In this document: piece by piece, positions 1 to 64,000 of the stretch
How positions within the stretch are numbered: the stretch's first letter is position 1
How the letters are laid out: each line of letters starts with the position of its first letter
Assembly (NCBI GenBank): GCA_965222605.1
Contig: OZ244960.1
Coordinates: forward strand, 4,384,001-4,448,000
Source: Candidatus Latescibacterota bacterium
GTDB taxonomy: Bacteria > Latescibacterota > UBA2968
DNA: 64,000 bases
Direction of reading: 5' to 3'
The notes under the pieces: model-generated
The model's input: the letters and a program-made list of their open reading frames with translations, nothing else
The model's database searches: none
What the model was told of the DNA's origin: nothing
Translations under genes and position numbers: made by a program

Positions 1-87
1 CAGCACTTAATGCTGGAACAAAAAAGTCCTCAGTAAGATCAGAGGAAGATGTGTCAAGTCTGTTTGAGGAATTGAGGTCTGTTAAGT

Positions 88-297
88 TCATATTTGTTTA
101 TTCAGCCTTCTTCGCGATTCCATCGCATCGTTGCTTATCTCAGCAACATTTCTATCGGGCCAGAGATTTTGCTGCCATTTCGTATAATCGAATGGCTCTC
201 GCAAGATCAAGCTGATGAATTTTTCAGCTTCAACGATACCCAAAACATCTACCAGCGCGCGTAGCCCATGTACTCGTATTTCAGTATCGGTTCTCAT
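88..297 (-). CDS. Small antitoxin-like hypothetical protein (orphan)
   Basis: MRTDTEIRVHGLRALVDVLGIVEAEKFISLILREPFDYTKW resembles small proteins usually found next to PIN toxins. A minus-strand hairpin + T-run follows at ~18-50. Confidence 0.55.
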   Translation of the reverse strand: MRTDTEIRVHGLRALVDVLGIVEAEKFISLILREPFDYTKWQQNLWPDRNVAEISNDAMESRRRLNKQI

Positions 298-321
298 ATA
301 CAATCCCGTGGACACTTAATA

Positions 322-1182
322 TTAATCATCATCCAATAACTTCTGTGCATTTTGATATGTTATTTTGTCGAATGCTTCTTTTGCCAGGTTCAGACGCTGC
401 AGATAGTCCATTAAGCGCGTGTCGAAATAATCCCTTCCAAATAACAGGCAATCTTGAAATTCGGTCAAGAATTGTCTGCCATAAGCTTCGTCTCTGCTGA
501 TTGCGGTCAGTCCCGATCCCGCGGAGAGGTCGGCGTATAGGTTGTCGTATTGTCTGAGCATCTCGGGCACTTTGCCTCCCGGTTCAACGGGACCTGTGGG
601 ATACGCTTCTTTGTCAAACTTGCCGTCTCCAGAAATATGCGCCCAAAATCCCGGCGCATGGCCGATGAAATTGGTTTCGGGACATGCAATAATCGCCCGT
701 TCAAATGCTGCGATGCTGCCGCCATACCACCAGTTTGGTCGCGGGTAATCCCCTCGTCCGTGATCGATGGGATAATCGAGATGAATCGTGATCGGCAGGC
801 CCATTTCACCGCAGACGCGATATAGTCTGAGGGCATCCGGATCGTCAAATACCACCCGCACTTTTAGTTCGCTGGCAACCCGAATTCCGTGAATTTCTAC
901 GGCTGCTTTCAAGCGGTCAATTGCATCGGGTCGCTTTGGGTGTGGCATATATCCCAGTACAAATCGGTCGGGGGCTGTGCGCCCCACCTGAATCACGTCT
1001 TCGAGGGGGATGCATACGCCTGTTGGGGGCAATACTTTGTGATAACTGGGACTGTATTCGTCTTCTGGCGCTTCCCATGAGAACAGCCACATCTGGTCGA
1101 TGTTTTGCTCGTCCATGTTTTTCAATATTTTTTCAGCGTTAAATCCGTGCCAGTTTGGGTGATTGTGCGCGTCGATTAACAT
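322..1182 (-). CDS. Amidohydrolase family protein (Amidohydro_2)
   Basis: IDAHNH metal motif, IGHAPG, DLSAGSG, LFGRD. Confidence 0.85.
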   Translation of the reverse strand: MLIDAHNHPNWHGFNAEKILKNMDEQNIDQMWLFSWEAPEDEYSPSYHKVLPPTGVCIPLEDVIQVGRTAPDRFVLGYMPHPKRPDAIDRLKAAVEIHGIRVASELKVRVVFDDPDALRLYRVCGEMGLPITIHLDYPIDHGRGDYPRPNWWYGGSIAAFERAIIACPETNFIGHAPGFWAHISGDGKFDKEAYPTGPVEPGGKVPEMLRQYDNLYADLSAGSGLTAISRDEAYGRQFLTEFQDCLLFGRDYFDTRLMDYLQRLNLAKEAFDKITYQNAQKLLDDD

Positions 1183-1194
1183 GTAAATCTCCTT

Positions 1195-2268
1195 TTAAAC
1201 CAGATACGCGCCATCTCGAATGATTTCGCGTGTTTTTCCGTCTGCGGAAATCAACAGGAGTGACGCCGCTTGAATCGGGCTGTCTTTGGCATAGACGATG
1301 TCCTGGTGAACAATATGTGCGGGGGATTTGAAATGTTCTGGCCCAATTGTGCCGCCGAGATGTTCGCTGCGTCCATAAGCCCAGTGAAAGCCCGCTTTTT
1401 CATCTTCTAACACATTGTCCCAAACAACAGCTTTTGGATTACAGCCCAGGGCAAATTCGGCGATGTTGGCGCGCATCGGGTCTTTGTTGAAATATGCTTT
1501 GAGTCTCGCGGCTTGTGTTGTTTCTCCCGCGACATCTACAATCCGATTGTTCTCGACCCGAAATACGACCACATCGCCATCATCACTGACGGGTATTTCG
1601 CCTTCTGTGCGACTCGGTTCGCCGTCTCTTTCACCTTCGTAGGGTACCTGAAAACTTTCTCCACTCGGCAAGTTGATAATGGGAAAGGCCGAGTTTGCCT
1701 TTTCTCGGGGCAGTTGCCCGTCGTCTTTGTGGGCTTCTCGGAAGCGCAGATCAACCGTCCATTTGTGGCCGGTTGAAAAAATAACCCGTGCGTATTCTGC
1801 TTCGGAGAGGGCGTCCATTAAAATCTGGCAGCGGCGCGCCACTTCGGTATAATCCGCAGAAAGCGCGGTTTCTTCCATGCGTCGGGCAACGCCTGGCAAT
1901 GACGCCGCGCGAAAATCATCGTGTGAACGCGCCCAGGCAGATAGGGGTGCCGTGGCGGAGAATTGCGTGAGTGCATTTACCATTGTCGCTTGCGATAGGC
2001 CGTCGCGCAAGGGGATGGGGTCGCCTTTGTCGAGGGGCAAATTGCCATTGTGTACACCGGTTGCGGGAAAGGCGATTAATGGCAGTACGTTAAAGCCGAC
2101 CCGTTCGCCGAGCGATACCCACGCTGCACGCCATTCGGCGGCCATTTCCCGGCGCTCTTGCCATGCCTGGTGATCGCGCAGTTCACCGTGTGGCACATCG
2201 GCAATGACGGCTACTGTTTCATCGGGTTCGGGATGAAATACATCTGTGAATAATTTGTGTAGATCCAT
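1195..2268 (-). CDS. M29-like aminopeptidase/metallopeptidase
   Basis: NLPSGE, NIAEFALGCNP, LEDEKAGFHWAYG, HQD motifs. Confidence 0.75.
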   Translation of the reverse strand: MDLHKLFTDVFHPEPDETVAVIADVPHGELRDHQAWQERREMAAEWRAAWVSLGERVGFNVLPLIAFPATGVHNGNLPLDKGDPIPLRDGLSQATMVNALTQFSATAPLSAWARSHDDFRAASLPGVARRMEETALSADYTEVARRCQILMDALSEAEYARVIFSTGHKWTVDLRFREAHKDDGQLPREKANSAFPIINLPSGESFQVPYEGERDGEPSRTEGEIPVSDDGDVVVFRVENNRIVDVAGETTQAARLKAYFNKDPMRANIAEFALGCNPKAVVWDNVLEDEKAGFHWAYGRSEHLGGTIGPEHFKSPAHIVHQDIVYAKDSPIQAASLLLISADGKTREIIRDGAYLV

Positions 2269-2269
2269 T

Positions 2270-3082
2270 TTACAAATTGTCCAATACTGCGCGCAATTGC
2301 CGTACGCCTTTTAGCATTAATTCCGGCGATCCCCAGTGTTCAATACTCACATTGCCGGTATAACCGTCTGATAGGACCATTTTGAGCAGGTCTTCGTATT
2401 GCATATTGCTTTCGCGAATGGGGTCCAGTTCTTTATCGGGATTGGGCTTGACGTGCAGATGGGTGATCCGTCCTTTAATCTGTTCATATCCGTCGGGTAC
2501 GGCTTGTTCGCCACATCCAACGCCGTTGTTCACATCCCAGCAAAAGCTAAATCCCGTTGTATCGCCCAGGGCGTCGGCGACCATTCTCGCTTCCGCGCAA
2601 CTGCCGGCAATGGTCGCGCCTTCATTTTCCAGTGATAGGGTGACGCCTTCGCGTTCGGCCGTTTTGGCAATGGGTTCGAGAAATGGCACGATGACATCGA
2701 GATAATTCTCAACGCCGGGTCGATTTTCCCGGTCTCCTTGTCTCCGATTGGGATTCCACAGGGAAAATCCGCGGATGACGGTTGTGTTAAACGCTTTTGC
2801 CAGTTCGATCATGCGGTCAAACATGCGCTGGTGTCCGGCTTTTTCTCGGTCGCTGTCGTGCGCGCATTTGCCCACGGGCGAGCCAACGGACATAACGGTC
2901 GCGTTATACTTTGCCAGTACGTCCTGGACGCGCTTCAATTCGTCGTTGTCGATTTCCTGTACGCGCTTGCCCCAGATGCCGCCGCGCAGTTCAATCCCCG
3001 TTGCACCCGCTTCTACGCCCAGGCGCACAGATTTATCAAAATCGGCTTTGTCGATTTCATCTGCAAAATAGCACAGTTCCAT
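2270..3082 (-). CDS. Sugar phosphate isomerase/epimerase (xylose-isomerase-like TIM barrel)
   Basis: FADEI start; LENE, WDVNN, HLHVK, SIEH metal ligands. Confidence 0.8.
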   Translation of the reverse strand: MELCYFADEIDKADFDKSVRLGVEAGATGIELRGGIWGKRVQEIDNDELKRVQDVLAKYNATVMSVGSPVGKCAHDSDREKAGHQRMFDRMIELAKAFNTTVIRGFSLWNPNRRQGDRENRPGVENYLDVIVPFLEPIAKTAEREGVTLSLENEGATIAGSCAEARMVADALGDTTGFSFCWDVNNGVGCGEQAVPDGYEQIKGRITHLHVKPNPDKELDPIRESNMQYEDLLKMVLSDGYTGNVSIEHWGSPELMLKGVRQLRAVLDNL

Positions 3083-3131
3083 CCCTTCCCCCTAATAAGT
3101 GGTCAACGTGACTTGGTGCCATATCATATAA

Positions 3132-3260
3132 GGGAATTATATACTTTAATAACCGTCAGGCTACGAGTATATTTCTTGCTTCTTTGTGCATTGCCACAAT
3201 ACTTGCTGGTCTTACATGCACTCCACAAGCGTAAATTTCGGGCATTCCAACCGTATTATT
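3132..3260 (-). ncRNA. Predicted TnpB omegaRNA scaffold (3' part; 5' boundary uncertain)
   Basis: Overlaps the tnpB 3' end. Typical TTTACGCTTGTGGAG..GTAAGACC..GAAGCAAGAA layout with a GTGCAT/ATGCAC stem, followed by an ATATACT..AGTATAT hairpin. Confidence 0.6.
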
Positions 3261-4346
3261 GCGAACATTTATCGCCGCGTTTATGTCTCTGTCATGCTCT
3301 GTAAAGCATTCTGGACACGTCCATACCCTGACGTGTAATGGCATATCGTCAACTTTATGACCACATAAAGAGCACGTCTTTGACGACGGATAAAAGGTAT
3401 CCAATTTCACTATGTCACGCCCATACCAATCGGCTTTGTAGCACAAAAAGGACACAAACTGTCCCCATGAGACATCGGCGATTGCTCTGGATAGACGCCT
3501 GTTCTTCAGCATATTTTGTATTTTGAGACTCTCTACGCCTATTGCTTGGTTCTCGTCAATAAGCATTTTTGAGAGTTTATGCTGAAAATTACGCCTCACA
3601 TTGGCAATCTTTGATTGTATCTTTGCCACTTTAAGTCTTGCTTTGTCTCTGTTCTTTGACCCTTTTTTACGTCTCGATAACACTCTTTGAGTACGTATCA
3701 GCTTCTTATATAAGGAATCAAATACTCTCGGATTTGCTATTTTGTCGCCATCAGACGTAATAGCAAAGTGGTTGATACCGAGATCAATGCCTATCTTTGC
3801 TTTGAGTGGTTTGAGTTGTGCTATTGTCTCAATGACTGATATAGAGACAAAATACCGACCACATGTGTCTTTGGACACAGTGGCACTGCGTATCTCACAT
3901 TCTTTTGGCAGTGGCCTGTGATAATTCACTTTTATGTCGCCGTCTATTTTTTGTAGCTTAATACCTCGCTCTATGAGACAAAAATCATTGTGCCTGTAAT
4001 ACGCACTCTGGCGAGCATACTTGCTCTTAAACTTAGGCTTTCCTGCTTGACCCTTGAAAAATCTATTGAAAGCTGTGTTGAGATTCCTTAATGCTTGCGT
4101 CAATGGTATCCGCAACACGTCATTGAGCCACAACTTGTCTGTTTCTTGCTTCAAAAGCGTCAGGTCTCTCGATAATTGTGTAATTGAAAGAGACTCGTTG
4201 CTTTCACGATATGCCGATTGTTTTTTGTCCAGTGCCCAGTTATAGACATATCGGACACAACCGAATGTCTGTGAAAGTGACAAACACTGTGCTTTGTTAG
4301 GATAGAGGCGATACTTATATGCCTTATATATAGCCACCTTTTTCAT
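3156..4346 (-). CDS. tnpB: RNA-guided endonuclease TnpB
   Basis: N-terminal KAYKYRLYP; RuvC-I GIDLG, RuvC-II VESL, Zn finger CSLC/CPEC, RuvC-III DRDINAA. Catalytic D-E-D intact. Confidence 0.95.
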   Translation of the reverse strand: MKKVAIYKAYKYRLYPNKAQCLSLSQTFGCVRYVYNWALDKKQSAYRESNESLSITQLSRDLTLLKQETDKLWLNDVLRIPLTQALRNLNTAFNRFFKGQAGKPKFKSKYARQSAYYRHNDFCLIERGIKLQKIDGDIKVNYHRPLPKECEIRSATVSKDTCGRYFVSISVIETIAQLKPLKAKIGIDLGINHFAITSDGDKIANPRVFDSLYKKLIRTQRVLSRRKKGSKNRDKARLKVAKIQSKIANVRRNFQHKLSKMLIDENQAIGVESLKIQNMLKNRRLSRAIADVSWGQFVSFLCYKADWYGRDIVKLDTFYPSSKTCSLCGHKVDDMPLHVRVWTCPECFTEHDRDINAAINVRNNTVGMPEIYACGVHVRPASIVAMHKEARNILVA

Positions 4347-4352
4347 AGTATA

Positions 4353-4381
4353 AATATACATAAAAACAATACGTTGTGCAA
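4353..4381 (-). promoter_or_regulatory. sigma70 promoter for tnpB (probably leaderless mRNA)
   Basis: TTGCAC-17bp-TATATT ending 6 nt before the ATG. Confidence 0.55.
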
Positions 4382-4451
4382 CAAAAATACACATCAATGG
4401 TTACTAAAATATATAATTCCCTTATTTTTGATTTTTCATTATCATGAGCGT

Positions 4452-4772
4452 ATGAATGAACAGACACGCAAAAAAATTCTGCAATCCACACCGCACCAGA
4501 AGGGGATTCGCAAGGTCGATAGAAAACGCCTGCTCGCGCAATTGGCCCGCGCTGAGCCGCCGCCCGATTACGATCGCTATATGCGATCCAAATCGTGGCA
4601 AATTAAAAGGCAGAAGTTTCTCGCCCATTACAATTGCCAATGCGTTCTGTGCGGTAGCAAAGAGCATTTACACGTCCACCACCTGCACTATCAGACCCTG
4701 GGCAAAGAGCGCGTGGAAGATGTGATTGTTTGCTGCAGGCGGTGTCATTTTATTGAACACTTTAAGAAGTGA
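4452..4772 (+). CDS. Small HNH endonuclease
   Basis: YMRSKSWQIKR, CVLCG..LHVHHLHY..LG.E..D...CCRRCH. Confidence 0.85.
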   Translation: MNEQTRKKILQSTPHQKGIRKVDRKRLLAQLARAEPPPDYDRYMRSKSWQIKRQKFLAHYNCQCVLCGSKEHLHVHHLHYQTLGKERVEDVIVCCRRCHFIEHFKK

Positions 4773-4783
4773 TCCAGTGTTTT

Positions 4784-4809
4784 GTAGGGGCGGGTCCCCG
4801 TGCCCGCCC
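4784..4809 (+). repeat. GTAG-type REP element
   Basis: GTAG followed by the palindrome GGGCGGGTC-CCC-GTGCCCGCCC. Confidence 0.65.
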
Positions 4810-4837
4810 GCAAGTGGAATTATTTCCGGAGATTTTC

Positions 4838-6118
4838 ATGCCGAATATTATCATTATTACCACGCACGATACAGGGCGGCATTTTCGGTGTTATGGTATT
4901 GATACGGTACACACGCCTGCGATTGATGCAATTGCCGAAGAGGGATTCAAATTTACCAATTATTTTACGACGAGTCCGGTGTGTAGTCCCAGCCGGGGGG
5001 CTATGCTTACGGGACGCTATCCGCAGAGCAATGGTTTGATTGGGCTGACGCATTCGCCCTGGGATTGGTGTTTTAATGAAGGGGAGCGACACCTTTCGCA
5101 TATTTTGCGCGATGCGGGCTATCACACGGCTCTTTTTGGTTTGCAACACGAAGCCTCTAATATTGATGATCTGGGTTTTGAAGCGACTTTTGCACAGCGC
5201 GATGAAACCGGCCGCCGCGCAAACGCGCTTGTGGTTGCCCAGGCTCTGGCCGATTTTCTCAAAGCAGGTGGTGTGTCCAAAACGCCATTCTACGCGCAAG
5301 TTGGTTTTTTTGAGACCCACCGCCCGCACGATTTTGGCGATGTTGAACCCGATGATAGCAAAGGTATTGATGTGCCGCCTTATCTAATTGATGACGAGAC
5401 GTCGCGACGAGAACTCGCCCTGCAACAAGGCGCGATCCGTCGCGTTGATGAGGCTGTTCAGATTATTACCGATGCATTGAGGGAAAGTGGTCTGGAAGAT
5501 GATACCCTGCTGGTCTTTACGGTTGATCACGGTATTGAATTTCCCAGGGCTAAGTGGTTTTGCTATGATGCAGGCATTGGCGTTGCATTGCTTATGCGCT
5601 GGCCCGGCGGAGGTGTTCGAGGTGGACAGACCTGTGACCATCTGCTCAGCAATGTCGATTTTTTGCCTACGCTTATGAATCTCATACAGCATCCCATTCC
5701 CGATAATGTGGAGGGCTTGAGTTTTGCCAGTGTGTTCAAAAATCCCGATGCGGAACCTGCGCGAGATGCTGCCTTTTCCATTTTTCAGGGTAGTGATAGT
5801 CGGAGCATTCGCACCGGTCGCTACAAGTTTATTCGCAATTTTAGTCCGCGGCGCCTGATAGATGTGCCCGTGGATATGACCGATCCTCCAACGCCGCGCA
5901 TCAAACAACCCGTGGCGCAACTCTACGATCTGGAAAAAGACCCGAATGAATTTGAGAATGTCGCCCAAAAATCCGAATACCGAGATGTTTATAACGCATT
6001 GAGCCAGCGCCTGTGGCAATGGATGGAAGATGTAAATGATCCCTCGCTCAAAAGTCCGATTCCCACGCCGTATTATTGGGAGGCGATGGCAGAATATCAC
6101 CAGAGAAAGGAAGGGTAA
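4838..6118 (+). CDS. Sulfatase (formylglycine-dependent)
   Basis: PNIIIITTHD, CSPSR..LTGRYP, DHG. Confidence 0.92.
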   Translation: MPNIIIITTHDTGRHFRCYGIDTVHTPAIDAIAEEGFKFTNYFTTSPVCSPSRGAMLTGRYPQSNGLIGLTHSPWDWCFNEGERHLSHILRDAGYHTALFGLQHEASNIDDLGFEATFAQRDETGRRANALVVAQALADFLKAGGVSKTPFYAQVGFFETHRPHDFGDVEPDDSKGIDVPPYLIDDETSRRELALQQGAIRRVDEAVQIITDALRESGLEDDTLLVFTVDHGIEFPRAKWFCYDAGIGVALLMRWPGGGVRGGQTCDHLLSNVDFLPTLMNLIQHPIPDNVEGLSFASVFKNPDAEPARDAAFSIFQGSDSRSIRTGRYKFIRNFSPRRLIDVPVDMTDPPTPRIKQPVAQLYDLEKDPNEFENVAQKSEYRDVYNALSQRLWQWMEDVNDPSLKSPIPTPYYWEAMAEYHQRKEG

Positions 6119-7323
6119 TGTCGAAAGGAAAAATTGTAAATCTCGCGCTCGTCGGCTGTGGCGGTATTGCTGGCGGGCATCTTCGGCGGTATGGAGAACT
6201 TATCGACAAAGGCGAAGACCGATTTCGCATTGTCGCCACGGTTGATAGCGACATCAGTCGCGCGCAGGCATTTGCCGATCAGATCAATGGCAAGGCCGGA
6301 TGGGAGGTCAAAAGTTATCCCTCGGTTGAGGATCTGCTCAATTCAGAATCCAATCTCGATGGAGCCGATATATGCAGCCCTCACGGTCTCCATCACGTGC
6401 TCGCCTGCGAGTTGCTCGAAGGCGGTGTGAATATCCTGTGCGAAAAACCCATTGGTATAACTGTTAAAGCCACGCAAAAAATTATCGATACAGCCAAACG
6501 CTGCAATAAGATCGCCGCCAATGCGGAGCAGTGTCGCCGCAGTGTTGGACAGCGCACCATTCACTGGGGGTTTAACGGTGGTCCGCTCGGCGAACCCAGA
6601 TTGTGGTATGCCATCAGATCGGGATGGCAGGATCCGGCGAATTATCCCGATTGGCACTGGCGTGTGGATCGCAAACTCGGCGGTTGCGGAATGGTTATGG
6701 ATAGCGGCGCGCACTGGGTTGATACCATGCGTTACTGGTTTGGGGAGGTCGATAGTGTTTATGCGCGTGTGGAGCAAATGGAACAGCGTCCCCACAAAAA
6801 AGGCGACGGTCTGGTAGAAGACAGTCGCGAAGATTTTTGGAGCAGTATTTTCAATTTCGAAAATGGCGTGATCGGCACGTGGTCGTGGACGATTAGCGCG
6901 CCCGGCAAGGGATTTACCCAACTCAATCTCACCGGGAGCAAGGGCACGATTGTCGAGAGCGATATTTTCCATCCGGCAGCGTCTCAGGTGCGCGGCGAAT
7001 GCCATTTTGTAGATGGTACGGCTTATGGCGTGTCCCAACTACAAGATATGTTTCTCGATTCACTGAGCCAGCGCGAAAAGGATCATCTTTTTCCATACGG
7101 TCTGACCGATGGCATGGCGATTGAATTGTGGGATTTTATCGATGCTCTGAGTATTGGGCGCGATGTCGAAATCGACGCGGAAGAGGGGCTCAAGAGCAAA
7201 GCCGTAAGCGAAGCGATTTACGAGTCTGGGAAAAGTGGAGAGGTCGTCAAGGTGGGCGATGTGATATCCGGCGAGGTCTGCGCGTATCAGGAGGATATTG
7301 ATCAGATGTGGGATTTGGTGTGA
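6118..7323 (+). CDS. Gfo/Idh/MocA oxidoreductase
   Basis: VGCGGIA, CEKP, DSGAHWVD. Coupled to the sulfatase stop via TAATG. Confidence 0.9.
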   Translation: MSKGKIVNLALVGCGGIAGGHLRRYGELIDKGEDRFRIVATVDSDISRAQAFADQINGKAGWEVKSYPSVEDLLNSESNLDGADICSPHGLHHVLACELLEGGVNILCEKPIGITVKATQKIIDTAKRCNKIAANAEQCRRSVGQRTIHWGFNGGPLGEPRLWYAIRSGWQDPANYPDWHWRVDRKLGGCGMVMDSGAHWVDTMRYWFGEVDSVYARVEQMEQRPHKKGDGLVEDSREDFWSSIFNFENGVIGTWSWTISAPGKGFTQLNLTGSKGTIVESDIFHPAASQVRGECHFVDGTAYGVSQLQDMFLDSLSQREKDHLFPYGLTDGMAIELWDFIDALSIGRDVEIDAEEGLKSKAVSEAIYESGKSGEVVKVGDVISGEVCAYQEDIDQMWDLV

Positions 7324-7340
7324 GAGGTTGGGGGCTGAGT

Positions 7341-7385
7341 AAAAAACGGGTCGCTATCTCAAGGGATAGCGACCCGTTTTTTTTT
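7341..7385. terminator. Bidirectional intrinsic terminator
   Basis: AAAAAACGGGTCGCTATC-TCAAGG-GATAGCGACCCGTTTTTT between convergent genes. Confidence 0.85.
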
Positions 7386-7776
7386 ACGTCTTTCCCGGAC
7401 GGCCGATTTCAATGAGGTTGCCGTCCGGGTCGTGTACGAAAACATAGCGCGTGCCGTCGTGTGGGCGCACGCCGGGACCTGATGCAACGCGCACGCGTTC
7501 GCGGTCGAGCGAGGTGATGACGCGATCGAAGTCAGCGACTTCAAAGGCGATGTGGCGGCGCGAGGGACGGGGGTATTCTTCGGCGAGGATCAGGTGGATT
7601 TCGAGGTCGCCACAGCGATACCAGGCGCCTGCAAAATCGTAATCTGGCCGGGGAATGGGTTGCAACCCCAAAAACTTTTCGTAAAATGCCGATGCGCGTT
7701 CGAGGTTACCTGTAACCAATGTGATATGGCTGACGCGCGTGATGCCCATGCCAGCCGATTCTATGCGATTGGCCAC
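7384..7776 (-). CDS. VOC/glyoxalase family protein
   Basis: HITL..FYEKFLGL, HIAFEV, DPDGNLIEI. Confidence 0.9.
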   Translation of the reverse strand: MANRIESAGMGITRVSHITLVTGNLERASAFYEKFLGLQPIPRPDYDFAGAWYRCGDLEIHLILAEEYPRPSRRHIAFEVADFDRVITSLDRERVRVASGPGVRPHDGTRYVFVHDPDGNLIEIGRPGKT

Positions 7777-7780
7777 CGGA

Positions 7781-8662
7781 TCAATTCTCCATCAATAAGG
7801 TTCTCATTTTACGCATGCGCGAGGGATGTTTGAGTGCCGCCAGGGCTTTGTCGCGTATTTGGCGCACGCGCTCTTTGGTCAAGTTGAGGATATTGCCAAT
7901 TTGCTCCAGCGTCATTGTTTCACCGCTGTTAATGCCAAAATAGAGACGCAACACGCGGGCGTCGCGCGGAGCCAGTGTGTTGAGCGCAGTGCGTATTTCC
8001 TCTGCCATAGATCTTTCGAGCATGGTCTCTTCGGGGCTTTCTTGATCTTTGTCTGACAACATTTCCAGCAAGCTGGTGTCAGGACCGTCTTCAAGGGACA
8101 TGTCGTATGAAACATGCCATCGCGAAGCGCTGAGGAGGTCTTGCACTTGCTTGGGGTGCAATTCGGCCTGTGCAGCGATTTCTTCGATGCGCGGCTCGCG
8201 CCCCAGCGATTGTTTGAGTTCTGCGGATATGCGTTCCAATTTGCTCAGGTGTTTGATTTTGTTGACGGGCAGTCGCACCATGCGGGCTTTTTCTGCCAAT
8301 GCCGATAAGATGCCCTGCCGAATCCACCAGACTCCATACGTGGTGAATTTGACACCAACGGTTTCGTCATAGCGGGTGGCCGCGCGAACAAGCCCCATGT
8401 TCCCTTCGGCAATGAGGTCTTCAAGGAGCAAGCCGCGTCCCTGATATTCTTTCGCTATGGTAATGACAAACCGCAAATTGGATTCGATCATTTTATTCAG
8501 ACTTTTGCGGTCTCCTTTGCGAATGCGCTTGGCCAGATCAATTTCTTCTTGTGGCGTGAGCAATTCGCTGTAGGCTATGTCTTTGAAATAGAGTTCCAGT
8601 GCAGAACTACTGCCTCCATTTGTGCTGGTTGAGGTTTTGTAGTTCATGAGTGCGGCAGACAT
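7781..8662 (-). CDS. RNA polymerase sigma factor, RpoD/SigA family (short form, no region 1.1)
   Basis: NLRFVITIAK, DLIAEGNMGL, KFTTYGVWWIRQ, TLEQIG..TKERVRQI. Confidence 0.9.
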   Translation of the reverse strand: MSAALMNYKTSTSTNGGSSSALELYFKDIAYSELLTPQEEIDLAKRIRKGDRKSLNKMIESNLRFVITIAKEYQGRGLLLEDLIAEGNMGLVRAATRYDETVGVKFTTYGVWWIRQGILSALAEKARMVRLPVNKIKHLSKLERISAELKQSLGREPRIEEIAAQAELHPKQVQDLLSASRWHVSYDMSLEDGPDTSLLEMLSDKDQESPEETMLERSMAEEIRTALNTLAPRDARVLRLYFGINSGETMTLEQIGNILNLTKERVRQIRDKALAALKHPSRMRKMRTLLMEN

Positions 8663-9190
8663 GTATTTCCCCCGTGACTGAGAAATCGACTCTCTTGATC
8701 GAGTGTCTTGTGTTTCACCTCGTCAAAGGTTCACAATAAGAGAAGCATATACTGTGACACCTTCCGACTCCTGTATGGGAGAGAATCGGTTGTTGCCAGA
8801 ATATATGGCACATCGATCATGGGGAGACCAATGGCCTGATTATGTGACAACTTAGGTTCGGGGAGTGTTACTTTGGGGAGTTGATTTGGATGGAGAATGA
8901 TCACGAGCCGCAGGGGAGCGGTGTGCTCGACCAAATCGTAGTGTGGGGCAAGTATTGAGGGGAAAAATAATACTTGAGCAGACAAGATAGCGGATTCAGT
9001 TTTGGAATGCAACCCCTTTTCTATGCTATTCTCCTGATATTTTGAAACTCAAGGCCGTATTTTTTAGTTTTTTTAATGAAATACTTATTGACCTATTGAG
9101 AGAAAATAATAAATGGAATTTCATTTGTCAATAAATAACTCTTGTTTAACAAGTTACAGGTAGCGTTTTACAATTTGGTAAAAGCTACCG

Positions 9191-9709
9191 CTACTGGCCC
9201 TCGGTCGTGTCTGTGCCGTTAGGGGGCCGCTGAGCGAGGTCGCGGTCGAGCAAAAATAAGCCGTTGCCCTCTATGCCGACCAACTTGAGCGTGTCGATCA
9301 CTTCCTTGACAATGGCTTCTTCTTCGACTTGTTCGGCTATAAACCATTGGAGAAAGGTATGGGTGGCGTGGTCGCGTTCGGACAGGGCGAGATCGGCGAT
9401 GTTGTAGATGCTTTGAGAGACTTTTTGCTCTTGGGCAAGGGTATCTTCAAATACTTCTAAAGGGCTGTCCCAACATTGTTTGGGGGTATCAATAGCGCGA
9501 AGGCGTATATCGGCCTCGCGGTCGTCGAGAAAATCGTATATCTTCATACCATGGGTGAGTTCTTCCTGGGCTTGAACGCGCATCCAATGGGCAAAGCCAT
9601 TGAGGTTTTGCGTGAGAAAGTACGCGGACATTGCCAGATAACTATACGCCGAAAAGTATTCCATATTGAGTTGTTCATTGAGCGCGGCGGTTATGTTTGT
9701 GTTGATCAT
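9191..9709 (-). CDS. Non-haem ferritin
   Basis: LNEQLNMEYFSAYSYLAM, EELTH, WFIAEQVEEE. AGGAGG RBS. Confidence 0.92.
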   Translation of the reverse strand: MINTNITAALNEQLNMEYFSAYSYLAMSAYFLTQNLNGFAHWMRVQAQEELTHGMKIYDFLDDREADIRLRAIDTPKQCWDSPLEVFEDTLAQEQKVSQSIYNIADLALSERDHATHTFLQWFIAEQVEEEAIVKEVIDTLKLVGIEGNGLFLLDRDLAQRPPNGTDTTEGQ

Positions 9710-9981
9710 GATGTCCTCCTGTAGCGACAGGGTGTAAATAGCAGTACCCAAAGGGAGGATAAGTATAGGAAAAATATAGGTTTTGTCAACCAATTAAAAT
9801 AATTGATTGATTATACTTTGTTTAGAGAAAGAATTCCCAATGGTGTGGCGACATTTTTTTATTGATTCTTTTGGGAAAATTGCGTAAAACGTTATAGTAT
9901 TATACGTTGCTTCCAAACGCGGAGCGTATGACTACCCCAGCGTGGCACATAAGCCACCCGACAGGAGGTTTATTTTTTGTT

Positions 9982-10461
9982 ATGATTCCAGAAAAGGTCC
10001 TCAGGGCCTTGAACGAACAACTCAATTTTGAGTTCCATTCGGCATTTCACTATCTTGCGATGGAAACGTATTTTCACGGGGTAAGTCTGCATGGATTTGC
10101 CAGGTATATGCGCGAGCAATACAAAGAAGAACGGCAGCACGCGCTCAAGATCGTGGATTATATCAATGCGCGAAACTGTCGGGTCCTGCTCAAGCAGATC
10201 GCCGAACCCCCTTCTGAGTGGGCATCACCTATGGAGGTTTTTGAAGACGCTTACCAGCAAGAGCAGAAATCCAGTGGGATGATCAATGATCTGGTCGATC
10301 TCGCACTGAATGAACGCGATCATGCCACGGATATCTTCTTGAAGTGGTTTATTGAGAAACAGGTAGAAGAGGAGGCTCAGATTGGCAGTATGGTGCAGAA
10401 GTTGAAGCTGGTGGGTAATGATACTTATGGCTTGTTTTTGCTGGATAGAGATATGGGATGA
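9982..10461 (+). CDS. Non-haem ferritin (second, divergent)
   Basis: LNEQLNFEFHSAFHYLAM, EERQH, WFIEKQVEEE. AGGAGG RBS. Confidence 0.92.
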   Translation: MIPEKVLRALNEQLNFEFHSAFHYLAMETYFHGVSLHGFARYMREQYKEERQHALKIVDYINARNCRVLLKQIAEPPSEWASPMEVFEDAYQQEQKSSGMINDLVDLALNERDHATDIFLKWFIEKQVEEEAQIGSMVQKLKLVGNDTYGLFLLDRDMG

Positions 10462-10480
10462 GAGATAAAGCGATGTACAC

Positions 10481-10516
10481 AAAAAGTGCCCTCAGTATCT
10501 GAGGGCACTTTTTTTT
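10481..10516. terminator. Bidirectional terminator
   Basis: AAAAAGTGCCCTCAG-TAT-CTGAGGGCACTTTTTTTT. Confidence 0.85.
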
Positions 10517-10788
10517 ATACTTGATAGTGAATTAATTGAGATGAATATGTTGCGGGTTGGGCGGTCGAAATAGTTGATCGATACCGCTTCGTCTGTTGAT
10601 TCGGGAATGGTGATGCGCGAAATGCTCCAGTTGTATTTTGCGCGATAGGACGCTACGAGCGCGTCAATGGGCCGAAGCAATGCGAGAACAACGCCACTTA
10701 AACAGACGACGACGATGACAGCACCGCTGGTCAGACCGGTCCACAGATGAATTTGGCGGGTTGTTTTCCAGATGCGGTTATTATTCAT
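10492..10788 (-). pseudogene. Truncated PepSY-associated TM helix protein
   Basis: RQIHLWTGL..VVCLSG N-terminus only; the frame runs into the terminator. Confidence 0.6.
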
Positions 10789-10817
10789 AATCCATTCTCC
10801 GTCCAGTTAGATGCGTT

Positions 10818-12194
10818 CTACAAGGATTGCAAAAAGGCGAGCAATGCGTCGCGGTCTGTTTGGGATAAGTTTCGCACGGCTTCGCGCGATTGTTCGGCTT
10901 CGCCGCCGTGGAACATAATGGCTTCGAGCAAGGTTCTGGCTCTGCCATCGTGTAAGTAGGCCGGAACACCGCTGACAGTTTCTGTGAGTCCAATGCCCCA
11001 CAGTGGGGTCGTTTTCCACTCGCGACCATCGGCTTCGTAGTCCGGGCGATTATCGGCGAGGGCTTCGCCCATGTCGTGGAGTAGCAAATCAGTGTAGGGG
11101 TGAATGGTTTGATCCGATAGCGACGAGATGCTGTGGTTGCCTGTTTTAAATGTGGTGGTATGGCAATTTGCACAACCGGTTGATTCAAAGAGTGCTTCGC
11201 CTCGCAATACCTGTGGATCATCCCAATTGCGCCGTGCGGGTACGGCGAGCGTTTGTATGTAAAATGTGGTAATGTCCAATGTTTCCTGTAAAATTTCCGG
11301 ATCATCGTTGCGGCCATCGTGCTGGGGTTGTCCGGATACAGATTCCTGAGGGAAATAGGGGTTGGTAACGCCCATGTCTTCGTTGTACGCGCCGGCGGTC
11401 TGCTGCAAAAGATCGGGATTATTGGCTTTCAGTCCAAAGCGCCCGAGTTCTCTTTGGCCCGTTCGGAAATTGTACACATAATTGGGACGGCCCGATATGC
11501 CGTCTCCGTTGCCATCTCCGGGATCTGATAGGGAGAGAATATCAGACTCGGAGATGGCTTCCAATAGGCCGCGTCCAAATACGGGCGGGGCCATGCGCGC
11601 GGATAGGAGTACGCCAGCGGGCAGTGGTTGATATGCGTCAACAATGGTGTAGATGGGGTGTTTTAGATAAACTTTTTCGCCATCGGATAGGGTTTCCGTT
11701 GTTTCATAAAAGCTGACTTGAACACGCGCTTCGAGTTTGACGCCAAAGTTTGAGCGGTCGCCGAGTTGGACGCCAAAGCCCGAAACGGGTACAGGACCGC
11801 CGTGCGGGGTGAATCCGGGCAGGCTGACGCGCATGAGCATGGAGCCGACAAAGGGCGGTTCCGAGCCGAATGCACCGCGCCCTCGTCCGTCGCGCAGATG
11901 ACATCCCACGCAAGAGGTGTGGCTAAACACGGGGCCTAAGCCGGGGTTGACTTCTGCAGGAGCGGTGACAAAGGCTTGTTCAAAGGCGGCATCGCCCGCA
12001 AAAAATTTGTCGAGTTCGTCGGGCGAGAGTGTTGGAATGGGCATTTCAAAAGCCTGACTGGATGCGTCAAAGACGGTTGCCTGTCCGCCAGATAAAGCAC
12101 TGTCCTCTGAGGGAGTGGGTGCAACGGGATTTTTGCTGCTGCATGTTAGAATGAACAGCATTGCAGCAATGGTGCATAAAAGATGTATTTTCAC
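10818..12194 (-). CDS. Di-haem oxidoreductase family (DHOR) lipoprotein
   Basis: Two CxxCH (CVGCH, CANCH), GRFG.KA, PYTDLLLHDMG, TTPLWGIG, YLHDGRART. Confidence 0.9.
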   Translation of the reverse strand: MKIHLLCTIAAMLFILTCSSKNPVAPTPSEDSALSGGQATVFDASSQAFEMPIPTLSPDELDKFFAGDAAFEQAFVTAPAEVNPGLGPVFSHTSCVGCHLRDGRGRGAFGSEPPFVGSMLMRVSLPGFTPHGGPVPVSGFGVQLGDRSNFGVKLEARVQVSFYETTETLSDGEKVYLKHPIYTIVDAYQPLPAGVLLSARMAPPVFGRGLLEAISESDILSLSDPGDGNGDGISGRPNYVYNFRTGQRELGRFGLKANNPDLLQQTAGAYNEDMGVTNPYFPQESVSGQPQHDGRNDDPEILQETLDITTFYIQTLAVPARRNWDDPQVLRGEALFESTGCANCHTTTFKTGNHSISSLSDQTIHPYTDLLLHDMGEALADNRPDYEADGREWKTTPLWGIGLTETVSGVPAYLHDGRARTLLEAIMFHGGEAEQSREAVRNLSQTDRDALLAFLQSL

Positions 12195-12277
12195 GAGTGC
12201 AAACTCTTGATCTGATCTAAAGGATGTAGAAGATGATACAAACTCGGCCGATAGGGCGATGCCCTATCGGCTTTTTT

Positions 12278-13348
12278 TTACTGTTCTGCTAATACCAGAG
12301 ACATAATATCGCCTTCGAGTGTTTGTTGAACGGTTGCAATGGCCTGTTGCGCTGCTGTTATTTGCGCGCTATCGGTGGCGAGAGCATCGCGGAATGGGAA
12401 GGAGATTTTGCCAATTTCTGTAATGGCCGCCTGAATTTCAGCCTGGAAACGCTGGTCGAGAGCGGAGTCTTTGCTTTTGACAAATTCATCGAGGCCCACT
12501 GCTTCAACATTGTACCCACCCAGGTAAACATTTTGAATGCTGCGGATATTGTCTTGAAAGTCGAGGAGGGAGTTAAAGCTGAATTGCGATTCCACCAGGC
12601 GCGTGTCTTTCTCGGTAAAAGGATCGGCAATTTTGCCGTTTCCGACTTTGTCGGCAATGCCAATCATGCCGTTGACCATTTCCTGGACAGCGGCTTTTTG
12701 CGTGGTGTAGGTGTTGCTCCCGGCGCCGGCATTGATCACCTGGGCGCGGAAGTTTTCGCCGGATGCGATCCAACTCGTGTGCAGGGATGTTGCCGCGTCT
12801 TTGAGCAATTCTGACGCTGCGATCAAATAATCGTATTGGCGCGGGGTGAAGTCTTTGATGGTTTTGCTGCCGCCTTCGTCAAAGAGTAAGAATTCAACGG
12901 TGTGAAATCCCTTGAGTTCGTTGGCGAGGTTGTTTACGGATGTTTTGGTCAGGGGATCGCCGCTACCCAGAACGCCTTCGAGATCGGTGCGGTTGACTGG
13001 CCAGGAATCCAGCGCGGGGTCAAAGCCGCTAAAATCGACGGGACCGAACAAAAAACCCTCGCTTTTTTCCCAGGGAGAACGCGAGGCCACCCATTTTGCA
13101 CGGGCTGTTGCCAACGTGGCTGCCGAGGGATTGGTTTTGAGATTTTGCACAGCAGTGAGGAGTTCTGTGGCGACGGTGGCGAGGTCTTTGTAGGTCGGGA
13201 TAACTGTTTTGTCGGCAAAGTCGGTCAAAATGGGTGAAAAATCATATCCGGGTTCGGGTTCTGGCGCGACGGGGCTTGCGCCCTTGCTGTTGCAGGCCGC
13301 GAGGGAAAAGGCGAGGATGATACCGAGTAAGGGTTTGATGCGTTTCAT
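12278..13348 (-). CDS. Imelysin/IrpA-like iron-regulated lipoprotein
   Basis: Lipobox LAAC, SEGFLFGP, DSWP, GFHTVEFLLF (GxHxxE), VESQFS. Confidence 0.88.
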   Translation of the reverse strand: MKRIKPLLGIILAFSLAACNSKGASPVAPEPEPGYDFSPILTDFADKTVIPTYKDLATVATELLTAVQNLKTNPSAATLATARAKWVASRSPWEKSEGFLFGPVDFSGFDPALDSWPVNRTDLEGVLGSGDPLTKTSVNNLANELKGFHTVEFLLFDEGGSKTIKDFTPRQYDYLIAASELLKDAATSLHTSWIASGENFRAQVINAGAGSNTYTTQKAAVQEMVNGMIGIADKVGNGKIADPFTEKDTRLVESQFSFNSLLDFQDNIRSIQNVYLGGYNVEAVGLDEFVKSKDSALDQRFQAEIQAAITEIGKISFPFRDALATDSAQITAAQQAIATVQQTLEGDIMSLVLAEQ

Positions 13349-13369
13349 GGTGATTCTCCTTGTAAAAAA

Positions 13370-14611
13370 TTAGAATTGAAAACCGAGTGCAAAACTGGCG
13401 GTGTTTTCGCCGTTGAAGTTTGACGCGCCCAGGCGACGCATGGCATAGTCGCCTTTCAGGACGACAGTATTGCTCATGGTGTAGTTGAGACCAAAGGTGT
13501 AAACGCGGCGTTTGAAGCGCGGATTGTCAAAAAAGTTGAGCGGCATTTTGGCCATTGTGTCGTAGCTGTCAAAGCGAAAGAATAGGTGGCATTGATCCTC
13601 CTTGCGCGAAGTGAAAAAGGGCATGATGTCGTAACCGGCTTCGGCATAAAATGCATACGCTGCACTGGCGACGGGTGTTCTCAAGACATCGAGGTTATTG
13701 GACAACGTGCGGTTGCGCTCGCTGACAATGTCCGCATTTTGCAGGTGTCCGTAGAGATACAGGCCTTGTGCACGGAAGCGATTGTATCGAAGCACAGTGT
13801 GGACGTCAAAAATGGATATGTAGGCGTCTGTATCTTTCATGTCGGGTTTGGGGCGGTTGTCGGCACTGTTGCCGCGATAGCCCGATACGCCAAAGGTGAG
13901 ACCATCAACGAGGCGGTAGTCCAATCGACCCGCAAGGGCCATGTTGGATGCGCGAACTTCTTCAAAGCGCGTTTGATGCCCGCCTACAATCCAGTTTTGC
14001 GAATTGAAGCCTGTGGCGTCTAAGCCGTTGACGAGTTGGAACTGATAGGTCAGGCGATTGATATGGCCGCTGATTTCAATACCTGTCTCGTGCCATATTG
14101 CCGGAATAATCGTGGTTTCCGATTCGGGGCGGCGGGTGCCAAAAAAGTCCGTGGGATGGTATTGCTCTGTGGTGAGGCCCACCGCGACGTAGAAGTGGCC
14201 CAGGCGGATGTTGAAGGCGTCGCTAAATTCGCGTTTGATGTAGAGTTCTTCGAGGATGACTTCCCCGCCTTTTTCCACTTCGGTTTCGTATTCGCCAAAT
14301 TCTTCGTATTCGATTTCGAGGGCACCGCCCGTACCGCCGTGTTCGATTTCCACTTCGGTTTCCAGTTCGACACCGCGCAGCAGGCGGATTTCCATTTCGA
14401 GTGCCAAACGCGCAATATCTATGGTGGCGCGGCTATCCGGTGGCGAACCCGTTGGGCTGCTTTTCTGATCGGGACCGTAATCGAAGTGGGAGTAGATGAG
14501 TTCACCGTATCCCGTGATTTTAAGTTTGGGCGCTGATTTATGGCCTTCAGCCATGATGTTCATGGGCAACGCGAGCGTTAGACAGATGCTAAACAAAAAA
14601 AGTCGTTTCAT
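13370..14611 (-). CDS. Outer-membrane porin-like protein of the imelysin iron-uptake cluster
   Basis: Signal peptide, EVEIEHGG, acidic EYEEFGEYE.E.EKGGEV loop, C-terminal F. Confidence 0.8.
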   Translation of the reverse strand: MKRLFLFSICLTLALPMNIMAEGHKSAPKLKITGYGELIYSHFDYGPDQKSSPTGSPPDSRATIDIARLALEMEIRLLRGVELETEVEIEHGGTGGALEIEYEEFGEYETEVEKGGEVILEELYIKREFSDAFNIRLGHFYVAVGLTTEQYHPTDFFGTRRPESETTIIPAIWHETGIEISGHINRLTYQFQLVNGLDATGFNSQNWIVGGHQTRFEEVRASNMALAGRLDYRLVDGLTFGVSGYRGNSADNRPKPDMKDTDAYISIFDVHTVLRYNRFRAQGLYLYGHLQNADIVSERNRTLSNNLDVLRTPVASAAYAFYAEAGYDIMPFFTSRKEDQCHLFFRFDSYDTMAKMPLNFFDNPRFKRRVYTFGLNYTMSNTVVLKGDYAMRRLGASNFNGENTASFALGFQF

Positions 14612-14631
14612 AAACCTCCCCTGTGTGAATA

Positions 14632-14660
14632 TTGACGCTGAAAAGGCGTGCTGTTATATT
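14632..14660 (+). promoter_or_regulatory. sigma70 promoter antisense to the porin leader
   Basis: TTGACG-17bp-TATATT with TGn extension. Confidence 0.6.
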
Positions 14661-14666
14661 GTGTCC

Positions 14667-14754
14667 TGCAAGCGCAGAGGGTTTGATCTCTCTGGCGCGT
14701 GCGCGCGGGTGATCGGTGATGGCCGGGCAAGTCAGAACCGATCGCCTTTTTTTT
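14667..14754 (+). ncRNA. Candidate antisense sRNA (~88 nt)
   Basis: Own promoter, 5' hairpin GCGCAGAGG..TCTCTGGCGC, terminator GGTGATCGGT..ACCGATCGCC + T8. Confidence 0.5.
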
Positions 14755-15514
14755 ATGTACGACGTATGCGGCGCTTTCTGGTGCGCCACCAGATGACCAG
14801 GCCAGAGATGGACAGGCCGATCAGGCCCCAGGCGGCGATGTCGTAGAGATAAACAAACCAATCGGCAAAGAAATAACCGGTGTGAATCTGGTGTATGATC
14901 GTGTAGAGATCGCGTCCGGGTTCTGCGGATTGGGCGATAGAGGCCCAGATTTTACCGCCGTTGGAACTGGTGAGCAAGCCACCTGAGGTCCACAGGTTCA
15001 GGTTTTGAGTGGAGCCAATACCAATGCGCTGGAGGCGAATGCCTTCGGCAAGGGGCATAAATCCAAGGGAGACTTGCTCCCATACGATGCCGCCATCGGT
15101 TGAGCGAATGAGGCCCAGATCTTCGAGGACGACGTAAATGTGGTTGGGATTGTCGGGTGCATAGGCGATGTCAACGGCGCGTTCTGCTGCGAAGAGCATT
15201 GGGACTTCGGTCCAGGTTTTGCCGCCGTCTTCAGAAGAATAAAGGGCTGATCGCGTGCCGCGATAGAGGTGTTGGGGATCGCGGGGATCAACCGCAAATG
15301 AGAGGGTGCGTTCAGAGGGCGCGCCGAGCAGGCTGGGGTGATTGAGCAAAAAACCCGAGATGGCGAGTAGAGATAAAAATATGAGTGCGCCGATGCCGAC
15401 ATAGCGATGGAGTTTGCGGAAAAATTCGGTGCGCTTTGTTCGCGTTCTGGGCTGTTCTTTGTGAAGCGGGATGGTTTTACTCCCGCGTGTGGAAGCCTGA
15501 GATGTGGTACTCAT
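14753..15514 (-). CDS. PepSY-associated TM protein with BNR/sortilin-type repeats
   Basis: RKLHRYVGI, repeated SxDGGxxW, HQIHTGYFF. Confidence 0.75.
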   Translation of the reverse strand: MSTTSQASTRGSKTIPLHKEQPRTRTKRTEFFRKLHRYVGIGALIFLSLLAISGFLLNHPSLLGAPSERTLSFAVDPRDPQHLYRGTRSALYSSEDGGKTWTEVPMLFAAERAVDIAYAPDNPNHIYVVLEDLGLIRSTDGGIVWEQVSLGFMPLAEGIRLQRIGIGSTQNLNLWTSGGLLTSSNGGKIWASIAQSAEPGRDLYTIIHQIHTGYFFADWFVYLYDIAAWGLIGLSISGLVIWWRTRKRRIRRT

Positions 15515-16086
15515 GGTGATTCTTGTTGTGAGTAAATGACATCGAGGACTGTGAGAACCCTCTTGACGCCCGCATTTAAGGCGCGTACCGATAGGGTTGC
15601 GCCACTGATGCCGATAATGTCGCGGTTGAGACGAATGTGGTGGTTGATGTTTTTATTTCTGTATTGGGTCAAGAACCGCTGGCGTTTGACCTGACCGCCT
15701 CGCGATTCGCGATAGACCATGATCCATACACCGCCAACGCGGTGATCGGGTTTGACTTTGACGATGAAGGTGATGGGTTTGTAGAGGCCAATTTGATTCG
15801 TGATGATCGCGTATCCCTGATGTTGTTCATTTTTTTTTGCCTGAAAAATAGTGAAGTCGGGTTCTTCAAGGCGCCACCCCAATCGCCTTTCAATGCGTCG
15901 CCGTTCTTGTGGGGTTGGGGTCCAGACTTCGCTCCAGAGCGTGTCTGCATCCGGGAAGGCTTTTTTTAGAGCCTGTTCTTCTGTGAGGTAAACAGTGATA
16001 GCCTCTGGGCCGTCGGGACCCTGCGCGAATCCGAGTCCCGATAGCAGGCAGACCATGATACAGAACACGTACTTATTTTTTATCAC
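15511..16086 (-). CDS. FMN-binding domain protein (flavinylation substrate)
   Basis: YRESRGGQV, ISGATLS flavinylation motif. Confidence 0.8.
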   Translation of the reverse strand: MIKNKYVFCIMVCLLSGLGFAQGPDGPEAITVYLTEEQALKKAFPDADTLWSEVWTPTPQERRRIERRLGWRLEEPDFTIFQAKKNEQHQGYAIITNQIGLYKPITFIVKVKPDHRVGGVWIMVYRESRGGQVKRQRFLTQYRNKNINHHIRLNRDIIGISGATLSVRALNAGVKRVLTVLDVIYSQQESP

Positions 16087-16104
16087 TGTTTTCAGTCCTG
16101 CATC

Positions 16105-17223
16105 TTAAAAATACGACGCAATGGAAAAGAAGAGACGGCCTGTGCCATCGCCTTTGTCGCCATTTGCCGGAGTTTTATAGGTGTTGTTGTAATCCAGCTT
16201 AAATACCGTGTCTTCAACGGGGCGGAAGTTCAAACCAAAGGTGATTCCGTATTCCGAATCGCCGGTTATTGTGGTATCAAAATCGACCCAGTCCCAGCGC
16301 GCAATAGCTGTGAACACGGATTCTGACAAGAAATAGTCGTGCCCAAAGTGAAAGTTGGTTTGTGCATAAGCACCGCGCTGGTCGCCGTTAAATCCATCGG
16401 CGGTGGCTTGCCCGTATTCGCCCTGAAGTTCAATGGGCCCCTGTGTAAATTGTGCGTCGGCACCGAGGATGGAGAGGCGGTTATTGCCCGCATCGTCGTA
16501 TTTGCCCGTGTGGAAAGATGCGCCGAGGTCAATGCCAAGGCGCGGGCTGAAGCCGAATCGTCCGACGAGTGCTTTGTCGTGGTTGTTGTCCGATTTTTGG
16601 CTGCCCCGTCCGCTTCGAATGCGGAGTTTGCCGCCGGAGTTGACTTTTTCGTTGAATCCGTTGACGAGATAGATTTCATAAGTTGCTACAGAGATTTCAG
16701 AGGGGTAAAAGGTGCCAAAGAAGCCCATTCCCGCTTCTGCGAGGGTAGATGGCATGATTTGACGGTTCACGGTGGGGCGTTCGGTCAGGTCGTTGAGTGG
16801 CGTATCGTGCAAGAGGTTGAAACGCCCGAGCGGGGAGAGGATGACACCGCCCCGATAGCTGAAGGCTTCTGTAAAGGTGAAGTCCAGGACGGCGTATTCG
16901 AGTTTGATTTCGCCATCGGTGTTGCTGCTGCCTTTGACGAGGCCGCCGTGTTCAAATTCGATTTCGCATGAAACGTGAAGTCGGTCGGTGATTTCCGAGT
17001 AGATAAATGGGATAAAGCGGTGCTGGTCAAAGGTGCTGTCTTTTCCTTCTGTCCACTCAAATTCGTGGTCGAGATATCCGCCGATAGCTACATTTTTGCC
17101 CATGCGTTTGATATAGGGTTTGTCGTATATGCCGCCGGGCAATTCGGGCCGTTTGTCTTCCTCGGCTATGATGGGAAGTGCGAGTGTGAGAGACAAGAAC
17201 GAAGCGAGCAGTTTGAAGCACAT
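16105..17223 (-). CDS. Outer-membrane porin-like protein
   Basis: Signal peptide, GGIYDKP, EIEFEHGG, C-terminal YF. GGAGG RBS. Confidence 0.8.
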   Translation of the reverse strand: MCFKLLASFLSLTLALPIIAEEDKRPELPGGIYDKPYIKRMGKNVAIGGYLDHEFEWTEGKDSTFDQHRFIPFIYSEITDRLHVSCEIEFEHGGLVKGSSNTDGEIKLEYAVLDFTFTEAFSYRGGVILSPLGRFNLLHDTPLNDLTERPTVNRQIMPSTLAEAGMGFFGTFYPSEISVATYEIYLVNGFNEKVNSGGKLRIRSGRGSQKSDNNHDKALVGRFGFSPRLGIDLGASFHTGKYDDAGNNRLSILGADAQFTQGPIELQGEYGQATADGFNGDQRGAYAQTNFHFGHDYFLSESVFTAIARWDWVDFDTTITGDSEYGITFGLNFRPVEDTVFKLDYNNTYKTPANGDKGDGTGRLFFSIASYF

Positions 17224-17262
17224 GTTTCCTCCAGTGAGAAACACAACGCCGTTCAAAGTGGG

Positions 17263-17291
17263 TTGACATGAACCGCAAAACACCCTACTTT
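17263..17291 (+). promoter_or_regulatory. sigma70 promoter antisense to the operon leader
   Basis: TTGACA-17bp-TACTTT. Confidence 0.6.
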
Positions 17292-17297
17292 GAATAC

Positions 17298-17374
17298 GAG
17301 TTGTGCCTTTGGTGTGACTCAGACCATCTTCCGTTGGGCTGGCAGGCTCGTGAGACGGCAGGTGGTCTTTTTTT
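17298..17374 (+). ncRNA. Candidate antisense sRNA (~77 nt)
   Basis: Starts 7 nt after the -10. G-U-rich hairpin GAGTTGTGCC-TTT-GGTGTGACTC, then stem AGACCATCTTCCGT..ACGGCAGGTGGTCT + T7. Confidence 0.5.
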
Positions 17375-17393
17375 GTTTGGCGGTCTATAGATA

Positions 17394-17411
17394 TGTTTTA
17401 GTAATAAAACA
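17394..17411. promoter_or_regulatory. Palindromic operator candidate upstream of the iron-uptake operon
   Basis: Perfect 7-4-7 palindrome TGTTTTA-GTAA-TAAAACA. Confidence 0.4.
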
Positions 17412-17580
17412 ATCGCCCAACAAGCAAAACAAATGTTGGGTATATGTCAACAAGTTTTTTAATTTTTTTCTTACATTATGATAAGTCAGGTTAATTCAGC
17501 TTTGGCGATCAACTGAAAAGGGTTGAATTTTTGGGACAAGTACCTATTTTGTTTGCCGATCTTGTGCGAGGAGGCGTGAA

Positions 17581-18558
17581 ATGTCTGAGGTATTGAAGGT
17601 CGCTGTTATTGGCGCGAGTGGCATTGGGCAGCACCACGCGCGATGGCACCATTTGTCGGGGTCTCGGGTGGTGGCATTTGCGGGCACTTCGGAAGAGTCG
17701 TGTGCAAAAACCCGGTCGCAATTGCAGGCGTATTTTGGATTTGATGGGCGTGCATATACGGATGTGGCACACATGCTGGCGGCTGAACAACCCGATGTGG
17801 TCGATGTATCAAGTCCTTTTCACCTGCACAGAGACCATGCAATTATGGCTCTGGAAAGCGGGTGCCAGGTGGTGTGTGAAAAGCCTTTGTGTTGGGATAT
17901 GGATAGGGATTTGGACGATATTTTGGCCGATGGACAGGCTGTGGTGCGTGCGGCGGAACAGGCGGGCAAATCGCTGGTGATGTCTGCACAGTATCCCGCG
18001 GGGATTTCAATTTATCGCGATTTTTACGCGCGTGTGCGGGGGACGTGGGATAAAGTTGAGTCGCTCGAGATGGAGATGGAGGTGAAGGGTCGCAGGGGGC
18101 CGAAGGCACGAGAAGATATTTGGATTGATCTGGCTTCCCATCCGTTGAGTTTGGTCCTGGGTTTTTTGCCAGAGGGAGAAATCGATTGGGCAACGGCCTC
18201 GTGTATAATAGACGAGCGGGAAAATCGCGCGAGTTTTGATGTGATCACGCCCGAAGGGCGGTGCGATGTGAGGTTTGTTTTGCGCGATGTCGATGAGGGG
18301 ATTCCCGTGCGGCAATTTGGCGTGAATGGCTTTTTGGTGAATTGGGAGGGGTTTGCCGATGATGAGGGTATTTATCGCGCGCGATTAGTTCATGGGGATG
18401 AGGCTGTGATTTGCGACGATTTTATGCATATTTTAATTGATGAATTTGGCAGGCATGTACGCGGCGAAGATGGGCGGGTTGTTGTTTCTGGCGAGGACGC
18501 TTTGAAGAATTTGCAGTATCAAATTGCCCTGTTAAAGCTGGCGGATTGGCCTGTATGA
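17581..18558 (+). CDS. Gfo/Idh/MocA oxidoreductase
   Basis: IGASGIG, CEKP, DLASH. Confidence 0.85.
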   Translation: MSEVLKVAVIGASGIGQHHARWHHLSGSRVVAFAGTSEESCAKTRSQLQAYFGFDGRAYTDVAHMLAAEQPDVVDVSSPFHLHRDHAIMALESGCQVVCEKPLCWDMDRDLDDILADGQAVVRAAEQAGKSLVMSAQYPAGISIYRDFYARVRGTWDKVESLEMEMEVKGRRGPKAREDIWIDLASHPLSLVLGFLPEGEIDWATASCIIDERENRASFDVITPEGRCDVRFVLRDVDEGIPVRQFGVNGFLVNWEGFADDEGIYRARLVHGDEAVICDDFMHILIDEFGRHVRGEDGRVVVSGEDALKNLQYQIALLKLADWPV

Positions 18559-19304
18559 GTGCGCGATCAGACATTGGGGTGGTGATTACCACACACAATT
18601 ACGGGCATTATCTTGCCGCGTGTTTGGAATCGGTTTTGTCACAGACGCTTTTGCCTCGCCAGGTGGTGGTGGTTGACGATGCGAGTGAAGACAATGCGGC
18701 AGATGTTGTAGCAGCTTTTTCTGATGTAGCGTATTGCCGCGTCAATTTCCGCAATGGCAACCGCGCGCGAAATTTTGGATTTTTGAAGATTTCGACTTCT
18801 TATGTCGCGTTTTTCGATGCCGATAATGTGATGATGCCGCGCTTTTTGGATGTGCTTTATGGCGCGTTGCAAGAGGTTCCCCACGCGATATTTGCTTATG
18901 GTGATCGCATTGTGTTTGCGGATGACGATACGCAGCAAGGCGAACGCGAGGTGTCTGGCCCGTTTGACGTGCGGCGATTGCGCGCCGGAAATTATATCGA
19001 TCTCGCCGCGTTGATTCGATCCGATAGATTTCCCGGATTCGACCCCGCTGTGCGCCGGTATCAGGATTGGGATTTGTGGTTGAATATTGCGCTCAAACAG
19101 GGGGGGATTGGGCAGTATGTGCCCGAGCCATTGTTCTATTATCGCGTGCATCCACACAGTGTAAGCCAGCGCGAAGACCGGGATCGGGCCATGTGGGGTA
19201 TCCGAAGAAAATACCATCTCGGATGGGGTGCGCTACCCCTGCTGCGCCATTCTTTCAGGCTTTATCAATTTGCGCGAAAGACAAAGTCCCTGTGGACGGG
19301 GTGA
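18555..19304 (+). CDS. Glycosyltransferase family 2
   Basis: HNYGHYL, VVDDASED, FFDAD, QDWDLW. Confidence 0.9.
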   Translation: MSARSDIGVVITTHNYGHYLAACLESVLSQTLLPRQVVVVDDASEDNAADVVAAFSDVAYCRVNFRNGNRARNFGFLKISTSYVAFFDADNVMMPRFLDVLYGALQEVPHAIFAYGDRIVFADDDTQQGEREVSGPFDVRRLRAGNYIDLAALIRSDRFPGFDPAVRRYQDWDLWLNIALKQGGIGQYVPEPLFYYRVHPHSVSQREDRDRAMWGIRRKYHLGWGALPLLRHSFRLYQFARKTKSLWTG

Positions 19305-19419
19305 GAGGTTGGAGGAGAATATCTGACCGTTGCCATCTTGACATGATGCGTCACAGACGTTACTTTTTTCGGGTGTGTACATATACTTAATGAAGGCATT
19401 CAGAAAAGTGGAGATTGCC

Positions 19420-22218
19420 ATGTCATTCGATATTGCTGCGATTGCAAATGCCGATTACATCGACGCGATGTATGAGAAATACCAAGAAGACCCAAATCTG
19501 GTCGATGAACAATGGCATGTATTTTTTGCGGGTTTTGATTTGGGGATGCAACGCGATGGCGTCAAAATGGCTCGGGATACGTCAAGTGAAAGCCAGGCTG
19601 AGGAAGATGCGATGGCGTTTCTCGATGCTTATGACACGTTGGAGGAATATACCCGTGCGGACGTAAATAGGCAGCAAGGGGCGATGGCTCTGGTCAATGC
19701 CTATCGCACCTGGGGGCACCTGGTCGCCGATATCGCGCCGATGAGTTATACGCGCCCACCGTATCCGCTGTTGGAGTTGTCAGAATACGGCTTTGCGGAA
19801 GAGGACCTGGATCAAGATGTCGGAAATGGCGGATTTCTCGGTCCTATGGACGGTACGTTGCGCGATCTCGTTGCAAAGCTCAGGCAAACGTATTGCGGTC
19901 CTGTGGCGGTAGAATATACCGATATTCCGTATAAGAGTCAGCACGAGTGGCTGGAACAGCGCATGGAGCCGATCTTAAATTCGCCGAAATTCAGCACAGA
20001 GCAATGCCGAGAGTTGCTGAGAAAATTGATCGAGGCGCAGGAATTTGAACAATTTTTGCACGTTAAATATATCGGAAAAAAGCGATTTTCTATTGAAGGC
20101 GGCGAAGCACTTATCCCAATGTTGCACGCGCTTATTGAAACCGGGGCTGCGTTAAATGTCGAAGAAATGGTGATGGGGATGGCGCATCGCGGCAGGCTCA
20201 ATGTGCTCACGCATATTATGCAAAAGCCCTATCCGGAGATATTCAGTGAATTTGAGGGTGTTGAGGTGGGGCGCTCCGAGGGGTCGGGCGATGTAAAATA
20301 CCACATGGGGTTCGCCCATGAGTATGTCACGCGCGATGGTCACACCGTGCATTTGGGATTGACGCCCAATCCGAGTCACCTCGAATTGGTCAATCCCGTG
20401 ATTGAGGGCATTGTTTGCACAAAGCAAGAGACAAAAGGCGATATTCAGCACGAGCATATCGTACCGCTGATCATCCACGGCGATGCCGCTTTTGCCGGGC
20501 AGGGCATTGTGCCAGAGACGATTTGCTTGTCCCATCTGGATGGCTATGATAATGGGGGTACGATTCACATTGTTGTGAATAACCAGATCGGTTTTACTGC
20601 ACTGCCTCGGGAATCCCGTTTTACAGCGTATCCAACAGATGTGGCGAAGATTGTTAAGATGCCCATTTTTCACGTCAATGCGGATGACCCCGAAGCTGTG
20701 GTCCACACGGCGCGCACGGCTATGGCCTATCGCCAGGCCGTGAAAAACGATGTGATTATCGACCTGTGGTGCTATCGCCGATACGGTCACAATGAAGCCG
20801 ACGATCCTTCTTTCACACAGCCGCTACAATCTGCCGAAATCGCCGAGCATCCAACGGTTGTCGATTTGTATGCGAGGCGTTTGATTGAGCAAAATAATGC
20901 AACAGAAGATGACGTCGATGCTATGAAGCGAACTGTGCGCGAGAAACTCGAGGCGGCATTCGTCAATGCGAAAAATCAAAAGACAAAACCGCGAAAGCCA
21001 ACATTTGGGGGCGCGTGGAAGGGATTTGGAAAGGCGGGCGCAGATCGCACGGCAAAGACCGCGGTGAGCAGAGAAAAATTGATTGATATTGCCCAAAAGG
21101 CGACGACAGTGCCCGAGGAATTTCATGCCTATCGCAAATTGGTGCGCCAACTCGATTACCGGATGCAAATGGTCCACGGCAAGGTGCGTATGGACTGGGG
21201 CTGTGCGGAGATGCTCGCGTTTGGCAGTTTGTTGGTCGATGGGTTTCCGGTGCGATTGGCCGGGCAAGATTCTCAGCGGGGTACATTTAGCCATCGACAA
21301 GCGGTTTGGCACGATATCGAAAATGGCGCGATTTATTCACCGCTGAATCATCTATCGGATGGTCAGGGAGGATTCAGGGTTTACAATACCATGCTTTCGG
21401 AATTGGCGGTGCTGGGTTTTGAGTTTGGCGTGAGTTATGCCAATCCCAATAAATTGACGATCTGGGAAGCTCAGTTTGGCGATTTTGTCAATGGCGCGCA
21501 GATGATTATCGATCAGTTTATTTCCAGTTCAGAGGCTAAATGGCACAAGATGAGCGGGCTGGTGATGCTGTTGCCGCACGGGTTTGAGGGCCAGGGACCA
21601 GAGCATTCGAGCGCGCGGTTAGAGCGGTTTCAGGCGCTGTGTGCCGAAGACAATATGCAGGTGAGTTGCCCCACGCTACCCGCGCAGTATTTTCATTTGC
21701 TGCGCCGCCAGATGCTGCGCGCATTTCGCAAGCCCCTCATTTTGATGATGCCAAAGAGTTTGTTGCGGCACAAAGGATCGACTTCGACGCTCGATGATTT
21801 GTCCGAGGGTGCGTTTTATCCCGTTTTAGACGATCCTGCACAGCCCGATCCCAGCGGGGTGAAGCGCGTTGTTTTTTGCACGGGAAAGGTCTTTTTCGAT
21901 CTCAAAGAGGGGCGAGATAAAAAGGGCGAAGAACGGCTCGCGCTGGTGCGGATTGAGGAACACTATCCCTTTCCGTGGGACGAGGTGGATGCCGTGCTGA
22001 AAAAATACGGCGATGCGGATATTTTCTGGGGGCAAGAAGAGCCGCAAAATATGGGTAGTTGGGATTTTATGGAGCCAAAACTTCGCAGGTTGCTCGATAA
22101 TCAAAAGCCGGTGCGCTATCTGGGACGAAAGCCCACGGCTGCAACGGCCACGGGTATTCAGTCGGTGCATTTGGCCGAGCAGCAAGAGATCGTGGAAATG
22201 GCTCTGGATTTTTCTTAG
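19420..22218 (+). CDS. sucA: 2-oxoglutarate dehydrogenase E1
   Basis: KRFSIEG, GMAHRGRLN, DVKYH, HGDAAFAGQG, WEAQFGDF, GQGPEHSSAR. Confidence 0.97.
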   Translation: MSFDIAAIANADYIDAMYEKYQEDPNLVDEQWHVFFAGFDLGMQRDGVKMARDTSSESQAEEDAMAFLDAYDTLEEYTRADVNRQQGAMALVNAYRTWGHLVADIAPMSYTRPPYPLLELSEYGFAEEDLDQDVGNGGFLGPMDGTLRDLVAKLRQTYCGPVAVEYTDIPYKSQHEWLEQRMEPILNSPKFSTEQCRELLRKLIEAQEFEQFLHVKYIGKKRFSIEGGEALIPMLHALIETGAALNVEEMVMGMAHRGRLNVLTHIMQKPYPEIFSEFEGVEVGRSEGSGDVKYHMGFAHEYVTRDGHTVHLGLTPNPSHLELVNPVIEGIVCTKQETKGDIQHEHIVPLIIHGDAAFAGQGIVPETICLSHLDGYDNGGTIHIVVNNQIGFTALPRESRFTAYPTDVAKIVKMPIFHVNADDPEAVVHTARTAMAYRQAVKNDVIIDLWCYRRYGHNEADDPSFTQPLQSAEIAEHPTVVDLYARRLIEQNNATEDDVDAMKRTVREKLEAAFVNAKNQKTKPRKPTFGGAWKGFGKAGADRTAKTAVSREKLIDIAQKATTVPEEFHAYRKLVRQLDYRMQMVHGKVRMDWGCAEMLAFGSLLVDGFPVRLAGQDSQRGTFSHRQAVWHDIENGAIYSPLNHLSDGQGGFRVYNTMLSELAVLGFEFGVSYANPNKLTIWEAQFGDFVNGAQMIIDQFISSSEAKWHKMSGLVMLLPHGFEGQGPEHSSARLERFQALCAEDNMQVSCPTLPAQYFHLLRRQMLRAFRKPLILMMPKSLLRHKGSTSTLDDLSEGAFYPVLDDPAQPDPSGVKRVVFCTGKVFFDLKEGRDKKGEERLALVRIEEHYPFPWDEVDAVLKKYGDADIFWGQEEPQNMGSWDFMEPKLRRLLDNQKPVRYLGRKPTAATATGIQSVHLAEQQEIVEMALDFS

Positions 22219-22230
22219 GGAGGCGCGTAC

Positions 22231-23391
22231 ATGCCTGTTGATGTGGTTTTGCCCGAATTGGGGGAGTCAGTGACCGACGCCATTCTGGTCGAGTGGTTGA
22301 AATCGGATGGCGAGGCTGTGGCGGTAGATGAACCTCTTGCGGTTATTGAAACGGATAAAGCCGATGTCGAATTGCCCGCGCCTTCGGCGGGTGTGCTGCA
22401 TACATTGAGGGCCGATGGCGACACGATTGAGGTCGGTGAGACTATTGCTACAATAGATGAGGACGGCAAGGTCGTCACAAAGGCCCCAGCACCGGAGGAG
22501 GCCGATGGTTTGAGTCCGGCAGTGCGCCGATTGGTGACAGAGCACGACCTCGATCCCGCGGCGATTACGGGTACGGGAAAAGACGGACGATTGACAAAAG
22601 AAGATGTGCTGGCGTACCTCGATTCAGTGGCCGATCCGTCCGTTTCTGAACCAGAAGCCCCTGCACCACCTCCTGCTCTCGCTGCTTCGAGCGATGGCGA
22701 GCGGCGCGAACCCATGAGTCAAATTCGCACGCGCATTGCCGAGCGTCTGGTTTCTGCACAGCAGACAGCGGCGATGTTGACGACGTTTAATGAAGTGGAT
22801 ATGAGCGGTATTTTTGATTTGCGCGCGAAATACAAAGAGATGTTCGCAGAAGTACACGGCATATCTCTGGGTTTGATGTCCTTTTTTCTTCGCGCCTGTG
22901 TTATTGCTTTGCAGGAATATCCCGATGTTAATGCCAGTATTGATGGTTCTGATATTGTCTATCGCGATTATGTCAATATGGGTATTGCAGTGGGTACAGA
23001 TCGCGGTCTTGTCGTGCCTGTTTTGAAGTCGGCAGAGCGCCTGTCTTTTGCTACTATTGAGTCCGAAATTAAGCGCGTGGCTCTCTCTGCGCGAGAGGGC
23101 AAGTTGGGTTTGGATGAGTTGAGCGGGGGTACGTTTACAATTACCAATGGCGGGGTGTTTGGGTCGCTGTTGTCAACGCCTATTCTCAACCCACCTCAGA
23201 CGGGTATTTTGGGCATGCACGCCATTCAGAGTCGGCCCATCGCCGTGGGGGATGAGGTGGTTGTTCGCCCGATGATGTATCTGGCATTGACTTATGATCA
23301 CCGCCTGATCGATGGCCAGACTTCGGTGACATTCCTGGTTCGCGTAAAAGACCTGCTCGAAGACCCCGCACGTATGATGCTGGAAGTTTGA
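22231..23391 (+). CDS. sucB: Dihydrolipoamide succinyltransferase E2
   Basis: ETDKA lipoyl site, GTGKDGR, DHRLIDG. Confidence 0.96.
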
Positions 23392-23403
23392 AAGGAGCGT
23401 CTT

Positions 23404-24789
23404 GTGGCAGATAATACATTCGATCTCATTGTTATCGGTGCTGGACCGGGGGGGTATGTCGCTGCGATTCGGGCGGCGCAATTGGGCATGCGCGTGGCAT
23501 GTGTTGAGAAACAGGCATTGGGTGGTACCTGTCTGAATGTGGGTTGTATCCCGAGTAAAGCCCTTTTGGAGTCGAGTGAGTTGTTTCACCAGGCAGATAC
23601 TTCATTGCGCGTTCACGGTGTAAAGACCGGTGGTGTGGAACTGGATTTGGCGGGTATGATGAAGCGCAAGTCCAGTATTGTGCGAAGAATGACGGGCGGT
23701 ATTCGCGGCCTGTTTCGCAAGAATAAGGTGACGCATATTTCGGGGCTGGGGCGGTTGGCTGGCGATGGAAAGGTCGATGTTGGCGGGGATATTTATTCGG
23801 CAGAACGCATTTTGATTGCTACGGGCAGTTCTGCTATTGAGTTGCCCAATTTGCCTTATGACGGCGAGTATGTGATCAGTTCAACCGAGGCGTTGGCACT
23901 GGATGAGGTGCCCGAGAAAATGATTGTTATTGGCGCGGGTGCGATCGGTCTCGAGTTGGGGTCGGTGTGGCATCGCCTGGGTGCAGAGGTGCATGTGGTC
24001 GAATTTTTGGATGGGGTTACGCCTACGATGGACCGCGAATTATCCCGTGGTTTGCAGAAGGTGCTGGAGAAACAGGGGCTGAGGTTTTCGTTTGAGACGC
24101 GCGCGGAGTCGGCTGAGGTTCGCGATGGCAAAGTGGTTGTGACACTCGCTCAGGGCGATGAGACGACTTCTGAGACATGTGACCGATTGTTGGTCGCCGT
24201 TGGGCGAAGGCCAAATACCGATGGGCTGGGTGGCGAAGATGTGGGATTGGAGATGGATGACCAGGGGCGCGTTCTGGTCAATGAAGTATTTGAGACAAAT
24301 TTGCCCGGTGTCTATGCGATTGGCGATGTGATTCCCGGTCCGATGCTGGCGCACAAGGCAGAGGAAGAGGGTGTGGCTGCGGTGGAATGTATGGCGGGAA
24401 AAGCGGGGCATGTGAATTATGGCGCGATCCCCAATGTGGTGTACACGCAGCCAGAACTGGCATCGGTGGGGCTGACAGAGGAGCAGGTTGTGGCGGATGG
24501 CATTCCCTACAAGGTGGGCAAGTTTCCAATAGCTGCCAATGGTCGCGCGCATACGCTACAGGCAGTGGATGGGGAAGTGAAGATTATTGCACATGAAAAG
24601 ACGGATCGCGTGTTGGGCATTCACATTTTGGCCGCACGCGCGTCCGATATGCTCGCCGAAGGGGTTTTGGCGATGGAATTTTCCGCGAGTGCAGAGGATA
24701 TTGCGCGAACGATGCACGCACATCCCACACTTCCAGAGGCACTGAAGGAGGCCGCGTTGAATGTAGAGAATGAGGCGATTCACATTTGA
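23404..24789 (+). CDS. lpdA: Dihydrolipoamide dehydrogenase
   Basis: GAGPGG, GGTCLNVGCIP, HAHPTLPE. Confidence 0.97.
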   Translation: MADNTFDLIVIGAGPGGYVAAIRAAQLGMRVACVEKQALGGTCLNVGCIPSKALLESSELFHQADTSLRVHGVKTGGVELDLAGMMKRKSSIVRRMTGGIRGLFRKNKVTHISGLGRLAGDGKVDVGGDIYSAERILIATGSSAIELPNLPYDGEYVISSTEALALDEVPEKMIVIGAGAIGLELGSVWHRLGAEVHVVEFLDGVTPTMDRELSRGLQKVLEKQGLRFSFETRAESAEVRDGKVVVTLAQGDETTSETCDRLLVAVGRRPNTDGLGGEDVGLEMDDQGRVLVNEVFETNLPGVYAIGDVIPGPMLAHKAEEEGVAAVECMAGKAGHVNYGAIPNVVYTQPELASVGLTEEQVVADGIPYKVGKFPIAANGRAHTLQAVDGEVKIIAHEKTDRVLGIHILAARASDMLAEGVLAMEFSASAEDIARTMHAHPTLPEALKEAALNVENEAIHI

Positions 24790-24856
24790 GAAAACTTGAC
24801 ATTGTCTGTTTATATATGTTTTTTTAAAAAATCATCATCTTTAAAGGCTTAATCTA

Positions 24857-24934
24857 ATGACATCCTCTGACACGCATACATCTATCGCTCACCAGACTGT
24901 GATCGTTTTTCTGGTGAGAAAGGCCGCGTTCTGA
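24857..24934 (+). CDS. Putative leader peptide (MTSSDTHTSIAHQTVIVFLVRKAAF)
   Basis: 25-aa uORF read from the ABC-F leader; no strong RBS. Confidence 0.35.
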   Translation: MTSSDTHTSIAHQTVIVFLVRKAAF

Positions 24935-25044
24935 AGACGGGTTTACGGGATAGGTGTGTCCATGCGTGAAAGAAAAGACCTTGCCTGATTTGTTCATAAA
25001 ACAAATAAAATGAACGATTTAGGCTTGATTGTAGTTTATTTTTT

Positions 25045-25086
25045 AAGGCTGTGGCACATATTGTGACCACAGCCTTTTCTTTTTTT
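25045..25086 (+). terminator. Attenuator terminator upstream of ABC-F
   Basis: AAGGCTGTGG-CAC..GTG-A-CCACAGCCTT + T-rich tract ending just before the ATG at 25100. Confidence 0.7.
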
Positions 25087-25099
25087 GAAAGTGCGACCA

Positions 25100-26893
25100 A
25101 TGACTATTTTGGAATTACATCATATTGCAATGGCTTACGGTGCTCAGGATGTGCTGATCGATGTGTCTTTTAAGATCAATAAAGGCGAAAAGGTTGGTTT
25201 GATTGGTGACAATGGCTGCGGAAAGTCCACTATTTTAAAACTGATTGCAGGTATTGAAACACCCGTTTCTGGCACTGTGAGTAAGATAAAAGGCATATCT
25301 ACGGGGTATCTCGCGCAGCACCTGAAATTTCGGGCGGGAAGGCGTGTTGACGAAGAAATCGCCTCGGTATTTGAAGCAGTCAATCGGATGCAGCGCAAAA
25401 TGCACAAACTGGAAGCTCAAATGGCAAATGGAGCGTCCAATCAGATCAACGCGGTGATGGAACAGTACGGGCGCTTACAGGAGGCTTTTGAGCGGGCAGA
25501 TGGCTATGCTTGTCAGGCAAAAATTGATGCGGTCATAGATGGACTGGGTATAGGGGCCTGGCGCGACCAATCTGTCGATGTATTGAGTGGCGGCGAAAAG
25601 AATCTGGTGGGATTGGCAAAAATTCTGCTGGGCGAGCCAGACCTGCTGTTGCTGGACGAACCGGGCAATCACCTCGATTTTGAAGGATTGGCCTGGTTAG
25701 AGGCATTTTTGCAAAATTTGGACCGAACGGTGATTCTGGTATCACACGATCGCTATATGCTGGACCGGATTGTGAATCGGATTGTGGAAGTTGAAGATGG
25801 AAAAGCCAGCACATATATGGGCAATTATTCGGCCTACCGCACAGAAAAAATGCGTCAATTGCTCTTGCAGAAAGCGGCACACGACAACCAGCAGAAGGAA
25901 ATTCAACGGCTGGAGGATATGATCAAGCGTTTTGAATTGTGGGGCGGGGAAAAAAACATACGGCGTGCGAGAAACAAAGAAAAAATGCTGGACCGTATGG
26001 ATCGGATCCATCGGCCAGTCATGGATCGCCAACGCATTGATCCTGCATTTGGCGCGACTCAGGGCAGTGGAAAAATTGCCTTAGAGTTGCGAAATTACGG
26101 GCGCAAAGCAGGTGAGCGTACGCTGTTTCGAGATGTTGATTTGCTGGTGCAATCGGGCGACCGCGTCGGATTGGTTGGGGATAATGGGACAGGCAAATCT
26201 ATGCTCTTTAAAGACATTGTTGCCGAGGCTGCCTGGGAACACCCCACAATGCGAATCGGTCCGCGCATTCAATTGGGATATTACGCTCAAGAACACGAGA
26301 CCTTAAATGACAACCGAACCATTCTCGAAGAGATCTGTTTGTCGGGCGAGTTGAACCGCGATCAGGGGTTTGGGGTGCTATCCAGATTTTTATTTGGATG
26401 GAGTGATCTGGACAAAAAAGTCGGCAATTTAAGCGGTGGTGAAAAAAGTCGCATTCAGTTGGCCTGTTTGATGGTGTCTGGGGCCAATCTGTTGTTATTG
26501 GATGAGCCGACCAATCATCTGGATATCGCATCCCGCGAGCAGGTGGAAGATGCCCTTGAAGACTTTGACGGTACACTCATAGTGATTTCACACGATCGCT
26601 ATTTCCTCGATAAAATTGCCGAGCGGGTGATTGAAGTGCGCGACATGAATTTGGAATCCCATGCAGGCAATTTTTCAGATTTTTGGGCAAAATGGAGATC
26701 AAGTAAAACGCCGGATGGAGAGATCAATTCTGAGGTCGAAAAACAAATCGAGGCGTTGGAAGATGAGAAATTGAAACTGGAACGGGGGATGGCATCGGCT
26801 TTTGAAAAAAGAGATTTCAAGCGAGGAGATCGCCTCAGCCGCCGGTTGCGTCTGGTGGAACAGCAGATTGAAGACCTTTATGACGCTTTTTAA
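25100..26893 (+). CDS. ABC-F family ATPase (possible ribosome-protection protein)
   Basis: Two NBDs (GDNGCGKS, LSGGEK, LDEP; GDNGTGKS, LSGGEK, LDEPTNHLD), no TM segments. Confidence 0.92.
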   Translation: MTILELHHIAMAYGAQDVLIDVSFKINKGEKVGLIGDNGCGKSTILKLIAGIETPVSGTVSKIKGISTGYLAQHLKFRAGRRVDEEIASVFEAVNRMQRKMHKLEAQMANGASNQINAVMEQYGRLQEAFERADGYACQAKIDAVIDGLGIGAWRDQSVDVLSGGEKNLVGLAKILLGEPDLLLLDEPGNHLDFEGLAWLEAFLQNLDRTVILVSHDRYMLDRIVNRIVEVEDGKASTYMGNYSAYRTEKMRQLLLQKAAHDNQQKEIQRLEDMIKRFELWGGEKNIRRARNKEKMLDRMDRIHRPVMDRQRIDPAFGATQGSGKIALELRNYGRKAGERTLFRDVDLLVQSGDRVGLVGDNGTGKSMLFKDIVAEAAWEHPTMRIGPRIQLGYYAQEHETLNDNRTILEEICLSGELNRDQGFGVLSRFLFGWSDLDKKVGNLSGGEKSRIQLACLMVSGANLLLLDEPTNHLDIASREQVEDALEDFDGTLIVISHDRYFLDKIAERVIEVRDMNLESHAGNFSDFWAKWRSSKTPDGEINSEVEKQIEALEDEKLKLERGMASAFEKRDFKRGDRLSRRLRLVEQQIEDLYDAF

Positions 26894-26915
26894 ATCATAT
26901 TGTCAGCGTTATAAG

Positions 26916-26948
26916 AAAACACCGCAACAAATCTGTTGCGGTGTTTTT
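26916..26948. terminator. Bidirectional terminator
   Basis: AAAACACCGCAACA-AATC-TGTTGCGGTGTTTTT. Confidence 0.85.
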
Positions 26949-26970
26949 GGTTTCAGACCTCTTGCTCTGT

Positions 26971-27279
26971 TTATTTTTCCAGATCTTTGAGGGGTATTGA
27001 GAGGGCGTCTCGAAGTATTTTGCCGGGTTTGAATCCGACTTTGCGTCTCGCAGGCACATAGACTTCGTCGCCCGTTCGGGGATTGCGCGCGCGAGGGCGA
27101 GCATTGGTGCGTTTGACTTCCCAACTTCCAAAGCCTCGAATTTCGATCCGTTCACCTTCGATGATGGCATCTGCAAGGGTTTCAAAGAGTACATCTACGG
27201 CTTGTTTCGCCATGGTGTTTTTGCAATCGATTTCATTTGCAAGTATTTTTGCCAGGTCTGCTTTGGTGATGGTTTGCAC
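26971..27279 (-). CDS. HU/IHF family DNA-binding protein
   Basis: TKADL, IEIRGFGSW, RNPRTG, FKPGK. Confidence 0.92.
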   Translation of the reverse strand: MQTITKADLAKILANEIDCKNTMAKQAVDVLFETLADAIIEGERIEIRGFGSWEVKRTNARPRARNPRTGDEVYVPARRKVGFKPGKILRDALSIPLKDLEK

Positions 27280-27454
27280 TCGCTACCCTCCACAAAAAAT
27301 ACCAAACTCATTGAACAGTTTTATCAAAATAAGGCGTTTCAGGCGATTATCCAGAAACTGATGAAGTGATTGAACTGGTCTGGCTTGCGACCAGTTGTAC
27401 ACCTTTCGTCACAAAAAAACGGCGACCTCGCTGGATGGTCACCGCGATGATTTA

Positions 27455-27531
27455 TGGTGGGCGCACAGGGACTCGAACCCCGGACCAACGGATTATGAGT
27501 CCGTCGCTCTAACCAACTGAGCTATGCGCCC
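27455..27531 (-). tRNA. tRNA with CAT anticodon, probably tRNA-Ile2 (lysidine type)
   Basis: GGGCGCATAGCTCAGTTGGTTAGAGC..CTCATAA..GTTCGAGTC..TGCGCCCACCA, 77 nt, encoded CCA. Confidence 0.9.
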
Positions 27532-27620
27532 CAAAATTTAGTCCTGCTAATCCAACCTGAAAAGCAAAGATAAGGAACAGCGATAAGTTGTGCAACCAAA
27601 AATTGGACACTTTATGGAAG

Positions 27621-29393
27621 TTATTTTGGCTCAGCCATCGCTTTGCGCTGAGCGGTGAGGAGGCGGTGTTTTTCCAGCGTGGCGCGCAGGTCGTCGGGAG
27701 AAAGCGGTTGGCGCAATTGCTTTTCGAGTAGTTCGAGTTCTCGTTCGAGATTTTTGAGTTGAAACTGTTGAATATAATCTCGAATGGGAATATCGATGTT
27801 GGGATTCTCAATGCCTATTTCCAGAGATAGGTGGGTCAATATGCGGCTTAAGCGATCATCGTTGCACTGATTGATGAGGTGTGCGATCTCGATGGATTGT
27901 TTCTGCTGTCGGTTGCGGGCAATCATGGTAGCGATTTGCCGGTAAGCGCTATTTGTAAAGTTGTCGGGAGAAATTTGATTGAATACGCTATCGGCGGTTT
28001 CGGGATGTTGCATCAGGAAGGTGAGCAATTCGCGCTCAGAACGGGGCCGCGTATCATAAGGTTCGGGTTCTGCCTGTCCATTTTGCGATCTTGTAGAGCG
28101 GCGTTGCGTTTGGGTAATGCTAATGAGGGTTTCTTCATCTATCCCGATTTTTTCGGCGATGTCTTTGATGAGAAATTGTTTGAGCGCATTGTCTTTGATG
28201 CGTCCAACGAGTTCGGCCAATGCGTGTGCTGTTCGGGTTTTGCCATCTATGGTTGAGAGGTCGTCGCGTTGGGCAAATTGTTCCATGAGAAAGTCGATGG
28301 CGGGTGCGGCGTTTTCGGTGAGGCGCAGAAAGCCATCGGGTCCATGGGCGCGCACATAGCTGTCGGGGTCGTGGTCTTCGGGCAGGGTGACAACGCGGAC
28401 TTCGAGGCCCACTTCAAAGAGCGATCCGATACCGCGCATTGCCGCGGTTGCTCCGGCGGTGTCGCCATCAAAGATGAGTATGGTTTTGGGCGCGTAACGC
28501 CTGAGCAGACGCGCGTGGTCGGTTGTGAGTGCTGTGCCAGAGGATGCGACCGCGTTTTCAATGCCATGTTGCGTTAGGGCAATGAGGTCCATATAACCTT
28601 CAACAACGAGTGCTACACCCGCATTGCGAATGGCATCTCTATCGCGCCACAAGCCGTACAGGGTGGCACTTTTGTTGTACACAGGGGTTTCTGGAGAGTT
28701 GATGTATTTGGCCTGTTCGTTGGGATCGAGGGCGCGCGCGCCAAAGGCGACGGGGCGACCTGTGGCGGCGTGAATGGGAAAGGTGATGCGATTGCGAAAG
28801 CGGTCGTAAAAACCACCTCCTGTTTGCGTTTGGGAGACCAGACCGGCGCGTTCGAGTATTTGCGGAGAGAATCCCCGGCGGGTGGCGACTTGCAAAAAGC
28901 CATCCCACTGATCGGACGCGTAACCGAGGGAAAAGGCATCGATTACGTCGCGGTTTATGCCGCGTTTTTCGAGGTAGGCCATGGCATCGACGGCTTTCTC
29001 GTCTTGTGTGAGCAGGTGGTGAAAATATTTGATCGCGAGTTCATTGGCACGGTAGAGTTGGTCAAAGACTTCCTGCTGGTCCGGGTCTGCGGGTTTTGCA
29101 TCGGGCAAGGCTATGCCCGCGCGATCGGCGAGTTGGCGAACGGCTTCGATAAAGCTGATGTTTTCTATGTCGCGCAGAAATGTAAAGCTGTTGCCGCCCG
29201 CACCGCAGGCGAAACACTTGTAGATCTGTTTTTCTTGCGAGACGTTTAAGGAGGGTGTGGAATCGTCGTGGAAGGGACACAGGCCGACAAAGCTTTTGCC
29301 CCGGCGGGTCAGTGCAACGTGATCGCCGACAACATCGACGATGTCGATAGACAGGCGCACTTGATCGATGACAGTTTCTGGAATGCGCGGCAT
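27621..29393 (-). CDS. dnaG: DNA primase
   Basis: CPFH..CFAC Zn domain, FRNRITFPI, KYINSPET, EGYMD, DGD. Confidence 0.97.
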   Translation of the reverse strand: MPRIPETVIDQVRLSIDIVDVVGDHVALTRRGKSFVGLCPFHDDSTPSLNVSQEKQIYKCFACGAGGNSFTFLRDIENISFIEAVRQLADRAGIALPDAKPADPDQQEVFDQLYRANELAIKYFHHLLTQDEKAVDAMAYLEKRGINRDVIDAFSLGYASDQWDGFLQVATRRGFSPQILERAGLVSQTQTGGGFYDRFRNRITFPIHAATGRPVAFGARALDPNEQAKYINSPETPVYNKSATLYGLWRDRDAIRNAGVALVVEGYMDLIALTQHGIENAVASSGTALTTDHARLLRRYAPKTILIFDGDTAGATAAMRGIGSLFEVGLEVRVVTLPEDHDPDSYVRAHGPDGFLRLTENAAPAIDFLMEQFAQRDDLSTIDGKTRTAHALAELVGRIKDNALKQFLIKDIAEKIGIDEETLISITQTQRRSTRSQNGQAEPEPYDTRPRSERELLTFLMQHPETADSVFNQISPDNFTNSAYRQIATMIARNRQQKQSIEIAHLINQCNDDRLSRILTHLSLEIGIENPNIDIPIRDYIQQFQLKNLERELELLEKQLRQPLSPDDLRATLEKHRLLTAQRKAMAEPK

Positions 29394-29456
29394 GTAAGGA
29401 ACTCCCCGGGGAGAGGAGATGGAAGCTGTAAATGGGGGCGGTTTGGGGGACCGCTT

Positions 29457-31421
29457 CTAAGCTGGCTCAACCCAATCGCCGCCAGCGCGTATCAGGCCAA
29501 TCAGTTCGTCAACCGCACCTTTTGTGGGAATATTGCGTTTGACGATGTCTTTGCCCTTGTAGAGCGTGATTTTGCCAGAACCACTGCCTACATAACCGTA
29601 ATCGGCGTCAGCCATTTCACCGGGACCGTTGACAATGCAGCCCATAATGCCAATTTTGACGCCTTTGAGGTGGTTGGTGTGGCTTCGAATCAGGGCGGTG
29701 GTTTCCTGCAGGTCGAACAGGGTGCGCCCACACGAAGGGCAGGATATGTATTCGGTTTTGGATATGCGCGTGCGCGTGGCTTGCAAGATGCCAAATGCCG
29801 TGCGGGTGAGGGTGTGGTCGTCTATTTGATTGGATACACTGCTGTACTGACATTCGAGCCACAGGCCATCGCCGAGGCCATCGACGAGCAGTCCACCACA
29901 GTCTGTGGCGGCGTAGAGCATGAAGGCATCATCGGTTGAGTACATTGTTGCGCTATACGTTCGGTGGATGACTATGGGTATGTCGCAATGCCAATCTGCA
30001 AGCATGCAGATTGCGCGGCGCAGTTCGGGCAGGGCGTGGGTGTTGTGGGTTTGCAGGACGAGCACAGCATAAGGATCGGCTTTGAGCGCGCAGATAAGCG
30101 GTGCGTCGAGTTCGACGAGTTCGGCACAGACAAAGGTGATGGGGTCAGATGTATGCTTGGATTGCAAGTATGCAGTTGCAGAAAAAATTGGGTATGCGGT
30201 GGAGGCGGGCGACCAGGCCCGAGCATTTTGAATGACGCCAAGCGTGCCCGGTAGTTCAAAGTCCAGGGTGCGATCGCCGATGTTAATAAAATCAACGGCC
30301 ATGTCGGCAATGTACCATTTGTCGAGCGCCGCGTCGTATGAATAGCCAAAGGGTTGCAGGGATTCGAGGGTGATGGTGCCCTGTGGGGTGGCAATGACGA
30401 TTGGGACATTCGGTTTGCCGATTTTTTCAACCTGTCGCGTTGCGCGGCGCGCGTACGAAAATGGATCGATATGAGATATTTCAATTTCTGGTATTGGCGC
30501 GTGATCGCTGCGGTTGCAATAGCGGGCGACCAGTGTTTGCGCCACGGGGATTTCAGCTTCGGGTTCTTCGGTGAGGGAGACGCGAATGGTGTCGCCCAGG
30601 CCGTCTTCGAGCAGCGCGCCTATGCCCACGGCGGATTTGATGCGCCCATCTTCGCCATCGCCAGCTTCTGTGACCCCCAGATGGAGCGGATAGTTCATGC
30701 CTTCGGCCATCATTTTGTGTACGAGCAGGCGGTAGGCTTGAACCATGATTTGCGGATTGCTGGCTTTCATGGAAAACACGATGTCGTGATAGTCGAGGTC
30801 ATTGCATATCCGCGCAAATTCGAGTGCGGATTCGACCATGCCGAATGGGGTATCGCCAAATCTGCTCATAATGCGGTCTGAGAGCGACCCGTGGTTGGTG
30901 CCAATCCGCATGGCTGTGCCGTATTCTTTGCAGATTTTGACCAGTGGTGCGAATCTGTCGTGGATGCGGTGCAATTCTTCGGCGTATTGTGCATCGGTGT
31001 ATTCGATGATCTGGAATTTTTTTTTGTCGGCATAATTGCCGGGGTTCACGCGCACTTTTTCCACAATTCGGGCGGCAATTTCAGCGGCATTGGGGGTGTA
31101 GTGAATATCGGCTACTAATGGGGTGTTGTAGCCCGCGGCTCTGAGTTTTTTTTGGATGTTTTCGAGGTTGCGGGCTTCGTTTTGGCTGGGTGCTGTTATG
31201 CGCACGTATTCACATCCGGCACGGATCATGCGGATGGACTGGGCGACCGTGCCATCGGTATCCATGGTATCGGTTGTGGTCATTGACTGCACGCGAATGG
31301 GATTGTCGCCGCCGAGTGGCACGTCCCCGATATCGACTTCGCGGGTTTTGAAGCGGGCGTATTCCGTGAGCGAATTGCAGTATTTGCCCGGGGAAACGAG
31401 CAGGTCGCTGGTTATGGACAT
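29457..31421 (-). CDS. ispG: HMBPP synthase, long form
   Basis: VQSMT, RVNPGN, NHGSLS, HLGVTEAG, SCPSCGRT, MGCIVNGPGE. Confidence 0.96.
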   Translation of the reverse strand: MSITSDLLVSPGKYCNSLTEYARFKTREVDIGDVPLGGDNPIRVQSMTTTDTMDTDGTVAQSIRMIRAGCEYVRITAPSQNEARNLENIQKKLRAAGYNTPLVADIHYTPNAAEIAARIVEKVRVNPGNYADKKKFQIIEYTDAQYAEELHRIHDRFAPLVKICKEYGTAMRIGTNHGSLSDRIMSRFGDTPFGMVESALEFARICNDLDYHDIVFSMKASNPQIMVQAYRLLVHKMMAEGMNYPLHLGVTEAGDGEDGRIKSAVGIGALLEDGLGDTIRVSLTEEPEAEIPVAQTLVARYCNRSDHAPIPEIEISHIDPFSYARRATRQVEKIGKPNVPIVIATPQGTITLESLQPFGYSYDAALDKWYIADMAVDFINIGDRTLDFELPGTLGVIQNARAWSPASTAYPIFSATAYLQSKHTSDPITFVCAELVELDAPLICALKADPYAVLVLQTHNTHALPELRRAICMLADWHCDIPIVIHRTYSATMYSTDDAFMLYAATDCGGLLVDGLGDGLWLECQYSSVSNQIDDHTLTRTAFGILQATRTRISKTEYISCPSCGRTLFDLQETTALIRSHTNHLKGVKIGIMGCIVNGPGEMADADYGYVGSGSGKITLYKGKDIVKRNIPTKGAVDELIGLIRAGGDWVEPA

Positions 31422-31442
31422 TGGTCGTCTCTGTGGTTGTGA

Positions 31443-31472
31443 GTAGGGGCGGGTTTCCAAACCCGCCCCTAC
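31443..31472. repeat. GTAG-type REP element
   Basis: GTAGGGGCGGGTTT-CC-AAACCCGCCCCTAC; contains the stop codon of the CvpA gene. Confidence 0.7.
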
Positions 31473-32077
31473 TTGGATTCATCGAGCAGTTCGTTGATTT
31501 TTTTTCGCGCTTCACCGGCTTCTTTGTTCAGCTTTTCAATAAGAGGAGGCGTTTTTTCGATCTGAATGCCCAGTGTTTCGAGCAGGGTTTTTATATCGGG
31601 AAACATGGCTTGCACACCATCGGCAATCACCCGAGCGGATTTTTGAAGCGGTGCTCCTAAGGCGGAATTGTCGATGAATTCGGGCACGCGGCTATGGATG
31701 GGTTTTGCATGTAAAAATATGGCGATCAGACCTAAAATCAATGCGCCTTGAGCCAGCCCCAGAGCTATGCCGCCAAATGCGTCAATCGCGCCCAGGGGAG
31801 AGGTCCGCAGTATTCTGTGAAGGGTGTGGCCCAGGAAAGAGCAGGCGACTAAGACGGCCGCAAATACCACGAGGAACCCGAAGAGCGCAGTGCCTGTGCC
31901 GAGGTCTTCGGTTGTATCTAACAAAGCGCGTGCTGTTGTTTCGCCATAAGTGAGGGCAAAACCATAGGCCAATATCACACTGAGCAGCATGATGAGGCTT
32001 TGTACCAGCCCAATTTGCCATCCTTTCCGAGCGAACCAGAAGAGGCCGAGGGCAAGAATGAGATCGACGATGTTCAT
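31469..32077 (-). CDS. CvpA family membrane protein
   Basis: MNIVDLIL..KGWQIGLV, IDAFGGIALG..G; hydrophobic helices. Confidence 0.85.
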   Translation of the reverse strand: MNIVDLILALGLFWFARKGWQIGLVQSLIMLLSVILAYGFALTYGETTARALLDTTEDLGTGTALFGFLVVFAAVLVACSFLGHTLHRILRTSPLGAIDAFGGIALGLAQGALILGLIAIFLHAKPIHSRVPEFIDNSALGAPLQKSARVIADGVQAMFPDIKTLLETLGIQIEKTPPLIEKLNKEAGEARKKINELLDESK

Positions 32078-32153
32078 TTGATGTGAAAGATGGATATGAA
32101 AAAAGCGATAGCCACCCTGAGTGATTATCGCTTGATCCGAATATGCGAAAGAC

Positions 32154-32351
32154 TTAGCGGGTGTATTGCTGGTCCAATTTGATCCGCTTGCGTCTTGCAG
32201 CGGCAATTTTGCGTTTCCGACGTTCACTCGGTTTTTCGAAATGCTGATTTTTCTTCATGTCGGAAATAACACCGGCTTTTTCGCAGGCCTTTTTGAACCG
32301 CTTGAGTGCTCTTTCGAACGGCTCGTCGTCACGTACGAGGACACCAGGCAT
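32154..32351 (-). CDS. rpsU: 30S ribosomal protein S21
   Basis: EPFERALKRFKK..HFEKPS. Confidence 0.96.
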   Translation of the reverse strand: MPGVLVRDDEPFERALKRFKKACEKAGVISDMKKNQHFEKPSERRKRKIAAARRKRIKLDQQYTR

Positions 32352-32600
32352 GCCTGGATCACCCCTTTCTCTTGTGAATGTGGTGAATTACCAAAACGAA
32401 TTTCAGTATAACATATAAAATGTCCCGCACTTTTGCAACCCGTTTTTCCCCATCGGCCACTCACTACGACGTATGTTATACGTCTCGAACGCGCTCGTAA
32501 AAAAACGTCTTTGTTCATTTCAAGACGTTTTTTATTTTTAATGCGGGATTTTGAGGCTTTGGTTTTGAATGGGAACTGAAAAAAGCGTCGGGCGTTTTGG

Positions 32601-33944
32601 ATGGGGGGAAAGGACCACAAAACGGAGGGGCGAATGCAACTCAAAAATAAAAACAAGATCGGCGGCGAGATCAAGACCTTGCACTTACGCCTATCCAGTC
32701 AGAGTTTTTTAACGGCTTATTTTTTTCTTTTGGCGGTTATCATCGTCATCGCATTCCTCATTTATACACAGCTTTACGTTGTGCAACCCATGCGGCAAGA
32801 AGCCAGGCGCATGGGAAAATTCTACGCGTTTATGCACAGTGTGACTACGTTGGACACAATTGAGGTCAAGGGATTTTATAAGGATGTCATTTTTGATACT
32901 GTCCAGAATCCCAATTTTCCGGTCGTAATCACAGACGAACAGGGTATTCCTCGATACTGGAAAGCGATTGGCATTCCCCCCTTTGGCGACCACCCCCCCG
33001 AGAAGCTGGGCAAGGTGATGGATAAAGCTTACGCTCTCGATTTAGAAAACGATCCGTTACCCTTTGAATATCCCGGATCGGAATGGGGTCCGGATAAAAA
33101 ACCCGTTAAGAGGGAACCGGAAATCTGGCAGTTGCACTGGGGTGCGTCCGCACTGGAGAAGCGTTTGAACTGGTTGCCCTGGGTTGCTTTGGGGGTGACA
33201 ATCGTATTTACTGGAGGTGGGTATCTCGGATTTCGGTATATTAAGAACAGAGAACAGCGATCTATCTGGGTGGGGATGGCGAGAGAAACAGCCCATCAGT
33301 TGGGAACGCCGCTGTCTTCGCTGTACGGTTGGTTGGCGTTGTTGAAGGACGAGTTGGATGCAGAGGGTGATGGAGAGAGTAGTCAAAGGCTTAAAAATAT
33401 TCTGGGAGAGATGGATCGGGATACGAGTCGATTGGACAAGATCGCTTCTCGCTTTAGTCTGATTGGTTCCACGCCCGAATTGCGATTGGATCAGGTGCGC
33501 GACGTGGTGGCTGAAACAGCGGGTTATCTGCGCGCGCGCTTGCCAGATAATGTGCAAATTGTAGAGGAACTGGACGATGTGCCGGTTGTTCCGCTCAATC
33601 GGGAGCTTTTGGGATGGGCGTTTGAAAATCTCTTCAGAAATGCAGCCGATGCGATGGAAGGGAGAGGGGGCCGCATTGATATATCGTCGCGCGTAGAGGA
33701 ACACCGGGTGGTTATTGAGGTGCGCGATACGGGAAAAGGCATACCTTCGCATATGTTAAAGCAGGTCTTTTTGCCGGGTATCAGCACCAAGAGACGCGGG
33801 TGGGGACTTGGTCTGGCATTTGTGAAACGCATTGTGGAAGACTATCACAGCGGAAAAGTATCTATCAAAGAAAGTGTGCCAGGTCAGGGTACGACATTTG
33901 TCATTTTACTGCCTTTGTCTCCGGCAGATTTAGATGACTCATAA
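32601..33944 (+). CDS. Sensor histidine kinase (PorY-like; start uncertain)
   Basis: Two TM helices, ETAHQLGTP H-box, N/G1/G2 boxes, STKRRGWGLGL. Confidence 0.88.
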   Translation: MGGKDHKTEGRMQLKNKNKIGGEIKTLHLRLSSQSFLTAYFFLLAVIIVIAFLIYTQLYVVQPMRQEARRMGKFYAFMHSVTTLDTIEVKGFYKDVIFDTVQNPNFPVVITDEQGIPRYWKAIGIPPFGDHPPEKLGKVMDKAYALDLENDPLPFEYPGSEWGPDKKPVKREPEIWQLHWGASALEKRLNWLPWVALGVTIVFTGGGYLGFRYIKNREQRSIWVGMARETAHQLGTPLSSLYGWLALLKDELDAEGDGESSQRLKNILGEMDRDTSRLDKIASRFSLIGSTPELRLDQVRDVVAETAGYLRARLPDNVQIVEELDDVPVVPLNRELLGWAFENLFRNAADAMEGRGGRIDISSRVEEHRVVIEVRDTGKGIPSHMLKQVFLPGISTKRRGWGLGLAFVKRIVEDYHSGKVSIKESVPGQGTTFVILLPLSPADLDDS

Positions 33945-33967
33945 TCCTTTATCAATCAACAAAAGAG

Positions 33968-35542
33968 GTGCATGTGAACCAAACGCAAGAAGCCAAGCAG
34001 ATTTTGTGGGCAGATGACGAGATCGATTTGTTGCGACCCCATCAAATTTTTCTCAAAGATCGGGGATATGATATAACCCCTGTGACCAATGGCGACGATG
34101 CCATTGCGATGATTCAGAAACGCGGATTTGATGCTGTATTGCTCGATGAAATGATGGCTGGACGAGATGGGTTGTCAACTCTGGCGGCGATTAAGGATAT
34201 CAATCCGCATATTCCGGTTATTATGATTACGAAAAACGAAGAAGAACGGTTGATGGAACAGGCCATTGGACAGCGGATTGACGATTATTTGACCAAGCCC
34301 GTGAATCCGAGTCAGATTTTGCTGGCGTGCAAAAAATTGCTCGATACACGTCAAATTCAAAAAGACCGCATGGGTCTGGACTATGCGGCTGCATCCAACA
34401 GGTTGCGCGAGTCTCTCATACTGGCTGATTCGTGGCGAGATTGGATCGATCTTCACGTGCGTCTGTCTGAGTGGGATTTGGAATTGGACCGCTTTTACGA
34501 TCCGGGCTTGCGCACTATGCACGACGATTTGCGCCGCGCCTGCAATTTGGCGTTTGGCAAGTTTATCGAGGATAATTACAGCCAGTGGGTGCAAGACGAA
34601 GAAGATTCACCCACGCTTTCTGTGGATATTGTATCCGAATTTGTCGCGCCCTGTGTGCAAGATGAGCAACAGGTGTTTTTTGTGGTGGTCGATTGTATGC
34701 GATTGGATCACTGGCTTGCCATTTTGCCGTTGTTGTCCGATATTTTTGATATTGAACAACACCACTACTACTCTATTTTGCCCACTGCGACGCCGTATTC
34801 TCGCAATGCCATTTTTAGCGGCCTTTTTCCCATTGACCTCGCGGCATTGTATCCCGATGAGTGGCAAGTTGCGCGCGACGACGACATGAGTCGCAATCGA
34901 CACGAGCACCAATTGCTTGACCAACAGCTCGAAGAAATTGATCCGACATTGAATTTGGATACGCGCTACGTCAAAATACTGGATATTGCAGAGGGCAACA
35001 GGCTGGCAAAAAAGGTGCATTCGTACCGTTCTTTTCCGCTTATGTCGGTTGTGGTCAATTTTCTGGATATGCTCACGCACGGTCGTTCCGAATCCGAATT
35101 ATTGCAAGAGATGGCGCCCAATGAGTCTGCTTATCGGTCTTTGACGCGGTCGTGGTTTTCGCATTCTTCTCTTTTTGAGATGTTGCGCAAGCTGTCCGAG
35201 ACCGACTCGACAGTGGTGTTGACGACAGATCACGGCTGTATGCTGAGTAGTCGGGCTTCTCTGGCTTATGGCAATCGGGATACTTCGACGGGGATTCGCT
35301 TCAAATACGGCAAAAATTTGCGATGCGATAACCGTCACGCGATGCATATTCGAGATCTCAAGGCTTTTGGCCTGCCGAGTGTGGGGCAAGGGACTAATTA
35401 CATTATTTGTAGGGAAGATTACTTTTTTGTGTATCCCACCAATTTCAATGAGTACCAGGCCAAATACGCCAATAGTTTTCAACACGGGGGGATCTCCCTC
35501 GAAGAGTGTATTTTGCCGGTTGCTATTATGCGCGGAAAATAA
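33968..35542 (+). CDS. PorX-like response regulator with PglZ domain
   Basis: ILWADDEID, VDCMRLD, ILPTATPYSRNAIF, TDHG, FQHGGIS. Confidence 0.9.
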   Translation: MHVNQTQEAKQILWADDEIDLLRPHQIFLKDRGYDITPVTNGDDAIAMIQKRGFDAVLLDEMMAGRDGLSTLAAIKDINPHIPVIMITKNEEERLMEQAIGQRIDDYLTKPVNPSQILLACKKLLDTRQIQKDRMGLDYAAASNRLRESLILADSWRDWIDLHVRLSEWDLELDRFYDPGLRTMHDDLRRACNLAFGKFIEDNYSQWVQDEEDSPTLSVDIVSEFVAPCVQDEQQVFFVVVDCMRLDHWLAILPLLSDIFDIEQHHYYSILPTATPYSRNAIFSGLFPIDLAALYPDEWQVARDDDMSRNRHEHQLLDQQLEEIDPTLNLDTRYVKILDIAEGNRLAKKVHSYRSFPLMSVVVNFLDMLTHGRSESELLQEMAPNESAYRSLTRSWFSHSSLFEMLRKLSETDSTVVLTTDHGCMLSSRASLAYGNRDTSTGIRFKYGKNLRCDNRHAMHIRDLKAFGLPSVGQGTNYIICREDYFFVYPTNFNEYQAKYANSFQHGGISLEECILPVAIMRGK

Positions 35543-35551
35543 TCGGGCACT

Positions 35552-36025
35552 ATGTCAAATAGAACGATCACACGGGTATCTTCGTCGCCCGATCAAACAC
35601 ATCGGTTTGGACGCGATCTCGCGGCACAGCTCGATCCGGGCGATTGCGTTGCTCTGACAGGAGATTTGGGCAGTGGTAAAACCTGTTTTGTACAGGGTGT
35701 TTGCGCGGGTTTGAATGTGATCGATTATGTGACGAGTCCGACTTTTGTAATCGTTAACGAATACGCGGGGGTTTCGCCCGATGGAAGGCCGATGCCGGTG
35801 TATCACTTTGATCTTTATCGGTTGGGCAGTCCCGGCGAACTCTATGAGATTGGGTGCGATGATTTATTTTTCGGCGAGGGTGTGTGTTTGATTGAGTGGG
35901 CAGATTTGGGGGGCGATTTGATTCCCGACTATGCTATTGATGTGCATTTTGCCCATGCGGGGGAGATGATTCGGAACCTGACGATCTCGACCAGGACGAG
36001 GTTGTACACCGCTTCAGAGGGATGA
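35552..36025 (+). CDS. tsaE: t6A biosynthesis ATPase
   Basis: GDLGSGKT, SPTF, HFDLYRL, IEW. Confidence 0.93.
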   Translation: MSNRTITRVSSSPDQTHRFGRDLAAQLDPGDCVALTGDLGSGKTCFVQGVCAGLNVIDYVTSPTFVIVNEYAGVSPDGRPMPVYHFDLYRLGSPGELYEIGCDDLFFGEGVCLIEWADLGGDLIPDYAIDVHFAHAGEMIRNLTISTRTRLYTASEG

Positions 36026-36026
36026 C

Positions 36027-36824
36027 GTGTTAAAAAAAAGATATAATTGCAGACCCATTTGGATGTGCCGGTTCCTGCACGGTACGCTTGCCATGTGCGT
36101 TTACGTTATGGCGTTTGCACCGGTTTGGGCACAGCAAGACTTACAGCCGCGGCAATTGGTTGAAGCCCCCACGGCGGGTTTGTTGCCCAGTCGCAGTTTG
36201 GGGTTGGATCTTCGCTTTTATGGAGACGATGGCATTTTGGGCGGTGTATCGGTCGGCTTGTTCAGCCGGGGTATGGTTGGGGTGTCTTTTGGCGGAAGCG
36301 ATCTTTTGGGCAACGAGGCGGTGAATTTAAACCCGCGGGTCGAATTTTCAGGCCGCCTGCGGGTGCTTGAAGAGGGATATACAATCCCGGCTCTGGCAGT
36401 GGGTTATACATCGCAGGGATACGGTATGTACGATGATGAGTTGAAGCGCTATACCCGCAAGTCCAAGGGTGTTTATGTCGTTGCCAGCAAAAATTTCAGG
36501 TTGCCTTTGGGGCATACGGGTCTGCACATTGGCGCGAACCGAAGTTTTGAAGACGGCGATGGCGATGATGATTTTACGGGTTATGTCGGGGTAGATACAG
36601 GGGTTGGGAAATATGTGGTGGCTGTGGCGGAATACGATTTTGGATTGAACGATAATTCGGACGATAGCCTGGGTTCTGGAAAGGGATTTTTAAATGCCGG
36701 TATCAGATGGACGCTGTCTGGGACATTTGCTCTGGAATTTGATTTGAAGAATATCTTCCGCAATGGCATGCAAAATCCACATCCCGATCGGGAACTTCGC
36801 ATTGCGTATTTTGGAAAATTTTGA
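36027..36824 (+). CDS. Outer-membrane beta-barrel (YjbH-like); true start probably downstream
   Basis: Signal-like segment, PTAGLL, amphipathic strands, C-terminal F. Confidence 0.6.
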   Translation: MLKKRYNCRPIWMCRFLHGTLAMCVYVMAFAPVWAQQDLQPRQLVEAPTAGLLPSRSLGLDLRFYGDDGILGGVSVGLFSRGMVGVSFGGSDLLGNEAVNLNPRVEFSGRLRVLEEGYTIPALAVGYTSQGYGMYDDELKRYTRKSKGVYVVASKNFRLPLGHTGLHIGANRSFEDGDGDDDFTGYVGVDTGVGKYVVAVAEYDFGLNDNSDDSLGSGKGFLNAGIRWTLSGTFALEFDLKNIFRNGMQNPHPDRELRIAYFGKF

Positions 36825-36842
36825 TTTTTTTCAGGAGAAGGT

Positions 36843-37841
36843 ATGAAACGCCTGATCGCTGTTTTGAACGTCTTTTTGTTTTTGGTTCCACTTCAAGCCG
36901 AGGAAGAAATGTCTCGCCGCCCGGTTGCAACCTATTCTATTGTCGCCCGCGATTCAACCACAGGACAACTCGGTGTGGCCGTGCAATCGCACTGGTTTTC
37001 TGTTGGGCCCATTGTCCCCTGGGTTGAACCCGGTGTGGGGGCTGTGGCTACGCAATCTCTGGTCGATCCGGCTTATGGGCCGCTCGGTCTGAATCTGATG
37101 CGGATGGGGCGCACGGCTCCCGAAGCGCTCAAAGCACTCGTTTCGACGGATGAGGGTGCCGAAATACGCCAGGTTGCAATGGTTGACGCCAATGGCAATG
37201 TTGCCGCTCATACGGGCAAGCGCGCCATTTATGCCGCCGGACATCAAACCGGTACACAGTATTCGGTGCAGGCCAATCTCATGGAAAAACCCACGGTTTG
37301 GGCTGCGATGAGCAAAGCCTATGAGTCTTCTACAGGCGACCTGGCCGAACGCATGCTTGCAGCTCTTGAAGCAGCAGAAGCCGAAGGCGGCGATATTCGC
37401 GGTCGGCAATCGGCTGCTATTCTCATTGTGGGTCCCGAAAATACAAATAGGCCATGGGCAGATCGCCTTTTTGATCTCCGCGTTGAAGACCATCCCAATC
37501 CCGTTGCCGAGTTGCGCCGGCTCGTCACCTTGCAACGCGCCTATCTCAAGCTCAACGAGGGCGATGAATGGATTGGCAAAGGCGATATCGAAAAAGCATT
37601 TGCCGCCTATCGCACGGCCACCGAGATCGTGCCCGACAAAGCCACCAATGGCGAGGCCGCCTTCTGGGTTGGCGTGACTCTTGCCGAGAAGGGCAAACCC
37701 GATCAGGCGATTCCCTATCTCGCCCGAGCATACAAACAGGACAAACGCTGGGCCGAGCTGCTCCCACGCCTTCCCGCTTCCGAACTCCTGCCCGACGATC
37801 CCGATCTCATCAACCGTCTGGTGCAGGGTATGAAAGAGTGA
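36843..37841 (+). CDS. DUF1028 (Ntn-hydrolase-like) protein with C-terminal TPR
   Basis: TYSIVARD..GVAVQS, GGDIRGRQSAA, DLRVEDH. Confidence 0.85.
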   Translation: MKRLIAVLNVFLFLVPLQAEEEMSRRPVATYSIVARDSTTGQLGVAVQSHWFSVGPIVPWVEPGVGAVATQSLVDPAYGPLGLNLMRMGRTAPEALKALVSTDEGAEIRQVAMVDANGNVAAHTGKRAIYAAGHQTGTQYSVQANLMEKPTVWAAMSKAYESSTGDLAERMLAALEAAEAEGGDIRGRQSAAILIVGPENTNRPWADRLFDLRVEDHPNPVAELRRLVTLQRAYLKLNEGDEWIGKGDIEKAFAAYRTATEIVPDKATNGEAAFWVGVTLAEKGKPDQAIPYLARAYKQDKRWAELLPRLPASELLPDDPDLINRLVQGMKE

Positions 37842-37845
37842 GTTT

Positions 37846-38304
37846 TTACCATCCCTCTCTCATCCACTCAAACATTTTGTAGTGGTTGCCATCCATTCCC
37901 ATTGCGTTATAAGTTTTTTGCGCCCGTTCGTTTTCCCGTTCGACATATAGCCTGAGTCCGCGCAAGTCGGCAGATTGCTCGACTGTGGTCTTCAGGGTTT
38001 CATACATCATCCGAAAAATACCGCGCCGCCGTACTCTGGGAATCACATAGACCGAGTGAATCCACAATACTGTTCCGTTGCGCCAGTCACTCCATTCGGG
38101 GACGGTGAGCAAGCAGCCGACGACTTCATTGTCTGACTCAGCAATCCAATACGCCCCCTTGTGCTGATCGTCAAAAACGGCGTGTACGCCTTTTTCAACG
38201 GTTGGGCGATCCAGTGCAAAGTCTTCTGTTTCTTTTGCCATCCGGATTTGAAAATCTATGATATTGGATGCGTCTTTTCGTCGCCCCCGACGAATCTCAA
38301 TCAT
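37846..38304 (-). CDS. GNAT N-acetyltransferase
   Basis: EWSDWRNG, SVYV..RRRGIF, LRLYVE.EN. Confidence 0.9.
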   Translation of the reverse strand: MIEIRRGRRKDASNIIDFQIRMAKETEDFALDRPTVEKGVHAVFDDQHKGAYWIAESDNEVVGCLLTVPEWSDWRNGTVLWIHSVYVIPRVRRRGIFRMMYETLKTTVEQSADLRGLRLYVERENERAQKTYNAMGMDGNHYKMFEWMREGW

Positions 38305-39038
38305 AACCCCTTCTTCCATTTGCGATATAGCGCGAATGTTTCTTCATCTGGCGGATAGTATTTGCCCGGCGAGAGGTTTTCCGTGTCCAGGCGTCTTCTG
38401 ATCCATTCTTCGAGGTCGTCGTATTCAATCGCTTTTTGAGCCATTTCCGGCGCGACTTTGCGCGGGATGACGACTACGCCGTCGTCGTCGGCCACGATGT
38501 AGTCCCCCGGTCTGACGAGGACGCCATCGACGTGTACCCAATCATTGGTCGAATAAGGCGTTCCAACGCGGGTGCCGAGGTTTGATGTTTTGCCATATCC
38601 CCACAGCATAATGCCATAGTCTGTGACGGTGTGCATGTCGCGGATGCCGCCATCGCAGATCAGACCATCTACGCCCCGCTGTTTTAAGCGAAGGAATTTG
38701 ATGTCTCCGCCAATGGACATCAATTTGGTGCGCATGGATTCCATGACGATGACGTCGCCTGGCCCGGCGAGTTCAAAAGCGGCGTATTCAGGGGATTCTT
38801 CGCCGCCCGGTTTTTCTTCGTCGGCGTCGGGGCGTGAGGGCACAAAGCGCACGGTGACTGCTCTGGCGACCAATCGCTTCCCGGGGTTCATGGTTTGCAG
38901 ATTGGGCATATACGTGTACCGCGCGTCGTAGCCATTGCGAGCGAGCACATCGACCACAGCGGTTGTGTTCACGCGCTTGAGTGCTTCTCGCGTCGCTTTG
39001 TCCAGTACGTGATCGGGGGTGGGTTGTACAATTGCCAT
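38301..39038 (-). CDS. RraA/HMG aldolase family protein
   Basis: DGGIRD, VRPGDYIVADDDGVVVIP. Confidence 0.85.
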   Translation of the reverse strand: MAIVQPTPDHVLDKATREALKRVNTTAVVDVLARNGYDARYTYMPNLQTMNPGKRLVARAVTVRFVPSRPDADEEKPGGEESPEYAAFELAGPGDVIVMESMRTKLMSIGGDIKFLRLKQRGVDGLICDGGIRDMHTVTDYGIMLWGYGKTSNLGTRVGTPYSTNDWVHVDGVLVRPGDYIVADDDGVVVIPRKVAPEMAQKAIEYDDLEEWIRRRLDTENLSPGKYYPPDEETFALYRKWKKGL

Positions 39039-39052
39039 ATATTCTCCTGTTT

Positions 39053-40042
39053 TTATGTCCGCGAAACGCTCTCGTTTTCGACTGCCTGGATCAACGCAAT
39101 GATGTACCCAAATTGGAATGCCCAGGCCTGGGTCACGCGGCTCGAGACGCCTTCGGGAGCCGTGTCGTCGGGGTGGCGAGGGGCGTGGTCGGGCATGAGC
39201 ATGTACGGATAGCTGGCCTGGTGTAAAGCTTTTACAATCTCGTACATGTTGACGTCGCCTTCATCTGGCCAGGTCTCGCAAAAGTCGTGCAGGCCCCCGC
39301 GGATGTTTCTGAAATGCACGTTGAAGATTTTTTTTCTTTCTGCGAAATATTTGATGATGGGCGGGAGTTCTTCGGCAGGATTTTCCAATCCTTCGGCGGC
39401 CACACCGCAGCAGAAATTGAATCCGTGATAGGGGCTGTCAACCAGTTCGCTGAATCGCTTCAGGCCTTCAAATACGGGATAATTCCACTTTTCTACGCCG
39501 TTTAGCACGGGTGCTGGCGGGTCGTTGAGGTGGCATGCTATCTGAATTTTGTATTCTTCGGCGACGGGTATCACGCGTTCCAGAAAGTACGCTGCGCGTT
39601 CAAAAGCCTCTTCTCGGCTCACGGGACCGATTTCGGTGAGGGTGTCGTTGTCGTATTCAGAGAGCACAAAGGAGCTATATGTTGTTCCGCCGCGACCCGG
39701 CCTGCGTCCGGTGCGTTGTACAAGACCGCCCGAGGGTGCGCGCAAGACGCAGAAGTTGTAGTTCAGACCGCGCAGCCCGGCTTTGTGCGCGTTTTCGATG
39801 TATTGACAGAACAGGTCGATGTCTCTGTCGCGCTGCGGGTCTTTTGCCATGGGGATGCTGTCCATTGGGGGGACGTGAACCATTTCGAGTTCGACCTCAT
39901 AAGCGGCGGCTTCTTCTCTGTGCTGCGTGAGAGTATCGGCATCCATGCCATCTACTGTGGCGTCAAAATGGGTGACGCCATGGCGCGATAGAAATTCCAT
40001 TTCTATTTTTGATGTGCCAAAATACTGTGTGCCTACATACAT
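39053..40042 (-). CDS. Mannonate dehydratase family protein
   Basis: YNF, HLNDPP, NFCCG, VHFRNI, DEGD, MPDH. Confidence 0.8.
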   Translation of the reverse strand: MYVGTQYFGTSKIEMEFLSRHGVTHFDATVDGMDADTLTQHREEAAAYEVELEMVHVPPMDSIPMAKDPQRDRDIDLFCQYIENAHKAGLRGLNYNFCVLRAPSGGLVQRTGRRPGRGGTTYSSFVLSEYDNDTLTEIGPVSREEAFERAAYFLERVIPVAEEYKIQIACHLNDPPAPVLNGVEKWNYPVFEGLKRFSELVDSPYHGFNFCCGVAAEGLENPAEELPPIIKYFAERKKIFNVHFRNIRGGLHDFCETWPDEGDVNMYEIVKALHQASYPYMLMPDHAPRHPDDTAPEGVSSRVTQAWAFQFGYIIALIQAVENESVSRT

Positions 40043-40055
40043 GATGGGTGTCCTT

Positions 40056-41186
40056 TCAAAGGATGATTTGGGATAGGGCATCGTCGAGTTTTTGGACGGT
40101 GCGGTCGATGTTCTGGAGTTTGTCCAGGCCGAATAGGCCCAGGCGAAAGGTTTGAAAATTTTCTGGTTCGTCGCATTGCAAGGGTACGCCAGCGGCGATT
40201 TGAAGGCCCGCGTCCATAAATTTTTTTCCCGTTTGTATGTCGGGGTCTTCCGTGTAGCTGACCACCACACCCGGTGCCTGGAAACCCTCTGCTGCCACGC
40301 TTTTTATGCCTTTGCTGCTCAAGAGTGCCCGAACTTTTTCGCCGAGTTTGCGCTGTTGCGCGCATATTTTATCAAAGCCGTAATTTTCGGTTTCTTGCAT
40401 TGCGTTGCGAAAAACTGTGAGGGCATCCGTAGGCATGGTCGCGTGATACGCATGGGCGCCACCTTCATAAGCTTCCATAATTTGAAGCCATTTGTGCAAA
40501 TCGCAGGCAAAGCTGGTGCTGGTTGTCGATTCAATTCTTTCCAGTGCTGAAGAACTGAGCATGACCAGGCCACAACACGCAGAGGCGCTCCAGCCTTTTT
40601 GTGGGGCGCTGATCAGGACATCAACACCGCAGGCTTTCATATCGACCCAAATTGTTCCCGAGGCGATGCAGTCCAATACCAGGAGGCCGCCAACAGCGTG
40701 TATGGCATCTGCTACGGAACGGATGTAGTCGTCGGGGAGAATGATCCCGGATGCGGTTTCGACGTGTGGCGCGAAGACAAAGTCCGGTTTTTCTGCCGCG
40801 ATTGTTTGCACGATTTCTTCGATGGGCGGAGGTGCAAATGGGGCGTGTTTGTCATCGCCCGTGCGCCGCGCTTTGAGGACAATGGATTGGGATGGTATAT
40901 CACCCATCTCGAAAATTTGGGTCCAGCGATAACTGAACCATCCATTGCGAATTACAAGGCATTTTTTGTCTGTCGCAAATTGTCGCGCCACGGCTTCCAT
41001 GCCATAAGTGCCACTGCCGGGAACGACAATGACCGCGCTGGCGTGGTACACTTTTTTTAGTGTGACGGAAATATCTTTCATCACGCCTTGGAATGACTGC
41101 GACATGTGGTTGAGTGCGCGGTCTGTATAGACTACGGAGTATTCCAGGAGTTTATCGGGATCGTTATTGGGAAGTAAACTCGACAT
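40056..41186 (-). CDS. Class V aminotransferase (alanine-glyoxylate/serine-pyruvate type)
   Basis: GSGT, HVETASG, DCIASG, SAPQKGW PLP lysine. Confidence 0.9.
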   Translation of the reverse strand: MSSLLPNNDPDKLLEYSVVYTDRALNHMSQSFQGVMKDISVTLKKVYHASAVIVVPGSGTYGMEAVARQFATDKKCLVIRNGWFSYRWTQIFEMGDIPSQSIVLKARRTGDDKHAPFAPPPIEEIVQTIAAEKPDFVFAPHVETASGIILPDDYIRSVADAIHAVGGLLVLDCIASGTIWVDMKACGVDVLISAPQKGWSASACCGLVMLSSSALERIESTTSTSFACDLHKWLQIMEAYEGGAHAYHATMPTDALTVFRNAMQETENYGFDKICAQQRKLGEKVRALLSSKGIKSVAAEGFQAPGVVVSYTEDPDIQTGKKFMDAGLQIAAGVPLQCDEPENFQTFRLGLFGLDKLQNIDRTVQKLDDALSQIIL

Positions 41187-41223
41187 ATTCGCTCCTAATT
41201 AAAAAAGAGATTGGTGGTTTGGT

Positions 41224-41406
41224 CTATAGTTCCACTTCTGCGATGGCTATGCCGCTTTCTCCTGCGATGGCATATAGCAAATAGGTGTGGTTATTTTCTA
41301 CAAAAATTGCCGGGTCGCGCAACTGGTTGACGTGTCCATAAGCCACGCTGCGAATGGAGGGTTCCAGAGGTGCATCCGCGCCTTCCCAGGGATGTTCTGG
41401 GCGCAA
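41224..41406 (-). pseudogene. C-terminal remnant of a beta-propeller glycosidase-like gene
   Basis: RPEHPWEGAD..QLRDPAIF..YLLYAIAGESGI with no N-terminus. Confidence 0.5.
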
Positions 41407-41585
41407 GATTTCTATGCCTTCTGTCGCACGCCAATTTTCCTAGTCAACCGATATGTCAATGGTGCTTAGTAAAATGCGTTCGGGTACATCTCCTACTTGC
41501 GTCCAGAATATATATAGGGTCTTTTCGCGCTTTAACAAAGCCGGGTGACGCGCATGTTATTTTCCTTGTGTTCAAAAGCTGTGGA

Positions 41586-42575
41586 TTACAGCCCCGGCGT
41601 GAAGAGCACCATATCTTCTTCAAAATTTCTCAATGGTGCAATGCCGAGTTTTTTGAGTGTGTCTCGATAGATTTTTACCCCTTCTTCTGGGCTGACAAGG
41701 CCATCTGCCACATCGCGCAAGACATCTACGAATGCCGGAGGGCTTTCGGCACCTTTGATGCGGCGGCCAAAGAGCGCGACGCGCGCGCCGTGTTTTTTGG
41801 CTTCGGAAATGAGCTTAAATGCATCGTAAGTCGTGCTCGTTACCCCGCCGAGAATGCCGACGATGACTGTGGAGTCGTAATTGACGAGGGCTTCCATCGC
41901 TTCTGGACCGTTGTAGGCTATTTTCAAAAATTCGGGACGCGATGCCCGGGGTATGCCGGCCAGCATCCGGGCGATCTGGTCATTTACGTATGTTGGGATA
42001 TCTTTTGGACACAACCCGGAGTCTGCAACATTGGGATTAAACACTTCGAGAAAATATCGAAATCCTTTGCGTACGGCTTCTGTTCTGAAGGCCTTGAACT
42101 GCATCAGCGAAAACCAGTCTGCATCCAGATTGTTATTGAATGTAACCGAGTACAGGCCGAGATCGATGTCTGGTTTCTGGTCGGGTTGGGGCAATAGGGT
42201 GCCGTATTGCGCTTCTTCAATTGTGGGCGAAGCAAAGGGACGGGATGGCAAAGAGGTGTATTCTGCGCCTGTTGCATCCCACAGGTCGGTTGTGTCATTG
42301 GCGCGTACGGCTGGTGTTACAGGTGATGTATCAAAAAGCCGCTTTTTTCTCGCCAGCACATCCATGCTGGAAACAGAGGTTAGCAAAATATCGATTTTTG
42401 CTTGTTCGATCAGGTCCGTAAGGTCATCGTAAAAGGCTTGTATGGATGGTGTGGCATCTGTCAGTGTTGCAAGCCCTTTTGACATGTCGGGATCAGCGGC
42501 ATACGCAATGATAAACGCATCGCTGTTGGGATTGCTGCGTATGTCGGTCAGTTTTGCGTCCAGTGATTTTTCCAT
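41586..42575 (-). CDS. Conserved hypothetical protein (aldolase-like TIM barrel)
   Basis: 329-aa ORF with RBS; RANDTTD, LEVFNPN, FLKIAY, LFGRRI. Confidence 0.6.
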   Translation of the reverse strand: MEKSLDAKLTDIRSNPNSDAFIIAYAADPDMSKGLATLTDATPSIQAFYDDLTDLIEQAKIDILLTSVSSMDVLARKKRLFDTSPVTPAVRANDTTDLWDATGAEYTSLPSRPFASPTIEEAQYGTLLPQPDQKPDIDLGLYSVTFNNNLDADWFSLMQFKAFRTEAVRKGFRYFLEVFNPNVADSGLCPKDIPTYVNDQIARMLAGIPRASRPEFLKIAYNGPEAMEALVNYDSTVIVGILGGVTSTTYDAFKLISEAKKHGARVALFGRRIKGAESPPAFVDVLRDVADGLVSPEEGVKIYRDTLKKLGIAPLRNFEEDMVLFTPGL

Positions 42576-42600
42576 TTGTGTCCCTTTTTTTGATGAGCGC

Positions 42601-43248
42601 TTATTTGTGAATTAAAATCACATCGGTGCCGATAAACTCGATTTCTGATTGCCAGGTTTTTCCCAACCATTCGAATGTGGGTTTTGAAAAAAAACAGATG
42701 TGTGTTGGGTCTCTTTTGTAATGCCAATTTTCAAATGCAGATTTGTCGATCACGAGTTTGGTCATGATGCCGAGTATGCCGCCCGGTTCTATAATGTGAT
42801 AAAGTCTTTGCAATTCATGTTGGGGATTTTTTAGATGTTCAACGACTTCTGTTGCGGTTACAAAGTCGTATTTGCGCTGGAAGACCTCGGGATTGTGTGC
42901 GTAAAATTTGTCGTATATATCGACGGTATGTCCGTGCGCTTGAAACATAAGGGACAATGTCGGTCCGGGACCGCATCCAAAATCCAGACCGCGTGCGCGT
43001 TTGAGAAGGCGCGCTTTCATGGGATTGCAAATTCGCGATAAAAATGCCCTGTATCTCGGGTCTGCGGGATCATTTCTGTGCAGATCGTAGCGTTGTTTTC
43101 CCTCTTTTTCCGATAGGTGAAAAGTTTTGGGCACAAAGACGAGAGAACAATCCGTACAGATCAGATATTCTCTGAATGAGTCGCGGAGATAGTGGGTTGT
43201 GTTTTGGCTTTTGCAAAGCGGACAGATATCCGCAGGAGAGTTGTACAT
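42601..43248 (-). CDS. Class I SAM methyltransferase with N-terminal Zn ribbon
   Basis: CPLC/CTDC, LDFGCGPG, EVVEH, DPTHICFF. Confidence 0.85.
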   Translation of the reverse strand: MYNSPADICPLCKSQNTTHYLRDSFREYLICTDCSLVFVPKTFHLSEKEGKQRYDLHRNDPADPRYRAFLSRICNPMKARLLKRARGLDFGCGPGPTLSLMFQAHGHTVDIYDKFYAHNPEVFQRKYDFVTATEVVEHLKNPQHELQRLYHIIEPGGILGIMTKLVIDKSAFENWHYKRDPTHICFFSKPTFEWLGKTWQSEIEFIGTDVILIHK

Positions 43249-43379
43249 GATGATAGATTAAATGATGTGGCGTCTCAAAATCCCATTGTATTCTTTGTGC
43301 AATGAGAATATCTTTGGCTCCGACCCTGAACAAGTTAACAATTTATTCATTTTTCACAATACACAAAACGGAGAAATTC

Positions 43380-45008
43380 ATGACTGGTTACGATGCTATG
43401 GCGCGTGTGCTCAAGGCAGAAGGCGTTGAATTTTTGGTGGCATTTCCCCATCAACACCTCATTGAGGCCGCGGCCAAGGTGGGGATTACCCCTATTATTT
43501 GTCGTCAGGAGCGCGCGGGTGTCAATATGGCCGATGGTTTTAGTCGCGTGTCCAACGGAAAAAAGTTTGGCGTTTTTACGATGCAGCAAGGTCCGGGTGC
43601 GGAAAATGCGTTTGGGGGTGTGGCGCAGGCGTTTGCAGATTCGGTGCCGGTGTTGCACTTGCCCGGTGGGGAAGCGCTGTCGCGTCAGGGTATTCATCCC
43701 ACGTTTGAAGCGGTGCGGAATTACCGTCATATTACGAAGTGGGCGGCTCAAATATACGCGGTAGAGGATATTCCGGTCATGATGCGTCGCGCGGTTGTGC
43801 AGATGAAGAGCGGGCGTTTGGGGCCTGTGTTGTTGGAGATGCCGGGAGAGGCTATGGCTGCCGAATATCCAGGTGAGGATGTTGCTTATACGCCGGTTCA
43901 GATCCGGTGCTCCGCCGCTGCGTCTGAAGATGTGCGGGATATGATTACAGAACTTCTCAGGGCTTCGCGTCCGGTTATCATTGCCGGGCAGGGGGTGTTG
44001 TATGCAGAGGCGACGAAAGAATTGATTGAGTTTGCCGAGTTGACGAGTATTCCCGTGATGGCGACGCTTGCGGGCAAGAGTGCTTTTCCAGAGACGCATC
44101 CACTTTCACTGGGCACTGGCGGACACACATACACGTTGATGGTCAAGCGGTTTTTGGAGGTGATGGATTTTGGGCTGGGTATTGGAACGAGTTTTACGCG
44201 CAATACATTTACTACGCCTATGCCAGAGGGGGTTCCCCTGGGTCAGGTGACGAATTGCGCGGAGGATATGGGTAAGGATTTCGAGATTGCAGTGGGCGCG
44301 CTGGGGGATGCAAAGCTGGTGTTGAGGCAGATGATTGAAGAGGTTAAGCGACAGGTTGGTGAGGATGGGCGGGAGAACGATGCCGCGGATCGGGTTGCCG
44401 CTGTGAGCCGCGAGTTTGCCGATCTGTGGGAACCGCATTTTACGTCCGATGAAATTCCGATCAGTCCTTATCGGGTGATTCGAGAGTTGGAGAATGCGGT
44501 GGATGTGGGCAATACGATTATTACCCACGATTCGGGTTATCCGCGCGATCAACTCGTTCCGATGTGGAAGCCCGTGACTCCGCGCGGATACCTGGGGTGG
44601 GGCAAGTCAACGCAACTCGGATATGGTCTGGGGCTGTCGTTGGGCGCGAAGTTGGCGGCGCCGGAAAAACAGGTGATCAATTTGATGGGCGATGCGGCGT
44701 TTGGGATGTCGGGGCTGGATCTGGAGACCGGTGTTCGGGCAGAGATTCCGATTTTTACGGTTGTGCTCAATAATGGTGTGATGACGAAGTACGATTCGCA
44801 TATGCCGTATGCTTCAGATCGCTTTGGGAGCAATGAGATGGGCGGGAATTACGCCCAAGTGAGCGCGGGATTGGGCACACATGCCGAGCGCGTGGATACG
44901 CCGGACGAACTCGCACCCGCGATCCAACGCGCACTCGCAGCGAATAGAGAGGGCAAGCCCGCTGTTCTGGAGGTTCTGACCAAGGCCGAGCCGAATGTTC
45001 CGAATTGA
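43380..45008 (+). CDS. Thiamine pyrophosphate-dependent enzyme
   Basis: RQERAGVNMADG, GPGAEN, GDAAFGM..NN. Confidence 0.9.
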   Translation: MTGYDAMARVLKAEGVEFLVAFPHQHLIEAAAKVGITPIICRQERAGVNMADGFSRVSNGKKFGVFTMQQGPGAENAFGGVAQAFADSVPVLHLPGGEALSRQGIHPTFEAVRNYRHITKWAAQIYAVEDIPVMMRRAVVQMKSGRLGPVLLEMPGEAMAAEYPGEDVAYTPVQIRCSAAASEDVRDMITELLRASRPVIIAGQGVLYAEATKELIEFAELTSIPVMATLAGKSAFPETHPLSLGTGGHTYTLMVKRFLEVMDFGLGIGTSFTRNTFTTPMPEGVPLGQVTNCAEDMGKDFEIAVGALGDAKLVLRQMIEEVKRQVGEDGRENDAADRVAAVSREFADLWEPHFTSDEIPISPYRVIRELENAVDVGNTIITHDSGYPRDQLVPMWKPVTPRGYLGWGKSTQLGYGLGLSLGAKLAAPEKQVINLMGDAAFGMSGLDLETGVRAEIPIFTVVLNNGVMTKYDSHMPYASDRFGSNEMGGNYAQVSAGLGTHAERVDTPDELAPAIQRALAANREGKPAVLEVLTKAEPNVPN

Positions 45009-45104
45009 TGCAGTGCGAGTAGGTAGTATTTCAAATTTTTGTCAGATTATAGGTGGCGGTTCAATATTACTTTGCGACACCTTTGTCCATGACAGACTTC
45101 AGGT

Positions 45105-45989
45105 TCAGGAGATGAATTCTTGGCCGATCTTCCACACCCCCTTCTCTCGAAAAGCGGGAATGGTCTGGCGACGGGCGGCGTTGGTGACAGCGGGTGCCGA
45201 AAGCCCATTCTGTCTAATATAATCCGATAGCTTGGTGATTGCCTCTCCCTTCAAATATCTCAGTCGCTTGTGCAGAGCCTCTATGAGAGCCAGTGATAGA
45301 ATCCCTTCCATCGTCCTGGTCGTTCTGCCATCTCCGTAGTCTCTGAATGCCCGATAGTAAGTCTCCTTCTCCGAGTTGCGGATAATAAGGCGCGGCAGAC
45401 GGAGTTGCAGGAGTTGAAAATTGATAATGACCCGCCCCATGCGGCCATTGCCGTCACAAAAGGGATGGATGGTCTCGAAATCCAGATGAAATCGGGCAAT
45501 TTTATCCAGGAAGTAGGCGTCGAGGTCGCTGGAATACTCGACAAGGATATGATCTATCATGCGCTCCACCTGCTCGGGTGCTGGCGCAATATGAGTGCCT
45601 ACCCGCACGTATTCTCCCTGCTGGCGAAAGCGGCCTGCAATGGCATCGTTGATGCCGCCGATAAGCATCTGATGTAAGAGTAGCATCAGGTCTTTGTTCA
45701 GTTCGCTATCTTTCGCTCTGTTGCGCTTATATTCTGTGACACGAGCCAGGTTTTTCGCCTCAAAGACTTCCCGCACAGATACATTCCGAGATATCATCTG
45801 CTCCAACAGGATTTTCTCTGTCTCATTGAGGGTGAGAGTGGAATTTTCAATCGCGTTCGAGTTGTACACGCTTTCGGGTATCTCGACTTCGTCAATCATC
45901 GACAGTAGCGATTCTTTACCCTGACGCAAGATATCGTACTCTCGTTTCAGAGCCTGGATGCGGTTTTTTGTCGGTTGTGTGCTTGCCAT
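45105..45989 (-). CDS. Fic family protein with C-terminal HTH-like tail
   Basis: HPFCDGNGRMGR catalytic motif; SNAIEN inhibitory motif. Confidence 0.92.
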   Translation of the reverse strand: MASTQPTKNRIQALKREYDILRQGKESLLSMIDEVEIPESVYNSNAIENSTLTLNETEKILLEQMISRNVSVREVFEAKNLARVTEYKRNRAKDSELNKDLMLLLHQMLIGGINDAIAGRFRQQGEYVRVGTHIAPAPEQVERMIDHILVEYSSDLDAYFLDKIARFHLDFETIHPFCDGNGRMGRVIINFQLLQLRLPRLIIRNSEKETYYRAFRDYGDGRTTRTMEGILSLALIEALHKRLRYLKGEAITKLSDYIRQNGLSAPAVTNAARRQTIPAFREKGVWKIGQEFIS

Positions 45990-46003
45990 ATCATTAGAAT
46001 ACC

Positions 46004-46113
46004 CTATTCACTGTAAATTGTCAAATTTTAGTGAATAGATGGGTAAAAATGGACTCTATTCATGATAAATTGTCAAATTTTAGTGAATAGATGGGTAAAA
46101 TGAGTTCTATTCA
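46004..46113. repeat. ~52-bp tandem duplication of a palindromic unit upstream of fic
   Basis: CTATTCA at 46004, 46056 and 46107; TAAATTGTCAAATTTTAGTGAATAGATGGGTAAAA occurs twice. Confidence 0.85.
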
Positions 46114-46152
46114 TGGTTTTTTTAGGTCAAGTATGTGGTATTACGACCTGGC

Positions 46153-46935
46153 TCAAGCCATGTAGAAGGCGAACGAGATTCGCGTGGAGCGCGGCGCATC
46201 GGATTGATCGCGTTCTATATCTGGATATTCCTGCCATTGTCGCCCGTCCAGCGTGTTGCCACCGGCCTTGGGCGTGCGACCTCCCCACTGCTTAAAGAAG
46301 AAAGCGACGTTTTGCGCCTGACATTGATCGCGCAATTCACGCAACCACTCTATCTTGACCGGGCGTGCTCCTGGTCCGCTTTCGCCTCCTGCGATTACCC
46401 AGTGAATATCCGTAAGGTCCACCGAGCCAAGCGTGTCGAGCAACGGCTCGAATGAAACAAAGCGCGTTGAGGCGTTGGTCTGTTTCAAGTGCCGCAGGCG
46501 CGTCATGGCCGCAGCGTCTTCGATAGAGACACCGAGCCAGATATGTGGCGGAACGGACAGGCTCCCATAGCGTTGATGGACAAAATCGCGCATTAGCGAA
46601 CTGCGCTTGGTTAGCACTTGATAGATGTGCCAATCCGCATGCTCCATTGTGTCAAATACGCGATGGATATACTGAGTTGGAATGTCCTTATGAAACAGGT
46701 CGCTCATCGAATTGACAAAGATGAGTTGCGGACGCCGCCAGTGCATGGGTTGTTCAAGGCGTTCGGGTCGAAGCGTGAGATCAAAACCCGTCTCGAAAGG
46801 ATTGCCCTTGACGCCGCGGAAACGCTCCGATAATCGTTCGGCATAGCAATGATCGCAACCCGCACTCACTTTTGTGCAGCCGGTGACCGGGTTCCATGTG
46901 CTGTTGGTCCATTCAATAGTACTTTTGCGCGACAT
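46153..46935 (-). CDS. DUF5131 / phage Gp37-Gp68 family protein (copy 1)
   Basis: IEWT..TWNPVTGCTKVSAGCDHCYA, NSMSDLFH, LTKR, SFEPLL, GGESG, FFKQWGG. Confidence 0.92.
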   Translation of the reverse strand: MSRKSTIEWTNSTWNPVTGCTKVSAGCDHCYAERLSERFRGVKGNPFETGFDLTLRPERLEQPMHWRRPQLIFVNSMSDLFHKDIPTQYIHRVFDTMEHADWHIYQVLTKRSSLMRDFVHQRYGSLSVPPHIWLGVSIEDAAAMTRLRHLKQTNASTRFVSFEPLLDTLGSVDLTDIHWVIAGGESGPGARPVKIEWLRELRDQCQAQNVAFFFKQWGGRTPKAGGNTLDGRQWQEYPDIERDQSDAPRSTRISFAFYMA

Positions 46936-46985
46936 GCAATTCCCCTATGTGCCATTCGGAATAACTAAAAAAATTACTGCACATA

Positions 46986-47014
46986 AGTATAGTTTTTTCT
47001 TGTCCAAAGATCAA
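46986..47014 (-). promoter_or_regulatory. Conserved sigma70 promoter of the DUF5131 module (also 54104-54132 and 61787-61815)
   Basis: TTGATC/TTGTCC-17bp-TATACT in all three copies. Confidence 0.7.
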
Positions 47015-47093
47015 GTATGTAGTACTTTGATTTTGTAAGAGATTGAAATTTGTGTGGTCGTAGAGTTTGGAAGACCACTTTCTGAGGAAAAGA

Positions 47094-47450
47094 ATGAGTG
47101 CTCTTGATAAATTCCACAATAAGTCTATGGAAGTAGCGTTTTTCGCTGACCAAGAACGGCGACGAGGCAATGAGGAACAGGCGGTGGAGTTGTTTGAGCA
47201 AGCACTGGACCTGGAGCTTAAAGCCTTGGCAGAGATAACCGAGCCTGTTGAACCGAGGTACTCAGTACTGCATCGCAGTGCTGGTTGGCTGGCTTTGGAC
47301 TGCAATCGGCCACGCTTGGCAGAGCAATTGGCCTGCAAAGCCCTCGCTGGCGACCCTCATCCAAAAATCGATGAGGAACTGCGCGACCTGCTGACGGAAA
47401 CCTACGCACGGATGCACCTCCAATTAGGGAAACAGGTCTTACGACCTTGA
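47094..47450 (+). CDS. Small alpha-helical (TPR-like) hypothetical protein (copy 1)
   Basis: LHRSAGWLALDC..EELRDLL; near-identical paralogue at 54215. Confidence 0.75.
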   Translation: MSALDKFHNKSMEVAFFADQERRRGNEEQAVELFEQALDLELKALAEITEPVEPRYSVLHRSAGWLALDCNRPRLAEQLACKALAGDPHPKIDEELRDLLTETYARMHLQLGKQVLRP

Positions 47451-47513
47451 CAAATTGTCAATCTCAATCTAATTATATATGTCAACCTTTAATTGTACAT
47501 TGGTGGTGATTGT

Positions 47514-48608
47514 ATGAGTGAATCTCTTAATCAAGAGGTGTACAACTGCGATAGCAGTTCATTCAATGCACAAGTGTTTGATCTGTTTTGTAGCATTGGA
47601 GGTTTGACCTATGGACTAAAACGGGCTGGAATGGCGGTCAACGCAGGTCTGGATATTGATGGTTCGTGCCATTATGCTTATGAAAATAACTGCAAAGCGA
47701 CTTTTATTGAAGCGGATATTAGGGAAATCTCTTTTTCGGATATTTCAAGGTATTTTAATGATGCGGAATATCGCGTGCTTGTCGGTTGCGCGCCTTGTCA
47801 ACCGTTCTCCAGCCATACGGCCAAAATGAAGTCTTATGAGTCGGATTCGAGATGGAATCTGATTGATGAATTTCTGAGAATAATTCTTGAGGGCAGACCA
47901 GAGATTATCTCAATGGAGAATGTGCCTCAACTCATGGACAAGCCGATTTATAATAATTTTAAGCGCGAGTTAGCCGATGCAGGGTATCGTGTTTCTGATG
48001 GGGTTATATCCTGTGCCGACTTCGGGGTTCCGCAAAGTCGAAGCCGTTTGGTTATGTTTGCGTCTTTGTTGGGTAGGATTGATATGCCGAAACCCGCCCC
48101 CCAAAAGCCTAAAACGGTTAGACAAGCAATTGGGCACCTCGCACCTCTTGATCAGGGGCAATCAAACGAGGATGATTCTCTACATGTTTGTTCTCGATTA
48201 GAGCCAATCAACCTGAAACGCATCCGGTGCTCTAAGCCCGGTGGAAGTTGGCGAGATTGGCCTACTGAATTATTGCCAGATTGCTACAAGAAAGATAGTG
48301 GCTTAAGCTATGGTAGCGTTTACGGGCGTATGCAGTGGGATAAGCCAGCACCTACGCTGACCACGCAGTTTTATCGTTATGGAACCGGGCGCTATGGGCA
48401 TCCAGAACAAGACAGGGCTCTGAGCTTGAGAGAAGGGGCAATTCTCCAAACTTTCCCCGAGGAGTATCAGTTTGTTGCTCCCGGTGAAAAAGCGTCATTT
48501 TTGAGAATTGGCCGTCAAATCGGCAATGCTGTTCCACCATCTTTGGCTTATGCTATCGGGAAAGCAATTACAGGTCATTTAAAAAAGAGGGGCAACAAAA
48601 ATGCCTGA
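47514..48608 (+). CDS. DNA (cytosine-5) methyltransferase
   Basis: DLFCSIGG, PCQPFS, ENVP, QSRSR, GNAVPP. Confidence 0.92.
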   Translation: MSESLNQEVYNCDSSSFNAQVFDLFCSIGGLTYGLKRAGMAVNAGLDIDGSCHYAYENNCKATFIEADIREISFSDISRYFNDAEYRVLVGCAPCQPFSSHTAKMKSYESDSRWNLIDEFLRIILEGRPEIISMENVPQLMDKPIYNNFKRELADAGYRVSDGVISCADFGVPQSRSRLVMFASLLGRIDMPKPAPQKPKTVRQAIGHLAPLDQGQSNEDDSLHVCSRLEPINLKRIRCSKPGGSWRDWPTELLPDCYKKDSGLSYGSVYGRMQWDKPAPTLTTQFYRYGTGRYGHPEQDRALSLREGAILQTFPEEYQFVAPGEKASFLRIGRQIGNAVPPSLAYAIGKAITGHLKKRGNKNA

Positions 48609-50574
48609 AAGACTTAAGCTGGCTATGGACTTGAATGTGCTCAATCACCTGGGGCTAAACCTGTATAGCAATGTCCCCGCAGTTCTATCTGAATTGATTG
48701 CCAATGCTTGGGATGCTGATGCCTCTCGGGTAGATGTATCCGTAAAAGAGCGAGGTGAAGGTAAGGAAATTAACATTCAAGACAATGGTTGCGGGATGAA
48801 TTACGAAGATTTGCGTACAAAATTTCTAACTGTTGGTTATCGGCGCCGTACGAAAGAAAGTGAAGACTTTACACCAAATAAGAAACGACCCGTTATGGGG
48901 AGAAAGGGCATTGGCAAGTTGTCTGTCTTGTCTATTGCCCGGAAAGTATATGTCTATACAAAAAAGGAGGACACCGATCCTCTGGCAATTGAGTTAGACG
49001 TTGAAGAAATCCAGAAAGCAATAGAAAAAAACGAAGACTATTATCCTCCTATCATTGATATGCCAGAAGACATTAATCTCAGAAGTTCTGGCACGGCACT
49101 CGTTTTGAGCGATCTGAAAAAAAGGGTTAATGCATCACTTGACGCCCATCTGCGCCAGCGCGTAGCACGCCGCTTTTCGATTATTTCCAAAGACTTTCAA
49201 GTGTTCGTTAATGATGATGAGATTACAATAAATGACAGGAACTACTTCGGGAAGTTGGAATATGCATTGGTGTACGGCGATTTCGAAAAGTCCAATTTTA
49301 AGCACGATAAGAGATATGTGGTTCAACGAGCGGAAAATACAGTAGATGAGCAGGGACAATATTCTGTTAGCGGCTGGATTGGTTTGGTCAAAGAATCAGG
49401 AGCATTACAAGAGGGCGCGGATAATCTGAACAAAATATCCATACTCGCCAGGGGAAAGGTTGCGTTGGAAGATATCCTGGATTCATATCGAGAAGGTGGA
49501 CTATATACAAAGTACATCATAGGCGAACTGGAGGCGGATTTTCTTGATTTAACAGATGAAGACGATATTGCCACATCCAGTAGGCAGGATTTTATTCAGA
49601 GCGATGAGCGATTTGTTCAACTGAGGGCATTTGTCGAACAGGAACTAAAATATTTGGCAAACGAACGAGTAAAACTAAAGGATGAAGAAGGAGCGAAGAA
49701 AGCCAGTGAAATTCCCGCTGTCAAGGAATGGTACGAGTCATTGAAAGGAGATTCTAAAACCTCCGCCAAAAAATTATTCGGCAGGATTAACCAAATAGCA
49801 ACTGACGAAGACCACAGAAAAACGCTTTACAAACATGGGGTTTTGGCGTTCGAACACTTGCATCATAAGGAAAAGTTAAACGAGTTGGAACAGCTCGACA
49901 TCGAAAATCTTGAGATTGCCGTAAAGCTCTTTTCCGAGTTAGATGATATAGAAGCATCATGGTATTATCAAATTACGGAAGGTCGCTTGGATGTAATTCG
50001 GAAGTTGTCTGACGACATTGATGAAGATGTACTGGAAAAGATTATTCAAAAGCATATTTATAACCATCTCTGGCTACTGGACCCATCGTGGGATAGAGCT
50101 ACAGAAACGCCCACCTTAGAACAGTCTGTTACGACGACTTTTGAGAAAATTTCCGACAAATTGAGTGAAGAGGAAAAAAAGGGGCGTCTGGATATTAGAT
50201 ACAAGAAAACATCGGGTAAGCATGTGATCGTTGAATTGAAGAGAGGATCTGTTCCTGTTTCAAGCGATAGCCTTTCGGGGCAAGTTTATAAGTACATACG
50301 AGCATTGAGGAAACAGTTACGTGAAGCTAATGAGGATGGGGCAGTTGAAGCGATTTGTCTGGTAGGGAAAGAACTCAGTGATGGGGAAGATTCAGAAAGC
50401 CGACAAGAGATAGAACGGTCTTTGGCAGCAAAAAATATTCGAGTGATTACTTACAAGCAACTGATTCGAGATGCAGAGGCAAGTTACCAACATTACCTTG
50501 AAAAGAGCAAAGATATAGGCCGGATCCGACGGCTATTAGATGAGATTGAAACATTTGATGGCTCTACATTCTGA
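48601..50574 (+). CDS. GHKL/MORC ATPase with C-terminal PD-(D/E)xK nuclease (putative restriction partner)
   Basis: ELIANAWDADA, DNGCGM, GRKGIGK; EKIIQ..RLDI..VELKR. Overlaps the methylase stop. Confidence 0.8.
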   Translation: MPERLKLAMDLNVLNHLGLNLYSNVPAVLSELIANAWDADASRVDVSVKERGEGKEINIQDNGCGMNYEDLRTKFLTVGYRRRTKESEDFTPNKKRPVMGRKGIGKLSVLSIARKVYVYTKKEDTDPLAIELDVEEIQKAIEKNEDYYPPIIDMPEDINLRSSGTALVLSDLKKRVNASLDAHLRQRVARRFSIISKDFQVFVNDDEITINDRNYFGKLEYALVYGDFEKSNFKHDKRYVVQRAENTVDEQGQYSVSGWIGLVKESGALQEGADNLNKISILARGKVALEDILDSYREGGLYTKYIIGELEADFLDLTDEDDIATSSRQDFIQSDERFVQLRAFVEQELKYLANERVKLKDEEGAKKASEIPAVKEWYESLKGDSKTSAKKLFGRINQIATDEDHRKTLYKHGVLAFEHLHHKEKLNELEQLDIENLEIAVKLFSELDDIEASWYYQITEGRLDVIRKLSDDIDEDVLEKIIQKHIYNHLWLLDPSWDRATETPTLEQSVTTTFEKISDKLSEEEKKGRLDIRYKKTSGKHVIVELKRGSVPVSSDSLSGQVYKYIRALRKQLREANEDGAVEAICLVGKELSDGEDSESRQEIERSLAAKNIRVITYKQLIRDAEASYQHYLEKSKDIGRIRRLLDEIETFDGSTF

Positions 50575-50588
50575 TTTCTCTCCACCCC

Positions 50589-50840
50589 TCACTCACGGTT
50601 TACTTCCTCCGCTATTTCATCTACGTCGTATTGGAATGCTGAAACCTTGAACCGACCCAGTGCCGCGATAAATTCACTACGGGATAGACCCGAAATTTCA
50701 GCCGCTCGGCTTTGGGAAACCACCTCCATCTCATACCATTTCACAGCGGCAGCCAAACGCAATTCTTGGGCGAAATGATCCGGGTCTTTTCGCACCGAAG
50801 AAAGCGCGTCTTCTGGTAGTTCAAAAGTGACTGTTACCAT
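50589..50840 (-). CDS. UPF0175 family antitoxin-like protein (orphan)
   Basis: LRLAAAVKWYE..SQSRAAEISGLSRSEF. Confidence 0.8.
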   Translation of the reverse strand: MVTVTFELPEDALSSVRKDPDHFAQELRLAAAVKWYEMEVVSQSRAAEISGLSRSEFIAALGRFKVSAFQYDVDEIAEEVNRE

Positions 50841-50948
50841 GTGATTCTCTCCTGATAGACCAATCTATGTTGCGTGTAATCGCCCTACTACAGTCGTGTG
50901 GTTTTTTACAATATATGAGAACGCAATTGTTGAATCAAACCATTACTG

Positions 50949-51038
50949 CTACTTCACTTCACTCGCTCTCCACACCCTTCCCACCGCATCCTGTATCTTC
51001 TTCTCAAATTGCTCAATCAACTCCCGGTTAGCGGCCGC
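50949..51038 (-). pseudogene. C-terminal remnant of a restriction-modification specificity/methylase fusion gene
   Basis: Hand translation AAANRELIEQFEKKIQDAVGRVWRASEVK* resembles HsdS-type terminal helices. Confidence 0.45.
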
Positions 51039-51215
51039 CCCCACCTGCAGGAAGCCAAACCAGTTTGCAACTCGTTCCATCCTCCTATCAGTTTGACCCG
51101 TTTTTTCACTGAAAAAAGTGAGTTGTACAGCAACAAAGGATGAGGTTTTGATTCTGGCAGGGAATGGGTTATATTTGGCTTATGATCCTCAGTTTCCGCC
51201 ACAAAGGTCTCAAAT

Positions 51216-51488
51216 ATGTCAATGAAGAATCCCCCGCATCCGGGGCTATCAGTACGCTGCGATTGCCTGGAGCCACTCGGTCTGAGTATGGCTGAAGCCG
51301 CGCAAAAACTCGGCGTTGACTACAAGGAGTTATCGGATATCGTGAATGGCCGGGCTGGCATATCGCCCGAGATGGCGATTCGCCTGGACAAAGCCTTCGG
51401 CGGTGGCGCGATCACATGGTACCGCATGCAGGCGGCCTACGATTTGGCCCAGGCCATGCAGAAGGCTGATGAGATTCGGGCTTCTTAA
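51216..51488 (+). CDS. higA: HigA family antitoxin (orphan)
   Basis: [28 protein letters not shown]. Confidence 0.88.
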
Positions 51489-51587
51489 AGGTGAACTGAA
51501 TAGAATGAAGAAAGATAAGCAGAAGTGGCGAGAAATATGCCCCCTTTTTTTTATAGAAGCAAATTGAGCAAGTTACAGGGATAGGCA

Positions 51588-52373
51588 ATGTCAAACAGAA
51601 GAAGATGGACACGACAGGAGTTGCTTGTAGCATTTGGACTGTACGATCAAATACCATTCGGCCAATTCCATGCAGGAAATCCAGAAATCATTAAATTCGC
51701 TGAACTTATTGGGAGAACGCCGGGCGCATTGGCAATGAAATTATCGAATATAGCGCACCTTGATCCAGAGATAACTTCGACTGGTCGCAAAGGGTTATCA
51801 GGTGCATCTTATGCGGATAGAGAAATGTGGCAAGAAATGCAAAATAATTGCAATAATTTTGCAATAGAGGTAGAAAGGGCTATCAATTCTATTCTGCAAG
51901 GTAGCGAGTCTTACGTTGCAGAAAGTGAAAGTGCATCTGAATACCAGGATTACACTGGTCAGGATAGGATTGTTCCAGCCAAAACACGGATTGGTCAGAA
52001 TTTTTTCAGGAAATCGGTGCTTAGTGCTTATAGATATAGATGCTGTATCACTGGCCTTGCCATTCCCAAACTCTTGGTAGCCAGTCATATCGTGCCGTGG
52101 CGTGATGATCCAGCGAATAGACTTAACCCAAGGAATGGATTGGCTTTGTCAACACTCCACGACAAGGCGTTTGATCTCGGAATGATCACCATAAATCATG
52201 ATATGACAGTTCGGTTATCACAGAAGGAATTTAGTGTGAAAGATAAATTTTTTATCACTGCTTTGAGAAATTATGACGGAAAATCGATAGAATTACCAGA
52301 TAAGTTTCAGCCACATAAAGACTTTCTTGCATATCATCGTGAGAATATATTCCTGGAAAATCGCTGCTTATAG
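51588..52373 (+). CDS. HNH endonuclease (putative restriction nuclease)
   Basis: RIGQNFFR, CCITGL, ASHIVPW, NGLALS.LHDKAFD. Confidence 0.88.
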   Translation: MSNRRRWTRQELLVAFGLYDQIPFGQFHAGNPEIIKFAELIGRTPGALAMKLSNIAHLDPEITSTGRKGLSGASYADREMWQEMQNNCNNFAIEVERAINSILQGSESYVAESESASEYQDYTGQDRIVPAKTRIGQNFFRKSVLSAYRYRCCITGLAIPKLLVASHIVPWRDDPANRLNPRNGLALSTLHDKAFDLGMITINHDMTVRLSQKEFSVKDKFFITALRNYDGKSIELPDKFQPHKDFLAYHRENIFLENRCL

Positions 52374-52381
52374 AGATAGTC

Positions 52382-54052
52382 TCATCGAATACGTCTTGCA
52401 CCTTGTTTCAACACGTAATTCGCTATTTTTGCACCCGTCTCATTTGGTCCGGCAAAGATGAGATAGTACAGCGGACGGCCTCTGGTGCTTTGGATTTCTC
52501 TTGCTAAAGAAACAAAGGGAAAAACACTTTGGAGTCGTTGGCGATACCACTTTACGAGAACATCCCCTGCCTCTTGAATTTTAGTAGTGTTTTCACCAAA
52601 TAAATCCTGTCCAGGCTCGTAGAGCAGGTCGTACCATTCGTCGGTTCCAAAGTACTGATCGAGTTTGTTGCGTTCCGCTGGTGTGAATTTCCCACTCCTT
52701 TTGAGTAAGCGCTGGATGGCCATGCCCACGGGGAAATTTATGAAAACCTCTATTGCCTTGGTCCTGCCTATTTCGGCAATGGTATCCCACGGGACCTGCA
52801 TGCCAAAAGGATCCATAAAAATAACTCCTCGCCACTGTTTCCACTGAATGTCCTTTAGCAATTCACGCAGATAGTCATTGCAATCTCTCTTACGCAGGTA
52901 AATCCGCCGACTTTTACTATCATAGTTATTCTTTAGCTCTTTAAGTTGATTTAGACGGTTTTGGTCAACTTCAATGAATATGTAGTCTGTAAAAGGGATT
53001 TCGAGTTCCAAGGCGACATGTGGAGACCCGCTAATGTATTCGGTTGCATCGGTATCCTCTGTAGCATACTCGGCGATTTCAAATAGTGATTGTTGGGTGG
53101 AATCGCTTGTTTGTTGTTGGCGGACTTTAAGCATTCCCGGTCCTGCAAAGGCATCAATGTAGAAATATCCCTCGAAATTCTGTCTGCTGAGAATGGTAGT
53201 GTAGGCCTGGAGATACTTTCGAAGACATTCCAGCTTCTCTTTTGCCCAGGGACCGACCTCCATGGGGGTATTTGAATTATCACTTGGCGCGCCAGCCACT
53301 TGTAATGAAGTGCCGAGCATTTGATTGTGTTTTATATCGGGATATTCCTGCCATTGCCTTCCATCCAGCGTATTTCCGCCTGCCTTGGGCGTGCGACCTC
53401 CCCACTGCTTAAAGAAGAAAGCGACGTTTTGCGCCTGACACTGATCGCGCAATTCACGCAGCCACTCTACTTTAACCGGACGCGCTCCTGGTCCGCTCTC
53501 ACCTCCGGCAATTACCCAATGAATATCCGTAAGATCCAACGATCCAAGCGCGCCGAGCAACGGCTCGAATGAAACAAAGCGCGTTGAGGCGTTGGTCTGT
53601 TTCAAGTGCCGCAGGCGCGTCAGGGCTGCAGCGTTTTCGATGGAAACACCGAGCCAGATATGCGGCGGAGCGGACAGGCTCTCATAGCGTTGATGGACAA
53701 AATCGCGCATCAGCGAACTGCGTTTGGTCAGCACTTGATAGATGTGCCAATCCGCCTGTTCCATTGTATCAAATACACGGTGGATGTACTGAGTGGGTAT
53801 GTCCTTATGGAACAGATCGCTCATCGAATTGACAAAGATGAGTTGCGGACGTCGCCAGTGCTTGGGTTCCTCAAGGCGTTTGGGACGAAGCGTGAGATCA
53901 AAGCCCGTCTCAAAAGGATGTCCCTTGACGCCACGGAAACGCTCCGATAATCGCTCGGCATAGCAATGATCGCAACCCGAACTCACTTTTGTGCAGCCGG
54001 TGACCGGATTCCAGGTGCTGTTGGTCCACTCAATAGTGCTTTTGCGCGACAT
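52382..54052 (-). CDS. DUF5131 fused to three-Cys-motif partner TcmP (copy 2)
   Basis: First ~240 aa is a paralogue of copy 1. C-terminal half has GPWAKEKL, YIDAFAGPG, FIE, DCN, FMDPFG, YYLIFA. Confidence 0.88.
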   Translation of the reverse strand: MSRKSTIEWTNSTWNPVTGCTKVSSGCDHCYAERLSERFRGVKGHPFETGFDLTLRPKRLEEPKHWRRPQLIFVNSMSDLFHKDIPTQYIHRVFDTMEQADWHIYQVLTKRSSLMRDFVHQRYESLSAPPHIWLGVSIENAAALTRLRHLKQTNASTRFVSFEPLLGALGSLDLTDIHWVIAGGESGPGARPVKVEWLRELRDQCQAQNVAFFFKQWGGRTPKAGGNTLDGRQWQEYPDIKHNQMLGTSLQVAGAPSDNSNTPMEVGPWAKEKLECLRKYLQAYTTILSRQNFEGYFYIDAFAGPGMLKVRQQQTSDSTQQSLFEIAEYATEDTDATEYISGSPHVALELEIPFTDYIFIEVDQNRLNQLKELKNNYDSKSRRIYLRKRDCNDYLRELLKDIQWKQWRGVIFMDPFGMQVPWDTIAEIGRTKAIEVFINFPVGMAIQRLLKRSGKFTPAERNKLDQYFGTDEWYDLLYEPGQDLFGENTTKIQEAGDVLVKWYRQRLQSVFPFVSLAREIQSTRGRPLYYLIFAGPNETGAKIANYVLKQGARRIR

Positions 54053-54214
54053 GTAATTCCCCTGTGTGTCATTTGGACTAACAAAACATAATTACTGCAC
54101 ATAAGTATAGTTTATTCTTGCATAAAGGACAAGTATGGAGTATTTTGATTTTGTAAGGAATTGAAAATTTACGTGGTCGTTGCGGAGTTTGGAAGACCAC
54201 TTTCTGAGGACAAA

Positions 54215-54583
54215 ATGGGCGCTCTTGATAAATTCCACAATAAGGCTATGGAAGTAGCGTTTTTCGCTGACCAAGAACGGCGACGAGGCAATGAGAAACA
54301 GGCGGCAGAGTTGTTTGAGCAGGCACTGGAGTTGGAGCTTAAGGCTCTTGAGGAGATAACCGAGCCTGTGGAACCAACATACTCCATACTGCACCGCAGT
54401 GCCGGATGGCTGGCTTTGGACTGCAATAAACCACGCTTAGCAGAGCAACTGGCCTGCAAAGCCCTTGCTGGAGAACCTTATCCAAAAATCGCTGAGGAAC
54501 TGCGCGATCTGCTGGCGGAAACCTATGCACGGATGCACGGCAAACCTAAGGGTGCTGCTGTGACCGAAACCGCTGATGACTAA
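54215..54583 (+). CDS. Small alpha-helical (TPR-like) hypothetical protein (copy 2)
   Basis: Paralogue of 47094-47450, with the C-terminus diverging after YARMH. Confidence 0.75.
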   Translation: MGALDKFHNKAMEVAFFADQERRRGNEKQAAELFEQALELELKALEEITEPVEPTYSILHRSAGWLALDCNKPRLAEQLACKALAGEPYPKIAEELRDLLAETYARMHGKPKGAAVTETADD

Positions 54584-54683
54584 CTGCCCTTACATGCGAG
54601 TTACTCGCGTGCGTGTCCAGATTTCTACAACGACAAGCGTTTTCTCTGAATTCTATCACTCCAAAAATTCAGGAGATTAATCA

Positions 54684-56336
54684 ATGTGGATGTACTCCCA
54701 TTGTAATGGAATGGACATATATAGCCGCTACTTAAACGTGAGTCTCTACAGGGATAAGCCTCACTCCACCGGGAGTTTTGCGAAGGTCTGTAATGGGCGT
54801 TTCGGCCACTATCTTAAAGACAGATTGGAAATCCAGCGGATACCTTATGACCTTTCAATCACAGATATGATTGTCAAGCGTGCGCTAATTCCTGATCTAT
54901 TTGTAGAGTTGCCTTCCGAATATTTTGTAAGTTGGGATAACTATCCGCTTACAGGAGGCTCCGAAACGCCAGAAAACTTGATACCGGCTGATAACAATAG
55001 CATTTCTATTCTTACTTGGGGTGGCTGGTCACTTGAATCTCTCTTGCACCCTTATGATGAAGAACTGAAGAGCGATTTTGTCGATCGGTTCTCAGGAGAA
55101 GTCCCTCGAACTCTGAAGATACAGGAGCACCCTAATGGAGATTATTTTCGACCGTATGAAGCATATTTTTCCTATTGGAAAGGCTACATTTTTGTCGAAG
55201 CTCTCGACGGCTATGAACATATTGATAAATTCCTATCGCGGGAGATAGGTCAAGCAACTTTGATATCGCGATTTGCCGACGTGAGCCAGCAATGGGAAGA
55301 GAAGTACAAGGGTGTTTTCACACGACTCTCCTTTTACAGAACAGCAAAAACAATTTTGACCCTATGGGAAGCCCCTCGCCCTCCAACGACTTATAAGGAA
55401 CTTTCAGAGTTCATCCAAAAGGTAACGAATTGTAATTCTGAATTGCTGGAACAGGATATGGAAAAGCTCTTGATTTTGTTTGGAGACTGGAAAAAACGAC
55501 AGAAAGAGGGAGGACGGTATTATCCACAGGCGATAGAGCTTCTCAGGCAGGATATATATTTTCTCCTTGAGTGGCTCTGTACCCTGAATAGAAAGCCTCA
55601 AAAAGTCTATTTTGAGAAATGGAGCTATAATATAGAACCACATGATATTTGGGTACAACTCAAAGAAGTAATTTCTTATGAAGAATTTGAATTAGAAAGG
55701 AGATTTATTAGATATGTACCAAGCTATGCTGAGATTTTAAAAAAAGAGGGATATATAACGGATGTCAAAAGCGTTTATGCAAGGCTCGCTGAACACGAAA
55801 GTTTTTGGCCTTGGATTCGTGCTTTCTCCGATTTGCATGACCAACTGAGACACACCAGTTCTAAAAGACCACTGGTTTTCAAACAATCCCGAATTCTTGA
55901 TCATCTTCTTGTATTGGCAATTCGAACGGAGATATTGATTCGGGAGTTCTTTAGAAAAGCCACTCAGTTTGAAGAAAATCGGGACCTGCGTCTCGTATTC
56001 AATGAGTTCTCGCAAAAGTTACCTAAGGGGTCGCAGGAGCACAGTATTTTGTATGCAGTTTCGGATAAAACGAAATGGAAAAAAACCGAACTAAGCGGAA
56101 AACCTAACAAAATTTTTGGGAACATAGACCAGATTCCTCGACCAAAGAAATGGAGTAAATTTCAGCATCATATCTTTTTATCCATACTGCGTTTTGTAAC
56201 TGCACGGAATTATTTTGCTCACCACTCGTTCAAAGATGGAACGTTAAATAGCCAAGTAGAAGAACTGACGGGACAAATTTTGGTTTCTTGTTTGGAAAGT
56301 GTGATTTATATGGATTATGTTGTTCAGAAAATCTAG
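54684..56336 (+). CDS. Hypothetical protein with C-terminal HEPN-like RxxxxH motif
   Basis: 550 aa, AGGAG RBS, helical C-terminus containing RNYFAH. Confidence 0.6.
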   Translation: MWMYSHCNGMDIYSRYLNVSLYRDKPHSTGSFAKVCNGRFGHYLKDRLEIQRIPYDLSITDMIVKRALIPDLFVELPSEYFVSWDNYPLTGGSETPENLIPADNNSISILTWGGWSLESLLHPYDEELKSDFVDRFSGEVPRTLKIQEHPNGDYFRPYEAYFSYWKGYIFVEALDGYEHIDKFLSREIGQATLISRFADVSQQWEEKYKGVFTRLSFYRTAKTILTLWEAPRPPTTYKELSEFIQKVTNCNSELLEQDMEKLLILFGDWKKRQKEGGRYYPQAIELLRQDIYFLLEWLCTLNRKPQKVYFEKWSYNIEPHDIWVQLKEVISYEEFELERRFIRYVPSYAEILKKEGYITDVKSVYARLAEHESFWPWIRAFSDLHDQLRHTSSKRPLVFKQSRILDHLLVLAIRTEILIREFFRKATQFEENRDLRLVFNEFSQKLPKGSQEHSILYAVSDKTKWKKTELSGKPNKIFGNIDQIPRPKKWSKFQHHIFLSILRFVTARNYFAHHSFKDGTLNSQVEELTGQILVSCLESVIYMDYVVQKI

Positions 56337-56459
56337 GCGGTAAAAGTATAAAGTAATTGTACTCGGTGCATCTGTATCTTTTTTTTGGTTGCGGTTCTGT
56401 CCCGATCTACCCATCTTTTACCGACACGACAATTCAAACGAGGCTTGAAAGAGGATAAG

Positions 56460-56633
56460 GTGATACTTATATCGTGGTGGGTTTTTGTAATCATTGTGAT
56501 TGTGGGGGTCTGCATTTTGGTTTGGAAAGGTATTATTGATCTCATCATTATCCTGGTCGCTGGTGAAAAATGGGAACGAATTATTTTTGCTGTGTTGGCC
56601 CTTGTGTTTATTTTGTTTATTCGGTCAAGGTAA
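56460..56633 (+). CDS. Small two-TM membrane protein
   Basis: GAGGA RBS + GTG start; two hydrophobic stretches. Confidence 0.5.
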   Translation: MILISWWVFVIIVIVGVCILVWKGIIDLIIILVAGEKWERIIFAVLALVFILFIRSR

Positions 56634-56714
56634 TCTTCGAAAAAGAAAGGCCGTGCAGGGTCGAAACCACACGGCCAAAGTGTCTTGATTTCCACACGGA
56701 AAGGAAAAAAGACG

Positions 56715-57011
56715 ATGCCATACACACAGAAAAGTGACGCTTCTGGCAACCAAATAATTTGCACCTATTTCTCTGGCTAGGATGATTGGCTTGCCCACAA
56801 AGAGAGGTATCATTGGGTTGTGCGGGATATTCTCACTGGCGAGAAGATTATTGAATCACCGCAGGACTATCGTTCACAAGAAGAATGCGATCTGTCTATC
56901 GCTATATTTCAACACGAGGGTTCTCTGCCACCAGGCAAGCACGTTTGGGAGGGGATCAGGAACAGAAAACCGAAACCTTTTCCGCCGATAGGTCTCCATG
57001 GAAGGAGTTAA
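56715..57011 (+). pseudogene. YegP-like small ORF interrupted by an in-frame TAG
   Basis: AAGGA RBS, ATG at 56715, TAG at 56778-56780; the frame continues YHWVVRD..ESPQDYRSQEEC. Confidence 0.5.
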
Positions 57012-57013
57012 AA

Positions 57014-57238
57014 ATGCCAGTACCAGACACATTAGAACCAATTTCTCATTTTGTTTTTTTTGAAGAAAGCTCAGGTGTTTGGAAAGTGGAATTTAGAGAT
57101 ATACAAGGAATTCCGATTTTTCAGTTTCCGAAAGAGTATGTTTCATCTGCCGGGTGTAAACGAGCTATACGAATTCTCAAAGAAGCCCTTGTATTTGAAG
57201 AAAAGAGAGAGTTGGTTGATGGTTCACATGACCAGTAA
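57014..57238 (+). CDS. YegP/DUF1508-like small protein
   Basis: AAGGAG RBS; F..GVW..F...G.PI....EY.S..GCKRAI pattern. Confidence 0.55.
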   Translation: MPVPDTLEPISHFVFFEESSGVWKVEFRDIQGIPIFQFPKEYVSSAGCKRAIRILKEALVFEEKRELVDGSHDQ

Positions 57239-57263
57239 CACATTACAGAGAAGGTGGTAAAAA

Positions 57264-57482
57264 ATGATACTGCGACAACCTGATATCCGGGATCATTTAA
57301 ATCGTTTTATGGAACTTGGGCGGGAGTATCATTTGCAAGAAATATACGATTATTTTTTAGCGATAAACCACACGGCCTTAAAACACAATATAAGGGCGAC
57401 TTTGCAAACTGCGAAACGCAAGGGGCAAGTCAAGAATATAGCCCGTTCGGGTTGGCATACCAGAATTGATTATATACAATGA
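57264..57482 (+). CDS. Small winged-HTH-like protein
   Basis: LQEIYDYF..KHNIRATLQ..RSGW. Confidence 0.5.
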   Translation: MILRQPDIRDHLNRFMELGREYHLQEIYDYFLAINHTALKHNIRATLQTAKRKGQVKNIARSGWHTRIDYIQ

Positions 57483-57495
57483 GAGGGGAAAAACA

Positions 57496-57675
57496 ATGAA
57501 TCGAGAACAAGTTGAAAACGTTATAGAAACTCTTGAAACATTTAGTGCTCCACACGTTCACGTAGGCTCTCATTCTTTCAAACAAAGAATATTGGATTCA
57601 GATTTTACGGAAGATCAAATTATTTTAATCATATCAATTGCCGCGTGTATTGCAGACAGAAAAACTCGTTTGTGA
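57496..57675 (+). CDS. Small hypothetical protein
   Basis: GAGGGG RBS; tightly packed operon. Confidence 0.45.
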   Translation: MNREQVENVIETLETFSAPHVHVGSHSFKQRILDSDFTEDQIILIISIAACIADRKTRL

Positions 57676-57689
57676 AAGGGGGTGAAAAA

Positions 57690-57896
57690 ATGTGGGTTCA
57701 GTTTTTAAATTCAACAACAGAGATGTCTCAGCACACTTTATACAATCTTACAGGAGTAACCATCAGATTAGACCATGATTCTATACTACTACTCAACAGC
57801 GACAACTCCCACGAAGTCATTAAGTTTAAGGATACGGACACGGCCTATGACACATTCTTAGAATTGCAAAAAAAAATAAATCTGATTATCATATAA
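57690..57896 (+). CDS. Small hypothetical protein
   Basis: GGGGGTG RBS; followed by a terminator. Confidence 0.5.
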   Translation: MWVQFLNSTTEMSQHTLYNLTGVTIRLDHDSILLLNSDNSHEVIKFKDTDTAYDTFLELQKKINLIII

Positions 57897-57920
57897 GATT
57901 GTCTCCATATCCAACTTTAA

Positions 57921-57952
57921 GGGCGTCAGAAGTCATTTCTGGCGTCTTTTTT
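57921..57952 (+). terminator. Intrinsic terminator of the small-ORF operon
   Basis: GGGCGTCAGAA-GTCAT-TTCTGGCGTCT + T run. Confidence 0.7.
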
Positions 57953-58000
57953 ACATTTATAAGTCTCTCTCTTTCAGTGATTTACGCGAGTTGGGTGTAC

Positions 58001-58018
58001 AAAGTATATAATTCCCTT
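58001..58018 (+). repeat. Solo copy of the tnpB-element TIR
   Basis: AAAGTATATAATTCCCTT is identical over 18 bp to the reverse complement of 3130-3147. Confidence 0.7.
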
Positions 58019-58076
58019 TTTTTGAATCGCGTAATTTGTGTAGCAAACCTTGCCAGTGTCTCTGCTTCCCTTATTC

Positions 58077-58472
58077 TCATAAATTCTGAGCCTCGCGCAG
58101 CCGCTCAAAACAGTAATTCACAAATTGCGGCAGCATGCCTTCCCGCGGTTCGCAACCGCTCAAGCGTGCGCCATGAAACAACCCAGCGAATGCAATCTCT
58201 TTTGAGGGACCAACGCTGACAGTAAGCATCACGTTTCGGTCAATGATCCAATCGAAATCCACTTCGCCGTGTGGTGTAGCGACAATATCTGGCCTACCGA
58301 TATGAGGCGGGAATTCGTCGATAAGTTTCTGGGCAATATCTACTGTCTCCGGAGCAAGTGCCATAGCACCTTCGCCATCCCAGTCTTCGGTTCCAGCATC
58401 TTCAAGTAGACTATGAACTGCACCCTTGAGAGCAGTTCGCTCCATATCCGGATACATGTGTGTCAGTGCCAT
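58077..58472 (-). CDS. Hypothetical protein
   Basis: 131-aa ORF with GGAG RBS; DWDGEGA..P..G.V.FDW pattern. Confidence 0.6.
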   Translation of the reverse strand: MALTHMYPDMERTALKGAVHSLLEDAGTEDWDGEGAMALAPETVDIAQKLIDEFPPHIGRPDIVATPHGEVDFDWIIDRNVMLTVSVGPSKEIAFAGLFHGARLSGCEPREGMLPQFVNYCFERLREAQNL

Positions 58473-58632
58473 TTGTCAGTTCTCCATCGCAGACTTACTG
58501 TCTCCAAATGCTTGATTATGTATGAAGACCACTTTTAGCATCGTTCATTCCTCCGGCCCAGCTTGCTTGTTCTCTCCCACATCCTTCTCACCGTATCCTT
58601 TATCTTCTTCTCCAATGTCCTACCATCTTCCT

Positions 58633-60009
58633 CTATTCACGCTTCCTATGTGGCGGGGCGTTTGTGTTTCCGTTTTTGTAGTGTGGCCTGCTCGGAAATA
58701 TCCAGAAACGATTCGTGTCTTCGGGCTGCCTTTGTTCTAAGTATTCCACTTGATCCTTGCGGAGAATATGAAGCCTGCGGTTCTGGTCAAGGAAAAAGAA
58801 GAAACCACTGTTGGCAGCAATCAGTACAAAATCTGATGTTGACAATGAAAGACTGTCCTTGAGCTTGACGTCATATGCATTTATGCTATGTAGTTCTTCA
58901 TATCTAAACTCGTCTATTGTACTTCCCAACGAAGCCCACAGATGTGCAAAGAAACAAAAAATGAAGATAAGAATATATTGAGCTGGAATCGGTTTCTTGA
59001 AGTACTTCTGACACATATTGGGTAGCAAGAACATAGATAGGAAGATAGCTGTAAAGTATCCGAATGAATAAAAAAGCTGAATATTCTGAAAATATTCTAC
59101 TATAGTACCAATCAATGCCGTTGCTATTATAATAAGGCTATGAATTCGTCTCCCTTTGTGCCCATAGCTGATTTGGGCAATAGACTTTCGTGAGGCACTA
59201 TGATCACCAAGAAAGAAGAAGATTGTGCCCCAGACCGTAGCGGAGAAAGTATAGCCGATTCTGGAAATACTTGAGGAAATGTAATCTGAAAGGGTGAAGA
59301 ATTTAGACACATCAACACCAAACTCCCCGAGTAACAGATAGTTATACAGGTAGCCTGAAATTAGAAAAAGTGAAGATGCAGCAGAGATCAGAACTACGAT
59401 TTCTGAAGCCGAGATGTCAATCTTCAAGGCTTTGCGGTCAGCAATCGTATCTCTCAACTTTGCAATATCTTTTTTTAGTTTACGCTTCAACTGGCGTATA
59501 TCTCTATTTGTTAGAGGGGTAACCCCCAATCCCATTTTCTTAGCACGAGAAAGATGGTATTGGGCAAAGGAATCGTTCTCCAGTCCGATTTCTACAAAAT
59601 GCTGAATTAGACAATAATCACTCAAAATCTGTTTGACGCTCTGTTCCTCTTCTATTTTTTCCACTATCGAATCTACATCCTTCTTAAATTTGGAATATAA
59701 GGCATTTGGTTTGTCATAAGTTTCTCGATGTTCGTCCGGAATATCTTCTGTAGGGAAATTGTCATCTATCCCGAATATCTCTGGTTTGAGCAACCTAAGA
59801 GCAGCTACATGGACGACCCCATCGAAAGCCTCATCATCGCCCTCAAGACGGGCTTCTAATGTCATTTTCCTGATTAGGTTCTTCATTTTTAGTAATAGCA
59901 GAGAACCTACATCTATAGCCCGCTTAAACCTTAGTTGTTTTATCTTATATGCAAGCTTTAAAAAAAATAGAAGCAGATGTAATCGGTGTTTTTGAAGAAG
60001 TTTTCGCAT
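58633..60009 (-). CDS. Multi-pass membrane hypothetical protein
   Basis: Soluble N-half and about 5 TM helices; in frame with the upstream DUF5131 remnant. Confidence 0.65.
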   Translation of the reverse strand: MRKLLQKHRLHLLLFFLKLAYKIKQLRFKRAIDVGSLLLLKMKNLIRKMTLEARLEGDDEAFDGVVHVAALRLLKPEIFGIDDNFPTEDIPDEHRETYDKPNALYSKFKKDVDSIVEKIEEEQSVKQILSDYCLIQHFVEIGLENDSFAQYHLSRAKKMGLGVTPLTNRDIRQLKRKLKKDIAKLRDTIADRKALKIDISASEIVVLISAASSLFLISGYLYNYLLLGEFGVDVSKFFTLSDYISSSISRIGYTFSATVWGTIFFFLGDHSASRKSIAQISYGHKGRRIHSLIIIATALIGTIVEYFQNIQLFYSFGYFTAIFLSMFLLPNMCQKYFKKPIPAQYILIFIFCFFAHLWASLGSTIDEFRYEELHSINAYDVKLKDSLSLSTSDFVLIAANSGFFFFLDQNRRLHILRKDQVEYLEQRQPEDTNRFWIFPSRPHYKNGNTNAPPHRKRE

Positions 60010-60057
60010 GTTGAAATAACCATTATGCCTGCAAAAGTTTGTTGGAACAGGCACTAT

Positions 60058-60423
60058 ATCAATTGAACCAAGTGTGCCGAGTAACGGCTCGAATGAAACA
60101 AATCGTGTTGAGGCGTTGGTCTGTTTTAAGTGCCGCAGGCGTGTCATGGCCGCAGCGTTTTCGATGGAGACACCAAGCCAGATGTGTGACGGGGAAGATA
60201 GGCTCTAATAGCGTTGATGGACAAAATCGTGCATTAGCGAACTGTGCTTGGTCAGCACTTGATAGGTGTGCCAATCCGCATGTTCCATCGTGTCAAATAC
60301 GCGATGGATATATTGAGTTGGTATGTCCTTATGGAACAGATCGCTCATCGAACTGACGAAGGTGAGTTGAGGTCGCCGCCAGTGCTTAGGTTGCTCAAGG
60401 CATTCGAGGCGAAGGGTTAGATC
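60058..60423 (-). pseudogene. DUF5131 copy 3, middle fragment
   Basis: [39 protein letters not shown], with a frameshift and an internal TAG. Confidence 0.85.
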
Positions 60424-60480
60424 AGCAAAGGTAATACCTGCTGATAATCCCGCAGCACGATGAATTCTGATATAGGCTCT

Positions 60481-61488
60481 TCAATAGAGTGTCCGTTGTG
60501 CTGAAATGAGGTAGGAATAGACGCCAACTTCGTCCGACTGACTAGGTAGCAGTCCGAAAGTCGCGCCAGCACCTGCAATAGCCGCACCAATAGGATCCCC
60601 AGTGTGGTAAGTCCACGCCGCACCAGCCAAGCTGATTCCAAAGGAGATCGATTTTTTCCAAGCAAGACGATGTACCTTCTTTAACGCACTTGCTGCGTCG
60701 TCAAGTTCTTCTTGGCGTTGTTCGAATATAGCTTGACGTTCTTCCGCTGGCATGAGGCTCAATTCACGCGCGAATTTACGTATCGATAGACTATAATTTC
60801 GATGTTGGGAATAGTTCTGTCGCCGAAAATCGAGTATTTCTTCCATGGGAACGCTCCCTAAATCTACACCGACCATAGCCATGTCAAACGAAACAATGTC
60901 GCCAATTGACGGGGAGGAAGCACCCGGCTTCGAAATGATCTCGTTCAAGGCGTTGACAAGATCCCATCGATCGGTTGCTGGAGAAAGCGTCAGACCCATA
61001 TCCACACCTTTATTCCTGATGATCTGGGCAAGCAGAACCAAGATCAACGTGCGCACGGTTCTATGCATTGGAATGGTAACTCCATCCTCTGAATCATCAG
61101 CCAAACCACGAGCTTTAAGCTCTTGGAAGATAAAGTCAGCGAGTTGTTTATCGCCATGGTACCCAAGCCTCGACATTGATAAAGATCCAAAGGCGGAGCG
61201 TTTTGGATCCTTTAGATGGTCTAATCTTCCAGAGGCGATTATTTCGACAAGTGCCTCCGCTAATACCTCGGTTTCTTTTGCACCGACATTTTTTTCTGGA
61301 CGGATCACATGAAACAATTCGTGGTCCTTAAGAGACGATATGATCGCGTAGTCATCGAATGTGCTGTGATCTTCCATATAGTCAGGAATTAACATGGCGA
61401 TTCCATCAAAAAAAAGAATGAGGTTCTTGATCCAATCTGCGTCGTGCCAATATTGACCAGGGTAATAAAAAGCAACGTCTGGTTTCAT
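60481..61488 (-). CDS. Hypothetical protein (DUF6236-like) inserted within DUF5131 copy 3
   Basis: AFYYP..WIKNLILFFDGI..IP start, ILDFRR, hydrophobic C-terminal hairpin. AGGAG RBS. Confidence 0.65.
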   Translation of the reverse strand: MKPDVAFYYPGQYWHDADWIKNLILFFDGIAMLIPDYMEDHSTFDDYAIISSLKDHELFHVIRPEKNVGAKETEVLAEALVEIIASGRLDHLKDPKRSAFGSLSMSRLGYHGDKQLADFIFQELKARGLADDSEDGVTIPMHRTVRTLILVLLAQIIRNKGVDMGLTLSPATDRWDLVNALNEIISKPGASSPSIGDIVSFDMAMVGVDLGSVPMEEILDFRRQNYSQHRNYSLSIRKFARELSLMPAEERQAIFEQRQEELDDAASALKKVHRLAWKKSISFGISLAGAAWTYHTGDPIGAAIAGAGATFGLLPSQSDEVGVYSYLISAQRTLY

Positions 61489-61659
61489 GGTTTACGTCTC
61501 CTGTAGTATGGGTGAATTTTTGTTTTTTTAGTTATGTAGTGGACACCTGAATTTTTCTCCCCATCCGCTCTACCAACTTTCGGTTGGCGGCAACGAGGGC
61601 TTGTTGGATTGCCAAAGATAGGAGCAGGCTTTTGTAATTTTCTATTACTAACCTCGGAA

Positions 61660-61736
61660 CTCGCACTCCCCTTTGTGCATCTGGCGACCGGATTCCAGGT
61701 ACTGTTGGGCCACTCAATAGTGTTTTTGCGCGACAT
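61660..61736 (-). pseudogene. DUF5131 copy 3, 5' fragment
   Basis: MSRKNTIEWPNSTWNPVARCTKGSA plus the conserved upstream promoter. Confidence 0.85.
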
Positions 61737-62073
61737 GCAATTCTCTTGTGTGCCATTCGGAATAACTAAAAAAATTACTACACATAAGTATATTATATTT
61801 TCGCGCAAAGATCAAGTATGTGATATTTTGATTCTGGAAGAAGAAAGGGTATATTGTGAAAGAGAGAATGCTTGTAACGTGGGTCTGATTGACTACCACT
61901 AAGCAAGAGAAGAATAAAGATAAAGAATCCACCCCATCCGGAGCTGTCGATACGCTACGATTGCCTGGAGCTACTTGGGCTGAGTGTGGCTGACTCCCCG
62001 CAAAAACGGTGATATTCAAATGGCTCGTCTCAACGTGGGGCGAGCTACTATTATGGAGGTTTTAATAAATAAG

Positions 62074-63705
62074 ATGTATCTAAAGAAAGTTCATATCGAC
62101 AATTACGGTGCGATCAAAAGCATCAATATTGATTTATCGTTTGATGATACTGGTAATCCGAAACCAGTTTTGTTGGTAGGTTCAAATGGTTCAGGAAAAA
62201 CTCTTTTTTTAGCGTCTATCGTGAACAGTCTTATAGAGGCGATTAACAGTTTTCATTCTGGAGATTCCCAATATCAATTTATGTCTCCTAACTATATTAG
62301 AGATAGTGCTGATTATGCGTGGCGACGGGTAGAATTTACGCATGACTATTCTTTTTATTCATTAGTTCTCCATTCACCCAAAACGAGCGAATCATCCCTT
62401 CAGGTTGATGATGAGACAATACAAAAGTTTTATGACGAGATAGTGGAGGGGGGCGATTCAGGAAGCATTCGGAATTTTGATGGTGTTCAATCTGTTTTTC
62501 GTGAAAATTGTCTGTTATATCTTCCTGTCAATCGGTTTGAACACCCTTTTTGGCTTGTGACAGATTGGGAATCACGAAAATCCCAATGGATACAAATGTC
62601 AGATGGAGGGGACATTCAGGATCACAGGTATAGCATTATAGAGTACTCATCTCTTCAAAAAAACAAGGAATGGGTAGCAAGCGTTTTGAGTAATCAAACA
62701 AGCGTATCTTCGGATATTCATAAATTTGTCAGACACCTTGAAAACGAAATCGTATCAGGCAAGGACACGGGGCTCTTAAAAGAAAACATTTTATCCAGAA
62801 GTGACGACTATCTCACTGATTATTTTCAACTATCATCAGGAGAAGCTATGGTCGCCAATATTTGTTTCTCTATATTAAGAAGGTTTGGTTCGCATAAGCG
62901 GAATACACGTATATCTGATATTTCTGGGATTGTGATGGTTGATGAGATAGATCTCCACCTTCATACATCTTATCAGCATCAAAATCTCCCTAAACTAATG
63001 AAACTATTTCCCGGTATTCAGTTTATAGTCACAACGCATTCTCCATTTTTTGTCCTTGGAATGGACGAAGTGTTTGGGGCAGATGGTTTTGATATTTACG
63101 AGTTCCCGTCGGGATGCCAAATAAGTGCCGAAGATTTTGGTGAATTTAGAAGTGCCTTTCAATCCATGAAACAGACAGACACTTTCAAAAAAGAAATCAA
63201 AGATGCCCAAAAACCTGTTGTGATATTGGAAGGGAAAACGGACAAAAAATATTTACTGAAGGCAGCTAAATTTTTGAAAAAAGAGGATGTGATTGCAAAG
63301 GTTGAATTAAAATGCGGAGAGGGTTTTCCTGGTTTAGATAGTATTTGGAAGAGATGGAAGAATGACTCTATCCGAATGATCCTCCTTTATGATTGCGATT
63401 GCGAGAGAAACGACGAGACTGATTCTGTGTTCAGACGAAACATTCCCAAGCAAGATGGGCATCCTGTCGAGAAGGGTATAGAGAATTTGTTTAGTGAAGA
63501 GATATTGGATAAAGCTGCCAAAGGAGTTGGTAAGAACCAAATTGAAGATTTGGTCAACCGTCAGAACGGAAGTCTTGGGAAGAAAGTAGAGATTTGTGAT
63601 TGGATATGCGAAAATGGCGGGGAAGACGATTTTAAGTATTTTGAGGATGTATTTAGCATTTTGGAGGATGCCTTTCAGTTCTTTGAAGTGCAGGAGAATA
63701 TATAA
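62074..63705 (+). CDS. ABC-type ATPase with C-terminal TOPRIM-like domain (OLD-like)
   Basis: GSNGSGKT, LSSGE, VDEIDLHLH, TTHSP; ILEGKTD..YDCD..GIENLF. Confidence 0.8.
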   Translation: MYLKKVHIDNYGAIKSINIDLSFDDTGNPKPVLLVGSNGSGKTLFLASIVNSLIEAINSFHSGDSQYQFMSPNYIRDSADYAWRRVEFTHDYSFYSLVLHSPKTSESSLQVDDETIQKFYDEIVEGGDSGSIRNFDGVQSVFRENCLLYLPVNRFEHPFWLVTDWESRKSQWIQMSDGGDIQDHRYSIIEYSSLQKNKEWVASVLSNQTSVSSDIHKFVRHLENEIVSGKDTGLLKENILSRSDDYLTDYFQLSSGEAMVANICFSILRRFGSHKRNTRISDISGIVMVDEIDLHLHTSYQHQNLPKLMKLFPGIQFIVTTHSPFFVLGMDEVFGADGFDIYEFPSGCQISAEDFGEFRSAFQSMKQTDTFKKEIKDAQKPVVILEGKTDKKYLLKAAKFLKKEDVIAKVELKCGEGFPGLDSIWKRWKNDSIRMILLYDCDCERNDETDSVFRRNIPKQDGHPVEKGIENLFSEEILDKAAKGVGKNQIEDLVNRQNGSLGKKVEICDWICENGGEDDFKYFEDVFSILEDAFQFFEVQENI

Positions 63706-63758
63706 GCGATCCCCATTCTCCGCGGGATCCATGTCCACTACAGGGGTAGTGAGAGCTA

Positions 63759-64000
63759 CTATTCTGGCATATTGACACTCATTGTAAATAGGACCTCGTT
63801 GGAGGAATTACGTTCATCGGCTTTTATATTTTTATTTTTTTTCTTCACACTTACTGCCTCAGATAGAGCAACACGCATTCCATTGGTCAAATCTGTTGCC
63901 CTTTCTAACTCTTTTTGGATGCCTACCAACTCCTTCAGCATTTCCATCCGGCCTTTCTCTGTTTGAAACTTTTTCTTCCTTTGTCCGAAGAAGTGGTGAA
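63759..64000 (-). CDS. 3' end of a hypothetical gene running off the window
   Basis: Open frame ending ..MSVNMPE* at 63759; start not securely in the window. Confidence 0.35.
   Translation of the reverse strand, partial: HHFFGQRKKKFQTEKGRMEMLKELVGIQKELERATDLTNGMRVALSEAVSVKKKNKNIKADERNSSNEVLFTMSVNMPE

What the first reader, a model, noticed from the sequence alone, without database searches (positions are those of the whole stretch)
3128..4425. TnpB enclosed by DDE-type terminal inverted repeats instead of IS605 hairpin ends
Seen: an intact tnpB (RuvC D-E-D) is the only gene between 27-bp inverted repeats (25/27 match, core GGGAATTATATA). There is no tnpA and no GC-rich IS605 right-end hairpin with a TCAA/TCAC terminus. 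Known: IS200/605 and IS607 lack TIRs, while ISNwi1-group IS1595 elements start with ggnnatTAT and that family forms passenger-carrying derivatives. Inference: TnpB has been adopted by an IS1595-like cut-and-paste transposon family, here as a non-autonomous copy. Caveat: no 8-bp target duplication is visible (TCATATAA vs TTATTTTT); only a palindromic TA flanks AGGG..CCCT.
Basis: partly seen in the sequence, partly recalled or inferred. Interest (0 to 1): 0.85.

Follow-up and report, generated by a model that had tools for sequence, protein, structure and literature searches.

The report
TnpB cargo in IS1595-type transposon
A small mobile element in a sponge-associated Latescibacterota genome carries the RNA-guided nuclease gene tnpB between the inverted-repeat ends of an IS1595-type cut-and-paste transposon instead of the usual IS605 hairpin ends, a bacterial parallel to how eukaryotic transposons captured the TnpB relatives called Fanzors.

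Summary
The element proper is window 3132-4421 (1,290 bp). It has 23-bp terminal inverted repeats (21/23). Its only gene is an intact IS200/605-type tnpB (3156-4346, minus strand).

The terminal sequence GGGAATTATATAC also ends a multicopy 1.24-kb insertion sequence in a congeneric genome. That IS encodes an IS1595-family DDE transposase, and many elements with these ends (that IS, small transposase-less copies, cargo-carrying relatives) have 8-bp target duplications.

Seven TnpBs with these ends form one clade, found in 8 of 20 genomes of the genus. They sit at different sites and are under purifying selection. One has a perfect 8-bp duplication, and a relative has the matching empty site.

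Sister TnpBs in other phyla are mostly solo; the four Myxococcales copies whose ends I defined keep classical IS605 hairpin/TCAA ends. The conserved guide-RNA (omega-RNA) scaffold runs into the right repeat, which forms the 3' strand of a terminal hairpin.

This copy has no target duplication and lacks 42 bp present in relatives. No transposase with an identical repeat is in its genome.

DDE-associated, repeat-bounded TnpBs are already published. IS1595 was not among the families named in the texts I could read. I rate it a new variant of a known kind.

The parts
3132..4421 (-). Whole non-autonomous element (1,290 bp): IS1595-type repeats plus tnpB and its guide-RNA region
   Evidence: Flank similarity to relatives ends at 3131 and resumes by 4424. 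The G002 element-free locus fixes the limits at GGG...CCC. G+C is 0.40 inside and 0.52 outside.
3132..3154 (.). Terminal inverted repeat on the tnpB 3' side (GGGAATTATATACTTTAATAACC)
   Evidence: It matches the G010 183-bp MITE ends at 21/23 and the G016 IS1595 element end at 19/23.
4399..4421 (.). Terminal inverted repeat on the tnpB 5' side (reverse complement GGGAATTATATATTTTAGTAACC)
   Evidence: It matches the other arm at 21/23.
3156..4346 (-). tnpB coding sequence, 396 aa plus stop, RuvC D-E-D and CxxC...CxxC intact
   Evidence: NCBIfam IS200_TnpB scores 417.8 bits (cut-off 425), guided_TnpB 346 (cut-off 100), IS607_TnpB only 179.
3132..3233 (-). Core of the predicted omega-RNA scaffold; the scaffold probably extends upstream into the ORF to about 3330
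   Evidence: The DNA is conserved across 8 elements, including G002 and G005 where the ORF has already ended. RNAalifold predicts 26 pairs, 9 with compensatory changes. The motif GTGGC..GAAGCAGGAAA is shared with IS605-type Myxococcales relatives. Expression is not shown.
3139..3172 (-). Terminal hairpin whose 3' strand lies inside the repeat
   Evidence: z = -2.5 and -2.6 here. It is present at the tnpB-3' end of all 4 TnpB elements tested (z -2.6 to -4.65). It is absent at their 5' ends and at both ends of the autonomous IS.
3112..3131 (-). Flank that would encode the guide of the omega-RNA (inferred; length assumed)
   Evidence: Inference from the TnpB model in which the guide lies just outside the right end (PMC10691335 passages). 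Not tested.
4353..4380 (-). Promoter-like site TGCACA-16-TATATT, 7 nt upstream of the tnpB ATG
   Evidence: Consensus match only: 5 sites were found against 3.7 +/- 2.1 in shuffles, so this is not significant.
3128..3131 (.). It is flank, not element. The same holds for TTAT at 4422-4425.
   Evidence: Both are present in the element-free locus of G002.

Best explanation
Window 3132-4421 is a non-autonomous member of an IS1595-family group of cut-and-paste transposons. It is a mobile insertion cassette: two repeats and no transposase. Its sole cargo is an IS200/605-type TnpB nuclease with its omega-RNA.

Shown:
- The repeats are those of IS1595-transposase elements in the same genus.
- Such elements, including a TnpB-carrying sibling, insert with 8-bp target duplications.
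- The repeat-bounded TnpBs are one clade nested among solo TnpBs; the one outgroup whose ends I defined (Myxococcales) has IS605 hairpin ends.
- These TnpBs are under purifying selection.

Inferred:
- An IS1341-type tnpB/omega-RNA module landed inside an IS1595-type miniature element. It lost its own hairpin ends and is now moved in trans by an IS1595 DDE transposase.
- The omega-RNA still ends at the element boundary, so its guide is read from the flank.
- Its last stem was rebuilt using the repeat as the 3' strand. The same bases would then serve as transposase binding site and RNA scaffold.
- TnpB would cut element-free copies of the insertion site and favour retention or copying of the cassette by repair. 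This is untested.

The window's copy is probably immobile now. It lost its duplication, most simply through a ~50-bp deletion next to one end.
For: Shared ends:
- GGGAWTTATATAC occurs 33+36 times in G016, with 0 hits for the reversed control. It occurs in 21 of 31 family genomes.
- Plus/minus pairs about 1.24 kb apart enclose a 312-aa IS1595 transposase.
- Perfect 8-bp duplications flank 11 of 17 fetched elements; 2 more match at 7/8.

In the window's own genome:
- A 4,016-bp element has perfect 23-bp repeats, the duplication ATGCGCGA and an intact IS1595 transposase.

TnpB siblings:
- Seven loci at 50.5-57.4% aa identity in tblastn. The same repeat core is found in 5 and in all 7 on at least one side.
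- Similarity stops exactly at the repeat ends.
- G006 has TTAACAAA|element|TTAACAAA, while G003 has the same locus with one TTTACAAA and no element.

Distribution and descent:
- The clade is in 8 of 20 genus genomes and 0 of 131 other Latescibacterota at E<=1e-90.
- The 7 repeat-bounded TnpBs form one clade with SH-aLRT 99 (34 rows).
- dN/dS is 0.11-0.15 in 6 of 6 pairs among four copies at four sites.

End replacement:
- Four Myxococcales copies of a 47% relative have an IS605 left-end hairpin, a right-end hairpin and a GGTCAA end. They share the scaffold motif up to GAAGCAGGAAA and diverge after it.

RNA:
- Compensatory pairs in the scaffold.
- A hairpin specific to the tnpB-3' end that uses the repeat.

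Nesting as a precursor state:
- In G010 an IS607-type element sits inside an IS1595-type MITE that has the duplication TTATTTTT.
Against: - This copy has no target duplication. Compared with G002 it lacks 42 bp at the site. Its arrival by transposition is therefore inferred from siblings, not seen.
- No transposase-bearing element with an identical repeat is in G000. The intact one has GGAGACTATGTAGAATAGTGCCG, which I count as 12/23 to the window's repeat (strings printed).
- The clade is single-copy in 7 of its 8 genomes, so mobility is low.
- Only 5 of those 8 genomes show an IS1595 transposase at E<=1e-10.
- The omega-RNA is a prediction. Rfam gives no match.
- The one RNA-library contig lies inside the ORF (3526-3705), not over the scaffold. 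Flanking genes are covered alike, so DNA carry-over is not excluded.
- The 7 left-end flanks share no motif that could be a TAM. With a variable 8-bp duplication, it is unclear how TnpB would find empty sites.
- Two siblings (G014, G020) also lack a clear duplication.
Confidence: 0.85

Rival explanations
1. Plain nesting. An ordinary IS1341/IS605-type tnpB element with its own ends sits inside an unrelated IS1595-type MITE and is still moved by a Y1 TnpA. The repeats would have nothing to do with tnpB.
For: Nesting does occur. In G010 an IS607-type element has five or more other copies with its own limits, and one copy lies inside an IS1595-type MITE. G000 has an intact Y1 TnpA and about 20 classical TnpB elements.
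Against: - There is no room for separate ends. The tnpB stop codon (3156-3158) is 1 nt from the inner edge of the repeat, and only 52 nt separate the ATG from the other repeat.
- No GC hairpin or TCAC/TCAA end is present, and the conserved scaffold runs straight into the repeat.
- Copies at four sites share sequence exactly up to the repeat ends.
- One copy has an 8-bp duplication with a matching empty site. IS200/605 elements do not make duplications (PMC13565253 passage).
Confidence: 0.04
2. Inert or re-purposed passenger. The element is an IS1595-type cassette, but TnpB has no RNA-guided role in its spread. It is a hitch-hiker, or serves the host in some other way.
For: - Single copy per genome.
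- No shared TAM-like motif beside the left ends.
- Cut-and-paste excision already leaves a break, which is a reason given for the rarity of OMEGA systems in DDE transposons (PMC13565253 passage).
- IS1595-type ends in this genus carry many unrelated cargoes.
Against: - The catalytic D-E-D and zinc finger are intact.
- dN/dS is 0.11-0.15 across copies that moved to different sites.
- A structured, covarying 3' region is kept even where it is no longer coding.
- A hairpin is rebuilt from different parts of the repeat in different subfamilies, and only at the tnpB-3' end.
- The association has outlasted about 50% protein divergence.
Confidence: 0.1
3. An IS630/Tc1-mariner-type element with a TA duplication (TA|AGGG...CCCT|TA), or an IS607-type element crossing over at a dinucleotide.
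For: TA flanks AGGG...CCCT in the window. IS630-linked TnpBs with symmetrical ends are published (PMC10691335 passage).
Against: - The flanking bases belong to the element-free locus of G002.
- Elements with this repeat encode IS1595, not IS630, transposases and make 8-bp duplications.
- No serine recombinase lies in or beside the element.
Confidence: 0.01

Closest known systems
DDE-transposase-associated TnpB branches (DDE-1 to DDE-6) of Altae-Tran et al. 2023, PMC10691335 (passages read)
   Same: TnpB lies inside inverted terminal repeats that are shared with DDE-transposase elements. The TnpB 3' end is close to the transposon end. Solo TnpBs sit in the same ends and are presumably moved in trans.
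   Different: The families named in the texts I could read are IS630 (PMC10691335) and ISL2, IS630 and IS1031 (review PMC13565253). 'IS1595' has 0 occurrences in the main text of PMC10691335. In the sequences I searched, only transposase-less copies carry tnpB. The protein is a typical, non-rearranged IS200/605-type TnpB.
IS1595 family of insertion sequences, including passenger-carrying derivatives and transposase-less cassettes (MICs, MITEs)
   Same: The repeats are shared with elements encoding Zn-ribbon + DDE_Tnp_IS1595 transposases. Sibling and related elements have 8-bp duplications and AT-rich targets. The same ends carry varied cargo.
   Different: This element has no transposase and no duplication. 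Its cargo is a TnpB/omega-RNA module whose RNA appears to use the repeat. The ISNwi1 subgroup assignment rests on recall only.
IS1341-group (solo tnpB) elements of the IS200/IS605 family
   Same: The protein and the scaffold motif are homologous. The best NCBIfam model is IS200_TnpB. The nearest relatives outside the genus are solo TnpBs, and the four Myxococcales copies whose ends I defined have hairpin ends.
   Different: No subterminal hairpins and no TCAA/TCAC end. Repeats are present instead. A sibling makes an 8-bp duplication. These are defining features and they are not met.
Fanzor1 and Fanzor2* in eukaryotic cut-and-paste transposons (Yoon et al. 2023, PMC10711439, passages read)
   Same: A TnpB-type nuclease was captured by a TIR/TSD transposon, often as a non-autonomous copy. 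[quoted passage not shown]
   Different: This element is bacterial. The protein is an unrearranged TnpB, and the duplication is 8 bp and variable rather than short and fixed. No RNA or cleavage data exist here.

Membership tests
IS1595 family (as a non-autonomous derivative) | Terminal inverted repeats shared with elements that encode an IS1595-type transposase | tested here: met
   The G016 IS has ends GGGAATTATATACTT.., 19/23 to the window's repeat. Its protein matches PF12762 at 2.8e-40, PF12760 at 3.1e-10 and NF033547 at 185 bits.
IS1595 family (as a non-autonomous derivative) | 8-bp target-site duplication | tested here: not met
   The window has TCATATAA against TTATTTTT. The feature is met in a TnpB-carrying sibling with a matching empty site and in 11 of 17 other elements with these ends.
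IS1595 family (as a non-autonomous derivative) | Element encodes a DDE transposase with an N-terminal zinc ribbon | tested here: not met
   tnpB is the only gene. The element can therefore only be a transposase-less cassette of the family.
ISNwi1 subgroup of IS1595 | End consensus 'ggnnatTAT' and subgroup-specific transposase | not testable with these tools
No paper text in the library gives it (listing only). ISfinder is not on hand.
IS200/IS605 family, IS1341 group | TnpB protein of the IS200/605 type | tested here: met
   IS200_TnpB scores 417.8 bits, just under its 425 cut-off. guided_TnpB scores 346 bits (cut-off 100). Three Pfam domains match.
IS200/IS605 family, IS1341 group | Subterminal hairpins at both ends, no inverted terminal repeats, no duplication, conserved cleavage tetranucleotide | tested here: not met
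   Repeats are present. There is no GC hairpin or TCAC/TCAA end, unlike the classical copies of the same genome and the Myxococcales relatives. A sibling makes a duplication.
IS607 family | Serine recombinase TnpA; IS607-type TnpB | tested here: not met
   No recombinase gene is present. IS607_TnpB scores 179 bits against a cut-off of 350.
IS630/Tc1-mariner | TA duplication and an IS630-type DDE transposase on elements with the same ends | tested here: not met
   Duplications are 8 bp. Transposases on these ends are IS1595-type.
DDE-associated TnpB (sensu PMC10691335) | TnpB within inverted terminal repeats shared with DDE-transposase elements, with its 3' end within 250 bp of the end | tested here: met
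   The stop codon is 24 nt from the element end. Shared ends are shown.

The most novel reading that the evidence does not exclude
A bacterial TnpB/omega-RNA module has been functionally re-fitted onto an IS1595 (Merlin-like) cut-and-paste transposon end. The transposase-binding repeat doubles as the guide-adjacent stem of the omega-RNA, and the guide starts with the variable 8-bp duplication. RNA-guided cutting of empty sites then gives a transposase-less cassette its own means of persistence. This would be an independent prokaryotic replay of the Fanzor capture. It would also be a natural system for asking how guide-RNA boundaries and TAM use are redefined when the transposase changes.
Probability: 0.4. 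Interest if true: 0.75.

Novelty: new variant of a known kind. Interest (0 to 1): 0.6.

Why it matters
TnpB is the ancestor of Cas12 and a compact genome-editing nuclease. Its biology has been worked out for IS605 and IS607 elements, whose scarless excision explains why a homing nuclease helps them.

Cases where TnpB rides a DDE cut-and-paste transposon are known mainly from a survey and from eukaryotic Fanzors. This locus and its siblings offer a small, tractable bacterial example with several useful properties:
- The partner transposase family is identified.
- Both states are available: hairpin-ended relatives and repeat-ended copies.
- A nested-insertion precursor state exists in a sister genome.
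- There is a clear prediction that one 23-bp sequence serves both the transposase and the guide RNA.

It makes testable how an omega-RNA adapts to a new transposon end, and whether TnpB still helps an element that makes variable duplications.

Tried and rejected
- IS630/TA idea. I first suspected a TA duplication. I dropped it once the flanking bases were seen in the element-free locus and 8-bp duplications and IS1595 transposases appeared.
- IS607-type ends. The eLife 2018 abstract (listing) and the review passages say IS607 has no inverted repeats. No recombinase is present.
- Promoter or tRNA idea. I considered that the solitary GGGAATTATATA hits in G000 were a promoter motif or tRNA-like. 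ARAGORN found no tRNA at L008. The hits turned out to be ends of other IS1595-type elements.
- Rfam. No match at E<=1 in 2900-4700.
- Promoter scan. Not above shuffles.
- Metagenome scan and genome scan. Outside the Latescibacterota genus these gave only relatives at <=51% identity. In 154 such loci I found no repeat core (except L059, a second G005 copy), no IS1595 transposase and no Y1 TnpA. A serine recombinase was found only far from tnpB, in L077 and L197.
- Flank screen. Of 49 loci listed, 3 had flanks too short. One non-Latescibacterota locus (L088, Alicyclobacillus) gave a perfect 20/20 inverted match 288 nt beyond the gene. It looks like an IS605-type left end of a neighbouring inverted copy. 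I did not follow it up.
- Sequencing runs, element depth. The element is at lower contig depth than its flanks in X3, X7 and X10. At 90% likeness the flanks also collect related species, so I do not claim within-strain polymorphism.
- Sequencing runs, other contigs. An X3 contig joining 3093 to 4431 with 101 other letters is an element-free allele of unknown strain. A 3,375-nt X3 contig that seems to hold the two repeats back to back at another site rests on a 22-letter side and is only a hint.
- Sequencing runs, RNA. The RNA-library contig 3526-3705 does not show expression.
- Co-occurrence of the TnpB cassette with IS1595 transposases: 5 of 8 genomes with the cassette against 4 of 13 without. 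The numbers are too small and the genomes too related to mean anything.
- Literature. For IS1595 with TnpB, one search listed 9 papers, none about an association judged by title and abstract start. For ISNwi1/ISPna2, one search listed 7 papers, none giving end consensuses.
Full report
**What is at the coordinates.** Window 3128-3154 and 4399-4425 form a 27-nt inverted repeat with 25 of 27 bases complementary. The next best inverted repeat in 2800-4800 is 20 nt at 80%. In 100 shuffles the best 27-nt window never exceeded 22 matches.

Between the arms lies one real gene, tnpB, on the minus strand. It has the three Pfam domains of TnpB. The catalytic D-E-D and four zinc-finger cysteines are invariant in an alignment with three homologues. 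Its start, shared with homologues, is the ATG at 4346-4344, giving 396 aa.

NCBIfam places it with IS200/605-type TnpB (417.8 bits against a 425 cut-off; guided_TnpB 346 bits against 100). It does not fit IS607-type TnpB (179 bits against 350). The stretch has 40% G+C against 52% in the flanks and is single-copy in its 6.34-Mb genome.

**Contrast inside the same genome.** The genome holds 33 TnpB-like matches. I cut out 22 of them, and 20 have close DNA relatives among the others. All 9 copies whose ends I printed have the classical IS200/605 anatomy: a GC hairpin near each end and a right end of the ...GTCAC type. An intact Y1 TnpA is present. The element under study has none of this.

**Exact limits.** Forty related genomes were searched with 1800-6100. 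None has the element at this locus.
- Left-flank similarity runs to window 3131 in eight genomes.
- Right-flank similarity resumes at 4424 in fifteen.
- The G002 locus reads ...CCATATCATATAA[42 bp]TTATTTTTGATTTTTC....

The element is 3132-4421, and the true repeat is 23 bp (21/23). The window lacks the 42 bp and has no target duplication. By coordinates, G020, G005 and G003 have the same 58-nt spacing as G002. I read only G002's sequence.

**The repeat belongs to the tnpB lineage.** Seven congeneric loci encode TnpBs at 50.5-57.4% identity in tblastn.
- Inverted repeats with the same core flank five of them.
- With one or two mismatches allowed, a sixth (G008) has both ends, and G002 has only the tnpB-3' end.
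- Alignments of both ends show that similarity between copies begins at GGG and stops at CCC, with unrelated flanks.
- G014, G019 and G020 match the G006 element over exactly its repeat-to-repeat span.

At E<=1e-90 the clade is in 8 of 20 genomes of the genus and in 0 of 131 other Latescibacterota searched. There is one copy per genome, except two in G005.

In a 34-row tree the seven repeat-bounded TnpBs are one clade (SH-aLRT 99). That clade lies among solo TnpBs of Chloroflexota, Alicyclobacillaceae, Actinomycetota and Myxococcota. Rows with internal stops were left out: L058, L059, L077, L106, L109, L125 and L128.

**Whose repeat it is.** The 13-nt core occurs 33 times forward and 36 times reverse in genome G016, against 0 for the reversed control. 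It occurs in 21 of 31 genomes of the family.
- Pairs about 1.24 kb apart enclose a 312-aa ORF. It has DDE_Tnp_IS1595 and the IS1595 zinc ribbon, and NCBIfam calls it an IS1595 family transposase.
- Two larger elements with the same core carry 313- and 316-aa IS1595 transposases plus cargo.
- Of 17 fetched elements with these ends, 11 have perfect 8-bp duplications, 2 match at 7/8 and 4 show none. The set includes three 183-bp MITEs of G010.
- The window's repeat is 21/23 identical to those MITE ends and 19/23 to the G016 IS end.

The window's own genome has two IS1595 transposase matches.
- One is intact, in a 4,016-bp element with perfect 23-bp repeats and the duplication ATGCGCGA. Its repeat is a diverged version of the window's (12/23 by my count).
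- The other is a broken remnant beside a repeat much closer to the window's.

IS1595 transposases are found in 9 of 21 genomes of the genus.

**Proof that a tnpB cassette moves this way.** In G006 the element is flanked by TTAACAAA on both sides. G003 has the same locus without the element and with a single TTTACAAA. That is a target-site duplication. IS200/605 and IS607 elements do not make duplications (review passages; eLife abstract).

**Is TnpB a live part of the element?** Four copies at four sites differ by dS 0.18-0.45, with dN/dS 0.11-0.15 in all six pairs. In five of the six pairs, dS is lower in the last 39 codons.

The DNA after the core of the gene is conserved in all eight elements, including G002 and G005 where the ORF has already ended. 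RNAalifold finds 26 pairs, 9 with compensatory changes.

Four copies of a 47% relative in a Myxococcales genome have textbook IS605 ends. They share the motif GTGGC..GAAGCAGGAAA with the window's element, after which the sequences part. The relative continues into its GC hairpin and GGTCAA end. The window's element continues into a hairpin whose 3' strand is the IS1595 repeat.

Such a hairpin is predicted at the tnpB-3' end of every TnpB element folded (z -2.1 to -3.9; -2.6 to -4.65). It is built from different parts of the repeat in different subfamilies. It is not predicted at their 5' ends (z -1.15 to +0.30) or at either end of the autonomous IS (z -0.03 to +1.04).

I infer that the omega-RNA was re-fitted to the new end. 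No RNA data support this yet: Rfam has no match and the one RNA-library contig is uninformative.

**How it probably arose and works.** A sister genome shows the likely first step. There an IS607-type tnpA-tnpB element, with five or more other copies of its own, is nested in an IS1595-type MITE that has a duplication.

For the lineage studied here, the nested element's own ends are gone and the module is fused to the repeats. Movement would need an IS1595 transposase in trans. TnpB would take its guide from the flank, beginning with the duplicated 8 bp.

What TAM it uses is open: the seven left flanks share no motif.

The window's copy has no duplication. The simplest account is a ~50-bp deletion next to one end (42 bp plus one copy of the 8 bp). 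A different ancestral spacer is an alternative that I cannot exclude.

**Comparison with what is known.** Altae-Tran et al. 2023 (PMC10691335; passages read) describe six TnpB branches linked to DDE transposases. All have inverted terminal repeats, and solo TnpBs sit in the same ends. IS630 is the family named.

A 2026 review (PMC13565253; passages) lists ISL2, IS630 and IS1031. 'IS1595' does not occur in the main text of the former.

Yoon et al. 2023 (PMC10711439; passages) predict that TIRs and TSDs form part of the guide-RNA scaffold of Fanzors in eukaryotic cut-and-paste transposons. That is the closest functional parallel.

A full-text search for IS1595 with TnpB listed 9 papers, none about such an association judged by title and abstract start.

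**Verdict.** The kind of element (TnpB inside DDE-type repeats) is known. The IS1595 partner, the transposase-less cassette form and the repeat-based terminal hairpin make this a new variant. Confidence in the identity of the element is 0.85. Confidence that TnpB is RNA-guided and useful to it is about 0.5-0.6.

Noticed in passing
window 57994-58016 (minus strand): A solitary IS1595-type end, GGGAATTATATACTTTGTACACC. Its first 17 nt are identical to the repeat at 3132. It bounds an AT-rich stretch of small ORFs (about 56300-58017). No partner end was found within the window.
   Followed up: partly
G000:C1:4383180-4383767, about 230 bp before the window starts: A 588-bp pair of IS1595-type repeats (MITE-like) with T-rich flanks. 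Another solitary end lies at G000:4381056.
   Followed up: partly
G000:C1:2935064-2939079: An apparently recent 4,016-bp IS1595-family element in the window's genome. It has perfect 23-bp repeats, the 8-bp duplication ATGCGCGA and an intact 319-320-aa transposase, plus about 3 kb of cargo that I did not annotate.
   Followed up: partly
window 4771-4811: A GC-rich REP-like repeat (TGTAGGGGCGGG...). Short, near-identical matches are scattered through many genomes of the genus. Contig depth spikes there in three runs.
   Followed up: no
L143 (G010:C1:2874200-2877700) and G010:C1:3119258-3121241: An IS607-type element (serine recombinase plus a distant TnpB) is nested in an IS1595-type MITE with the duplication TTATTTTT. 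A second locus holds the same MITE parts around a shortened copy, as if the composite had moved as a unit.
   Followed up: partly
G016, 35 PF12762 matches: 20 of the 35 transposase matches in G016 carry one in-frame TGA within the DDE domain, while others, such as L133, are open. This could be a shared inactivating mutation of a subfamily or a recoding signal.
   Followed up: no
L146 (G016:C1:1387600-1398200) and G016:C1:4421564-4431380: Two copies of a 9.8-kb IS1595-type element with the duplication TAAAAAAG. It carries a 316-aa transposase and large ORFs (628 and 974 aa) of unchecked function.
   Followed up: no
L047 (G019:C1:117049-121600), right flank of the tnpB element: The G019 copy is inserted against a fragment of another IS1595-type end (flank ATATAATTCCCT), i.e. 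an insertion into a repeat.
   Followed up: no
L088 (Alicyclobacillus shizuokensis), 107 nt before and 288 nt after tnpB: A perfect inverted match of at least 20 nt (26 nt identical in the strings printed) (GCCGTAAGACCCCGAGCTTTAGCTCT) flanks a distant tnpB relative. It looks like IS605-type left ends of two inverted neighbours.
   Followed up: no

Follow-up and report, generated by a model that had tools for sequence, protein, structure and literature searches.

An IS1595-type element of a Latescibacterota bacterium carries a TnpB whose predicted omegaRNA scaffold probably ends in the terminal inverted repeat

The window analysed here, a stretch of 64,000 nucleotides from the genome of a Candidatus Latescibacterota bacterium, contains a mobile element that is bounded by inverted repeats of the IS1595 type and carries a tnpB gene. 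On the basis of predicted folds and comparison of homologues, we consider it probable that the end of the omegaRNA scaffold of this TnpB is built from the right terminal inverted repeat, that the guide lies at the element edge, and that scaffold and repeat have co-evolved rather than been joined by chance nesting. TnpB is the ancestor of Cas12, and nearly all that is understood of it in bacteria comes from IS605 and IS607 elements, whose scarless excision accounts for the value of a guide taken from flanking DNA. An earlier note on this DNA had pointed to the arrangement, and all of its letters and coordinates on the minus strand from 3260 to 3132 are present where it placed them: GAAGCAAGAA (3182-3173) is followed by ATATACT (3172-3166), CG, TAGCC, TGAC, GGTTA, TTAA, AGTATAT (3145-3139), AATTCCC (3138-3132) and then TTATATGATATGGCACC, and GGAAT lies at 3248-3244. 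The features are collected in Table 1.

Table 1. Features of the element, its predicted omegaRNA and its neighbour (window coordinates)
Feature	Position	Strand	Description and basis
Whole element	3132..4423	-	1,292 bp, GGGAATT...AATTCCC; ends from empty sites in five sister genomes
Left terminal inverted repeat	4399..4423	-	GGGAATTATATATTTTAGTAACC..; inverted-repeat detection and genome pattern search
tnpB	3156..4346	-	Intact, 396 aa from ATG; stop codon TGA 3158-3156 in the loop of the terminal hairpin
Stem 1	3239..3253	-	CGGUU / GCCCG; pentaloop GGAAU 3248-3244 is the predicted 5' pseudoknot strand
Internal scaffold stem	3186..3221	-	GUGCAU ... AUGCAC around GUAAGACC, with an inner CC..GG stem
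Conserved single-stranded motif GAAGCAAGAA	3173..3182	-	Predicted; motif search in homologues
Terminal hairpin	3139..3172	-	AUAUACU-C-GUAGCC-UGAC-GGUUAU-UAA-AGUAUAU; minimum-energy fold, z -3.07 and -2.98
Right terminal inverted repeat	3132..3154	-	Also 3' arm of the terminal hairpin and 7-nt tail of the predicted omegaRNA scaffold
Tail AAUUCCC	3132..3138	-	AUUCC 3137-3133 is the predicted 3' pseudoknot strand, scaffold positions -6 to -2
Predicted guide	3112..3131	-	TTATATGATATGGCACCAAG; first flank base onward, flank collinear with empty sites from that base
Downstream gene, xylose-isomerase-like TIM barrel	2270-3082		Pfam-type domain search; neighbour of the element

The boundaries of the element were set by the empty sites of five sister genomes (L214, L215, L216, L217 and L220), which were aligned to the window. 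These sites read ..GAAAAATCAAAAATAA, 42 bp, TTATATGATATGGCA.., or ..CAAAAATAA / 42 bp / TTATATGATATGG.. at the junctions, and the window has GGGAATT...AATTCCC instead of those 42 bp. There is no target-site duplication at the window copy, because the 42 bp of target were replaced. The inverted-repeat arms as detected (3128-3154 and 4399-4425) are 27 nt long and 93% complementary; 4 bases in each of these arms belong to the flank and match by coincidence, and the repeat is 23-25 nt long once the true ends, 3132 and 4423, are set. An IS630-like reading, in which the extra A/T at the arm ends is a TA duplication, was rejected since the empty sites set the ends at GGG/CCC and the relatives have 8-bp duplications. 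An IS607 element was rejected as well, as a serine recombinase is absent and the ends are not of the GG type. A 25-nt degenerate pattern of the repeat occurs at only two places in the 6.34-Mb genome, both of them ends of this element (control matches, 0), and the copy number of the element in its own genome is one. The tnpB gene is the sole gene inside; a transposase gene is absent, no second ORF with a family match was found within 3132-4423, and no Rfam match was found in window positions 2500-5500 at E up to 1. The downstream gene has orthologues in 21/21 genus genomes. Another allele, X3, joins 3093 to 4431 by 101 other letters (depth 36.4); it was ruled out as a clean empty site, being a second intergenic haplotype that is also present in L211, L218, L219 and L221. 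Sequencing depth was 6.9, 9 and 44 on the element against about 36, 89 and 100-170 on the flanks; strains and species are mixed in these depths, and the difference is given no weight here.

The product of the gene has the domain set of a TnpB. In Pfam it matches HTH_OrfB_IS605 (PF12323), OrfB_IS605 (PF01385) and Cas12f1-like_TNB (PF07282), all over cut-off; in NCBIfam it scores 346 bits with guided_TnpB (cut-off 100) and 417.8 bits with IS200_TnpB, slightly below the cut-off of 425. Its nearest natural solved relative is ISDra2 TnpB (8h1j, E 1.4e-78, residues 8-383). D188, E272 and D354 together with C325, C328, C344 and C347 are invariant across 25 aligned homologues. We take the former to be the D-E-D catalytic residues of RuvC, an assignment that also rests on alignment to an ISDra2-derived chain, and the four cysteines to be the C4 zinc finger. 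By these sequence features the protein is a TnpB. The features of the IS200/IS605 family are absent from the element itself: there is no Y1 tnpA, the ends are an inverted repeat, and the right end is ..AATTCCC as opposed to ..GTCAA.

The repeat belongs to another family. Its 13-nt tip, GGGAHTTATATAC, was found in 19 of the 21 genus genomes against 3 control matches in total, and is identical between the window repeat and the IS1595-family elements and MITEs of the genus. One genome (G016) has 33 forward and 36 reverse tip matches (69), mostly as facing pairs about 1.24 kb apart, and the inner repeat of this insertion sequence (GGGAATTATATACTT..AACC) resembles that of the window. One such element (L035) contains a 312-aa ORF with DDE_Tnp_IS1595 (2.8e-40) and Zn_ribbon_IS1595 domains, which scores 185 bits with the NCBIfam IS1595 transposase (cut-off 75) and has 36 matches in that genome. 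In another genome (G010) there are 183-bp MITEs with identical ends (L038). Among 12 inspected repeat-bounded elements, the 8-bp duplication is perfect in 7 and near in 2 more. Because multicopy transposase-bearing elements with the same tip, MITEs and 8-bp duplications occur together, the repeat is, by sequence comparison, that of an IS1595-family insertion sequence. In ISfinder, the ISNwi1 group is characterized by 8-bp repeats, by passenger genes and by ends of the form ggnnatTAT, which the ends described here presumably resemble. The best IS1595-family gene in the own genome of the window is 35% identical to the G016 transposase, has other ends and is not flanked by the window's repeat; one further gene of the family is broken. 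Among the 21 genus genomes, just two contained the cognate transposase (at least 72% identity), namely G016 and, in fragmentary form, G012. The window copy is probably stranded, because its own genome has no cognate transposase.

Loci with a TnpB of the same kind were searched for in 61 relatives and then in 168 genomes of the phylum, and those at E <=1e-120 were taken as members. The resulting clade has 9 loci in 8 genomes, falls into 3 subgroups with 50-59% identity to the window, and belongs entirely to the window's own genus, which makes it one genus with about 5 independent lineages; no member was found outside the genus in the 168 phylum genomes. In 9/9 loci the right end is ..GTATATAAWTCCC, beyond which the sequences diverge. 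The left repeat is recognizable in 8/9 (tip duplicated in L008, altered in L010), and none was found in L029. Duplications within the clade are TTTGTTAA in L006, 8-11 bp in L010, and in L011 a 9-bp direct repeat offset by 4 nt from the left tip. In a quick maximum-likelihood tree of 66 rows, the repeat label required one change (support 74) and two subclades had supports of 96 and 99, so that a single origin of the repeat-bearing clade is compatible with the tree at a weak support for monophyly (74). Among 160 more distant loci the repeat end was seen in only 2, duplicates of L012 and L008. Closer homologues are the metagenome proteins P0003-P0008 (65-75% identity), whose C-termini, ..EARNI(L/P).., would encode GAAGCAAGAAAUAUAC as in the window; over the wider set P0003-P0018, the EARNI.. 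C-termini point to a 5' arm like that of the window. One of these proteins is labelled as from a Gemmatimonadetes MAG at source. A metagenome scan with alignment A2 gave 80 loci, none above 50% identity and no new clade members; the repeat pattern had 0 matches in viral contigs, the best tblastn match in plasmids was 47.7% identical and no clade member, and a contig scan with a single protein query gave no confirmed match.

Relatives at 42-51% identity have a different right end. They come from Streptomyces, Nocardia, Chloroflexota, Bacillota, Vreelandella and Myxococcota, and one (L013) from the same phylum. Their 3' ends run through GAAGCAGGAA, a stem-loop, GGAAUCCCC and a GC hairpin with a UUUA-type loop to ..AGGAAGUCAA, a GUCAA tail; by sequence this is the canonical IS605 layout, like stem 4 and the tail of ISDra2. 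The element lacks the canonical last hairpin and ..GUCAA tail. One reading of this is decay: a solo tnpB of IS605 type would have inserted into an IS1595-type MITE, or been taken up by one, and lost the end of its scaffold, leaving the guide unusable and the terminal hairpin a leftover or an accident. This would also fit a single copy in a genome without cognate transposase, an internal stop in 2/9 clade genes, and the sole RNA-library contig on the element, which covers only 3526-3705 inside tnpB and is possibly DNA carry-over. The same genus does offer an example of nesting, an IS607 that sits within a repeat pair (L039). We nevertheless regard decay as unlikely. The arrangement is kept in 9/9 loci of subgroups that are only 50-59% identical, with intact ORFs in 7/9 and invariant catalytic-motif columns. 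The earlier note argued against a chance nested insertion as the source of the association of scaffold and repeat, and the presence of the repeat in 9/9 clade loci likewise argues against a one-off event. The terminal hairpin and the pseudoknot, considered below, speak against decay too.

The hairpin is where the repeat would enter the scaffold. In the last 54 nt, it is the minimum-energy fold (-10.8 kcal/mol, z -3.07, 2/200 shuffles as good). Downstream of GAAGCA(A/G)GAA, the minimum-energy fold in 9/9 clade members is one hairpin with its 3' arm inside the repeat, followed by a tail of 7 nt, AAUUCCC, in the window and subgroup B or of 10 nt, UAUAAAUCCC, in subgroup C. The z score of this terminal module ranges from -2.0 to -5.4 in 9/9 members (300 dinucleotide shuffles), whereas the left ends of 6 clade elements, taken at the same length, gave -0.20 to +1.46 (0/6 below -1), and the 22 ends of 11 repeat-bounded elements without a clade TnpB fell below -2 once and had no hairpin in 21/22. 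Since the left ends and the TnpB-less repeat ends have no hairpin, the predicted folds mark it as something added next to tnpB and not as a feature inherent in the repeat. A signal in DNA or in the message might have been added in the same place, either an extra inverted transposase-binding site or a terminator or stabilizer of the tnpB message; the 5' arm does resemble the inner repeat, as if it were a third copy without the tip, and the stop codon of tnpB lies in the hairpin loop. However, transposase-bearing copies and MITEs are without the hairpin at 21/22 ends, and therefore the transposase does not need it. There is also no T run 3' of the hairpin, where AATTCCC is followed by variable flank, and the order of hairpin, 7-10-nt tail and flank copies that of stem 4, pseudoknot strand and guide in ISDra2. 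A DNA or transcript signal is thus quite improbable in our estimation, and we return to the hairpin as part of a guide RNA.

The two arms of the hairpin change together. The inner repeat differs by subgroup (GGUUAUUAA, GGCCGUUUA, AGGAUCGUCUU and GGUUACUCU), and the 5' arm, which is not repeat, varies in step; this is not what a decayed leftover would be expected to do, for each arm complements its own inner repeat. When duplexes were swapped, the repeat of the own group was the best partner of the 5' arm in 7/9 sequences; L012 and L029 failed because the fixed 24-nt cut mis-splits both. The proposal that scaffold and repeat co-evolved is thereby supported in silico, as the 5' arm tracks the inner repeat across subgroups. 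The ATATACT/AGTATAT stem drawn in the earlier note stood in general form, the 3' arm being inside the repeat in 9/9, but not in its exact form: the 7-pair outer stem is fully paired only in the window, L007, L008 and L009 in the MAFFT alignment (4/9), or in 5/9 counting L006, which has one mismatch. In subgroup C, 4/7 outer-stem pairs are unpaired and the pairing lies further inside. No outer-stem pair has a change on both sides, because the outer part of the repeat never varies (its outer 13 nt are invariant).

Chance complementarity without function, in AT-rich palindromic sequence with TATATA cores, was weighed at this point. The repeat tip contains the self-complementary TATATA, and the whole 131-nt stretch folds like its shuffles (z -1.54, 18/200 as good). 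On the other hand, the terminal modules reach z <=-2 in 9/9 and the controls do not, subgroup C pairs a GC-containing segment of the inner repeat rather than the TATATA core, and the complement that would form the pseudoknot lies in a homologous loop and register. By chance alone, about 130 nt would be expected to contain some 5-nt complement, so that the weight of GGAAU:AUUCC comes from its location and from the comparison with relatives. Taken together, an accident of composition seems very improbable, and a scaffold that ends in the repeat is retained as the explanation.

Covariation among homologous 3' ends, which the earlier note had named as a test of its scaffold, was found in the stems upstream of the hairpin (stem 1, internal and inner stems) but not in the outer stem of the hairpin or the pseudoknot of the clade. 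Covarying pairs number 1 in stem 1, 4/6 in the internal outer stem and 1 in the inner stem. Across the 9 clade members, pairing in stem 1 reaches 97.8%, and 4 of them have CG where the others have GC; in the internal outer stem, both partners of the 4/6 pairs vary within this set. The overall covariation score was 0.208 against 0.087 in shuffles (0/500 shuffles as high), and sliding the partners lowered pairing from 81.5% to 31-42%. The motif GAAGCAAGAA is present with <=1 change in 9/9 clade members and in 118/160 loci of more distant relatives.

The complementarity of the terminal ATTCC to GGAAT at 3244-3248, also pointed out previously, proved to lie in the same register as in ISDra2 and in 63/67 canonical relatives. 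In ISDra2, the strand just before the guide, from -6 to -2, pairs with -102 to -106; -5 to -3 are in Watson-Crick pairs with -103 to -105, and -6 and -2 are non-canonical, as described in the text of PMC10097598. Among 67 relatives with both a stem-1 pentaloop and a GUCA tail identifiable, the canonical loop is GGRCU, and its positions 2-4 face -3 to -5 as G-C, R-U and C-G in 63/67. Three canonical variants at loop position 5 (A, A and G) have a Watson-Crick partner at -6 in 3/3. In the window, L007 and L008, the loop GGAAU faces AUUCC with five pairs in this register. Where the canonical relatives pair C at loop position 4 with G at -5, these three have A-U, both sides having changed; within the clade, 0 pseudoknot pairs changed on both sides. 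L009 has one G-U pair and L006 one mismatch, and subgroup C (4/9) has GGGGA against AAUCCC with 2 Watson-Crick pairs and 1 G-U in this register. The Gly-Met codons that hold the loop of the window align with Gly-Ile of an ISDra2-derived chain, which is consistent with homology of the loop site. The loop is part of the tnpB reading frame and is thus subject to protein constraints as well. Stem 1 as drawn has a 5-nt loop, tighter than the 19-nt loop of ISDra2, and for steric reasons all five pairs may therefore not form together. From its register, the GGAAU:AUUCC pseudoknot is likely, and a loop that matches the new tail in the canonical register speaks against a scaffold in decay.

The guide of this RNA would start at the element edge with TTATATGATATGG, as anticipated, because the element ends exactly after CCC according to the empty sites. 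The 20-mer of the predicted guide (3112..3131) is unique in the genome. The proposal that the TAM lies in the opposite flank (..CAAAAATAA) did not hold, since the left flank never adjoined the guide-matching DNA: the insertion replaced the 42 bp between them, and the 5' neighbour of the guide-matching DNA in the empty sites is ..AAAAAGATG. Where an 8-bp duplication is made, the first bases of the guide would be the duplicated ones, and the TAM would lie 5' of the left duplication copy, not against the left end.

Loss of target DNA is not confined to the window. All 4/4 comparable duplication-less copies of the clade have lost target: 42 bp in the window, 1,196 in L007, 778 in L008 and 933 in L009. 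In each of the four, the right-side flank is collinear with the empty site from its first base, directly 3' of ..AATTCCC, and what has been lost is the DNA that adjoined the guide-matching flank on its 5' (TAM) side, up to the present left flank. L007 and L008 share one neighbourhood with different junctions. An empty site for L006 was not found in 5 genomes examined, and the junction of L012 is ambiguous, as it falls in a short direct repeat. The bases 5' of the guide-matching DNA in subgroup B are GATAT (L006, own left flank), CATAT or TATAT (L007), CGTAT (L008) and AATAT (L009), giving TAT in 4/4 and ATAT in 3/4 uninterrupted targets; the corresponding five bases beside 7 TnpB-less elements with duplications never end in TAT. 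The TAT of subgroup B looks like a TAM, judged on four sites. The window copy (..GATG) and subgroup C do not have this TAT. The left flanks of canonical relatives are WTCAT, YTGAT or TTAT, corresponding to ..NAT TAMs, which the TAT of subgroup B resembles. Replacement of the target may imply that TAM-adjacent insertions gain a homing advantage; alternatively, attack by TnpB on a TAM and duplication copy beside the left end may select for deletions there.

These results suggest the following model. The element would be a non-autonomous derivative of an IS1595-family insertion sequence (DDE, inverted-repeat, 8-bp-duplication) with an ISDra2-like tnpB and its omegaRNA as the only cargo, and an IS1595 transposase from another copy would move it in trans. 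Transcription of the omegaRNA would set out from the 3' end of tnpB, cross the right repeat and continue into the flank. Relative to IS605-type relatives, its scaffold would no longer have the GC-rich TnpA-binding hairpin or the ...GUCAA tail and would have gained a new end, a hairpin with the inner repeat as its 3' arm followed by the repeat tip AAUUCCC. The tip would pair with the stem-1 loop GGAAU into a pseudoknot just before the guide, as in TnpB and Cas12 RNAs. The guide would consist of the first 16-20 flank bases, from the first base after CCC, and TnpB would bind the scaffold of about 125 nt and cut DNA. A broader history, in which a TnpB lineage moved from IS605 (single-strand, scarless) to an IS1595-type DDE host, refitted the 3' part of its guide RNA to the new repeat and now influences where elements of this kind persist, is speculative and, taken as a whole, doubtful.

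ISDra2 TnpB-omegaRNA of the IS200/IS605 family (8h1j, 8bf8/8exa) is the closest known system, with the nearest natural solved protein and the same domain set. As predicted here, its RNA extends beyond the 3' end of tnpB to take in flanking DNA, and a hairpin is followed by a -6 to -2 strand paired with an upstream loop in a pseudoknot (text of PMC10097598). In contrast, the element in the window has DDE-family inverted repeats in place of TnpA hairpins, Y1 tnpA is absent, the last hairpin is AT-rich and made of repeat, and the tail is AAUUCCC, not a ..UCA-type end; the relatives of the window make 8-bp duplications, and IS605 elements make none. IS1595 insertion sequences in G016, G015 and others share the repeat tip of the window in transposase-bearing copies, with 8-bp duplications and MITEs; the element in the window differs in having no transposase inside it and in carrying an RNA-guided nuclease whose predicted RNA uses the repeat.

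TnpBs in DDE elements have been described. Altae-Tran et al. 2023 (PMC10691335), in its text, reports prokaryotic TnpBs with inverted terminal repeats and a TnpB 3' end <250 bp from the transposon end, as well as solo TnpBs with ends matching transposase-bearing copies, which implies mobilization in trans. The DDE family named there for TnpB association is IS630, and the text of a later review (2026, PMC13565253) gives ISL2, IS630 and IS1031. IS1595 was found in PMC10691335 in the profile list of one supplement only, and its additional files may hold an IS1595 branch; no description of a hairpin or pseudoknot re-wired to a repeat was found in the available text of that paper. A literature search for IS1595 with TnpB, for ISNwi1, and for TnpB with IS630, DDE transposase or Cas12 found no report of an IS1595-TnpB association. 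Yoon et al. 2023 (PMC10711439) proposed for Fanzor1 and Fanzor2* that repeats and duplications contribute to the scaffold of the guide RNA. Fanzor reRNAs are unlike the present case in being eukaryotic or viral, in belonging to other transposon superfamilies and in having a scaffold that includes the fixed duplication; Fanzor1 is reported to lack the pseudoknot, whereas a partner for it is apparently kept in the window. The host of the window element is bacterial and the duplication is variable, so it would belong to the guide. What appears new against this literature is therefore the bacterial IS1595-type case; DDE-associated TnpBs are known and repeat-built scaffolds have been proposed for Fanzors.

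In conclusion, we found a compact, well-bounded bacterial case of an RNA-guided nuclease on a cut-and-paste DDE element, with a guide RNA apparently refitted to the repeat, as proposed for eukaryotic Fanzors. The terminal module of 41 nt and the 1.3-kb element are of a handy size for engineering. The canonical relatives and the repeat-bearing clade form a natural before/after pair, which reveals dispensable parts of the scaffold and the re-coding of the pseudoknot strand. The finding raises the question of how an RNA-guided nuclease could be of use to a transposon whose movement results in duplications and double-strand breaks.

The TnpB element in the window replaced 42 bp of intergenic DNA that is present in the empty sites of two sister genomes (L216 and L220). 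Read by eye in these two sites, the lost 42 bp hold TTGACT, which stands about 17 nt upstream of TATGAT, and the pair precedes the TIM-barrel gene. TTGACT looks like the −35 box of this gene; since it lies within the replaced 42 bp, the insertion took away the apparent −35 box. A second haplotype of the same intergenic region, unrelated to the first and with short repeats of the GATTCGTATA type, was found in sister genomes (L211, L218, L219 and L221) and in the sequencing runs X3 and X7. It is carried by 8 of the 21 genomes of the genus, namely those matching only to query base 804, and in two metagenome runs it is the predominant allele.

The DNA displaced by related TnpB elements (L009, L007 and L008) is not a neutral spacer, as seen in the uninterrupted target sites L230 and L249 (Table). 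The 350-aa ORF of L230 has no Pfam match. The gene content at both targets suggests restriction or defence-type neighbourhoods.

Table. Positions of the target sites, neighbouring ORFs and repeat-bearing elements
Feature	Location	Strand	Remark
TIM-barrel gene	window 2270-3082		
Remaining intergenic segment	window 3083-3131		42 bp missing here, present in L216 and L220
81-aa ORF, cysteine/histidine-rich	window 4422-4667	minus	directly upstream of the element
Solitary repeat-tip copy	window 58003-58016		AAGTATATAATTCCC, then a T run
Region at target L230	1848-2900		lost DNA is most of a 350-aa ORF, beside a C-5 cytosine methylase fragment
Region at target L249	723-2291		lost DNA is small ORFs beside an AAA_21/AAA_15 ATPase
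L035, example copy of the IS1595-family insertion sequence	G016:C1:516605-518240		
L039, 2.74-kb element	G010:C1:2874381-2877519		same repeat tip at both ends

At the left end of the window element, the stop codon of the 81-aa ORF adjoins the element, and a Pfam search with this ORF gave no match. The left end of L008, in genome G019, has a partial additional tip, GGGAATTATAT followed directly by GGGACTTATATAC.

The repeat tip, the outer 13 nt of the inverted repeat, also bounds elements without this TnpB. About 30 copies of a 1.24-kb IS1595-family insertion sequence are present in one genome of the genus, G016. Its transposase has 36 matches there, and approximately 20 of these, at 94-98% identity, contain one in-frame TGA each, which could be a shared defect or reflect some recoding. 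L039 is flanked by a perfect 8-bp duplication, TTATTTTT; inside it, a long tnpB-like ORF comes after the gene for a serine recombinase of the IS607 type (170 bits with NCBIfam). This element is a second, different TnpB-bearing unit within an IS1595-type repeat pair and possibly a true nested insertion. The same genome, G010, has 183-bp MITEs with this tip at L038, where the 8-bp duplication is TCCTTTAA, and at two further places.

The window's own genome holds three copies of the repeat tip beyond those of the element; one of them is the solitary copy in the window, with no partner nearby. Genome-wide, at least 23 matches to the window TnpB were found at E ≤ 1e-30, most of them 377-379-aa genes with 35-39% identity to it. 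Canonical TnpB families are thus abundant in this genome beside the single repeat-bounded copy.

Follow-up and report, generated by a model that had tools for sequence, protein, structure and literature searches.

The porin 1 operon and its leader

Porin 1 is encoded on the minus strand (16105-17223) of the window, as we call the whole stretch of 64,000 nt analysed here. The phylum Latescibacterota is uncultured, and marine-invertebrate metagenomes are the source of the near relatives considered in this work. The protein (372 aa) carries a signal peptide, ends in ..SYF and is predicted to form a beta-barrel; its Shine-Dalgarno sequence GGAGG and its ATG (17223-17221), which together span 17221-17235 on the minus strand, mark a start that is conserved in 9/9 orthologs. 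Searches of Pfam and NCBIfam gave no match for porin 1. Its AlphaFold2 model (pLDDT 79.7) shows 16 long strands, and the best PDB matches found by Foldseek were OmpC, OmpT/OmpU, OmpK36 and PorB (E 2e-12 to 5e-10, TM 0.52-0.66). With a signal peptide, ~16 modelled strands and a C-terminal aromatic residue, porin 1 is predicted to have the general bacterial porin fold.

The minus-strand operon comprises the genes for porin 1, an FMN-binding protein, PepSY_TM, porin 2, an imelysin and a di-haem oxidoreductase, and its iron context is given by imelysin, DHOR, ferritin, PepSY_TM and FMN_bind. A published study (PMC8238504) connects flavinylated clusters of the PepSY-like kind with the reduction and uptake of iron. 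The operon is thus a predicted iron-uptake cluster, lying behind a candidate operator of the DtxR type.

This operator is a palindrome, TGTTTTA-N4-TAAAACA (17394-17411), that may bind an iron repressor of the DtxR family and whose identity among relatives reaches 0.975. Only two exact copies exist in 6.3 Mb, the second being located within the promoter of the gene for a DtxR-family repressor (G000:C1:6126873-6127397; domains Fe_dep_repress and Fe_dep_repr_C) beside feoB, and both copies are equally spaced to a TTGACA; at one mismatch, the number of palindromes equals that of the control. The TTGACA near the porin copy (17445-17450, minus strand) is the candidate -35 hexamer of the operon. It is invariant in 12/12 sequences and also occurs in distant loci, and at a spacer of 18 nt it is followed by TGCTTG here and by TATTTG in most relatives. 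In the block formed by TTGACA and the palindrome, promoter and operator are arranged as they are at the DtxR-family gene. Moreover, among promoter-like blocks for the porin only 17394-17450 is conserved, and it lies upstream of asRNA1, the predicted antisense RNA described below. The operon mRNA would start at ~17414, and its porin leader, of ~190 nt, would cover asRNA1; if the porin promoter instead lay downstream of 17298, the small RNA would be divergent and not antisense.

A larger block, 17369-17463, is reused upstream of other genes in relatives, and this is also seen in contigs of sequencing runs. Out of 18 sequencing runs, 10 are recorded as RNA, and four (X1, X3, X4 and X7) were compared, their contigs being unstranded and without ends. 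Three X7 contigs start at 17367-17370 and then continue into unlike sequence; they represent the promoter block as it recurs in different surroundings in a relative. One X4 contig, from a relative's RNA library, spans 17115-17270. The stretch 17278-17358 was covered by no contig of these four runs, which has no bearing on its transcription.

On the mRNA strand, the leader folds into a hairpin (17236-17312, minus strand; -26.5 kcal/mol, z -3.6) with an outer stem AGGCACAAC/GTTGTGTTT and an inner stem TTCAAAGT..ACTTTGAA. The original prediction had described the outer pairing around the inner stem, and we recovered it both in the minimum free energy structure (MFE) and in a consensus fold of 12 species, where the outer stem is paired in 12/12. 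The hairpin loop is complementary to the asRNA1 promoter, and the hairpin base to the asRNA1 5' end. Analogous hairpins with other arm sequences were observed in three loci of genus g9 and in one g4 locus, the asRNA 5' end being complementary to the hairpin base in all three genera. Within the loop, TGACA is invariant and the remainder drifts. No terminator was found in the leader downstream of the asRNA target, and the leader gave no sign of bistability or attenuation.

The predicted asRNA1 gene and its conservation on the two strands

Opposite this leader, the + strand carries a predicted small RNA gene at 17263-17374. Its promoter, of the sigma-70 type, would consist of a -35 hexamer TTGACA (17263-17268), a spacer of 17 nt (17269-17285), which corresponds to the loop of the leader hairpin on the mRNA strand, and a weak -10 hexamer TACTTT (17286-17291) that matches 3/6 positions of TATAAT. 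A stricter sigma-70 scan called zero promoters within 16000-18000, because of this poor -10 match; the window contains 4 instances of the pattern TTGACA-N17-TANNNT vs 0.43 expected. From the spacing to the -10 hexamer, transcription would begin at G17298, the 7th base past it, and the RNA would run to the end of a T-run, giving ~77 nt (17298-17374). It would comprise a G-U-rich 5' hairpin (17298-17320; 10 pairs, 4 of them G-U), a terminator hairpin (17321-17367) with a near-invariant apical GGGCTGGCAGGCT, and directly after it a T7 tract (17368-17374).

Folding energies differ strongly between the strands. The 5' hairpin reaches -6.5 kcal/mol on the + strand and -1.6 on the minus strand, and the terminator hairpin -23.5 and -12.7 kcal/mol, respectively. 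Considered as a whole, the 83-nt stretch folds at -33.5 kcal/mol on the + strand (z -3.4, 0/200 shuffles as good) and at -17.3 kcal/mol on the minus strand (z -0.9, 38/200 shuffles as good). A G+C-rich stem-loop followed by a U tract, as expected of an intrinsic terminator, is present on the + strand; on the mRNA strand the U tract after the terminator stem is absent. Thus, the promoter, the start at +7, the hairpin that pairs well on the + strand only and the terminator with its T7, all claimed in the original prediction, were found again here, at coordinates that differ by two bases from a naive count.

A 63-aa frame starting with TTG (17290-17481) was rejected as a small ORF: indels in the T-run and the loop shift the frame between species, so that asRNA1 contains no conserved ORF. 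A repeat or mobile element was also rejected, the leader and the covariance model R1, built for asRNA1, both being single-copy in the genome.

R1 scores 102.8 bits at asRNA1, its one copy in the G000 genome described here. Among 53 genomes of the order, 16 hold a match, each in single copy, and these represent three genera of one Latescibacterota family; by family, the counts are 15/30 genomes for f1 and 0/22 for f2. The context was read for 15/16 matches, and each of these is antisense and just upstream of a porin start; G006, G009, G003 and others were looked at in the alignment only. Four porin orthologs of the family have no match (G021, G022, G024 and G050, the last being broken), and asRNA1 is therefore dispensable.

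The gene order also bears on an attenuator, in which the + strand transcript would be the attenuated leader of a downstream GFO/IDH/MocA-glycosyltransferase operon. In G000 the next + strand gene indeed starts at 17581, ~200 nt past the terminator; in G019 and G015, however, genes on the porin strand lie beyond the terminator and the RNA element is intact. We rejected this reading on that gene order, and hold it to be extremely improbable.

In the alignment of 16 sequences from three genera, 431/437 pair cells hold on the + strand, and the same pairs hold in 315/437 cells on the mRNA strand; it should be noted that this alignment was fitted to the model, so the counts are biased toward it, and that 12/16 sequences, all from one genus and 83-96% identical, cannot count as independent. 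The 5' hairpin is paired in 151/151 cells on the + strand and in 88/151 on the minus strand. The number of G-U pairs per sequence ranges from 5 to 10. Among the 28 pairs, 13 change on both sides, and 10/13 pairs of the main terminator stem covary in the 16 sequences. None of 500 shuffles matched any of the five covariation measures, and slid controls paired in just 37-47% of cells. A T-run follows the stem in 16/16 sequences and is interrupted in the distant locus L034; within the genus, the identity of T7 is 1.0. The apex varies slightly in 3 species, and one distant locus has an A/T change there.

The promoter is conserved in a pattern of its own. In the 12/12 sequences of the genus the -35 TTGACA is invariant (pairwise identity 1.0), the spacer keeps its length and drifts in sequence (0.72), and the -10 reaches 0.93, some species having TAATTT or TACCTT; 4-fold degenerate sites gave 0.81 for comparison (140 sites). 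At the equivalent position, other genera carry TTGACT-17-TATTAT in 3 loci and TTGACA-17-TATTTT in 1 locus, at an equal distance from the hairpin, so that the -10 is nearer the consensus in these distant genera.

Given that a conserved hairpin also exists on the mRNA strand, part of the conservation is not owed to the antisense RNA. One could go further and suppose that the mRNA leader alone is functional, as a structure that binds a protein or ligand or as a stabilising hairpin, the + strand features being by-products. The leader hairpin would fit, since its arms differ between genera and some of its G-U pairs are valid on the mRNA strand only, and the main terminator stem also pairs there in 177/207 cells. 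However, pairing on the mRNA strand is poor in the 5' hairpin and in the apical helix (50/79 cells), the T-run exists on the + strand only, TGACA is invariant in a loop that otherwise drifts, and the -10 comes closer to consensus in distant genera. Nor does Rfam match the leader: over the whole window it returned one tRNA only at the gathering threshold, and over 17100-17650, at E up to 10, only mir-303 (E 3.4) and PK-repZ (E 0.23), both at chance level and elsewhere. The counter-case raised in the original prediction, that the leader is a known riboswitch, thus found no matching family on either strand. We judge that a leader acting alone is quite unlikely.

Insulation is another way to account for the + strand terminator, which might stop spurious or read-through antisense transcription before the iron-regulated promoter and leave a short RNA without regulatory role. 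Three + strand terminators do occupy intergenic gaps of the one minus-strand operon (12246, 14707 and 17321). The third of them (12246-12279) has no conserved promoter: a putative extended -10 is not conserved, and its hairpin is found in only 4/6 aligned genomes, so we rejected it as an RNA gene. An insulator would nevertheless not be expected to keep a correctly spaced promoter ~100 nt upstream in three genera, nor a conserved 5' hairpin with a near-invariant apex, and we regard this role as very unlikely.

The original prediction had also called for a look at homologous porins. We surveyed the upstream regions of 33/35 distant porin homologs, L053 and L056 being left out because their upstream sequence is missing, with a script that searched for an antisense terminator and promoter. 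The layout was present in 11/33 loci, and all 11 are from Latescibacterota; it was absent in L029 and L033 and in the 20 loci of other groups (Krumholzibacteriia, Fibrobacteraceae, Gemmatimonadota, Planctomycetota and others).

In silico, the gene anatomy, the conservation, the strand specificity and the single-copy linkage of asRNA1 to a porin leader are established, and an independent antisense RNA gene in this leader is a prediction supported by comparison of genomes.

A switch at the ribosome binding site and possible targets in trans

The original prediction went on to propose how the RNA may act. By capturing AGGCACAAC, asRNA1 would release TGTTTCT for pairing with GGAAACA at the RBS and start codon, and this anti-RBS helix would shut off translation of porin 1. 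We assessed this with a crude test, in which the target was merely held unpaired, the 5' end was arbitrary and the CDS part was 25-27 nt long. With the target blocked, the mean unpaired probability from Shine-Dalgarno to AUG fell from 0.53 to 0.36 and 0.31 in G000 and G019, and in both the MFE shows the predicted TGTTTCT/GGAAACA helix. The outer stem that would have to open is the one paired in 12/12 species, and the complementarity of the asRNA 5' end to the hairpin base in three genera is likewise consistent with the proposal. Nevertheless, this pairing is limited to G000 and its nearest relative G019. GGAAACA is not conserved, most species having GGAGAAAAGCATG; the change was <=0.09 in 9/12 leaders of the genus and <=0.07 in 4/4 leaders of other genera, and a drop of >0.15 was reached in only 3/16 leaders. 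Furthermore, G004 has the cassette intact (103 bits) in front of a porin-2 ortholog (93% identity) whose RBS is different. The helix thus forms in silico in two genomes, and the switch was rejected as a conserved mechanism, since few leaders respond and the G004 cassette fronts a different gene; as an account of asRNA1 it is quite improbable.

That G004 keeps the cassette though porin 1 is lost at that site could also point to action in trans, as for MicF beside ompC, with main targets elsewhere, for example among envelope or iron genes. Seeds could then be provided by the near-invariant apical motif and by the 5' hairpin, which is weak and can be opened. Against this, a search with the complement of that motif returned 63 loose matches vs 29 for the control, with no clear target, and no copy of the RNA turned up outside a porin leader. 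An Hfq gene was not found either: TIGR02383 matched 5/14 reference genomes used as control and nothing in the own genome (98.7% complete). We consider a mainly trans-acting RNA very improbable, slightly more so than the insulator.

A second predicted antisense RNA and the role proposed for asRNA1

The operon contains a second porin, and its leader has a similar arrangement. Porin 2 (413 aa, 13370-14611, minus strand) is a distant paralog of porin 1, with 27% identity over 167 residues (E 4e-8); a search of the own genome for porin paralogs returned, with the query used, porin 1 only. In the leader of porin 2, the predicted asRNA2 gene (14632-14754, + strand) comprises a promoter TTGACG-17-TATATT (14632-14660, 10/12 matches), a structured RNA and a terminator hairpin (14707-14746) followed by T8 (14747-14754), which overlaps the stop codon of the PepSY_TM gene. 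The RNA, ~88 nt from its inferred start site, folds at -46.2 kcal/mol on the + strand (z -4.4) and at -29.3 on the minus strand. Promoter and terminator are conserved in 5/5 aligned genomes, and asRNA2 is missing or different at 4/8 loci of relatives. The same layout with unrelated sequence before both porins, as originally described, is therefore present.

We think it fairly probable, on the sequence evidence, that 17263-17374 on the + strand encodes a small antisense RNA in cis, asRNA1, which would dampen the porin operon from its leader. The sign and the mechanism of this regulation are pure inference, as follows. From its sigma-70-type promoter, asRNA1 would be made as a short RNA whose 5' hairpin is weak and rich in G-U pairs and whose intrinsic terminator is strong, while the operon would be transcribed toward it from the promoter bearing the DtxR-type operator. 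asRNA1 would pair perfectly with the leader from ~+40 to +117, starting at the base of the conserved leader hairpin. The long duplex could be cut by RNase III, the gene for which is present (250 bits), and/or the convergent promoters could interfere with one another. If asRNA1 removes leaky operon transcripts in this way, the induction under iron limitation would gain a threshold. Control would be negative and independent of Hfq, and a second, unrelated antisense RNA would play an equivalent role at porin 2.

A more elaborate version, which we regard as unlikely, would make the leader and the antisense gene one interlocked switch. The asRNA promoter would be the loop of the conserved mRNA hairpin and the first asRNA bases would copy its 3' arm, so that the asRNA could invade the hairpin by strand displacement; operon transcription would in turn run through the asRNA promoter and occlude it. 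With the DtxR-type operator this would form a two-input, possibly bistable toggle of iron uptake, and asRNA2 would provide cistron-specific control of porin 2.

Returning to asRNA1 as a dampening antisense RNA, several known systems invite comparison. Latescibacterota and Bacteroides both belong to the FCB group. In Bacteroides, the PUL-associated cis-antisense sRNAs of the DonS type are described as 78-128 nt long, encoded antisense to the 5' ends of genes for outer-membrane transporters and acting as negative regulators of them (PMC7366714). Counted from inferred starts, asRNA1 (~77 nt) and asRNA2 (~88 nt) agree with that length, and the host group here is also without detectable Hfq. In contrast, the target here has a 16-strand-type general porin fold and is not a SusC/TonB-dependent transporter, the locus concerns iron uptake and not glycan use, so that neither susC nor a PUL is involved, and the asRNA1 promoter is of the TTGACA/TAnnnT type. 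The comparison is one of description, and Rfam gave no match.

In Synechocystis, the cis-antisense RNA IsrR opposes isiA, a gene induced by iron starvation, with threshold behaviour, and sits within the isiA coding region. Here, by contrast, the target is a 5' leader, the phylum is another one, and a DtxR-type operator would be the partner control. MicF and MicC of enterobacteria are small RNAs with an intrinsic terminator that are encoded beside a porin gene and control porin output; they act in trans, by imperfect pairing at the RBS, and require Hfq. asRNA1 differs in being fully complementary to the adjacent leader without overlapping the RBS, its 5' end lying 75 nt upstream of the AUG; here, no Hfq gene was found and the Rfam models of MicF and MicC were not matched. 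Antisense switches with convergent promoters include prgQ/prgX (pCF10) and the plasmid copy-number systems, whose antisense RNAs have kissing loops. Promoters that face each other and overlap briefly, a structured stem-loop antisense RNA and a possible combination of transcriptional interference with RNA pairing would be shared with the present case, whereas here the operon is chromosomal and serves nutrient uptake, with no sign of bistability or attenuation. By analogy, asRNA1 would thus be classed with antisense control of the DonS or IsrR kind. The system was first put forward as possibly undescribed; this stands for the sequence family, for which Rfam is blank, and not for the kind, as cis-antisense RNAs at the 5' ends of outer-membrane transporter genes are known.

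In the literature searched, we found no paper on small RNAs in Latescibacterota and none that combines Latescibacterota, sponge and porin. asRNA1 adds no new class of mechanism; the control is familiar and the phylum is unstudied. The leader hairpin around an antisense promoter offers a compact test case that is usable in a laboratory host. If real, asRNA1 would be the first well-supported regulatory RNA for Latescibacterota, and antisense control of outer-membrane uptake channels, known in Bacteroides, would extend to an iron-uptake operon beside a DtxR-type repressor.

A probable antisense RNA gene in the porin 1 leader

The 357-nt gap between the porin 1 gene (16105-17223, minus strand, ATG at 17223, SD GGAGG) and the divergent GFO/IDH/MocA oxidoreductase gene (plus strand, from 17581) houses asRNA1, a predicted antisense sRNA of ~77 nt (17298-17374, plus strand). 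Every plus-strand element named in the original prediction is present: a -35 TTGACA (17263-17268), a 17-nt spacer, a -10 TACTTT (17286-17291), a presumed start at G17298, 7 bases past the -10, a 10-bp 5' hairpin with four G-U pairs (17298-17320), and a 47-nt terminator hairpin (17321-17367) followed by T7. The whole stretch folds at -33.5 kcal/mol (z -3.4) on the plus strand versus -17.3 (z -0.9) on its complement, and the terminator at -23.5 versus -12.7. The 5' hairpin, described in the original prediction as pairing well only on the plus strand, folds at -6.5 versus -1.6. The window contains 4 instances of the loose promoter pattern (TTGACA-N17-TANNNT), where 0.43 would be expected; a stricter scan found none at asRNA1, because its -10 matches at just 3 of 6 positions.

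The source genome is complete (6.3 Mb); genomes close to it are on record as Candidatus Latescibacterota MAGs. The intergenic region is kept in 11 further species of the genus. In a 12-sequence MAFFT alignment, plus-strand pairing is kept in 98.8% of pair cells, versus 71% when the same pairs are taken on the mRNA strand; the 5' hairpin alone gives 100% and 57%. Indels in the T-run and loops shift every frame, and a coding sequence was rejected. We derived a covariance model from this alignment; it detected exactly one copy in the source genome, which also led us to reject a repeat, and one copy in 16 of the 53 genomes of the order (15/30 in family f1, 0/22 in f2). By genus, it was found in 11 of the 20 other species of the own genus, 1/1 of genus g4 and 3/3 of genus g9. 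All four matches outside the genus (38.6-55.1 bits) are antisense to an orthologous porin and 60-150 nt upstream of its start. An attenuated leader of the plus-strand GFO operon was likewise discarded, as two relatives (G019 and G015) have porin-strand genes past the terminator and the element is intact.

When 16 sequences were aligned by fitting to the covariance model (12 rows being close kin), 13 of the 28 pairs had changed on both sides, and 10 of the 13 terminator stem pairs covary; none of 500 shuffles attained any of the five measures, and slid controls pair just 37-47% of cells. In this alignment 431/437 cells are paired on the plus strand versus 315/437 on the other. The reading of asRNA1 as a probable antisense RNA gene is well supported by comparative analysis.

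Its predicted promoter leaves a trace as well. Among members of the genus, mean pairwise identity reaches 1.0 at the -35 and 0.93 at the -10, with 0.72 in the spacer between them; 140 four-fold degenerate porin sites give 0.81. At the sequence level, this is the footprint that a promoter would be expected to leave. Since TGACA is a loop segment of the mRNA hairpin, the structure of that hairpin leaves its invariance unexplained. At the same place, g9 carries TTGACT-17-TATTAT (three loci) and g4 TTGACA-17-TATTTT, with different spacer sequences and an unchanged distance to the first hairpin; the stronger -10 of these distant relatives counts against a chance motif.

The porin operon and its candidate iron operator

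Neither Pfam nor NCBIfam has a model for the porin 1 family, and searching porin 1 against both gave no match. Its AlphaFold2 model (24 homologs, pLDDT 79.7) is a beta-barrel whose best PDB matches are the general porins OmpC, V. cholerae OmpT/OmpU, OmpK36 and PorB (E 2e-12 to 5e-10, TM 0.52-0.66), a fold that justifies the name porin. Homologs or orthologs (37-60% identity; loci L035-L056) occur in Krumholzibacteriia, Gemmatimonadota and anammox Planctomycetota (Scalindua, Brocadia). On the same strand, 3' of porin 1, lie genes for an FMN_bind protein, a PepSY_TM protein, porin 2 (a distant paralog, 27% identity, E 4e-8), imelysin and a di-haem oxidoreductase and, farther on, ferritin. A link to iron reduction and assimilation has been described for PepSY-like clusters that include flavinylated partners (PMC8238504), and the porin 1 operon is an iron-uptake operon. 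Near the ferritin gene, 7781-8662 encodes a 293-aa group-2-like sigma-70 factor, RpoD/RpoS-like but under equivalog cut-offs.

The block at 17369-17463, upstream on the mRNA strand, holds an invariant TTGACA (17450-17445, minus strand) of a candidate operon promoter and an 18-bp palindrome, TGTTTTA-N4-TAAAACA (17394-17411, identity 0.975). The palindrome has two exact copies in the 6.3-Mb genome; the other (G000:C1:6126812-6126829; L089 1513-1530) belongs to the promoter of a gene for an iron-dependent repressor of the DtxR family, a gene followed by feoB. The TTGACA-18-hexamer-9-palindrome spacing is identical at both promoters. The palindrome is a candidate iron-repressor operator that may mark a small regulon. 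Transcription of the operon would start near 17414 and be repressed by the DtxR-family regulator at sufficient iron, giving a porin 1 leader of ~190 nt that holds the full complement of asRNA1.

In relatives, duplicates of the 17369-17463 block (one at L007 3040-3133) stand ahead of other minus-strand genes; in G015, for instance, the block precedes a membrane protein gene, with no antisense RNA gene there. Three contigs of a coral metatranscriptome start with it, in different contexts. An inverted repeat, CCCAACA-N11-TGTTGGG (17416-17440), overlaps the presumed operon promoter at its spacer and -10 region; the repeat is conserved in the genus and not in distant loci.

The leader hairpin and a second candidate antisense gene

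On the mRNA strand, folding also predicts the pairings proposed originally: a hairpin (17312-17236, minus strand, -26.5 kcal/mol, z -3.6) encloses the sequence complementary to the antisense promoter, and its outer stem is paired in 12/12 species. Genera g4 and g9 have hairpins at the same position with other arm sequences (z -2.1 to -5.8), including one compensatory change (L034 versus L032) and, in L031, G-U pairs valid on the mRNA strand only. In all three genera the hairpin base is complementary to the first asRNA bases, so pairing of both RNAs would open it.

In the original prediction, capture by the antisense RNA frees TGTTTCT to pair with GGAAACA at the RBS/start. To mimic the asRNA-bound state, the target was held unpaired and the mean unpaired probability of SD..AUG was read out. 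It fell from 0.53 to 0.36 in the source genome (G000), from 0.53 to 0.31 in G019 and, in G004, where another gene lies downstream, from 0.47 to 0.25; the change was ≤0.09 in the other 9 leaders of the genus and ≤0.07 in 4 from other genera. GGAAACA is not conserved across the relatives' leaders. Moreover, G004 (L013 1595-2996) carries the intact asRNA1/leader cassette directly before its porin 2 ortholog (93% identity); this site lacks porin 1, FMN_bind, PepSY_TM and asRNA2, and a search of G004 gave no porin 1 match. Given these three observations, the switch finds no support as a conserved mechanism, and the modelled anti-RBS helix would be at best a local embellishment.

The same layout with unrelated sequence was indeed found before porin 2, where the 141-nt gap contains the predicted plus-strand promoter of a second candidate antisense RNA gene, asRNA2 (14632-14754), TTGACG-17-TATATT. 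It precedes a structured RNA (-46.2 kcal/mol, z -4.4, versus -29.3 on the other strand) and a terminator (T8) overlapping the PepSY_TM stop codon. Promoter and terminator are conserved in 5/5 aligned genomes; of the 8 relatives' loci examined, 4 lack asRNA2 or have something else in its place. A bracket hairpin like that of the porin 1 leader was not evident before porin 2. The gap that separates the imelysin and di-haem oxidoreductase genes (minus strand) contains a third strong plus-strand terminator (12246-12279; perfect 12-bp stem and T8), which 4 of 6 aligned genomes retain; no conserved promoter accompanies it. All three orphan plus-strand terminators of the window fall within the porin operon.

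Proposed mode of action and relation to known systems

The predicted asRNA1 promoter and the candidate operon promoter face each other ~150 bp apart, asRNA1 is fully complementary to ~77 nt of the leader, and the genome has an RNase III gene and no detectable Hfq. Given these features, we propose that asRNA1 and the leader form a duplex independently of Hfq, which RNase III would then cut, possibly with transcriptional interference in addition.

The DonS family of Bacteroides comprises 78-128-nt cis-antisense RNAs opposite susC 5' ends, with a negative effect (PMC7366714). Among the kinds described in the literature consulted, it is the nearest, and asRNA1 probably resembles it in its manner of working; however, target, locus type and sequence all differ, so asRNA1 is not a member. 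Further analogies are IsrR/isiA, MicF and convergent-promoter switches. A literature search on small RNAs in Latescibacterota found nothing, and neither strand of the asRNA1/leader region matched a riboswitch or other family in Rfam. The suggestion of a possibly undescribed system holds for the sequence family and not for the kind, DonS-type cis-antisense control being already known. With a putative negative sign, asRNA1 would remove leaky operon transcripts and so set an induction threshold under iron limitation, a new example of an already known kind of antisense control.
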